The position numbers and the translations under genes were made by a program. The notes beneath the pieces are model-generated. The model searched no databases, was not told where the DNA came from, and saw only the letters and a program-made list of their open reading frames with translations. Of a stretch of 64,000 nucleotides of DNA, positions 1-64,000 are shown piece by piece. This DNA is from Eledone cirrhosa (lineage: Eukaryota): contig OZ024741.1 of NCBI GenBank assembly GCA_964016885.1, positions 95,666,001 to 95,730,000 on the forward strand. Reading direction: 5' to 3'. Within the stretch, counting starts at the first letter, position 1, and each line of letters opens with the position of its first letter.

Positions 1-450
1 ATGGTGCATCTGCTTAGCTTCAATTTATACAACATTAAGCATATAGAATATAAATGCTTCCTTCTATAGGATGCAAGTCTGGAACTCGTCATACTTAAGA
101 GTAGGCATGACATTGTGGCTACAAAGCCCAATTTCTGTCGACGTCGTTTTAGGTTTGATCTCCCTTCACAGCATCTTAGACAAGTGTCTTCCACCATAGC
201 CTCGTCTTGACCAAATTTTTTTGAGTGGAATTTTAAAGATGGAAACTACATGTAAAGCCACAGTATGCATACACATACATATATATTCCCGTTTCTTCCG
301 CCTTTCACTCTCTATCTTTCTATTTCTTCTTTTATTTCTCATTCTATCTTCTGATGCACGACTAATATCTGAAACGCTAATTCACTTTTCCTACTATATC
401 AAGCGTTAAACTACTATATATCTCCAATGAACTGTATTTTCATTTACTTT

Positions 451-585
<135 letters not shown>

Positions 586-819
586 TACATTTTCGTTTTA
601 AATTTGGATTGTAAATTCTAATCTCTTGGACACAAGAATCTAAGTAATTTTCTTTTGTTCCATAATTTTCCTTGTCTCCTGATATGGAAATTGTCAGGCA
701 ATACATCACTTAACATAGAGACAGGCCAAAGGTTTTTAAAAAGAATTGTAAGCGATCAGCTATTCTTTAAAATGTAATAATTTCAAAAATATAAGAGGAT
801 GTCTAAAGATGAGTAAACT

Positions 820-937
820 GAAGCAACGTGAAATAAAGTGTCTTTCTCACGGACACAACGCATCACCCGGTCCGAGAATAACTCACAACCTCCCGATTGC
901 AAGCTCAATGTTCTAACCACTAAGCCACGCACCTTCA
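820..937 (-). mobile_element. tRNA-derived SINE, 5' part
   Basis: Reverse complement reads TGAAGGTGCGTGGCTTAGTGGTTAGAACATT... (A-box-like head) followed by GCGTTGTGTCC...CACTTTATTTCACGTTGCT, as in the copies at 15392 and 35300. Confidence 0.65.
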
Positions 938-1162
938 TATATAGCATGTATTGTATATAGTCGTGTAAAGTTCAATCACATGGAAACGTTGACCCCCGTT
1001 CTTCACGGGTTTTTGTGAATCAAGCAATTATCCTGAATACAAGTGTTATATTATGTTTTCGTGTACACATCAATGCAAATTCTTACTAAATTCATATAAG
1101 TATGGCCGCATCACACTTATAAATACTGGTAGTTATAGTTACGGTTAATATTGACAGGCATT

Positions 1163-1340
1163 GAATTGGCAGTATTGGTAGAGGGTCAGACATGCTTTCC
1201 AGCGTAGTTACGTCCCTTTACGATCTGAGTTCAAATCCCGCCGAGGTTAACTTTGCCTTTCATCCTTACAGGGTCGATAAAATAAAGTACCAGTAATACA
1301 CTGGGTTATTGCTGGCCTTGTGCCAAAAGTAGAAACAATT
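1163..1340 (+). mobile_element. SINE (cephalopod-type family, many copies in window)
   Basis: ATTGGCAGTATTGGTAGAG...GAGTTCAAATCCCGCCGAGGTTAACTTTGCCTTTCATCCTT...GATAAAATAAAGTACCAGT...GGCCTTGTGCC; B-box GTTCAAATCC; near-identical to 21630 and 60345. Confidence 0.8.
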
Positions 1341-1919
1341 ATCTGAATAAGCAATTTCCCTGAATCCAGTGGATCTTAGGAAATGTTTCATTTTGGGTCT
1401 GGCTTCTTGTTGATTATGTAAACAGTAATGTGTAGCACCGCAACTAGGCTTAAATTCATTAAAAATATTTTAACACAACTGCAAGAGGTTGAGATCTGAA
1501 GAGCATATTTTAATGTCTGTGACCTGTTCGCTTTCATCCATTATTTTCCCTCCTCCCTATCTTCTTTTCCTTCTTTCGAGTCAACTCACATCGAGTCGCT
1601 GATCTCTGCCCTTCTCGGTAATATTTTACCCAACACCGCTTCGACGGCATTTTGTTGTTCTAACAGCTTCCATACGCCGAGATTTCCCATTTTCCTGAGA
1701 ACATTAAATTTATTAAAAGTAAAAATAGTGTAAAGTAAATTATACAGTATTATATAGTCACAAAGAAGAAAACGTTTCGGTAGGAAAATGTTGCTTCGGT
1801 GGATGTGGTGGTGGTGGTGGTGGTGGTGGTGGGGTGTGATGTTTGTAACATATTTATTATTTTGGTATAGTTTTGAGCTGCCCTGAATAAATATATTCTC
1901 AGCACTGATTTTCATCCCA

Positions 1920-2215
1920 GCCGTGCAGAGCTGGCAGTGAACTTATGCAATTTAGGCGTACTTGGACTCCGTACTGCTGAGCTCCTCCGCAAGATCAGAA
2001 CGGCACCAGCCAGTCTGGGGAAGGTGGGATGGCTGTTGCAATGGGTGTCGCTGGCCAATGTTCACGGAAATTCTTATGCGATCTTGTCCGCGGAGCGCAG
2101 CCCCAACACTGTCGCGCCCTACGCTTAGAGCCCACCACACTCCCTCTTCTCTCTCCTATTTTTCTGTGACCATAGAGCACCCACCCTTCCCTTCATTTTC
2201 CGTTTTTAAATATCT
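1920..2215 (+). mobile_element. 3' end of an RLE-type (CRE/NeSL-like) non-LTR retrotransposon
   Basis: Peptide LGVLGLRTAELLRKI...GWLLQWVSLANVHGNSYAIL resembles the RLE C-terminal motif (L)QRxSxAxxRGNA; related to 46705 and 48810. Confidence 0.6.
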
Positions 2216-2632
2216 GTAGTGTTGTTATTTGAAATAGATTTGTTTACGATTTTTTTTGATTTAAAACAAACTGTTCGTTAAAAAAATTATAAAAACAAAT
2301 AAGATATTTTGTGCAAAAATAGGTCTGTGCTGATGCGACTTTAATGAAGGATATTAAAATTTGGGGTTTCAAGATATGGGCATTATAACTGTAAATCATC
2401 GTATTGCTCTTTAGTCACTTGGTCTCTATATGGGAGCCTGTGGATTCATACGGTATTTTGGATTGCAACTCAAATTCTAGTCCCTATCAAAGTCGTATAT
2501 ATGTAATAGTAAACCCTATAATTATGACATAAAATAGTCTAAAGAAGACTTTTACGTGTACTCACTCACATACGTATGTATGTGTGTAAGTGAGCGTATT
2601 TATGTGTATGCATGTTTCCACTTTCGTATTTG

Positions 2633-2726
<94 letters not shown>

Positions 2727-2743
2727 AATATATATATATTTGT

Positions 2744-2830
2744 GAAGGCGCGTCGCTGAGTAGTTAGAGAATTGGATTTGTAATCGTGAGGTGGTGAGTT
2801 CGATTCCCGGAGCTATTTCACGTTGCTCCT
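2744..2830 (+). mobile_element. tRNA-derived SINE head fragment
   Basis: GAAGGCGCGTCGCTGAGTAGTTAGAG...GAGTTCGATTCC (A/B boxes). Confidence 0.55.
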
Positions 2831-3091
2831 TCTACTTGGAGTTGCGACCGATAGATAGTATTAGCAACGTAAACATTGTTTCGTCGGTCCGATTAGACGA
2901 AAGTCGATCGACTATATATATAACAAAGGAAATGTGGTAAGGAACCAAATGGACCATAACGTACCAGAGTACTCAATACTTAAAGTAGTAGAGTGGGAAA
3001 TAGGAAAAAGTATACTTTTTCCTATATATATATATAAGTTTATCCAGGGTTCAAATTTCTCCCGAATGAAACAGTTCTAGTCCTGTAGAAA

Positions 3092-3207
<116 letters not shown>

Positions 3208-3396
3208 TATATGTATGTGTGAGATTGCGATCAATATTTAGATGTTAATATATTAACATGTATAGATGTATTGTAAGTGTGTGTTTGCAATACGTATAAG
3301 TTAATATATGTATGTGAATGTATGTATGTATGTATGTATGAGTGTTTGTATGTATTTATATATGAATGTATATATATGTATGTATATATGTATATA

Positions 3397-3481
<85 letters not shown>

Positions 3482-3483
<2 letters not shown>

Positions 3484-4270
3484 CCGACACAAAGTAAAAC
3501 TAGGATACTCCTGCGCTAAGAACATGAAGGCCCACATCACCAGCAGCCCTAGGAGCAACACTCCACCAGGGTGCTATTGCCGTAAGCCCGAAGCTTGTCC
3601 CCTTCAACAGCAATGCAACACACCAGCTGTAATTTATGAAGCTGTGGTCACTTCCAATCGACCAAACCAACCACAGGAGGTCAAATCCTATGTGGGCATG
3701 GCGGAGGGCCGATTTAAGGAACGTTTCCTGAACCATCAGTCGACCTTCAGGTACTCGGACAGACGTTCATCCACGAAACTCGTGAGCCACGTATAGTCCC
3801 TCAAAGACTCAAGTTTAGACTACTCCATTCAATGGAAAGCCATCACTAAGTCCAAGCCATACGCAAGGGGAAATCCGTCGTGTGGACTGTGTATTGACGA
3901 ACGAATAACTATTCTAAAGAAATTATGCAATAGTGATTGCCTAAACACGAGTAATGAATTTTTCACACGTTGTCCACACGTCTCGAAACACCTATTGCAT
4001 AACTACAAAGCTCCGGATTGAATGAATTATTGTAACAACATCAATATTTTTTCTTATCAACTAAAAACTTTTCGGACTTTCGCAGTTATCTCCCTTACAC
4101 CTCCCGCACGTACTTTAGTATTGCCTGTGTGAAGTGCGGGTTTCTGAGCATGCGCGTTCGTACGGTTGTCCTTCCTGTTCCGTATAACCATGCCCATTAC
4201 GAGCTGAGGATCCGCTAAGGTGAAACAATTGTTCTCGGTATGGTGAACTAACTGTTGTGTAACCACTTCT
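3482..4270 (+). mobile_element. 5'-truncated Penelope-like element: GIY-YIG endonuclease remnant plus 3' terminal repeat
   Basis: KVKLGYSC...CPLQQQC...VIYEAVV...SYVGMAEGRFKERFLNH...T.L..HV; one in-frame stop at 3794, then IQWKAI...CGLCIDE...CLNTSNEFFTRCPH to about 4022; flanked on both sides by (TA)n. Confidence 0.85.
4187..4244 (+). ncRNA. Type I hammerhead ribozyme in PLE 3' repeat
   Basis: ACCATGC..CGAG CTGAGGA TCCGCTAAGGT GAAA CAATTG TT CTCG GTATGGT: both core boxes, stem I CGAG/CTCG plus ACCATGC/GTATGGT, palindromic stem III. Confidence 0.8.
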
Positions 4271-4423
4271 ATATATATATATGTATATATGTTTGTATGT
4301 ATGTATGTATGTATGTATGCAAGTATGTGTGTATGTATATCTCTATATCTCCCCACACCATATACCTGTTTGTGTGCGAGCATGCATGTGTTTGTTTATT
4401 TGTACCTGCGTGACTGCATTTCA

Positions 4424-4529
<106 letters not shown>

Positions 4530-4720
4530 AGGAGTAAATGTGTTTACCTATGTTAAGTTTTGCATGAATGCATGTGTATGTGTTTGTTTTTTAGCACTTG
4601 TATGTGCATGCGTGTGAATATATGTATGCGTACGTATGTTCGTATTCGTGTGTGCATGCATGTGAATTTATGTATATGTAGGCGTTTGTTTATGTGCATT
4701 TGCGTGTGAATACATGGGAC

Positions 4721-4812
<92 letters not shown>

Positions 4813-6269
4813 AGTGTGTGTGTGTTCAATTGTTTCATAGGACGAAGACAACGAAGCCGTTTCAGATATTCAACAAAACAATTGGTTACTCAAAAGGAAT
4901 GCAAAATGAGGAGGAGGAGGAGGAGGAGGAGAAGGGGGAGGAGAAGGAGGAGGAGGAGGAAAAATCCCAAACAAATAAAAGGAGAGGGGTAGAGGAGGAG
5001 ATAACAGAATTATGTGAAGGATTGTTCAGTACCAAACTTCCCCTCTTCTCACCTGTTTCACCTTCTTCCCACCACCACCACCACCATGATCACCCCCCCC
5101 ATCATCACCACCACTACCACCACCACCATCACAACCTTCACAACCACCACCACCACCACTACTACCCCCCCACCACCACACATAACTAAAAACCAAACAG
5201 GCCTCATTTAATTGAAAGCTTTTCTCAGTTTAATTCACTAATTCTCATCCGATTGTTTCACGATCAGTGCTGTCCCCTGGCGGCAAAACGCCAAACTCTT
5301 GTTTCTTTACATTTCTCGTTTCCCCCGCACTCTCCTTCACTGGTTGCTACGAACACTGCACATGTGTGCTGCACACAGCATGTATCTCCCTACTTCTCCT
5401 ACACCACACTCATTATGTTTGTGACGTCACCACTTTCTATTGATCGTATTTGAATCGGCATTCTATAGATACATTTATTTGTTTGTTTGTTTATTTATTT
5501 AAATTATATTATTATTTTTTTCTTTGAATTCAATTTTTTAGTTATTTATTTAGCGCGGGAGTAAACATCTTTTCGTTTGCATTTTCGTTCTTCCTTTACA
5601 TGCTGAGTTTAAATCCTACTAGGGTTATCTTTGCTTCTCATAATTAAGTTAGTGTTAACATTTCGCAATACCGTGAGCGTCGAGAATTAAATTAGAAATA
5701 TCTATACAGTGAAGAAAAGACTACATTAAGTCAATGTTATCGACATAGACGGGAGACTACTCCGGATATATTTCGGAATTTTAACGCTCCTCAATGAAGT
5801 GTAGATTTATTTGTACTTGCCGAAGTATTGATGACTGAATTACCAAGCAACGTACAATATCATATTTGGGCATGAGTAGGCATTATAAATGAACATATAT
5901 AAGAGCGTTGCCCCAGTATGGCCTCAGCCGGATGGCTGGAACAGGTAAAAGAGTAAAAGAGTATAAAAAATAAACTAAACTAAAATGAATCACTGAAGTT
6001 AATTACTGAGAGACCTCATTTGCATGAAATAGTGTTGATAGTGTTTTATAGTTATTAGTAATGCGGTGGGTGGGGGGGGGGGTAGTTTCACGACAACCCC
6101 ATACATAAGAGTGCATGTATAGACTCGTAAGTCCTGATGCAGTCGTAGGGGTGCCGTAGTGATATTCTAAACATTGTGGAGCCCATCATTCTTTAGGTCT
6201 GAAATCAGTCGATTTCTTTCAGAGAATAAAAGAGAGAGTGATAGAGAGGAAGAAAGAAAGAGATATAGA

Positions 6270-6410
6270 AGCAGAATCAACTTCAATATTGGACTGGCAC
6301 TTCATTTATCGATCTCGAAAAGATGAAAAGCAAAGTTGATCTCGGTGGGTTTTGAACTCAGAGAATACAAAAAAGAATTCTATCCGACGTTCTAACGACA
6401 CCGCCTAAAC
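6270..6410 (-). mobile_element. SINE fragment
   Basis: GATGAAAAGCAAAGTTGATCTCGGTGGGTTTTGAACTCAGA is the reverse complement of the SINE core. Confidence 0.6.
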
Positions 6411-6539
6411 GTGTCAGATTATTATCCAAACGTTCTTGACGTTTTCAAGAATGGTGGTGAAAGCAATGGTGGGGCTGAGGTGTGAACGAACCTTACTTGG
6501 CCACTTCACTTAGTTGATTTTGAGTGTTAGAAAAAAATG

Positions 6540-6700
6540 AAATCGACCCCAATACTTGACCAATACTCAATTTATCAACTCAACCTCGAAGGAATAGAAC
6601 ATAAAGTTTGCCTCGGTGGGGTTTGAACTCAGAGAACTGAGGGCTGAAGCAAATATTATACGGTAATTAATCTGAGACTAAAACGATTCTGGTATTTCGT
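6540..6700 (-). mobile_element. SINE fragment
   Basis: ATCGACCCCAATACTTGAC...AAAGTTTGCCTCGGTGGGGTTTGAACTCAGA. Confidence 0.6.
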
Positions 6701-6761
6701 TTCTTTAAAAGATAGATATAGAGATAGATAGATGGAGAGATAGATAGATAGATAGATAGAT

Positions 6762-7255
6762 ATATTTCTTTATTAGCCACAGGGGCACAAAAGAAGGGGA
6801 CAAATACAAAGGGGGAAGTTTACATACAATAAAAACGTGTAAAATGTTATCACAGATGGAATTTAAAAGTTAGTCGATTTTCCCCAATAGAGGGAGACAG
6901 TTTATATGGGTAACACAGACCCCCGAAAAAAATGTGCAACCCTCATCTCCAGGAGTACGAAGAGCTTGTACTCCTTTCCTCTCCTCCTCCTTTTCCTCAA
7001 CCTACAGGCTGATATAGAGAGAAGGCCCATTCACTCGGGCCATTCTCGCCACTTTCACCCACCTTTCATAAAACTTGCTGGGGTACAGCACCTCTCTCTC
7101 CATCCTGATTCTTCTTCCAAAGTGGTATTTGAAAAAAAGAATCAGTTGTTGGCCGGAGAGAAAGGTGTCTGACCTCAGCCCTTTCAACCTTGTCCACCAT
7201 ACAACCTCTTTCGCCATAGCTATGACACAAAGGAAAACCGCCTCTCCTTCGTTGA
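6762..7255 (-). mobile_element. Tx1/L1-like LINE 3' end inside (GATA)n
   Basis: MAKEVVWWTRLKGL...LSGQQLILFFKYHF..RIRMEREVL..SKFYERWV; nearly the same as 44930-45380; ends AATAAAGAAATA followed by (TATC)n. Confidence 0.75.
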
Positions 7256-8176
7256 GAGATAGATAGATAGATAGATAGATAGATGGAGAGATAGATAGAT
7301 AGATAAATTGATAGCTAGATAGTTAGATACATAGATAGATTGATAGATACAGGGACTAATAGATAGATAGATAAAGAAATTAATATATTTATATATTGTT
7401 AGCAGAGAACAGGGAACCGGAAAAAATATACTGTAACGATTTTGCCAATTCACCGCTTTATTATCGAATGCATTATTTCTTTACTTAAGACAGTTAAGTT
7501 GGATTTGAGGGTAATTTGGTTTCTATTTTTTGTAGGTAGAGCAACTACGCAGAGGATTCCATGTTAGCTCATAGTGGTGTGTAGTTAATATAGTACCAGT
7601 GAATAGAACTACGGAAATCGATGAGATTTCGATCAACTATTGTATCTCTATTCTTCAACTTTATGTAGCATTGAACCAATGTTAAAAATCAAAATCTGTT
7701 GCGTTACCGAAGATTAGGTTTTCGGATTCACTTCGGCGGCATTCATTTCAATAGCGTTTGTAAAATTCTAATTTGGCCTTCATTCAACTGATTTAAGCTT
7801 TGTAGGGGTGTAAAAACATTAGTGTTCCTCGACCTCATCAAGATAGATATGTCGTTGCCGTTGTCATCACCAACATTGACAACAGTAGTAGCAAAAGATT
7901 TCAATGGAAAATAGAGAGGGGAATGATTACGTAAGGTTAGGTTGCAAGGATTAATGACGAATATTGGTTAGTGAAGAATAGTTAACATATATATATATCA
8001 GGAGCTGTTATAATTGGTTTAGTTTGATGGAAAAGAAAGACGACTATGAGGAAAAAAAAAACAGACAGATTCACAGATATATAAACAAACATACAAATAG
8101 CTACATGAATACATAGATAGAACGATAAATAGATAGATACATTGATATTGATATATATATATATAAATAGATAGAT

Positions 8177-8244
<68 letters not shown>

Positions 8245-8269
8245 ATATATATAAAAACATGAGAATAAT

Positions 8270-8545
8270 TGAGTGGTGCGTGGTTGCACATGGGTTACAT
8301 ATGAAAAAAATAGTCCTTCATCAGTGATTTTCCAACCTTCATTGGTATTTCATCGCTTTAAAAATCATATACCTCCGGTTGGTGCGAGCAATAGCTAAAT
8401 AAAGCTATTGGGACAAGTAAAATAGCGTGAAGCGAGCGAGACAAGTAAACAAACATATCAGGTATAGCAACGGAAAGATAGGAAGAAACAAGCACATGAT
8501 ATCCGTTCAGCTTAAGCTGGGTGGATTTCATGGGCGAGAGAGACA
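8270..8545 (-). mobile_element. Dispersed repeat of the family tandemly repeated at 39170-41100 (probable PLE terminal fragment)
   Basis: Shares GGAGGTATATGATTTTTAAAGCGATGAAATACCAATGA..GTTGG.AAATCACTGATGA.GGAC with 39510-39570 and 17500. Confidence 0.6.
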
Positions 8546-8964
8546 ACAGATATATATATATATATATATATATCAATAGATAGATAGATAGATAGATATA
8601 TTATAAATAGATAGATAGATAAATAGATAAGTAGTAGAAAGGTATGGTATAGAAGGATAGCCACATAAAAGTTGATTGAAACAAATACAGAAATACAGCC
8701 TTACATGCATGTAGACATGTTGAGAGATAGATAAATGGGTAGTAAAAAGTAAAGATAGACAGACAGTTAGATGTGGATGCAAAATATAGACAGTCAGAAA
8801 TACGAATTAATAGATGTTTGATATATACTAGTTTGATAAACACTTAGCCAAATAGAAAGGCCTATAGACAGACAGTTAGAGAAATGACAAACAAACAAAA
8901 CATCAGGTTGATTGATAAATAAATAGAATGGGATGGAGTTCCTTCGATTTTGTCAATGAATGTT

Positions 8965-9280
8965 TAAGGCTGTTCAGTCTACGGAACAACCTGCTCGTAA
9001 AATTAACGTGCAAGTGATTGAGCACTGAGCCGTGTATCTTTAAATTAATTCTCGGTGAGATTCAGTGTGGTACAATGCGTGACCGGCCTGGCTCTTAACA
9101 TTCCAGGTAAAATAAATTTGACGTGCTTCCAAACTGATTCCTTCGACCCAGTTTCGATTACAATGCATAGGTTGACTCGAGGCTATGATAAATGACATTT
9201 GTCCAAAGTGCCACATAATGGGATCGAACCCGCGGCCTAATGATTGCAAATCAAACTCTTAACCATTTTGCCATGCTGCG
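8965..9280 (-). mobile_element. tRNA-derived SINE
   Basis: Reverse complement head GCAGCATGGCAAAATGGTTAAGAG...GGGTTCGATCCC; body similar to 58920-59260. Confidence 0.6.
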
Positions 9281-9490
9281 TCTATATAAATAGATATATA
9301 TTAGGTAAAGTATGTGTTTGTTTATTACTGGACGGGTACTTTATTAATCAACCAAGAAAGAATGAAAGCCAAATTTGGCATCAGCGAGATTTGAACTTAG
9401 AGCACAGAGAATTGGAATAAACAGCTCACGCGAATAGGTAGATACATAGATAGATTTACAAGAGACAGAGAAATAGGCAAACGGTTATAG

Positions 9491-9598
<108 letters not shown>

Positions 9599-9666
9599 AG
9601 ATAGATAGAGAGATAGATATAAATACACACACACACACACATATATATATATAGAGAGAGAGATAA

Positions 9667-9737
<71 letters not shown>

Positions 9738-10188
9738 AAGACAAACTAAATGGTATTGCAGATCGACAATACTAGTTGTGACTTACAATATATATTTTAT
9801 AGTGATTCATATATAAACAATATTCTATAAATAGAAGAGAAAATCCATAAAACAATCTCATCCCCCGCCGTAGATTAAAAATATTGTAAAAGAAAAGAAA
9901 GCAGGAATAAATAGAACGACGTTTGTGTTAACTTGTTTTACGTTTGCTTTTCTCGAGGAAACTTTTAGATTAAATAGAGAGCAGACGATAAGTGTAAAGA
10001 GATGGCTGCTTCGTTGATTAACGTCTTGCGTTTGACCCGTCGACATCCCGAGGTATCTGAAAGGTTAGAAGGTAATTCCTTGGGCAAAGTTATTTTGTCT
10101 ATTGTGACCCAGACTCGAAGAAAGTTGATTGAATCTATTTGTTTCTTTGGCAGTATTTCAACTTAAGACAGTTGTATGTAGTAATCTC

Positions 10189-10219
<31 letters not shown>

Positions 10220-10489
10220 TGTATGTATGTATGTATGTATGTATGTATGTATGTATGTATGTATGTATATTTATATTTATATATGCGTATGTGCATCTAT
10301 GTATACATACAAACATATTTAAACATACACACAGATATATATATACATATATACATATTATAGATCTATCTATCTATATATGTCTGTCTGTATTTATAAA
10401 AAAACAACTGTTTTATGCTGTGGAAAGAGAACACATTTAAATAAAGTACTCAATACATCAAGTAAAGAAGGTACAAACTTATTTTAATT

Positions 10490-10845
10490 AAACATTATAT
10501 TGCCAAATATACTATACATACATTCATGTATACATCGCTATTTCAGAGCACCAATCCTAATTTTTAATTTTTGCTGGATCGGCAATCGCTCTGTATAATC
10601 AGTTCCTGGTTATTACTGGAATTCTATAAGAATCCAGCCTCTATAATTTTCGGCAAAGGTCGGCGAGTGCTAGGCTCTGATGAACACCCAACAGTGTGAA
10701 ACACATCTGCCAGCTTATCTCCCTTCCTTTGCTGAAAAAAGAAGTAAGTGAAATAGTCAGTACTTTAAAAATAATAGCGTATGGTCTTCAAAATGTTTTT
10801 AATTAAACATACAGTATATTGCCACATATACTATACATACATTCA
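10490..10845 (+). mobile_element. PLE-type terminal module with direct repeats and a degenerate hammerhead
   Basis: TTTTAATTAAACAT..TATATTGCCA.ATATACTATACATACATTCAT at about 10481 and about 10797; hammerhead-like GGCT CTGATGA ACAC CCAACA GTGT GAAA CACATC TGCC at 10669-10714. Confidence 0.6.
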
Positions 10846-10970
10846 TATATATATTGCAAACACACACACATATATAATGTATATATATTTATATATATAA
10901 TATAAATATATATATACATTATATATGTGTGTGTGTGTTCGCAATATATATATATTGCAAACACACACAT

Positions 10971-11013
<43 letters not shown>

Positions 11014-11017
<4 letters not shown>

Positions 11018-12660
11018 CGGGTAAAGTTCCCGAGATCCATGGACTAGTTCTCTCCAGCGGTCTCTGTCCCTCATCATCGCCGCCATGTCCTGCGTCTCCA
11101 AGAGACCTGTGTCTGTCCTTAGGGCATCAACATATGTCAACCTCGGTCTCCCTATTCTAGTGTGTCCGTGTAGGGACTCCCACAGGAGCACTGAGTGCAG
11201 TGTCAACTCCGAATGTCGGTGAGCATGTCCAGCTAACCTCAGTCTCCTCTGTGTTATTTTCGAACTGACTTTTGGGAGGCTCCCGTACAGCGCTGAGGTC
11301 TTCATCCTCAGTGTGTACTGATTAATATTCAAAGCCATCCTCAGCATCCTTGTGCAGCACCCATCCACTATCTGAGTGAGTTTCTTGGTCAGTGGCCAAG
11401 TCTCAGACCCGTACAGTAGCACAGACTCCATTGTAGCAACGAAGAGACGGATCTTCAGGTCTTTATGAATGTCCGACTTCCACACCGATCTCAAACTGTG
11501 GAACGCCTCCCAGGCTTTGCTCTTCCTCTCAACCACATCATCCTCTGTGTTCCCAATCTTTGCTCCCAGATACAGGAAGTCCTCAACCAATTCTAGCGGA
11601 TTCCCGCCTACATTCGTAATCTTCTCTGGCTTCTTAATGTTCCCAACCAGATACTTCATCTTAATCTCATTCATTCTCAGCCCCACACTCCTCGACACAG
11701 TCTCCACCTCCTGCATCAAATCCTCTGCCTCCTTCACTTCACCAGAATTATGTCGTCAGCAAATTCAGCATCTGATATCTTTTTCGCTTTAACTCTCCTG
11801 CTCTGAGCCAGTGCTACAGTAAAGCCAGAGTCCTGGTGTTTCTCCAGCGCAGGGCGCATACAATAGTCCACTGCGATGATAAAAAGGTAGGGAGCCAATA
11901 TATCTCCCTGCAGCACTCCAGTCAGTATCACAAAGAACTCCGTTATCCCGTCAGGTGTAATGACTTGGGCTTTGGTGTTGGAGTAGAGCAGTGATATCAG
12001 GTCTACTATCTTCTTGGGGGTACCATAAGCCTGTAAGATCTTCATCAGGCAGTGATGGACCACAGAATCAAAGGCCTTCCTAAAGTCAATGAAACCCATG
12101 ACAGCAGGAAGGCTCATTGCTCTAGCTCCCTCTAATATCCCTCTCAGCATCAGGATGTGACTGGTGGTTGATCTTCCATCTCTGAAGCCATTCTGCTTAT
12201 CCCTGAGCTTATTCTCCATCTCGGGTTGGATCGTGTTAAGAATCATCCTGTTGAGGGTCTTTGCCACAAATGACGTCAGTGAGATCCCCCTGTAGTTGTT
12301 GGTGTCAGACTGATATCTCTTCTTTGGCACTAGGACGATGTTACTGATCCTCCACTGATCCGGGGAAACTCCCTTCTCCAGTGTCTGGTTACAGAACTCC
12401 AGGATGATATCATCAAAATCACACCTCTTCATCACATCTGATGCCACTCTATCTTATCCATGGGCCTTGCCCTCCATGATCTCCTTCTTGGCTCTCTGAA
12501 GCTCCTCTCTGGCGATGGGTCCTGTCTCAATATCCAGTTCCTCAAACAGCTGCCTGATCCCCCAGTGTTCTGGGCTGTGGAGGGCGGCTCTCCTAGTAGG
12601 GTCGTAAATTGGTCCAGCCATTTTCTCTTCCTATCCTCGGGCCCTGTTCCATGGATCTGA
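11014..12660 (-). pseudogene. RTE-clade LINE reverse transcriptase, 5'-truncated and frameshifted
   Basis: Three overlapping frames (12432-12695, 11734-12447, 10919-11737): NYRGISL, QNGFRDGRST, FIDFRKAFDSV, GVLQGDILAPYLF, FADDI, FLYLG, VLLYGSETW, RRLRLAGH, GRPRLTY, DRDRWR; flanked by (TA)n. Confidence 0.92.
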
Positions 12661-13243
12661 CTCGATATATATATATATAGAGAGAGATATTGCATACATA
12701 CTATATATCAGATAACAAAAATCATCTTTCGCGCAAAGTTAAACACAGAGCTCAATTAAATAGAACGAAGTTAAGCTTCAGAACGATAATATGTAAATGT
12801 GAAAAGTAACATGCGAATACACATTTTTTCAGGGGATACATTTTAGTGAAAATTGTTTTATGTATAAGTCTATGATAATATATCATATGAAATGTTCATG
12901 TAAATAAATATTTTTATAGTCCTGCTATGATATATATATATATGAATGAAAAAGATTCAGGACCCCGACGGATGATCTCCGGCCGCTTCGAGAGCTAGAT
13001 CCGAATTAAACCCTCTGGTGGGTTATGGTCCACCTGGTATCTTACCACACCCTCTCTAATATATATATATAATGGCTATTTATTTACCACGCTAATAATT
13101 CTAATTTAGTCCAGAAATAGCCGTCGAAACGGCTTGAGCTCTGCCGTCGGGGTTAACATTTTCCTATTACCCACTCTACTACCCTAAGTATGGAGTACTC
13201 TGGTGCGTTATGGTCCATCTGGTTCCTTACCACATCTCCTTCG

Positions 13244-13289
<46 letters not shown>

Positions 13290-13295
13290 CACACA

Positions 13296-13334
<39 letters not shown>

Positions 13335-13373
13335 TCATATACATATATATATGTATATGTATATATTTATATA

Positions 13374-13438
<65 letters not shown>

Positions 13439-13732
13439 TGATGCCAACATATATAATTGCAGGTTTCATCAATATGCCAAAAGTACTCACACTGTAGCTA
13501 TGCCTACCATCAACATGACAATAATCTGTTAACTGAATGAAAGAATTGAGCCTAGAAAACAGAGATTTCATATATATTTTGAAAATTTTATAACGGATTT
13601 GAATAACTTTTCCGACGTGAAAATAATCGTTTCAAATGCTTTATCTGTTATATTCTACTACACAGTTTAGATTGTCTGTTGTTTTACTTTATATTTCTGA
13701 TATTTCTTTTAAAGTAAATAAAATAGCTAATC

Positions 13733-14746
13733 ATGTCAATAGCTAATCTCAATAAGGCTTCTAGTACTCCGATTTCGTATGCATCCAATTTAGAATCTTT
13801 TAATAGAAATCTTAAAAATATTTTTGAAATGGACCCAATATTGAATTATTTATTAAAAGATGCATCGGATACTGAAATAAGTTTTGCTTCAAAGATTAAA
13901 CAGTTTGAAAATACCTCTTTGTCTGATGAAGGAAAAGCCAGCAGTCAAGGATGCCATTTTGAGGATCTTAACCAAAAACTTCGTAATGTAAAACTATCTT
14001 TAGGAAAATTGGCTGTTAAACTTTCAAAGAATAATAATCTACATGATGACATGAGGTCTGATTCCTCAGATGTTGATTCAGATACCGAATATAGAATTAA
14101 CAAAAACAGAACAAAACGCAAGAGAAAGTTACTTGGACATTTAAATCAACTGAAATATTTCACTGTAAGTGATAGTGACGAAAATTTTGATGTTAAATAC
14201 AAGAGACGAGTTAAAAAAAAGTTAATTTCTTCAACAAGCAATGACGCAATCCTACATTCAAACGCTTCTTTACTAACTAGCATTGGAGAAAGGGCCAAAA
14301 ACAAGCAGTGGAAGAAATCTAGGTCAGTTGTAAACACCAGTTCCAATGCTGAATTCTCAACATACGAACCTAAGCCCCGCACAAACATTCAAGATGAGAG
14401 AAGAAAGCATCTTTCATCTTGCCGCAAAGCTTCGACTTTGAAGACTAACCAGCATTTTAATTCAGAGGAAGAACATACTCACGATGAAAATATTCCCAAC
14501 AACAGGAAAGCTAAAGTTTCATTCACTGAATTCTTCCCTGAACAATTTCCAACACCCATGAAGGATTTAACCCAGAGAATTCTTGACGACCTTATAGCCC
14601 TTCGTGACAGAAAGTTTACGGATTCACATCTGGAATTTTCATCAGATGATTTTTCTTTATCTTGTTTTTCATCTTCAGATCCATCTCATGAAAATATTCA
14701 TTCAAAACAAAGTACAGCAGAAAAAAAGAAACGCTGTATTGTTTAA
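13733..14746 (+). CDS. Uncharacterised 337-aa Ser/Lys-rich protein (single exon or terminal exon)
   Basis: 1-kb open frame in non-repetitive AT-rich DNA; pyrimidine tract plus AG just upstream (about 13714); basic clusters (RTKRKRK, KRRVKKK); AATAAA at about 14890, 15010 and 15030; no recognisable domain. Confidence 0.55.
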   Translation: MSIANLNKASSTPISYASNLESFNRNLKNIFEMDPILNYLLKDASDTEISFASKIKQFENTSLSDEGKASSQGCHFEDLNQKLRNVKLSLGKLAVKLSKNNNLHDDMRSDSSDVDSDTEYRINKNRTKRKRKLLGHLNQLKYFTVSDSDENFDVKYKRRVKKKLISSTSNDAILHSNASLLTSIGERAKNKQWKKSRSVVNTSSNAEFSTYEPKPRTNIQDERRKHLSSCRKASTLKTNQHFNSEEEHTHDENIPNNRKAKVSFTEFFPEQFPTPMKDLTQRILDDLIALRDRKFTDSHLEFSSDDFSLSCFSSSDPSHENIHSKQSTAEKKKRCIV

Positions 14747-15391
14747 AACAAGAAAGATTAACAAAGAATTTCAGTGAATTCGGCAAGAAAACAAAAAAAA
14801 ACAAAAACAAAAAAAACCAACAAAGTTTAGAGGTAAAACATTCGAAAAAAAAGGTTCGATATTTCTGCCATTCTTAAGAGTCTATGAATAATAAAAGGAA
14901 AATATTCAGGTCTTGATAACCATTCAGAAGCTGGCAGCTAATCCAGTAACTCATGATTATCGCCATCTTATATTTAGTAGCAGCTAAAGGTAATAAGCAT
15001 ATTCGACTAAAATAAACTGAAATACTGGAAATAAAAAAAAAAATTTATGGGTTGTTCTTATTAGTTTGTATTTTGAGGAAATCAGAACATTTTTCATTCA
15101 AATGTGTAATATATAGTGTCCTTGGTTACGAACAATATTATGTTGTAAAAATAGCGTAGTATTATCTATATTTGTACATAACATGTTTATCTACAGATTT
15201 CCACTTTCCAGGGTGCAACATAGAATGTACATAGAATTCTTCTATCATCTGTAATATAGGATGTAGGAAGAAGCGTTTAGACAATTTTCTCCCGATAGAA
15301 CAGTAAAGTTTATGCTAAGTCATTGTACGCTAATAACTTAGTAAAACTTATAATGTATTTTTCATATTAAAGATTAGTACATTAATTATTG

Positions 15392-15672
15392 GAGGCGCGT
15401 GACCTAGTGGTAAAGGTGTTGGACTTACGATCATAATGTCATGGGTTCGATTTCTGGGCTGGGCTGCGTGTTGTGTTCTTGAGCAAAACACTTCATTTTA
15501 CGTTGCTCCAGTATGCTCAGCTGAGTATGAGTACCAGCAATAGTACACAACGTCCCCCTCCAATGGACTGGTGTCCTGTGCAGAGGGAAGTCGTGTACTC
15601 TCAGTCGCTTCACACCATGAAACTAGGATAAACACCGGCCTAACAAGCCTTCTGGCTTAAGACAGACTTTAG
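15392..15672 (+). mobile_element. tRNA-derived SINE
   Basis: GGAGGCGCGTGACCTAGTGGTAAAGG...GGGTTCGATTTC...GTGTTCTTGAGCAAAACACTTCATTT...ATGGACTGGTGTCC...GAAACTAGGATAAAC. Confidence 0.75.
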
Positions 15673-16029
15673 ACACTAATTATTCATTATTAATGATTAG
15701 TTGAGTAGCAGAAACTACAGAGAGGCGACTAAAAGATTTGTGATATTTAGTTATGTCCATTCAAATCTTTTCCACTGTTACAAGAAACAAAAAATGTTCA
15801 GGATCAATTACTTCGATGATATTGGCGGCATCCCGTAAAACTTTGGCCTCGCACCAAAGTTAAAAATTAGCATAAATTATTAGCAACAAGTATATAGAAA
15901 AAGATTATTTTTTTCAATGCTTACAAAAAGACATATAAGCTGGTAGATACCCATGAGTAAACACTAGACCTCTAGAGAGAAATTCCATGAAACAAAATCG
16001 ATCATGGTATGTAGAAACAAAATATTCAA

Positions 16030-16059
<30 letters not shown>

Positions 16060-16060
<1 letters not shown>

Positions 16061-16330
16061 GTATGCAAATTTAATTATATGAGTATAAAGAAAGTGCCCA
16101 AGCGCAGGAATGCTATAAAGATTTGCCAACGACCGTTATGAGGAATTGAGCCCCATATCTTCCAGATATCTTCTAGCCCGTATCTAGAAAATATGGCGTT
16201 CAGTTCCTCTTAGTGGTCGTTGGCAAATTCTTTTTCCGCCTTTTTACTGTTTTTACCCTATTTTATAAGCTATCTTTATAGCCTTTCTGCGCTTAAGCGC
16301 TTTCTTTATACTTAAATATAAAAGCTGAAA
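16060..16330. repeat. Imperfect inverted-repeat (foldback) element
   Basis: TATAAAGAAAGTGCCCAAGCGCAGGAATGCTATAAAGAT pairs with ATCTTTATAGCCTTTCTGCGCTTAAGCGCTTTCTTTATA; inner ATTTGCCAACGACC pairs with GGTCGTTGGCAAAT. Confidence 0.6.
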
Positions 16331-16347
16331 ATTCGGCTTCGTATATT

Positions 16348-16403
<56 letters not shown>

Positions 16404-16757
16404 TAAAATAACAGATTAAAGTTTAAGCAAAGAATCGCTGCTTTCACCCTTAACGGGATCTTCTGAAACTAACAAAGTCAATCTGTGAACGCAGAAGTGA
16501 ATATTTCAAAAAACGTTGCAATTTAGTCTTCAAATTTATTATTATTGCTATATATATATATATTTTTTTTTTAGTATATGTTGGTTGTATACCAACACCT
16601 CAATATGCAGATTGGAGCACTCGACGATGTGCGCAGGTTGGTTTGGTTACTCTGGGGTAATGTAAAATAAAATAAAATAAATAAGTCAGATGTTTAAAAT
16701 TTAGCTTCGTTATACACCTCAACAACATATGTACTTGTCTATACCACACTAATTCGG

Positions 16758-16812
16758 ACTGCCTGAAGAGGTCACAGCCAAAGATGGCTGTCACCGAAAT
16801 ATATATAGCAGT
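16758..16812 (+). ncRNA. Type I hammerhead ribozyme
   Basis: ACTGC CTGAAGA GGTCACAGCCA AAGA TGGCTGTCACC GAAA TATATA TA GCAGT: perfect 5-bp stem I, long stem II, palindromic stem III. Confidence 0.85.
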
Positions 16813-16858
16813 AATAAACGAAGCTAAATTTTAAACATCTGACTTATTTATTTTATTT

Positions 16859-16939
<81 letters not shown>

Positions 16940-16941
<2 letters not shown>

Positions 16942-17085
16942 TGGTTACACAACAGTTAGTTCACCATACCGAGAACAAGAGAACAATTGTTTCACCTTAG
17001 CGGTTCCTCAGCTCGTAATCGAGGATCCGCTAAGGTGAAACAATTGTTCTCGGCATGGTGAACTAACTGTTGTGTAACCACTTCT
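16940..17085. repeat. Palindromic PLE terminal fragment containing inverted copies of the 4187 hammerhead
   Basis: AAGTGGTTACACAACAGTTAGTTCACC...GTTTCACCTTAGCGGTTCCTCAGCTCG then GAGGATCCGCTAAGGTGAAACAATTG...GTGTAACCACTT. Confidence 0.75.
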
Positions 17086-17147
17086 ACCTAACTCGTCCCA
17101 TGGACTGAGTGCTCTACCACTACGGATATTACCTTCCAGTGTTCTAC

Positions 17148-17210
<63 letters not shown>

Positions 17211-17213
<3 letters not shown>

Positions 17214-17442
17214 TTTAAAATTTGGCTTCGTTTATTACTGCTATATATATTTCGGTCACAGCCAAAGATGGCTGTCACCGAAATATATATAGCAGTAATA
17301 AACGAAGCCAAATTTTAAACATTTGACTTATTTATTTTATTTTATTTTACATTACTCCGGAGTAACCAAACCAACCTGCGCACTCCGTCGAGTGCTCCAA
17401 TCTGCATACTGGAGTATGGTATACAACCAACATATAATCAAA

Positions 17443-17445
<3 letters not shown>
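17211..17445. repeat. Palindromic fragment of the 16758 hammerhead family
   Basis: About 110-bp palindrome centred on the stem II loop (CAGCCA AAGA TGGCTG); the right arm continues as the reverse complement of 16580-16710. Confidence 0.75.
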
Positions 17446-17493
<48 letters not shown>

Positions 17494-17494
17494 T

Positions 17495-17860
17495 AAAGTG
17501 GTCCTTCATCAGTGATCTTCCAACCATCATCGGTATTTCTTCGCTTTAAAGACCATATACCTCCGGTTGGTGCGAGCAACGGCTAAAGAAAGTCGTTGGG
17601 ACATGTAAATAAAGGGAATAGCGAGAGTGTAAACAAACAAAGAGGGTGAAGCAACGAAAAGTGAGGAAGAGCGAGTCAAGTCCAAAAATTTCCATGAATA
17701 TAAGTTCGGTGAAATCCTGAACGAGAGAGAATAAAGACCATCAAACCTGGTTGAAATGTGAGCAAGGAAAGAATTTCGCACAGGTCTAACGGGAGGAAGA
17801 AGGGGTCTAGTCTGTGAAATCGGTAAACATAAGTTCTGTGAAATCATAGACGAGAGAGAG
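17495..17860 (-). mobile_element. Dispersed repeat, same family as 8270 and 39170
   Basis: GTCCTTCATCAGTGATCTTCCAACCATCATCGGTATTTCTTCGC...CATATACCTCCGGTTGGTGCGAGC. Confidence 0.6.
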
Positions 17861-18092
17861 AGAAAAAAAAAATATATATATAGTGGTAGAACACTGGAAG
17901 GTAATATACATATTGATACTTGATCTCATGTAAAAGTCGACGCTAGTATGCTTCATTGTTTTATTAGTTTTCTTTTCTTAACTTTTTTAGATTCTTTCTC
18001 TAGAACTTCTGATATTTTCTTTGAAAGCAAATTTTTGCATTGGCCCTAAAGTGTTACCACTGTATATATATATTTTTTGAATGTATATGAGC

Positions 18093-18149
<57 letters not shown>

Positions 18150-18298
18150 CGCCTGCACCTAAAACAGGCTAAGGGATTACTGGTGACTGCGCTTAGGTGT
18201 GTGTACATATACGCATATGTGTATATATTAGCTGTCGAATATGTGTATATATTAGCCGTCGAAACGGCTTGAGCTCAGCCGTCGGGGTCCTACTCATT

Positions 18299-18340
<42 letters not shown>

Positions 18341-19286
18341 GATGTATATGTGTGTGTGTATATGTGTGTGTTTGGAAGCGTGTCTGTCTTTGTGCCTCTT
18401 TGTACGGACAGGCATGTGTATGTGCGTGTGCGTGTCTATGTATATGTCTGTACGTATTTGTGTATATCAGTAGATGTACGCGTACGCATGTGTGTGTCCC
18501 TGTATGCGTGTGCGTGTGTGTGTGTGTGCGTGTGCGTGCGTTGGAGAGCTGATGTACGAGGGAAGGTAGGCAGGCGCCTGTGGACACGTATGCTGTTAGT
18601 TTTATGGTCGTGGGCGTGTGGGTGTGTGTATGTGAGAGCGTTTGTGTATATGTATATGGGTGAGTATATGTACATGTGTATGTATGTGCGCGTGTGTGTG
18701 TATGTATATGTATATATGTGTGTGTGTATGTGTGTGTGAGTGACTTGTGAAATACCAAGCCCAGCATGAATTCATTGAAGTGTGTCGAACGGGCATATGG
18801 CATTGAAGTAGCTAATGGGCAGTATGGCAGCAAATATTGGCCAGAATTCATGATGACGTGGAAAAATAACAGCCAACAGAAGGACAAGCGAGGAAGATGT
18901 TTTTTGAAGCTAAAACCCCAGTGAGAATATTTGTTCCGAAGTTATTGGTTCTAGAATCAGACAGATCCATACAATGATCATATATCGAGCTGCCTGCCGG
19001 CGAAACAATTGTAACACACAATAAATTGAGTCCAGATGCATCACTGAGTTTTCGTTTTATATTATATATATATATATATATTATACTTGGGGAGGGTCAT
19101 ATTTGTGTAATATTGCCAGAATTAATAACAGAACACACTCACTGTTTGGTTGGTTTTCGCTTCTCGCTGTCTTTTATATCTGCGATCTAACTTACTCGGT
19201 CCTTAATGTTGCCATTGACTGACCGACGGTCAAAAATGATACAGATACAATATAGACACAAACACATATATATAGTTTACATAATT

Positions 19287-19330
19287 TACATAAATCTTTC
19301 GTTGCACATCTGCAACATCGTCAGTGGTGT
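19287..19330 (-). ncRNA. Hammerhead-like motif in the 3' UTR of the PLE ORF
   Basis: Reverse complement: CCA CTGACGA T GTTGCA GATG TGCAAC GAAA GATT TA TGT; intact core and stem II, weak stem I; about 280 nt downstream of the ORF stop. Confidence 0.55.
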
Positions 19331-19602
19331 TATATTTTTTCCTCCTGTTGTGTTGTATGTCTACGCCATTTTTTATTCAGTCTGTCTATATATTTATTTA
19401 TTTATTTGCTTGTTTGTTTATTTTATTTTGTCTTCTTTGCGCATGCGTTTGCGTGTGTGTATAGTGTGATGTGTGCTGTGTGACTAGTGTGTATAGTGTT
19501 GTGTCTGCTGGGTGACTAGTGTGTGTTTATGTGCTTGTTGTTATTGTGCTTGTGTATGTATTTATTTATCTTATTTTATTTTATTTTATTTTATTTACTT
19601 AT

Positions 19603-21231
19603 TTATACTTCTCTTAGGTCAGTGTTGTTTGTTTGGGTGTTGTTGTTGTTCCACTCATTCTTTCTGTTTAGCTTTGGTCTTCTAATTTCTATTTCACTGG
19701 CCTCTCTGATTTGCCTATCTGCTGGGTCATTCATATGTTTAGATATTATTCTAATTTCTATCTTGTCTATGTTGCCGTCATGTTGTTGTCTAGCATGTTC
19801 GTATAGTACTGACCCGTTTTTTCGTCCTTTTAGTTCCCCCCAGTGTTGGTCTATCCTTTCACCTATGCTACGAGCTGTCTCACCTATGTATGTTGTTGTC
19901 ATGTTTCTGCAAGTACCCTCTGTACATCTTATGCTATAGACTACGTTTCTAGTTTTACAGTTTATCCGGGGATTCACCTTACATATGATACATTTCCTAT
20001 TGGTACAGTGGGTTTTCTTAAAAGGGTAGGTTTTGCTGATCAGGGATTTTATGGTGGTTCCTGGCTTTTCTACCACCTTTATTTTTAAGTGGGTCTTTCT
20101 CAGGGCCTTTCTACACTGGTTAGCTAATTTCCCTCCAGGGGTGGCGTCCACAAACATGACACTCTGATATCTCTGGTTGTCGTACCATGAAGTGGCCTTC
20201 CCTATCTTATGTCTAGCCCTATCTAAGCTATTCCATGATTTGCTCCTGTATAATGGGCAAATTCCTTTCATGTCCAGTTCTATGAGGGTCTTATACTTTT
20301 CCATGGCTCCTTCGTATACTCTGACTCTGTCTCTTTGGTTGTAGCCAGAGAACTGCATGCGGTTGATGAAGTGTTGGATGTGTCTTTCCATTTCTGTTGG
20401 GTCGCACATGCTGGACACATTCTTCATCACTCGTACCAAATCTGCGATCAGAATATTAAACTTAGCACTACTGGACATTGCTGAGTTTTTGAGTATCAGG
20501 TATTTGGAGGCCATGGGTTTAGCATAGTGTGAGTGGAGAATTTGGGCTCTCTCGTCTATAGTGTTAATCCAGAGTTCTGTGTCTAATACAGGTAGTCTAT
20601 TGTTAGGGTGTTTGGAAGGGAAGTCGATAGTTACAGTTATACTCTGGTGTATGGAATTAGCTATCTGCTGGATGCTTTCCATCGTGCTACGTTCTAAATC
20701 AAACTTGTTAGTGCTCTCTAGTGGGGTTGTTCTTATAACTATATTGATATCGTCTACATAACGAGAGTACATGATGAGGTCTATGGAGCTTTCATTAAGG
20801 AGATCTTTAAGTCTCCTTTCCCACCATACCATGAAAAGGTTGGCAACATCACCAGCTATGCTGACGCCGATGGCTGCTCCCTCATTTTGGGTGTAGATTT
20901 TCTCATTGAACTTAAATATGTGGCCCTTTAGGGTAGTTTTGATACTAGCCCCTATTGCATGTGCGACCATTTTTCTTACCTGATCAGTGTTTTGGGGGGT
21001 CTGTATAGCTTTGGTCCACCCAATCCACCTTCCCATGGGAGTCTTTTTTGCCATTGAGGTTATGGTGGGGGGTCTACCTCTTATAGGTCTACTAGGACAG
21101 AAAGATCTAAGGTCATGGCTGTCTAGGTAGTCAGTGTCGTAGGTAAGTCTAAGTAGGAGGCCCAGTTCGTCTGTGTCGACGTCGCAGAACTCCACCTCAC
21201 TCTCAATGATCATCTCCACACATCTTTTCAC
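19603..21231 (-). CDS. Penelope-like retroelement RT + GIY-YIG endonuclease (5'-truncated, frame intact)
   Basis: YTQNEGAAIG, YSRYVDD, LPVLD, HYAKPM thumb region, Cys linker, NVVYSIRC..YIGETARSIGERIDQH, REA..I....PKLN; truncated at (TA)n. Confidence 0.93.
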   Translation of the reverse strand: MKRCVEMIIESEVEFCDVDTDELGLLLRLTYDTDYLDSHDLRSFCPSRPIRGRPPTITSMAKKTPMGRWIGWTKAIQTPQNTDQVRKMVAHAIGASIKTTLKGHIFKFNEKIYTQNEGAAIGVSIAGDVANLFMVWWERRLKDLLNESSIDLIMYSRYVDDINIVIRTTPLESTNKFDLERSTMESIQQIANSIHQSITVTIDFPSKHPNNRLPVLDTELWINTIDERAQILHSHYAKPMASKYLILKNSAMSSSAKFNILIADLVRVMKNVSSMCDPTEMERHIQHFINRMQFSGYNQRDRVRVYEGAMEKYKTLIELDMKGICPLYRSKSWNSLDRARHKIGKATSWYDNQRYQSVMFVDATPGGKLANQCRKALRKTHLKIKVVEKPGTTIKSLISKTYPFKKTHCTNRKCIICKVNPRINCKTRNVVYSIRCTEGTCRNMTTTYIGETARSIGERIDQHWGELKGRKNGSVLYEHARQQHDGNIDKIEIRIISKHMNDPADRQIREASEIEIRRPKLNRKNEWNNNNTQTNNTDLREV

Positions 21232-21245
21232 AGCATATATATATC

Positions 21246-21280
<35 letters not shown>

Positions 21281-21628
21281 TATATATATATGTACACACA
21301 TAACATGTTTGCGATAAGTCAGATCGACTAAAGTAAGTCAGTTTAACCATATAATAACCTCTTATTTTAGTGGGTCTGACCTATACCCGCTCCCCACCAT
21401 TTTGGAATAACTTTAATATGTTAAATTACTTCCCTGAGTTTGATAATCTATCTGTATAATTTAACCATTCATTTGTAGGGTAGGTTTAGACCAGAGGTTT
21501 TCAAACGTTTTGGGCCACCTCCCCACCTCACGGCCACGTAATACCCTCAGCACCCAACCCCTATTTCCAGAGAGACCTGCCTACACACTAATTGTAAATA
21601 ATATATAATAAATAAAAATTGTTAATTT

Positions 21629-21812
21629 GGATTGGTAGTATCGGTAGAGAGTCGGACACCATGCTTTGAAGCATAGAGTTACGTCCCTTTATGATCTGAG
21701 TTCAAATCCCGCCGAGGTTAACTTTGCTTTTCATCCTTACGGGGTCGATAAAATAAAGTACCAGTAATGTACTGGGTAATTGCTGGCCTTGTGCCTAAAA
21801 TAGAAACAGTTA
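21629..21812 (+). mobile_element. SINE
   Basis: Same family as 1163 and 60345 (GAGTTCAAATCCCGCCGAGGTTAACTTTGC). Confidence 0.8.
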
Positions 21813-21871
21813 ATTTATATATGATAAATAATATAATATATACTGTGTATAAATAAATAAATATATATTTT

Positions 21872-23488
21872 TTAAACAATTAAGTTAAAGTGTACATCTA
21901 CATATGTATACGGAAGCACTAGTATGCATATAAATACACACATGTATACATATGTACATGTACGGAGTTTTTCACTAGACACTCCACAGTGAGTGTCAGC
22001 CAGCCCGCATGCAACCACACAGACGGACCGGGCCCCAGAGTCACACGAGCCCCCAAGGAAACACACTTCCTCCATTCTCCAGAGGGCCAGACAGGAATAT
22101 TGGACTAGTTTCGATGTTATTACATCTCATCAGCAATATTTACCCATCTTCCGGCTTCTCTGCAGAATTGTAAAAGCACATATCGTTATGTGCTTTTTCT
22201 ATGAAAATTAATAGTGGGTAGACCAATTTGCATAGAACGTGAGTCATTGTACGCACCGGTTCAGCGGAAACGATAAAAACAAATAACGAAACGAAATTAA
22301 ATTTCGCTTCGCTTCTAACTCACTTTTGTATGACTGACGCTTAAACAATTAAGTTAAAGTGTACAACTACATATGTATACGGAAGCATTAGTATGCATAT
22401 AAATACACACATGTATACATATGTACATGTACGGAGTTTTTCACTAGACACTTTACAGTGAGTGTCAGCTAGTCTGTATGTAACCACACAGACGGACCGG
22501 GTTTTAGAGTCATACGAGTTTTCAAGGAAACACATTTCCTCTATTCCCCAGAGGGCCAGACAGGAATATTGGACTAGTTTCGATGTTATTAACTCTCATC
22601 AGCAATATTTACCCATCTTCCGGCTTCTCTGGAGAATTGTAAAAGCACATATCGTTATATGCTTTTTCTATGAAAATCAGTAGTGGGCAGACCAATTCGC
22701 ATAGAACGTGAGTCATTGCACGCACCGGTTCAGCGGAAACGATAAAAACAAATAACGAAACGAAATTAAATTTCGTTTCGCTTCTAACTCACTTTTGTAT
22801 GACTGACGCTTAAACAATTAAGTTAAAGTGTACATCCACATATGTATACGGAAGTATTAGTATGCATATAAATACACACATGTATACACATGTACATGCA
22901 CGGAGTCTCTCACTAGACACTCCACAGTGAGTGTCAGCCAGCCCGCATGCAACCACACAGACGGACCGCGCCCCAGAGTCACACGAGCCCCCAAGGAAAC
23001 ACACTTCCTCCATTCTCCAGAGGGCCAGACAGGAATATTGGACTAGTTTCGATGTTGTTACATCTCATCAGCAATATTTACCCATCTTCCGGCTTCTCTG
23101 GAGAATTGTAAAAGCACATATCGTTATATGCTTTTTCTATGAAAATTAGTAGTGGGTAGACCAATTTGCATAGAACGTGAGTCATTGTACGCACCGGTTC
23201 AGCGGAAACGATAAAAACAAATAACGAAACGAAATTAAATTTCGCTTCGCTTCTAACTCACTTTTGTATGACTGACGCTTAAACAATTAAGTTAAAGTGT
23301 ACATCTACATATGTATACGGAAGCATTAGTATGCATATAAATACACACATGTATACATATGTACATGTACGGAGTTTTTCACTAGACACTTTACAGTGAG
23401 TGTCAGCTAGTCTGTATGTAACCACACAGACGGACGGGGTTTTAGAGTCATACGAGTTTTCAAGGAAACACATTTCCTCTATTCTCCA
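21872..23488 (-). repeat. 469-bp hammerhead-containing tandem repeat, inverted arm (about 3.4 units, 3 ribozymes)
   Basis: ORF track periodicity of 469; reverse-complement ribozymes with GACTAG at 22103, 22572 and 23041. Confidence 0.95.
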
Positions 23489-26400
23489 AAGCGAAACGAA
23501 ATTTAATTTCGTTTCGTTATTTGTTTTTATCGTTTCCGCTGAACCGGTGCGTGCAATGACTCACGTTCTATGCGAATTGGTCTGCCCACTACTGATTTTC
23601 ATAGAAAAAGCATATAACGATATGTGCTTTTACAATTCTCCAGAGAAGCCGGAAGATGGGTAAATATTGCTGATGAGATGTAATAACATCGAAACTAGTC
23701 CAATATTCCTGTCTGGCCCTCTGGAGAATAGAGGAAATGTGTTTCCTTGAAAACTCGTATGACTCTAAAACCCGGTCCGTCTGTGTGGTTACATACAGAC
23801 TAGCTGACACTCACTGTAAAGTGTCTAGTGAAAAACTCCGTACATGTACATATGTATACATGTGTGTATTTATATGCATACTAATGCTTTCGTATACATA
23901 TGTAGATGTACACTTTAACTTAATTGTTTAAGTGTCAGTCATACAAAAGTGAGTTAGAAGCGAAGCGAAATTTAATTTCGTTTCGTTATTTGTTTTTATC
24001 GTTTCCGCTGAGCCGGTGCGTACAATGACTCACGTTCTATGCAAATTGGTCTACCCACTACTAATTTTCATAGAAAAAGCACATAACGATATGTGCTTTT
24101 ACAATTCTCCAGAGAAGCCGGAAGATGGGTAAATATTGCTGATGAGATGTAATAACATCGAAACTAGTCCAATATTCCTGTCTGGCCCTCTGGGGAATAG
24201 AAGAAATGTGTTTCCTTGAAAACTCGTATGACTCTAAAACCCGGTCCGTCTGTGTGGTTACATACAGACTAGCTGACACTCACTGTAAAGTGTCTAGTGA
24301 AAAACACCGTACATGTACATATGTATACATGTGTGTATTTATATGCATACTAATGCTTCCGTATACATATGTAGATGTACACTTTAACTTAATTGTTTAA
24401 GCGTCAGTCATACAAAAGTGAGTTAGAAGCGAAGCGAAATTTAATTTCGTTTCGTTATTTGTTTTTATCGTTTCCGCTGAACCGGTGCGTACAAGGACTC
24501 ACGTTCTATGCAAATTGGTCTACCCACTAATAATTTTCATAGAAAAAGCATATAACGATATGTGCTTTTACAATTCTCCAGAGAAGCCGGAAGATGGGTA
24601 AATATTGCTGATGAGATGTAATAACATCGAAACTAGTCCAATATTCCTGTTTGGCCCTCTGGAGAATAGAGAAAATGTGTTTCCTTGAAAACTCGTATGA
24701 CTCTAAAACCCGGTCCGTCTGTGTGGTTACATACAGACTAGCTGACACTCACTGTAAAGTGTCTAGTGAAAAACTCCGTACATGTACATATGTATACATG
24801 TGTGTATTTATATGCATACTAATGCTTCCGTATACATATGTAGATGTACACTTTAACTTAATTGTTTAAGCGTCAGTCATACAAAAGTGAGTTAGAAGCG
24901 AAGCGAAATTTAATTTCGTTTCGTTATTTGTTTTTATCGTTTCCGCTGAACCGGTGCGTACAAGGACTCACGTTCTATGCAAATTGGTCTACCCACTAAT
25001 AATTTTCATAGAAAAAGCATATAACGATATGTGCTTTTACAATTCTCCAGAGAAGCCGGAAGATGGGTAAATATTGCTGATGAGATGTAATAACATCGAA
25101 ACTAGTCCAATATTCCTGTCTGGCCCTCTGGAGAATAGAGAAAATGTGTTTCCTTGAAAACTCGTATGACTCTAAAACCCGGTCCGTCTGTGTGGTTACA
25201 TACAGACTAGCTGACACTCACTGTAAAGTGTCTAGTGAAAAACTCCGTACATGTACATATGTATACATGTGTGTATTTATATGCATACTAATGCTTCCGT
25301 ATACATATGTAGATGTACACTTTAACTTAATTGCTTAAGCGTCTGTCATACAAAAGTGAGTTAGAAGCGAAGCGAAATTTAATTTCGTTTCGTTATTTGT
25401 TTTTATCGTTTCCGCTGAACCGGTGCGTACAATGACTCACGTTCTATGCAAATTGGTCTACCCACTACTAATTTTCATAGAAAAAGCATATAACGATATG
25501 TGCTTTTACAATTCTCCAGAGAAGCCGGAAGATGGGTAAATATTGCTGATGAGATGTAATAACATTGAAACTAGTCCAATATTCCTGTCTGGCCCTCTGG
25601 AGAATGGAGGAAGTGTGTTTCCTTGGGGGCTCGTGTGACTCTGGGGCCCGGTCCGTCTGTGTGGTTGCATGCGGGCTGGCTGACACTCACTGTGGAGTGT
25701 CTAGTGAGAGACTCCGTGCATGTACATATGTATACATGTGTGTATTTATATGCATACTAATGCTTCCGTATACAAATGTAGATGTACACTTTAAGTTAAT
25801 TGTTTAAGCGTCAGTCATACAAAAGTGAGTTAGAAGCGAAACGAAATTTAATTTCGTTTCGTTATTTCTTTTTATCGTTTCCGCTGAACCGGTGCGTGCA
25901 ATGACTCACGTTCTATGCGAATTGGTCTGCCCACTACTGATTTTCATAGAAAAAGCATATAACGATATGTGCTTTTACAATTCTCCAGAGAAGCCGGAAG
26001 ATGGGTAAATATTGCTGATGAGATGTAATAACATCGAAACTAGTCCAATATTCCTGTCTGGCCCTCTGGAGAATAGAGAAAATGTGTTTCCTTGAAAACT
26101 CGTATGACTCTAAAACCCGGTCCGTCTGTGTGGTTACATACAGACTAGCTGACACTCACTGTAAAGTGTCTAGTGAAAAACTCCGTACATGTACATATGT
26201 ATACATGTGTGTATTTATATGCATACTAATGCTTCCGTATACATATGTAGATGTACACTTTAACTTAATTGTTTAAGCGTCAGTCATACAAAAGTGAGTT
26301 AGAAGCGAAGCGAAATTTAATTTCGTTTCGTTATTTGTTTTTATCGTTTCCGCTGAGCCGGTGCGTACAATGACTCACGTTCTATGCAAATTGGTCTACC

Positions 26401-29158
26401 CACTACTAATTTTCATAGAAAAAGCACATAACGATATGTGCTTTTACAATTCTCCAGAGAAGCCGGAAGATGGGTAAATATTGCTGATGAGATGTAATAA
26501 CATCGAAACTAGTCCAATATTCCTGTCTGGCCCTCTGGAGAATGGAGGAAGTGTGTTTCCTTGGGGGCTCGTGTGACTCTGGGGCCCGGTCCGTCTGTGT
26601 GGTTGCATGCGGGCTGGCTGACACTCACTGTGGAGTGTCTAGTGAGAGACTCCGTGCATGTACATGTGTATACATGTGTGTATTTATATGCATACTAATA
26701 CTTCCGTATACATATGTGGATGTACACTTTAACTTAATTGTTTAAGCGTCAGTCATACAAAAGTGAGTTAGAAGCGAAACGAAATTTAATTTCGTTTCGT
26801 TATTTGTTTTTATCGTTTCCGCTGAACCGGTGCGTGCAATGACTCACGTTCTATGCGAATTAGTCTGCCCACTACTGATTTTCATAGAAAAAGCATATAA
26901 CGATATGTGCTTTTACAATTCTCCAGAGAAGCCGGAAGATGGGTAAATATTGCTGATGAGATGTAATAACATCGAAACTAGTGCAATATTCCTGTCTGGC
27001 CCTCTGGAGAATAGAGGAAATGTGTTTCCTTGAAAACTCGTATGACTCTAAAACCCAGTCCGTCTGTGTGGTTACATACAGACTAGCTGACACTCACTGT
27101 AAAGTGTCTAGTGAAAAACTCCGTACATGTACATATGTATACATGTGTGTATTTATATGCATACTAATGCTTCCGTATACATATGTAGATGTATACTTTA
27201 ACTTAATTGTTTAAGCGTCAGTCATACAAAAGTGAGTTAGAAGCGAAGCGAAATTTAATTTCGTTTCGTTATTTGTTTTTATCGTTTCCGCTGAACCGGT
27301 GCGTACAAGGACTCACGTTCTATGCAAATTGGTCTACCCACTAATAATTTTCATAGAAAAAGCATATAACGATATGTGCTTTTACAATTCTCCAGAGAAG
27401 CCGGAAGATGGGTAAATATTGCTGATGAGATGTAATAACATCGAAACTAGTCCAATATTCCTGTCTGGCCCTCTGGAGAATAGAGAAAATGTGTTTCCTT
27501 GAAAACTCGTATGACTCTAAAACCCGGTCCGTCTGTGTGGTTACATACAGACTAGCTGACACTCACTGTAAAGTGTCTAGTGAAAAACTCCGTACATGTA
27601 CATATGTATACATGTGTGTATTTATATGCATACTAATGCTTCCGTATACATATGTAGATGTACACTTTAACTTAATTGCTTAAGCGTCAGTCATACAAAA
27701 GTGAGTTAGAAGCGAAGCGAAATTTAATTTCGTTTCGTTATTTGTTTTTATCGTTTCCGCTGAACCGGTGCGTACAATGACTCACGTTCTATGCAAATTG
27801 GTCTACCCACTACTAATTTTCATAGAAAAAGCATATAACGATATGTGCTTTTACAATTCTCCAGAGAAGCCGGAAGATGGGTAAATATTGCTGATGAGAT
27901 GTAATAACATCGAAACTAGTCCAATATTCCTGTCTGGCCCTCTGGAGAATGGAGGAAGTGTGTTTCCTTGGGGGCTCGTGTGACTCTGGGGCCCGGTCCG
28001 TCTGTGTGGTTGCATGCGGGCTGGCTGACACTCACTGTGGAGTGTCTAGTGAGAGACTCCGTGCATGTACATGTGTATACATGTGTGTATTTATATGCAT
28101 ACTAATACTTCCGTATACATATGTGGATGTACACTTTAACTTAATTGTTTAAGCGTCAGTCATACAAAAGTGAGTTAGAAGCGAAACGAAATTTAATTTC
28201 GTTTCGTTATTTGTTTTTATCGTTTCCGCTGAACCGGTGCGTGCAATGACTCACGTTCTATGCGAATTGGTCTGCCCACTACTGATTTTCATAGAAAAAG
28301 CATATAACGATATGTGCTTTTACAATTCTCCAGAGAAGCCGGAAGATGGCTAAATATTGCTGATGAGATGTAATAACATCGAAACTAGTCCAATATTCCT
28401 GTCTGGCCCTCTGGAGAATAGAGGAAATGTGTTTCCTTGAAAACTCGTATGACTCTAAAACCCGGTCCGTCTGTGTGGTTACATACAGACTAGCTGACAC
28501 TCACTGTAAAGTGTCTAGTGAAAAACTCCGTACATGTACATATGTATACATGTGTGTATTTATATGCATACTAATGCTTCCGTATACATATGTAGATGTA
28601 CACTTTAACTTAATTGCTTAAGCGTCAGTCATACAAAAGTGAGTTAGAAGCGAAGCGAAATTTAATTTCGTTTCGTTATTTGTTTTTATCGTTTCCGCTG
28701 AACCGGTGCGTACAATGACTCACGTTCTATGCAAATTGGTCTACCCACTACTAATTTTCATAGAAAAAGCATATAACGATATGTGCTTTTACAATTCTCC
28801 AGAGAAGCCGGAAGATGGGTAAATATTGCTGATGAGATGTAATAACATCGAAACTAGTCCAATATTCCTGTCTGGCCCTCTGGAGAATGGAGGAAGTGTG
28901 TTTCCTTGGGATCTCGTGTGGCTCTGGGGCCCGGTCCGTCTGTGTGGTTGCATGCGGGCTGGCTAACACTCACTGTGGAGTGTCTAGTGAGAGACTCCGT
29001 GCATGTACATGTGTATACATGTGTGTATTTATATGCATACTAATACTTCCGTATACATATGTGGATGTACACTTTAACTTAATTGTTTAAGCGTCAGTCA
29101 TACAAAAGTGAGTTAGAAGCGAAGCGAAATTTAATTTCGTTTCGTTATTTGTTTTTAT
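23489..29158 (+). repeat. 469-bp hammerhead-containing tandem repeat (retrozyme-like), about 12 units
   Basis: CTGATGA cores at 23670 + 469n through 28829 (12 copies); two monomer classes. Confidence 0.95.
23663..23707 (+). ncRNA. Minimal type I hammerhead ribozyme (representative of 15 copies)
   Basis: AATATTG CTGATGA GATGT AATA ACATC GAAA CTAG TC CAATATT: 7-bp stem I, 5-bp stem II closed by G-C, palindromic ACTAGT stem III, GUC cleavage triplet (after 23700). Confidence 0.92.
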
Positions 29159-29221
29159 ATATTTTTTATTTTACCATATTTATATATTATATGTATTATT
29201 TGATACTTAGTATACTATAAT

Positions 29222-29256
<35 letters not shown>

Positions 29257-29270
29257 ATATTATAAATAAT

Positions 29271-29335
29271 TGTTTCTACTTTAGGCACAAGGCCAGCAAT
29301 TACCCAGTGCATTACTGATACTTTATTTTATCGAC
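29271..29335 (-). mobile_element. 5'-truncated SINE with target-site duplication
   Basis: Reverse complement of the SINE 3' end; ATAATAATATTATAAATAAT repeated at 29251 and 29336. Confidence 0.7.
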
Positions 29336-29511
29336 ATAATAATATTATAAATAATAAATTGATAGCATCCCCCCCACCGCTCACCTAGGCCTCTGAGACC
29401 CTAGAACCTGCTCAATGCTCCCCCGGGGCGGTAGCGCCTATTTTGAAGAGTCTGATTTAGACGGATTTTTTGCTGCTCTTTTTTTCTTTTTTAGCATCAT
29501 TGTAAGCCTGT

Positions 29512-29632
<121 letters not shown>

Positions 29633-30175
29633 TCATTTAGTAGTTCAATGATACAAAATGTTGGACACTATTCGATTTCAGCAACGACATTGTCTGTATA
29701 CTTTATATTCAATATCTCCTCTTGTTCCGAAGAATTCTCCACTGTTGACAGAATAGTTCTTCCAATATTGGCTGTTCAAATGATTTGAAATACTTAATAT
29801 TGTTTCTCTATTCTAGAAACCATCGTAGAGAGGCGATTATATGAGTTAAACTGACTTATTTTAATTGGTCTGACTAATCCCCCCGCCCAACCAATGGAGA
29901 TTTTGGCATAAGTTTAATATATTTACTTCTCTGAGTGATATTTTATCTCTATATATATGAAAAAGATATCATTTTTTACAAAAACAATATAAAAAATTGG
30001 AAACATAGGTGGAAAAGTTAAATTTTATATGTAAACATATCCTCTGACTGCTGGTTGTTGGGCGGTTTGATGAGACATATAATAAGACTTTTATATATAA
30101 ATAACAGTAAGGGAACGAAACGTTCGTAAATCAATATTTAATGTAAAAACGTATTTGGTAAATTACCTTAAAGGT

Positions 30176-30252
<77 letters not shown>

Positions 30253-30351
30253 AATATATATATATGTAAAAGGTAAACAGAAATAACAACACAATCGATA
30301 CAGTATATGGAAGGGAAATATTAGGTTAACGCTTGATATAGCAGGAAGAGG

Positions 30352-30389
30352 GTCTTAACATTTCGGACGCTAGTCCTTCCTCAGAAGAC
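30352..30389 (-). ncRNA. Minimal PLE-type hammerhead
   Basis: Reverse complement: GTCTT CTGAGGA A GGAC TAGC GTCC GAAA TGT T AAGAC; stem I GTCTT/AAGAC; stem III carries a probable C-to-T change. Confidence 0.65.
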
Positions 30390-30634
30390 AGAATGAGAAA
30401 TAAAATAGATTAAGGGGACGGGTGGGATGGAATTGGAAAAAATGTCTTTAGATAAAAATATATATATCGCTCACAAGATTTTAGTCAAATCAAGAAACCA
30501 AGAGTAAAGTAGATGACACCTAACTAAGATGCGATGAAATTACACTGAACTCGAAATCTCGCGGCTGTGAAACAAATTCCTTAATTCCACAGCATATACC
30601 TGTACCTATATGTATATATGTAAATGCATGCAGA

Positions 30635-30789
<155 letters not shown>

Positions 30790-30831
30790 CAAAGACATGC
30801 AAATATATATATGTATATACATATATGTATG

Positions 30832-31492
<661 letters not shown>

Positions 31493-31582
31493 ATATATAT
31501 ATATATATATATATGTAAATATATATATTACCTACATAGAGCACTCTTTTTTCCTGGACTTTTCCGACGGAATTACTTCATT

Positions 31583-31656
<74 letters not shown>

Positions 31657-32306
31657 AATGAAGTAATTCCGTAATAGCCACACTATCTATAGCATCTTGG
31701 AGCAAAACCCGTTGAAAACACGACTGCCTTGTTCATCATCTCACAAGAAGCCCAACATTCTTTATGTAGGCGGACAGTACCTGATTTGGAGTCGCAGAAA
31801 CCAATACTGGATTTTACCATCAGTCCAGGGTCCGGGAAAGTATCAACACATATATTTTTATTGTTTGACCCGAATTACTTGGTCGTTTTGTTTTGGCTGT
31901 GCGGATGATATGTTTAACCATCATCTCGGTGTGTTTGGCCCTTAACGTATGTTGTAGCTCTGATTCATATGATTCATCGAGCGCTTGCCACACATATCGG
32001 ACGTTGATTTTCGTTAATTCCTGAGCTGAAAACGATTCTCGCTAATTTATATTTATATATATATATATATATATTTTTAATAGAAAGTGAGGTTTTCTTT
32101 TTAAAAATGAAAAATAACCGAGGTGTCCTACACGAGTGAAAGTATAAAGAAAAAAAGATGAAATCGAAAATGCAACTGGAGTCTTATTTAAAAAAAAATA
32201 TATATATTTATTTGGTTCCTTTACCGGTTTCACAGTTCTTCTGCTTTCCAAAAGTAGATGGAGGGTCTGTGGTTTTTTTTCGGAGTATCGCTTTTAGCTT
32301 TCTCCG

Positions 32307-32340
<34 letters not shown>

Positions 32341-32345
<5 letters not shown>

Positions 32346-33895
32346 GACGTAAAATAAGAAAATATTTTTTTAAAAAAATTTAAAAAAAAATTTTTTCTTA
32401 CTTAAATTTTCACTCCAACTAATTAGTTTCTGCAATGGGATAAAGACAGTTACGTAATCCAACTGTCGAGAATTCATTGCGTCATCAGGAAGTCTATTCT
32501 CAGTTAAGTCTCCAGGCAATGCGCGGACACTGGCGGCTCATATAAAAATAATAATAATTCGGTAGATCGAACAGCTTGCGAGGACTGGATTCTATGTACC
32601 GAAATTCTCACTGCTTCAAGTCAAATGGCCGATTCTAAAGAATCAATCACGTGACACAGAGGCTAGTTAGAAGGAATGGGATGGTAAGATGACTGACGCC
32701 TACTAACACCCCCCAAAAAATTTTTTTTTTTTTTTTTTTTTTAGAAGTGGTTTTGACAAGTTTGCTCGACAAATCAGTGATTTGGAGATAAATATAGATA
32801 ATTTAATATATCAACTAACATAAGCGCACAGATGCACGTCCATGCCAGCAAATACACAGGTTATGTCATAGTACCTAGGTGGTTCAATGCAGGAGAATGC
32901 AGAACAATAATATAAAGGACGTAAAATAAGAAAATATTTTTTAAAAAAAATTTAAAAAAAATTTTTTTCTTACTTAAATTTTCACTCCAACTAATTAGTT
33001 TCTGCAATGGGATAAAGACAGTTACGTAATCCAACTGTCGAGAATTCATTGCGTCATCAGGAAGTCTATTCTCAGTTAAGTCTCCAGGCAATGCGCGGAC
33101 ACTGGCGGCTCATATAAAAATAATAATAATTCGGTAGATCGAACAGCTTGCGAGGACTGGATTCTATGTACCGAAATTCTCACTGCTTCAAGTCAAATGG
33201 CCGATTCTAAAGAATCAATCACGTGACACAGAGGCTAGTTAGAAGGAATGGGATGGTAAGATGACTGACGCCTACTAACACCCCCCAAAAATTTTTTTTT
33301 TTTTTTTTTTTTTTAGAAGTGGTTTTGACAAGTTTGCTCGACAAATCAGTGATTTGGAGATAAATATAGATAATTTAATATATCAACTAACATAAGCGCA
33401 CAGAAGGGGGTGTTAGTAGGCGTCAGTCATCTTACCATCCCATTCCTTCTAACTAGCCTCTGTGTCACGTGATTGATTCTTTAGAATCGGCCATTTGACT
33501 TGAAGCAGTGAGAATTTCGGTACATAGAATCCAGTCCTCGCAAGCTGTTCGATCTACCGAATTATTATTATTTTTATATGAGCCGCCAGTGTCCGCGCAT
33601 TGCCTGGAGACTTAACTGAGAATAGACTTCCTGATGACGCAATGAATTCTCGACAGTTGGATTACGTAACTGTCTTTATCCCATTGCAGAAACTAATTAG
33701 TTGGAGTGAAAATTTAAGTAAGAAAAAAATTTTTTTTAAATTTTTTTTAAAAAATATTTTCTTATTTTACGTCCTTTATATTATTGTTCTGCATTCTCCT
33801 GCATTGAACCACCTAGGTACTATGACATAACCTGTGTATTTGCTGGCATGGACGTGCATCTGTGCGCTTATGTTAGTTGATATATTAAATTATCT
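32341..33895. repeat. 572-bp tandem repeat (about 1.9 units, minus strand) plus an inverted copy (33405-33895), each with a hammerhead
   Basis: TAAAGGACGTAAAATAAG at 32341 and 32913; inversion junction at about 33404; identical 76-aa ORFs on opposite strands; flanked by (TA)n. Confidence 0.9.
33626..33707 (+). ncRNA. Type I hammerhead with extended stem II (minus-strand copies at 32412-32493 and 32984-33065)
   Basis: ACTTC CTGATGA C GCAATG ..GACAGTT..AACTGTC.. CATTGC A GAAA CTAATTAG TT GGAGT. Confidence 0.7.
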
Positions 33896-33896
33896 A

Positions 33897-34020
<124 letters not shown>

Positions 34021-34786
34021 ATGTGTGTGTGTGTGTGTGTACTTTTCTGTTTCCAAACAAAAAGAAAAATTACACCTGACACCGCTGTGTGGAAACAGAT
34101 AATGGTAAGTTTTAATGAAAACATATTTATCAAAATTACAATTCTCTATTCAGCAAAAAATAAACTTCTATCGCATATATATATAAACGCACACATACAT
34201 TTATGCATATATATATATACATTTATGCATACACCCACACACACATATATATATATATATAGCATATATACTATATATATATATATATATCATGTATATA
34301 TATATATAGTAAACACCTGTCCAAAAGAAATGTAGTTTATTTTTTGAGTGAAAAGACAACTGTAATTTTGATAAATGTCTTTTCACTAAAACTCAGCATT
34401 ATCTTGTATGCACAGCGGTGTCAATCAAAAAAGTCACTTGTGAATTGTAGACAAAAATAAGGATTTTCATAGATTTGTAGTTTTTTCTAGCATGAGAAAT
34501 GGGGTGGATGGATGGGTGTGTAGAAGTTGGTGGGTTAACAGTATCAGAAGATTGAAGCAACCACATAAGGAATAACATAATGGGACTGTCGTCTTTCTTT
34601 AATAGTGGTTAGAATAATTTGGTTTTATAATATTGCAAAGCAGCATGTTTCGGTGAACTGAATAAATTTACTATGTAAATGTTGTCTGTTGTAAAACGAG
34701 TAAAATATTCTAGCTTCTCAACCTTTCAAACATGTTTCATTGCGTCTTCTGTACATATATACATATATTAATAAACACATCAACAC

Positions 34787-34869
<83 letters not shown>

Positions 34870-35299
34870 CACCCACACGGTTATATCCTCATGTACATAT
34901 GTATAATATGTGTGCACATATATATATATGTAGACAGGTAGATAAGTAAATTAATGTCTCTCTCACTGTGTCTCTCTCTGTCTATCTATCTACATATCTC
35001 AATATATACATATATATACCCACACACAGAGTCACACTCACACACACACACACGCACACACACACATATATATATATATATCGTGTGCACACACATACAC
35101 ACAAACGTATAGACACATACACATATATGTTACATTCAGTTTGTACTACGGTCCATTTTAAAAATCTGATATCGACTGGGGATAACAATAACTTTGCTAC
35201 GTTCCATCAGTATTGCACCTTACAACGGGGCCGAGCAGCATTAATGCTACCAGGTAATTTTGTTCTTTATTAGTCCTATTGTCGCACACAATTCGTTTG

Positions 35300-35420
35300 T
35301 GGAGGCAGGTAGCCTAGTGGTAAGAATGTTAGACTTACGATCATAATGTCGTGGGCTCGATTCGTGGGTTGGGTTTCGTGTTTTGTTCTTGAGCAAAACA
35401 CTTCATTTCACGTATCCTCA
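35300..35420 (+). mobile_element. tRNA-derived SINE head
   Basis: GGAGGCAGGTAGCCTAGTGGTAAG...TTCTTGAGCAAAACACTTCATTTCACG, same family as 15392. Confidence 0.65.
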
Positions 35421-35903
35421 GCAATATTTGGGGGTTTAACCCTGCGAAAGATACCATTGCAGGCAGTTGAAAGTATAAATACATTCCTTGAAAGGAAGTA
35501 TATAAATTTCAAAAAAAGGAAGATAAATGTTCTTTTTTATGAATAAGGACCAGTTGAATTTGTTATATTCCCACCAGCTATTTTGAACATTTATACAAGA
35601 GCAACTCTGCCTATCCAAAGAGTCCTCTTATCTGGAAGAAAGTGGCAATTGTATTATTTCAAAGCTTTCCAATTTTCCCTTTAATGAAACGGACAGAATA
35701 AATGTTGATATCTAACTTGATGTCCCCTCCGCTTTGTGAGCGTATAGACCACGCAAGAGGGTTTTCATCACCACGTAAGAGGGTATACTCATTAGTAAAC
35801 GGTAAAATATATACAACAAATGAGTAAGTGAATTGTGGTAGATGGTTTCCAGTCCAGTCAGACTGCAACTACAAATAAAAAATCGACTTACTTTGACCTC
35901 GTA

Positions 35904-37465
35904 TCAATGGGAGCCTTGAGCTTCATGGAGTTTAGCTAACTCTTTGACGTCAGGCTGGATTTTCGTGAGCTGTAGCCGGAGATCTCCACGTGTAATCACA
36001 TTGTAGCGGTTGCGAGCCTTACTATGCAGTCTAGAAACAACGCCAAACCCCCTCTCGACTAAGCATGAGCTAGGAAAAGGCAAAGCAAATCTCTTAGCCT
36101 CTGCATATAGGAGTGGAAATCGACGCTGAATTTCCTCTTGCATCGAAAAAAGGGGTTCACCTATTTTGGAAAATTTAATTTTGATAATGTCATCTGTCTG
36201 AAGTTCAATTAATTCTTCCTGAAATTTAACGTCGAAATCGTCGACGTTAGCTATGAAGGGATCTGCTATCCACATTGGGATGTCCATCTGCAAAAGGTCG
36301 ACAAACCGTTCTCTCATGTTGTCTTGTAGTGCACGGAGGTACGCGGTATAAATTTGGAGTTGGTCATCGCTAACAATGTTTTGAACACTGGCGACACTAG
36401 GAAAATTATCGAATTCCCGTCGACAAAGATTCCTTTCGATGATTTCAATTTGGCCAGGAATATTTTCACAGCATTCCTTGCTTTAAACAAGGTGATCTTC
36501 TCCTCCTGCAAAGCCATAATGAGGCTATTGCATTTGTCGAAGATCTCGGCGAGGTAGGCGCAGTCTTGCCTCACATCGAGGTTTTTTTTAATACAGTTCT
36601 GTGTTGCGTCCTCGAAGAAACTCAATGATAGAGTCGAACAGTTCAAAGAAGCGAGTGAGGTACTTGCCCTTTGAAAGCCACCTCATGAAGGAGCCACCTA
36701 TGAAGGAGCAACTCGACGAATTCTTCGTCATTATCTTCGCACAGTTGCCGGAAAATTCGTTCATTGAGGGCATGGCGTTTGATATAATTGATGACATCAA
36801 TGGCTACCTGCAAAGACTTGCTCAGCGGCTCGCTGAGTTTCTTCGCAGCCAAGTTTTGTCGATGAATTACACAATGAACAGCAAATACAGATGGATTTTC
36901 CCTCTTCAGAAGAGAGACGAAACCCTTATGTTGGCCGACCATTGCTCTTGCGCCGTCCGTAGCACATGATACAATATTGTTAAGAGGTATTTCTTTTTCT
37001 TCGAAGTATCCCTTGACATATTCAAAGATGGTGGCACCTTTAGTATCTGTGGCTAGATTCAGAGTGAAGAGAAGCTCCTCGTGCATTTTGTTTTGTGCAA
37101 CATTTTCCGCCATTTCGTCGATGCGTCTCCTTATTAAGTCGTTACTCAACGGAATACATTTCAAGGTCTTTAACGGGTTCTGACGTAGTACTGTTGAAAG
37201 AACTTCTGAGATGACAGGGGCTACCAATGTTTCACCCAAGGAATGGAGCTTGCCACACTTTGCGATTATGTTGGCAATATTGTAAGATGCAACAAGTCCA
37301 TCAACATTTGAAGCCTCAACTTTTGAAAAGGCAGAAGAAATTAGTGCTGTTTTCTGGAATTGGTCCCTAAGAGACTGAAAGTATGCTAAATCTTTATATC
37401 TCTTATCGGGGTGCCTCACCTCCAGGTGTCTACTCAAACGCGATGGCTTCATCGCCTCATTCGAT
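35904..37465 (-). pseudogene. hAT Buster/Charlie-type transposase (ZBED5/SCAND3-like), frameshifted
   Basis: EAMKPSRLSRHLE..HP, CIPLSN..IRRRIDEMA, CATDGARAMVG, VHCVIHRQNLA, RWLSKG, AYLAEIF, FPSSCLVERGF, GDLRLQLT..QPD...QGSH across four frames. Confidence 0.92.
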
Positions 37466-37584
37466 ATACATACACACACACACACTTGTGTGTGTGCCTT
37501 GGTACAGAAAGAATTTTGTCTACAGTTTTTCATTGCCAGATCAAAGGCCACTGCTCTTTTCAACAACGCCAAATAACAACGCTC

Positions 37585-37664
<80 letters not shown>

Positions 37665-37744
37665 AATGAAGAGAGAAAGAGGGAGGGACAGAGAGAGTAA
37701 GAAATGTGTGTGTGTTTGGTACACATCTATCAATTTTTCTCCAA

Positions 37745-38148
37745 CAGGGGGCTCACACATGCGGCCCGCGAACTATTTATCTGTGGCCCGTGGTAGAACC
37801 AATATTTCATATCGCATTATAACTGGTGAAAATAAGGCGGTGAGCTGGTGGAATCGTTAGCACATCTGGCGAAATGCTTAACGGTACTTCTTCCGTTTTT
37901 ACATTCTGAGTTCAAATTCCGCCGATCTCAGCTTTGCCTTATATCCTTTTGGGGTCGATGAATTAAGTACCAGTTGTGTACTAGGATCGATGCAATCGAC
38001 TGAACCCTAAACTCCAAATGTCATGCCTTGTTCCTAAAGTAGAAATGATTATAACTGGTGAAAATTTTCACCCACCACCACGTTTGGCCCACTGTGCCTC
38101 TCCTCCAGGACGTAATAGCCCTTTTGTGTCCTTGAGTTTGAGACCCCT
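37745..38148. mobile_element. hAT-type MITE interrupted by a SINE
   Basis: Ends CAGGGGGCTCACAC and GAGTTTGAGACCCCT; internal GCGGCCCGC motifs typical of small hAT elements. Confidence 0.55.
37834..38047 (+). mobile_element. SINE with target-site duplication
   Basis: AAGGCGGTGAGCTGGTGGAATCGTTAGCAC...GAGTTCAAATTCCGCC; ATTATAACTGGTGAAAAT on both sides (about 37816 and 38048). Confidence 0.8.
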
Positions 38149-38434
38149 CTTCTACACACACACACACATATATATATATTACTTTTTTTCTGTCTCTGGA
38201 CTACGCCCATGCTGGAGCATCACCTTGGTAAGTTATGGGAATGTCAACAAACAAACAAGCATTGGTGGGAGGGCAAACACAAACGCAAAGACACACACAG
38301 ACATATATACATATATACGACGGGCGTCTTTTAGTTTCGATTTATCAAATCCACTCACAAGGCTTTGGTCGGCCCGGGCAGTGGGACTGAACCCGGAAAT
38401 ATGTGGTTGGGAAACAAACTTCTTGTCACACTGC

Positions 38435-38466
<32 letters not shown>

Positions 38467-38671
38467 ATAATATATATATTATACACATATATATATATAT
38501 ATATATATAACCTTAAACACTTAAATATAAATGCATGTATATATATATACAAATGTATAAATGCATAGCTATATACATACGTAAATGTATGTATATATGT
38601 ATGTATGTATGTAGATTTATATATATATATATAAATATATGTATGTATGTAGATTTATATATATATATATA

Positions 38672-39118
38672 TTATAAATGTAAGTTATCGCCGTATTTTG
38701 ACTAAAGAAATTAAAGAAATTATTTAGCCTGATAGTGGGGTTAAGAAACCTCGGAGAAATGGAAAACGATGAGTATTGACGTACATGGGAGTCGAACCCA
38801 CATATTTGGTTATCCAGACCACTGTGCTACCATTTACACCAAAACATCACCTGTTTTTTTCCCATTCAAATTAGAAGCTATAAACTTAGCGACTGTAATG
38901 TCAAGTAAGAATATTTTCGAAACAGCGAGCGGGTTTGAAATTATTATGTACGTCAATACTCATCTTTTTCCATTTCTTTGAGGGTTCTTAACCCCACTAT
39001 CAGGCTAAATAATTTCTTTAATTTCTTTAGTCAATAGCTTACATTTATAATAGGCGATAGCTTACATTTATAATAATTTCAAACCCGCTCGCTGTTTCGA
39101 AAATATTTTTACTTGATA
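38672..39118. repeat. Nested inverted-repeat module in (TA)n
   Basis: 38699-38750 is the inverse of 38980-39033; 38901-38948 is the inverse of 39070-39116. Confidence 0.7.
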
Positions 39119-39169
39119 TATATATATGTATGTATGTATATTTATATATATATATATGTGTAATCCATG

Positions 39170-64000: not shown

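What the first reader, a model, noticed from the sequence alone, without database searches (positions are those of the whole stretch)
23663..28866. Each 469-bp unit carries a minimal type I hammerhead: a retrozyme-like array predicted to yield monomeric or circular RNA
Seen: 12 plus-strand and 3 minus-strand copies of AATATTG-CTGATGA-GATGT AATA ACATC-GAAA-CTAG-TC-CAATATT at exact 469-bp spacing, with no credible protein coding. Established: animal non-LTR retrozymes and PLE terminal repeats are tandem non-coding units with type I hammerheads; minimal forms with a palindromic stem III cleave as dimers and can give circular RNAs. Inference: transcripts are cut after GUC into 469-nt monomers and mobilised in trans by a PLE RT. 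A PLE RT/GIY-YIG ORF lies about 0.6 kb to the left.
Basis: partly seen in the sequence, partly recalled or inferred. Interest (0 to 1): 0.88.

Follow-up and report, generated by a model that had tools for sequence, protein, structure and literature searches.

The report
Retrozyme array preserving RNA-editing scars
This repeat is one young insertion of a common, non-coding jumping element of a known kind (a retrozyme) with a predicted self-cutting RNA motif in each unit, and it mixes two unit versions differing by 27 A-to-G changes that are likely RNA-editing marks copied back into DNA, probably by a Penelope-type enzyme reading round an RNA circle.

Summary
Observation confirmed: 12 plus and 3 minus type I hammerheads at 469-bp spacing, in two head-to-head arms (21872-29158). 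It is one insertion of a dispersed family (1,463 exact cores genome-wide). In 69 sampled insertions, 107 of 113 arm 3' ends fall at two internal unit positions and only one at the ribozyme site; flanks are mostly (TA)n. That is the Penelope-like (PLE) signature. The neighbouring PLE is a separate insertion and is not shown to be the partner. Another insertion repeats 17-18 private A>G marks in every unit of both arms, as rolling-circle reverse transcription would. A third differs from its unedited parent by 69 of 69 A>G, but it was a passenger in a long uncut RNA. An RNA intermediate is therefore well supported, circles are likely (about 0.6), and cleavage and expression are untested. Known class, new member, new mechanistic evidence. 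This scan found the same phenomenon before on other DNA of this genome.

The parts
21872..23488 (-). Inverted (minus) arm, 3.4 units; its 3' end at 21872 is unit position 231, the 'short' RT start class. Unit order from the 3' end: edited (chimeric), unedited, edited, unedited
23489..29158 (+). Plus arm, 12.1 units of 469 bp; its 3' end at 29158 is unit position 299, the 'long' RT start class
23489..23491 (.). Head-to-head junction of the two 5'-truncated arms (unit positions 19 and 258), about 3 nt of overlap
23663..23707 (+). First plus-strand type I hammerhead (stem I 7 bp, stem II 5 bp, helix III 1 bp plus palindromic tetraloop); predicted cleavage after 23700, repeated every 469 nt to 28859
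22572..23040 (-). Full edited (E) unit, all 27 diagnostic A>G sites
21872..22102 (-). Terminal partial unit: E-type at positions 30-119, U-type at 132-231
23489..23700 (+). 5' partial E unit (positions 258-469)
25577..26045 (+). E unit with a U-type tract at positions 152-204
26515..26983 (+). Full E unit; its downstream hammerhead has C17>G
27922..28390 (+). Full E unit
28860..29158 (+). Terminal partial unit, mostly E-type; 29091-29158 is the ~70-nt 'tail' present on only one arm
21485..21871 (.). Older dispersed repeat (82-89% identical copies, DNA-transposon-like end; label recalled) into whose AT-rich middle the array inserted; related sequence continues at 29159-29335. Not A>G-biased; 14 of 14 fetched copies hold no retrozyme unit
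19081..21234 (-). Separate 5'-truncated Neptune-like PLE (RT, CX4CxxC linker, C-terminal GIY-YIG; 546-aa open frame), bounded by (TA)n on both sides; member of a young family with 1,217-aa frames

Best explanation
The array is one young insertion of a dispersed non-LTR retrozyme family that is likely copied into (TA)-rich DNA by a Penelope-like reverse transcriptase, and its two unit versions likely record ADAR editing of the RNA template, probably a two-unit circle. Steps: (1) Tandem units are transcribed on the hammerhead strand (inferred from strand-specific A>G marks). (2) Neighbouring hammerheads pair through their palindromic helix III and cut; the long stem that joins the unit's two ends favours ligation into circles (predicted). 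(3) ADAR edits some of these RNAs where they are double-stranded (inferred). (4) A PLE endonuclease/RT cuts both strands of an AT-rich target and primes from each end at one of two internal RNA sites, about 225-231 and about 299 (ends shown; mechanism inferred from Frangieh 2024). It reads through intact ribozyme junctions, often for more than one unit (shown), and the two cDNAs join head to head (shown as structure). (5) At this locus the template held one heavily edited unit (27 A>G) and one lightly changed unit (2 A>G), which alternate in the minus arm and at the 3' end of the plus arm; later unequal exchange expanded and scrambled the plus arm (inferred). Odds by step: retrozyme 0.93, PLE-type mobilisation 0.85, ADAR origin of the marks 0.9, circular templates in the family 0.6, dimer circle at this locus 0.4.
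For: Dispersal: 1,463 exact 31-nt cores, reversed control 0. Ends: 107 of 113 arm 3' ends at 224-231 or 296-304; 38 of 46 uncut two-arm insertions have one short and one long end; flanks are mostly (TA)n (46 loci). This matches the PLE inverted arm plus one-sided tail (Craig 2021) and two internal RT starts (Frangieh 2024). The neighbouring PLE family shows the same pattern. Polarity: the A-rich form is the majority of 38 other loci. Cluster size: 27 A>G against a background mean of 0.50 and maximum of 3 in 193 full units; T>C never exceeds 3 per unit piece. Context: 5' neighbour U/A in 23 of 27, 15 of 16 and 49 of 58 sites against 97 of 147 for all A (p 0.024, 0.012, 0.00015); upstream G depletion is the ADAR signature in Porath 2017. 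Parent-daughter pair: one junction occurs at only two places; they differ at 69 of 499 positions, all A>G, including 10 on an antisense-derived piece of the same strand. Circle: the C11 insertion carries 17-18 A>G in all units of both arms, with no other locus of that haplotype among 40 of 602 candidates scored. Variants fixed across an insertion are A>G at 10 of 16 distinct sites, all with 5' U/A, against 34 of 340 for variants that segregate within insertions. 94 of 116 arms exceed one unit. The unit folds at z about -11 with its ends closed by an extended stem I. A sister family (5,372 matches) keeps both RT start classes and has a compensatory stem II pair.
Against: The clearest edited copy (C28) was a passenger: its edits run on for about 2.3 kb of flanking repeat, so long uncut linear RNAs are also reverse-transcribed. 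Frangieh 2024 found unprocessed RNA the dominant PLE substrate in vitro, and Li 2026 saw cleavage in 1 of 9 dimers. The plus arm does not alternate strictly (E at units 0, 5, 7, 10, 12), both terminal units are U-type at their 3' ends, and other arrays show clear post-insertion turnover, so unit order is not a clean record. Edited adenosines are less paired than unedited ones in the monomer fold (0.52 vs 0.72, p 0.011), which points to sense-antisense duplexes rather than the circle's own stems. The hammerhead core is not depleted of substitutions in genomic copies (12/871 vs 432/28,627). Only 1 compensatory pair against 7 broken pairs between the two families. 5' C is more depleted than 5' G in the pooled sites, which is not the textbook order (recalled). 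The autonomous partner was not identified.
Confidence: 0.58

Rival explanations
1. Linear route: the templates are uncut multimeric or fold-back read-through transcripts, edited where sense and antisense pair. PLE RT copies one to four units per arm and DNA-level unequal exchange then amplifies and homogenises them. The ribozyme and circles are dispensable for insertion.
For: The C28 copy shows an edited, uncut, long linear RNA copied into DNA. Edits fall mostly outside the monomer's stems. A single linear U-E-U-x template could give both window arms, whose terminal units are U-type at their 3' ends. Post-insertion turnover is evident. Frangieh 2024.
Against: Separate units of a linear RNA are edited independently, yet C11 repeats the same 17-18 marks in every unit of both inverted arms, and four more insertions carry a private A>G in all covering copies on both arms. 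In the window all U units share two A>G that E lacks. No source locus for E or C11 was found.
Confidence: 0.27
2. Template switching: RT copies separate edited monomer RNAs (linear or circular) in series, jumping between molecules from one source locus.
For: Two haplotypes share a private base (139C, found in 1 of 69 insertions). Most E/U switches lie in the 135-nt interval that holds the cleavage site. Non-strict alternation needs no later scrambling.
Against: Only two patterns recur across 17 pieces; a pool of independently edited molecules should give many. Arm 5' ends do not pile up at the cleavage site (1 of 113).
Confidence: 0.09
3. DNA-level origin of the two versions: cytidine deamination (G>A) from a G-rich ancestor, or ordinary satellite divergence, with no RNA editing.
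For: G>A clusters after reverse transcription are known for APOBEC enzymes (Zaranek 2010).
Against: The A-rich form is the family majority and the G-rich patterns are private to single loci. The parent-daughter pair has 69 of 69 A>G on one strand across sense and antisense pieces. The window's flanks show no such bias (3 A>G of 16 differences on the left).
Confidence: 0.03
4. The array is the terminal repeat of the adjacent PLE, or cargo of the DNA-transposon-like repeat around it.
For: A PLE ORF ends about 640 bp away; the array sits inside an older repeat.
Against: The PLE has its own (TA)n boundaries and its own terminal repeat, with no significant match to the unit's end region. 14 of 14 fetched copies of the surrounding repeat lack the unit.
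Confidence: 0.02

Closest known systems
Metazoan non-LTR retrozymes (Cervera and de la Pena 2020, PMC7229834: passages, axolotl section and Discussion read; Li, Clavereau and Pollet 2026, bioRxiv 10.64898/2026.07.22.740005: parts 1-3 of 5 read)
   Same: Tandem non-coding units, low GC (37%), one type I hammerhead per unit with a one-pair helix III and palindromic tetraloop as in axolotl HHR_Amex1, dispersed, co-occurring with PLEs; circular templates and PLE RT are proposed there.
   Different: In the parts read, neither paper describes two-armed insertions with fixed internal RT starts, (TA)n targeting or genomic editing marks; editing is mentioned only as one possible source of RNA heterogeneity. 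The unit (469 bp) is slightly above the 150-450 bp range given in 2020 but within the 51-972 bp range of 2026.
EN+ Penelope-like elements (Craig et al. 2021, PMC8557442, passages read; Frangieh et al. 2024, PMC11167929, parts 1-2 of 4 read; Cervera and de la Pena 2014, PMC4209133, abstract and Results read)
   Same: Inverted 5'-truncated arm, a tail on one end only, two internal RT start sites, AT-rich or (TA)n targets, ends not at the ribozyme site.
   Different: No ORF; the tail is about 70 nt rather than 30-40; each arm is a multimer of a small non-coding unit.
ADAR hyper-editing of repeat dsRNA (Porath et al. 2017, PMC5625713, passages read)
   Same: Dense same-strand A>G clusters with upstream G depletion; octopus has an exceptionally high rate; lizard Penelope RNA is heavily edited.
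   Different: There the edits are in RNA reads; here they are fixed in chromosomal DNA and repeated unit after unit.
APOBEC DNA editing of retroelements (Zaranek et al. 2010, PMC2873906, passages read)
   Same: Clusters of one mismatch type fixed in genomic retroelement copies.
   Different: G>A on cDNA there; A>G on the RNA strand here, polarised by the family majority and a parent locus.

Membership tests
Metazoan non-LTR retrozyme | Tandem units of a few hundred bp, each with a type I hammerhead | tested here: met
   11 of 15 motifs exact, 1 with a G at the cleavage site
Metazoan non-LTR retrozyme | Non-coding, low GC (<50%) | tested here: met
   GC 37.3%; longest frame 93 aa; frames not scanned against families
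Metazoan non-LTR retrozyme | Dispersed, mobile family | tested here: met
   1,463 exact cores; 69 insertions examined, units mostly 97-99% identical
Metazoan non-LTR retrozyme | No LTR, PBS or PPT; target duplication longer than 4 bp when present | tested here: inconclusive
   Ends abut (TA)n, so duplications cannot be delimited; PBS and PPT were not searched for
Metazoan non-LTR retrozyme | Self-cleavage (monomer or dimer) | not testable with these tools
   Predicted dimer-dependent: helix III does not form in the monomer fold; the 6-nt palindrome duplex is -4.8 kcal/mol
Metazoan non-LTR retrozyme | Expressed as linear and circular monomer RNAs | not testable with these tools
   Only indirect genomic evidence from editing marks
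PLE-mobilised non-autonomous element | Inverted 5'-truncated arm with a tail on one end; two internal RT starts | tested here: met
   38 of 46 uncut two-arm insertions; 107 of 113 3' ends in two classes
PLE-mobilised non-autonomous element | Same target as a resident active PLE | tested here: met
   (TA)n for both; PLE family 98-99% identical with 1,217-aa frames
PLE-mobilised non-autonomous element | Homology to the terminal repeat of an autonomous PLE | tested here: inconclusive
   Not met for the one family tested; other PLE families among 44,217 candidates untested
min-HHR (Cervera and de la Pena 2014) | No helix III/loop 3; helix I 4-5 bp, helix II 7-8 bp | tested here: not met
   Has a palindromic tetraloop, helix I 7 bp, helix II 5 bp: canonical metazoan type I
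ADAR A-to-I hyper-editing | Clustered A>G on one RNA strand, polarised | tested here: met
ADAR A-to-I hyper-editing | 5' neighbour preference (G depleted, U/A favoured) | tested here: met
   pooled 5' G depletion p 0.02; sites are partly shared between events
ADAR A-to-I hyper-editing | Double-stranded substrate | tested here: inconclusive
   Inverted arms and self-complementary (TA)n flanks could supply duplexes, but edits do not follow the monomer's stems
Neptune clade (neighbouring PLE) | C-terminal GIY-YIG with an upstream CX2-5CxxC linker; microsatellite target | tested here: met
   Sequence against the criteria; no tree was built, so Nematis is not excluded

The most novel reading that the evidence does not exclude
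ADAR edits act as single-molecule barcodes that show retrozymes inserting by rolling-circle reverse transcription: a PLE RT primes from both cut target strands at two internal sites of one circular RNA and runs round it several times. This locus is the fossil of a 938-nt heterodimeric circle with one hyper-edited and one nearly unedited unit. It also shows transient RNA edits entering the germ-line genome.
Probability: 0.4. Interest if true: 0.82.

Novelty: new member of a known kind. Interest (0 to 1): 0.64.

Why it matters
That retrozymes spread through circular RNAs copied by PLE reverse transcriptases is proposed in the papers read here but not shown there. Editing marks give each template molecule an identity that survives in DNA, so circle versus linear multimer becomes a countable question across more than a thousand units in one assembly. 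The two fixed RT start sites define a small RNA template for in vitro PLE assays. The copies also show that ADAR edits made in the germ line can become inherited sequence in a lineage that is probably an octopod (the best named relative of the neighbouring PLE is from Octopus vulgaris, 66%). Six library searches listed no paper that, by title or abstract start, reports ADAR marks in genomic retrozyme or PLE copies; the library lacks most subscription journals and no supplements were read.

Tried and rejected
Sequencing runs: no RNA holder listed; seven contig sets were listed, none was laid, so expression, cleavage sites and RNA-level editing stay open. An apparent pile-up of arm 5' ends at the cleavage site (6 of 113) was an artefact of the alignment break; exact extension left 1 of 113. 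I first read the C28 copy as one turn round a circle, then as a fold-back of the element's own arms; two searches showed it is a passenger in a long edited RNA, so it is not used as evidence for circles. The adjacent PLE as partner or source: no significant match, and my hammerhead scan found no complete motif near its 1,217-aa frames. A search for related hammerheads with the same helix III found a sister retrozyme family, not a PLE, in the loci inspected. Editing within the monomer's own stems: not supported. Purifying selection on the core in genomic copies: not seen. Cargo of a DNA transposon: rejected; the element's right end was not confirmed. Source loci for the E and C11 haplotypes: none among 40 of 917 and 40 of 602 candidates scored; an exact pattern gave 5 window matches and the C28 copy. 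Two papers sought by id were not held. A sequence look-up of earlier notes gave nothing. The 69 insertions came from the top hits, three of which used edited queries, so 3 of 69 is not a frequency.
Full report
Observation. The core pattern occurs 16 times in the window against 0.76 expected; 15 lie in one array. The array has a minus arm (21872-23488, 3.4 units) and a plus arm (23489-29158, 12.1 units) joined head to head, with all 11 plus spacings equal to 469. Rfam gives a sub-threshold match to Hammerhead_HH9 (32.5 bits). Helix III is one base pair with a palindromic tetraloop, the newt/axolotl form that cleaves well only as a dimer; it is not a min-HHR. Unit positions below count from the predicted cleavage site.

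A dispersed family with PLE-type ends. The 31-nt core has 1,463 exact matches in the 3.0-Gb assembly. I examined 69 insertions (427 unit pieces) taken from the top hits. Of 113 arm 3' ends in the 67 insertions not cut by a locus edge, 51 fall at positions 224-231, 56 at 296-304 and 6 elsewhere, one of them at the cleavage site. Of 46 two-arm insertions, 38 have one short and one long end. In the 46 loci whose flanks were printed, most abut (TA)n. The window conforms (231 and 299). Craig 2021 describes inverted 5'-truncated copies and a tail on one end as PLE hallmarks; Frangieh 2024 shows that the tail is the stretch between two internal RT start sites. A sister family, 88% identical with 5,372 pattern matches, has the same two end classes and a compensatory pair in stem II, though only 1 compensatory against 7 broken pairs overall. 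Arm 5' ends are spread over the unit (1 of 113 at the cleavage site), and 94 of 116 arms exceed one unit, 49 exceed two. RT therefore reads through intact ribozyme junctions.

The neighbouring PLE. [quoted passage not shown] It belongs to a young family with 1,217-aa frames that inserts into (TA)n and ends at +26 (22 of 45), +69/71 (11) or +84 (10) from its ATG. The window copy is 5'-truncated, has its own boundaries and is separated from the array by an older repeat. Its end region does not align significantly with the unit's (75 of 500 shuffles). It shows that suitable machinery is active, not that it is the partner. Its best named relative is from Octopus vulgaris, so the host is probably an octopod (inference).

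Two haplotypes and RNA editing. All window units that cover position 139 share a base found in no other of the 69 insertions. Seven of 17 pieces carry most or all of 27 A>G changes at positions 30-363 (type E); ten carry two other A>G changes (type U). The direction is fixed by the majority of 38 other loci. In 193 background units A>G averages 0.50, maximum 3. The changes are on the hammerhead strand in both arms, and the flanks show no such bias. Two other insertions have clusters: C11:6433531 (17-18 sites) and C28:60890501 (58-59 sites); a fourth, older candidate appeared (L247). The 5' neighbour is U or A in 23 of 27, 15 of 16 and 49 of 58 sites against 97 of 147, in line with the upstream G depletion of ADAR. 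The C28 copy includes an antisense-derived piece with 10 A>G and no other mismatch in 33 nt. Its junction occurs at one other place, which differs by 69 of 499 positions, all A>G. This is strong evidence of ADAR editing followed by reverse transcription. The edits there extend about 2.3 kb into flanking repeats, so that copy was a passenger in a long uncut RNA and says nothing for circles.

Circle or linear template. At C11 the same marks occur in every unit of both arms, and no other locus with that haplotype was found. Across the other 66 insertions, variants fixed in all covering units are A>G at 10 of 16 distinct sites (16 of 25 before collapsing recurrent ones), all ten with 5' U/A, while variants segregating within insertions are A>G in 34 of 340. 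Marks made on one RNA molecule and present in all units are most simply explained by copying one circular unit repeatedly from both target ends. The unit folds far more stably than doublet shuffles (z about -11, 40 shuffles) and an extended stem I brings its ends together. In the window, E and U alternate through the minus arm and at the 3' end of the plus arm, as a dimer circle predicts; circular dimers were minor ligation products in Cervera 2020. Against this: the plus arm is not strictly alternating, both terminal units are U-type at their 3' ends, other arrays show post-insertion turnover, edited adenosines are less paired in the monomer fold, uncut RNA is the main PLE substrate in vitro, and only 1 of 9 frog dimers cleaved. 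I put circles in the family at 0.6 and a dimer circle here at 0.4.

Known and new. The class is known, and PLE dependence is argued by Li 2026 and Cervera 2020. The two-arm end rule and genomic editing marks were not in the parts of those papers that I read, nor in the listings of six searches; supplements were not read. Earlier notes of this scan report the same phenomena at other loci of this genome; they are unchecked notes, not independent support. My editing reading was recorded before I opened them. What this window adds is an array that mixes two differently edited units in both arms.

Verdict. Real feature; new member of a known kind, with unusual mechanistic evidence; interest 0.64.

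Noticed in passing
G000:C28:60889500-60894000 (L204) and G000:C1462 (L246): A hyper-edited long RNA, with the retrozyme as a passenger, was copied into a new locus, apparently with a second inverted arm; the unedited parent is on a small contig.
   Followed up: partly
G000-wide; L216-L262: Sister retrozyme family, 465-468 bp units, 88% identical, 5,372 pattern matches, same two end classes.
   Followed up: partly
L247:5134-6507 (G000:C1:62.077 Mb): Insertion with about 17 A>G among about 30 differences shared by its units, roughly 650 bp from the end of a copy of the neighbouring PLE family; possibly an older edited template.
   Followed up: partly
unit positions 339-346 (e.g. window 24039-24046): An octamer-like motif, kept in the sister family and changed by one of the E edits; a lead for an internal promoter (motif recalled, post hoc).
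   Followed up: partly
L264 (G000:C1:95.62 Mb): A long array of an older subfamily with what looks like a 7-unit higher-order duplication, showing post-insertion turnover.
   Followed up: no
window 30384 (-), 49316 (-), 16763 (+), 17011 (-): Further hammerhead-like motifs of other families; 30384 looks like a PLE-type motif.
   Followed up: no
window 21485-21871 and 29159-29457: Older repeat with a DNA-transposon-like left end, inverted inner segments and a possible 8-bp duplication (7 of 8 match, read); right end not confirmed.
   Followed up: partly
window 38777-38848 (-): Rfam tRNA match, 45.2 bits, above the gathering score; may be a tRNA-derived repeat head.
   Followed up: no
window 39598-40483; 52603-53948; 54760-56982: A 444-bp tandem duplication (99%), a long (TTG)n tract and a 33-bp minisatellite.
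   Followed up: no

Follow-up and report, generated by a model that had tools for sequence, protein, structure and literature searches.

Organization of the array

The window analyzed here is a 64,000-nt stretch of the Eledone cirrhosa genome (contig OZ024741.1, positions 95,666,001–95,730,000 of the forward strand). Positions 21872–29158 are occupied by a two-armed, head-to-head insertion built from a 469-nt non-coding hammerhead unit, a non-LTR retrozyme. The inverted arm (21872–23488, minus strand) comprises four pieces and the plus arm (23489–29158) thirteen. The array carries 15 minimal type I hammerheads at a 469-nt spacing, the first of which, a motif match at 23663–23707 on the plus strand, has a predicted cut after 23700. 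The motif is assembled from stem I (AATATTG/CAATATT), a CTGATGA core, and a palindromic ACTAGT at stem III. No ORF of 100 aa lies inside the array, and its hammerheads gave no match in an Rfam scan at the gathering score. A possible 11-nt target-site duplication (left, 21863–21873 on the plus strand; right, 29157–29167) is weak and of low complexity.

Cutting the array after each GAAACTAGT(C/G) places the plus-arm cut sites at 23700 + 469n, the last at 28859, and the minus-arm sites at 23041, 22572, and 22103. The pieces fall into two classes, A and B, in the order given by an initial annotation of this DNA: B-tail, A, A, A, A, B, A, B, A, A, B, A, B-partial in the plus arm and A, B, A, B in the inverted arm, where the last piece is a partial B. 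Class B is defined by 27 marker sites between unit positions 30 and 363, leaving a gap of 135 nt (364 to 29 of the following unit) across the ribozyme; the marker-free zone of about this size and the G cluster starting at 30 had both been described correctly. Examples are the pure B unit at 27922–28390 (plus strand), with 27 A>G sites that are dense at 27951–28073 and sparse at 28125 and 28243–28284, its pure counterpart in the inverted arm (22572–23040, minus strand), the A unit at 28391–28859 (plus strand), which has G at positions 186 (28576) and 265 (28655) and is termed A' as lightly edited, and the marker-free zone at 28285–28419 (plus strand). When the array is cut inside the gap, one of 14 units is mixed in class; cuts elsewhere yield 9–11 mixed units of 13–15.

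Early and late B markers had been said always to travel together. The markers are real, and their linkage can be checked in the four complete B units alone (25577, 26515, 27922, and 22572–23040), the other three B pieces being truncated. The late marker TCTGCCC (353G) is indeed present in B, but a larger sister subfamily has it as well, as its usual state. One complete B unit, 26515–26983 (plus strand), has its cleavage triplet altered to GTG.

Class switches number 15, with 11 in the gap and four off-site in three units; a single-site reversion at position 52 of unit 28860 was excluded from the count. Two off-site switches lie in the mixed B unit at 25577–26045 (plus strand), which contains an A-type tract bounded at 142–152 and 204–265. 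Another lies in the terminal piece at 28860–29158 (plus strand), which is B up to position 204 and A-type at 265, and the fourth in the last minus-arm piece (21872–22102), where B gives way to A-type in the interval 119–132. Mixed B units had been ascribed to later gene conversion; DNA exchange is indicated, and the third mixed unit, 28860, had been overlooked.

Instead of the loose A–B higher-order repeat first proposed, the plus arm displays a five-unit repeat, in which 24639–26983 corresponds to 26984–29158. At lag 5, classes match in 7 of 8 comparisons and six derived markers are shared (permutation p = 0.012, with a statistic picked after looking at the data). Counted from their 3' ends, both arms begin B, A, B, A; BB is absent from 15 junctions (p about 0.05), and T382C is common to both arms. 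The markers of A units recombine inside units, and private changes in the array amount to 0.36%.

The element family

The retrozyme family is low in GC and dispersed over the 3.0-Gb genome, from dimers to long multimers. The sister subfamily, with at least 7,150 units, has 204G as well as 353G as its normal state. Two-armed insertions whose arms end at about 299 and 230 are typical of the family: 171 of the 189 partial-unit 3' ends in the fetched loci lie at ~230 or 299, and the arms of the window insertion end at unit positions 231 and 299. Short inverted arms ending before the ribozyme were found at 18 of 72 two-armed loci, three of which are probably self-palindrome matches.

The element class is known already. 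Metazoan non-LTR retrozymes consist of tandem non-coding units with one type I hammerhead each (Cervera and de la Pena 2020, PMC7229834), and the window array resembles them, as described there, in its non-coding tandem units, type I hammerhead, low GC, and dispersed multimers. Its unit of 469 nt is slightly above the 150–450 bp quoted for them. Compared with retrozymes in the accessible parts of the published accounts, insertions of the window family differ in being two-armed with fixed 3' ends, and genomic copies differ in carrying fixed A>G tracts.

Penelope-like elements have been proposed to copy circles into tandem cDNA (PMC7229834; 10.64898/2026.07.22.740005) and initiate reverse transcription from fixed internal positions (Frangieh et al. 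2024, PMC11167929). The window insertion shares with the elements of the latter study fixed internal 3' ends, AT-rich targets, a tandem arrangement, and a minimal hammerhead, but its unit lacks an ORF. In the accessible text of that study, reads ending at the hammerhead site presumed for its Penelope-like element were not found. The fixed ends and inverted arms of the window family fit Penelope-like mobilization. The window unit has no real DNA similarity to the neighboring Penelope-like copy beyond an AT/AC palindrome, and the ORF neighboring the array gave a weak RVT_1 match below the cut-off, weak reverse-transcriptase matches in the PDB, and no Pfam endonuclease match.

A-to-G changes fixed in DNA

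Class B had been taken for the product of an edited RNA, and the polarity and neighbor bias of its changes uphold this reading of an A-to-G-edited RNA unit copied into DNA. First, the B sites are almost all A outside the window; in 284 pieces from 51 loci, A proved ancestral at each B site examined. The changes in B units comprise 27–28 A>G against 1–5 other differences, and a genome-wide pattern search found the G cluster confined to the window and one further locus, L065. Second, the changes are strand-asymmetric when fixed throughout an array. Across 108 arrays, the array-fixed variants, which are private among the arrays compared, include 21 A>G and 1 T>C of 34, against 27 of each among 284 singletons; after hand removal of query-selected sites and two intermediate-subfamily loci, 13 A>G and 0 T>C remain, at 8 and 0 loci. 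Third, in B and the edited locus L148 together, the edited fraction by 5' neighbor is 41/193 for T or A and 5/102 for C or G (p = 1.5 × 10−4), which matches the upstream-G depletion at hyper-edited sites (Porath et al. 2017, PMC5625713). Sites common to B and L065 over positions 30–363 number 16 versus 9.1 expected (p = 0.001).

ADAR editing followed by reverse transcription is the clear reading of this pattern, with ADAR as the presumed editor, and the array likely carries RNA edits that were copied back into DNA and then multiplied. A-to-G hypermutated retroviral DNA was reportedly described by Hajjar and Linial, and the window changes are likewise clustered and on one strand. ADAR hyper-edits repeat dsRNA, and octopus is among the species with the highest hyper-editing (PMC5625713). 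The window changes resemble that process, as described there, in being clustered, A>G on one strand, and depleted of upstream G, whereas they differ from hyper-editing of RNA in being fixed in chromosomal DNA and tandemly repeated. The available text of PMC7229834 names editing merely as a possible source of RNA heterogeneity, and the term ‘ADAR’ is absent from the accessible part of Li, Clavereau and Pollet 2026 (10.64898/2026.07.22.740005). No paper returned by literature searches, with most subscription papers outside their coverage, dealt with fixed edits in retrozyme arrays.

The heavily edited unit had been thought to be joined to an unedited one, which is contradicted by two A>G changes of the A units' own and by a variant they share with B. 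At position 186, copies outside the window have A in 234 of 234 pieces, and at position 265 in 198 of 199, the exception being L065; at both positions the window A units have G and B mostly A. Both window classes have likely been edited, at 27 and 2 sites. The shared variant, A139C, is present in both classes and both arms, and A and B are therefore traced to one source haplotype. Its A-type pattern occurs at 10 places in the assembly, all in the window array, and no source array with A139C was found there.

In the unit's own fold, 11 of the 27 B sites are paired, compared with 79 of 116 unedited As. The monomer stems were considered as the edited duplex, a proposal left unsupported by B sites that are mostly unpaired. 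Because of this, the dense tract of B likely formed against an antisense arm, which would have served as its dsRNA partner.

Edited copies at other loci

Among the loci examined, L148 (G000:C17, 2251–3016) is the cleanest single-circle case. Its 19 A>G sites extend over both arms and more than one turn, with six edits identical in one turn and the next and ten common to both arms, and its 154G motif occurs nowhere else in the assembly. The edit-free zone of the window array recurs in L148, where every turn is edited and a class boundary is absent. L156, from another family with a 474-nt unit, displays a near-perfect (XY)n alternation with 14 A/G sites and one other variant. Its sites split 11:3 at the cut, although a random cut is equally good in 294 of 948 positions, and its densest arc (13:1) starts 72–92 nt upstream of the site and crosses it. 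The heavy unit of L156 begins at 29–30, like B. Since L148 repeats its edits over successive turns and L156 has a two-unit period, circular one- and two-unit templates are likely, as judged from the sequences of these two loci. L155 is a mosaic with a lineage switch within 70 nt starting at the cleavage nucleotide; it lies on a 41-kb contig and may represent two events or an assembly join.

At L065 (G000:C28, 3400–5800), a stretch of ~2.5 kb is a retrocopy of a TA microsatellite harboring a retrozyme. Edits pervade this copy, reaching the microsatellite flanks, the inverted junction, and the ribozyme core. Its unedited original is L082 (G000:C1462), from which it differs by mismatches that are A>G in 71 of 71 cases over 519 nt. 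L065 was rejected as a direct counter-example to phasing: as an uncut read-through it is a control, with no bearing on class switches. No further two-class edited array was found among 14 additional loci and L157, and in L169, 60G units are scattered and their markers shuffled.

Clustered A>G marks also define lineages, one of seven loci (L118 and L150–L155) and one of four (L138, L140, L145, and L147); the three edits of L118, once considered private, mark the former. The spread of A>G-marked lineages to seven and four loci implies that edited units can stay mobile. At L128 and L141, lineage markers differ between the two arms of what looks like one insertion, as if two RNAs had been copied.

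Proposed phasing to the cleavage site

The B tract falls within one cleavage-defined unit, as the initial annotation held. The repeated boundary had been treated there as many observations, but it goes back to a single edited molecule, and the probability that a tract of 334 nt misses the site by chance is 0.29. An edited stretch between two cut sites is a single event and could be chance. Treating the 11 of 15 switches as independent (p = 0.0005) was rejected, as they are largely copies within the five-unit repeat; a hand count of independent later switches gives 2–3 in the zone and 3 outside (p = 0.24–0.45). The 135-nt zone makes up 29% of the unit and is the longest identity block between the classes, with 55–83% of the identity-weighted length at minimum-homology thresholds of 20–50 nt. 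Homology-driven gain and loss of units would favor the zone for this reason.

The zone has a structure of its own, a hairpin (unit positions 376–400) plus an extended stem I (404–438 with 1–29 of the next unit). Its predicted fold has a z-score of −5.9, and the first B edit, at 30, is the first base beyond the stem. The ribozyme domain, with 30 As, has zero edits in both B (p = 0.001) and L148 (p = 0.01). The ribozyme stem is not immune, being edited in L065 and L116, and L065 is edited in the catalytic core. This suggests that amplification was confined to units whose ribozymes remained cuttable.

Class switches had been expected to cluster at the cut in other arrays as well. DNA-level switches speak against this: five of the six other arrays with four-gamete conflicts have at least one conflict wholly inside a unit, some of these being explicable by recurrent mutation, and the site-spanning intervals (7 of 12, with widths of 173–438 nt) are uninformative. 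At the RNA level, combining the window, L156, and L155 (0.29, 0.31, and 0.15) by Fisher's method gives p = 0.20, which leans toward the earlier proposal of phasing and falls short of demonstrating it. The editing signal greatly exceeds chance expectation; the phasing does not when it is scored by independent events.

Origin of the two-class array

A two-class array raises the question of how a multi-unit template arises, whether from a cut that is skipped or from ends joined at the cut. The window locus is too overwritten by DNA turnover to decide this alone, and the boundary by itself does not establish that monomers were joined at the cut. With moderate confidence, we favor a two-unit RNA from a single source, edited unevenly, copied round into both arms, and later reshuffled as DNA. 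A single transcript of one source array would have supplied both units, and ADAR would have edited them to different extents (27 versus 2 sites). A Penelope-type enzyme would then have made repeated circuits of a circular dimer template, generating the cDNA of both arms, and DNA-level duplication and conversion among units would have followed. The heavy tract would happen to leave the ribozyme untouched at both of its ends, probably in part because ribozymes had to stay cuttable. The class boundary would lie at the ribozyme because this one tract stops short of it and because the zone is the longest identity block. Several observations stand against this scenario: the A139C source array is missing from the assembly, the presence of T382C in both arms requires inter-arm conversion or a larger template, and a boundary at the site or close to it is compatible with each of three independent events. 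The scenario also does not account for the B-left/A'-right chimera in which both arms terminate.

Alternatively, and more tentatively, two cleaved monomers may have been edited separately, one heavily and one lightly, and fused head to tail at the hammerhead cut, with rolling-circle copying and DNA shuffling afterward. Crosswise ligation has been considered as a route, as has a reverse transcriptase jumping from a 5' end to another 3' end. Dimeric hammerhead action is discussed in PMC7229834, and the palindromic stem III could hold two RNAs as a double hammerhead, through which circles might fuse. The 27:2 split at the site in the window, where the best one-unit arc includes the site, agrees with joining, as do the 11:3 split of L156 with its heavy unit starting as in B, the switch of L155 next to the cleavage nucleotide, and the edit-free ribozyme domains of B and L148. 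Yet the combined Fisher test does not separate these events from chance, the densest arc of L156 (13 of 14 sites) crosses the site, L148 has an identical edit-free zone without a class boundary, and L155 may be two events or an assembly join. Moreover, the units of the window and of L156 each share one source haplotype, where joining in trans should often mix lineages. If joining did occur, genomic arrays would preserve traces both of recombination between RNAs at a ribozyme and of ADAR edits that became heritable.

A mosaic formed entirely at the DNA level is improbable. An edited cDNA unit would have entered an A' array or its source by conversion and spread by unequal exchange in the longest identity block, making a multi-unit RNA template unnecessary. 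The five-unit duplication, the off-site switches, the four-gamete conflicts inside units of five of six other arrays, and the private divergence of 0.36% all accord with such exchange. However, B retains the ancestral A at 186 and 265 and was thus not transcribed from A' units, B occurs in both arms with the same alternation, and L156 alternates cleanly with a single other variant.

It is very improbable that the A/G difference has a non-editing origin: G>A deamination of A units is ruled out by the polarity of the family (A ancestral), recombination with the sister subfamily, whose state B shares at 204G and 353G, is ruled out by the absence from B of that subfamily's other diagnostic changes, and these sources, like an assembly artefact, are opposed by the strand asymmetry of array-fixed variants, the 71/71 A>G mismatches between L065 and L082, and the identical sites shared by seven copies.

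Since each set of edits tags an individual RNA molecule, its recurrence along an array is a test of the proposed but unproven copying of retrozyme circles into tandem DNA, and it documents how transient edits turn into heritable sequence.

Other features of the window

Two inverted hammerhead-like motifs of another family lie at 49316–49452, and further hammerhead-like motifs occur at 4204, 10677, 16763, 17011, 30384, and 47605. A tRNA-like match is located at 38777–38848 on the minus strand. Positions 52603–56982 hold a long run of TTG plus a G-rich 33-nt tandem array whose GC skew is near 1, and a 444-nt duplication at 39598–40483 is present in two copies of 99% identity.
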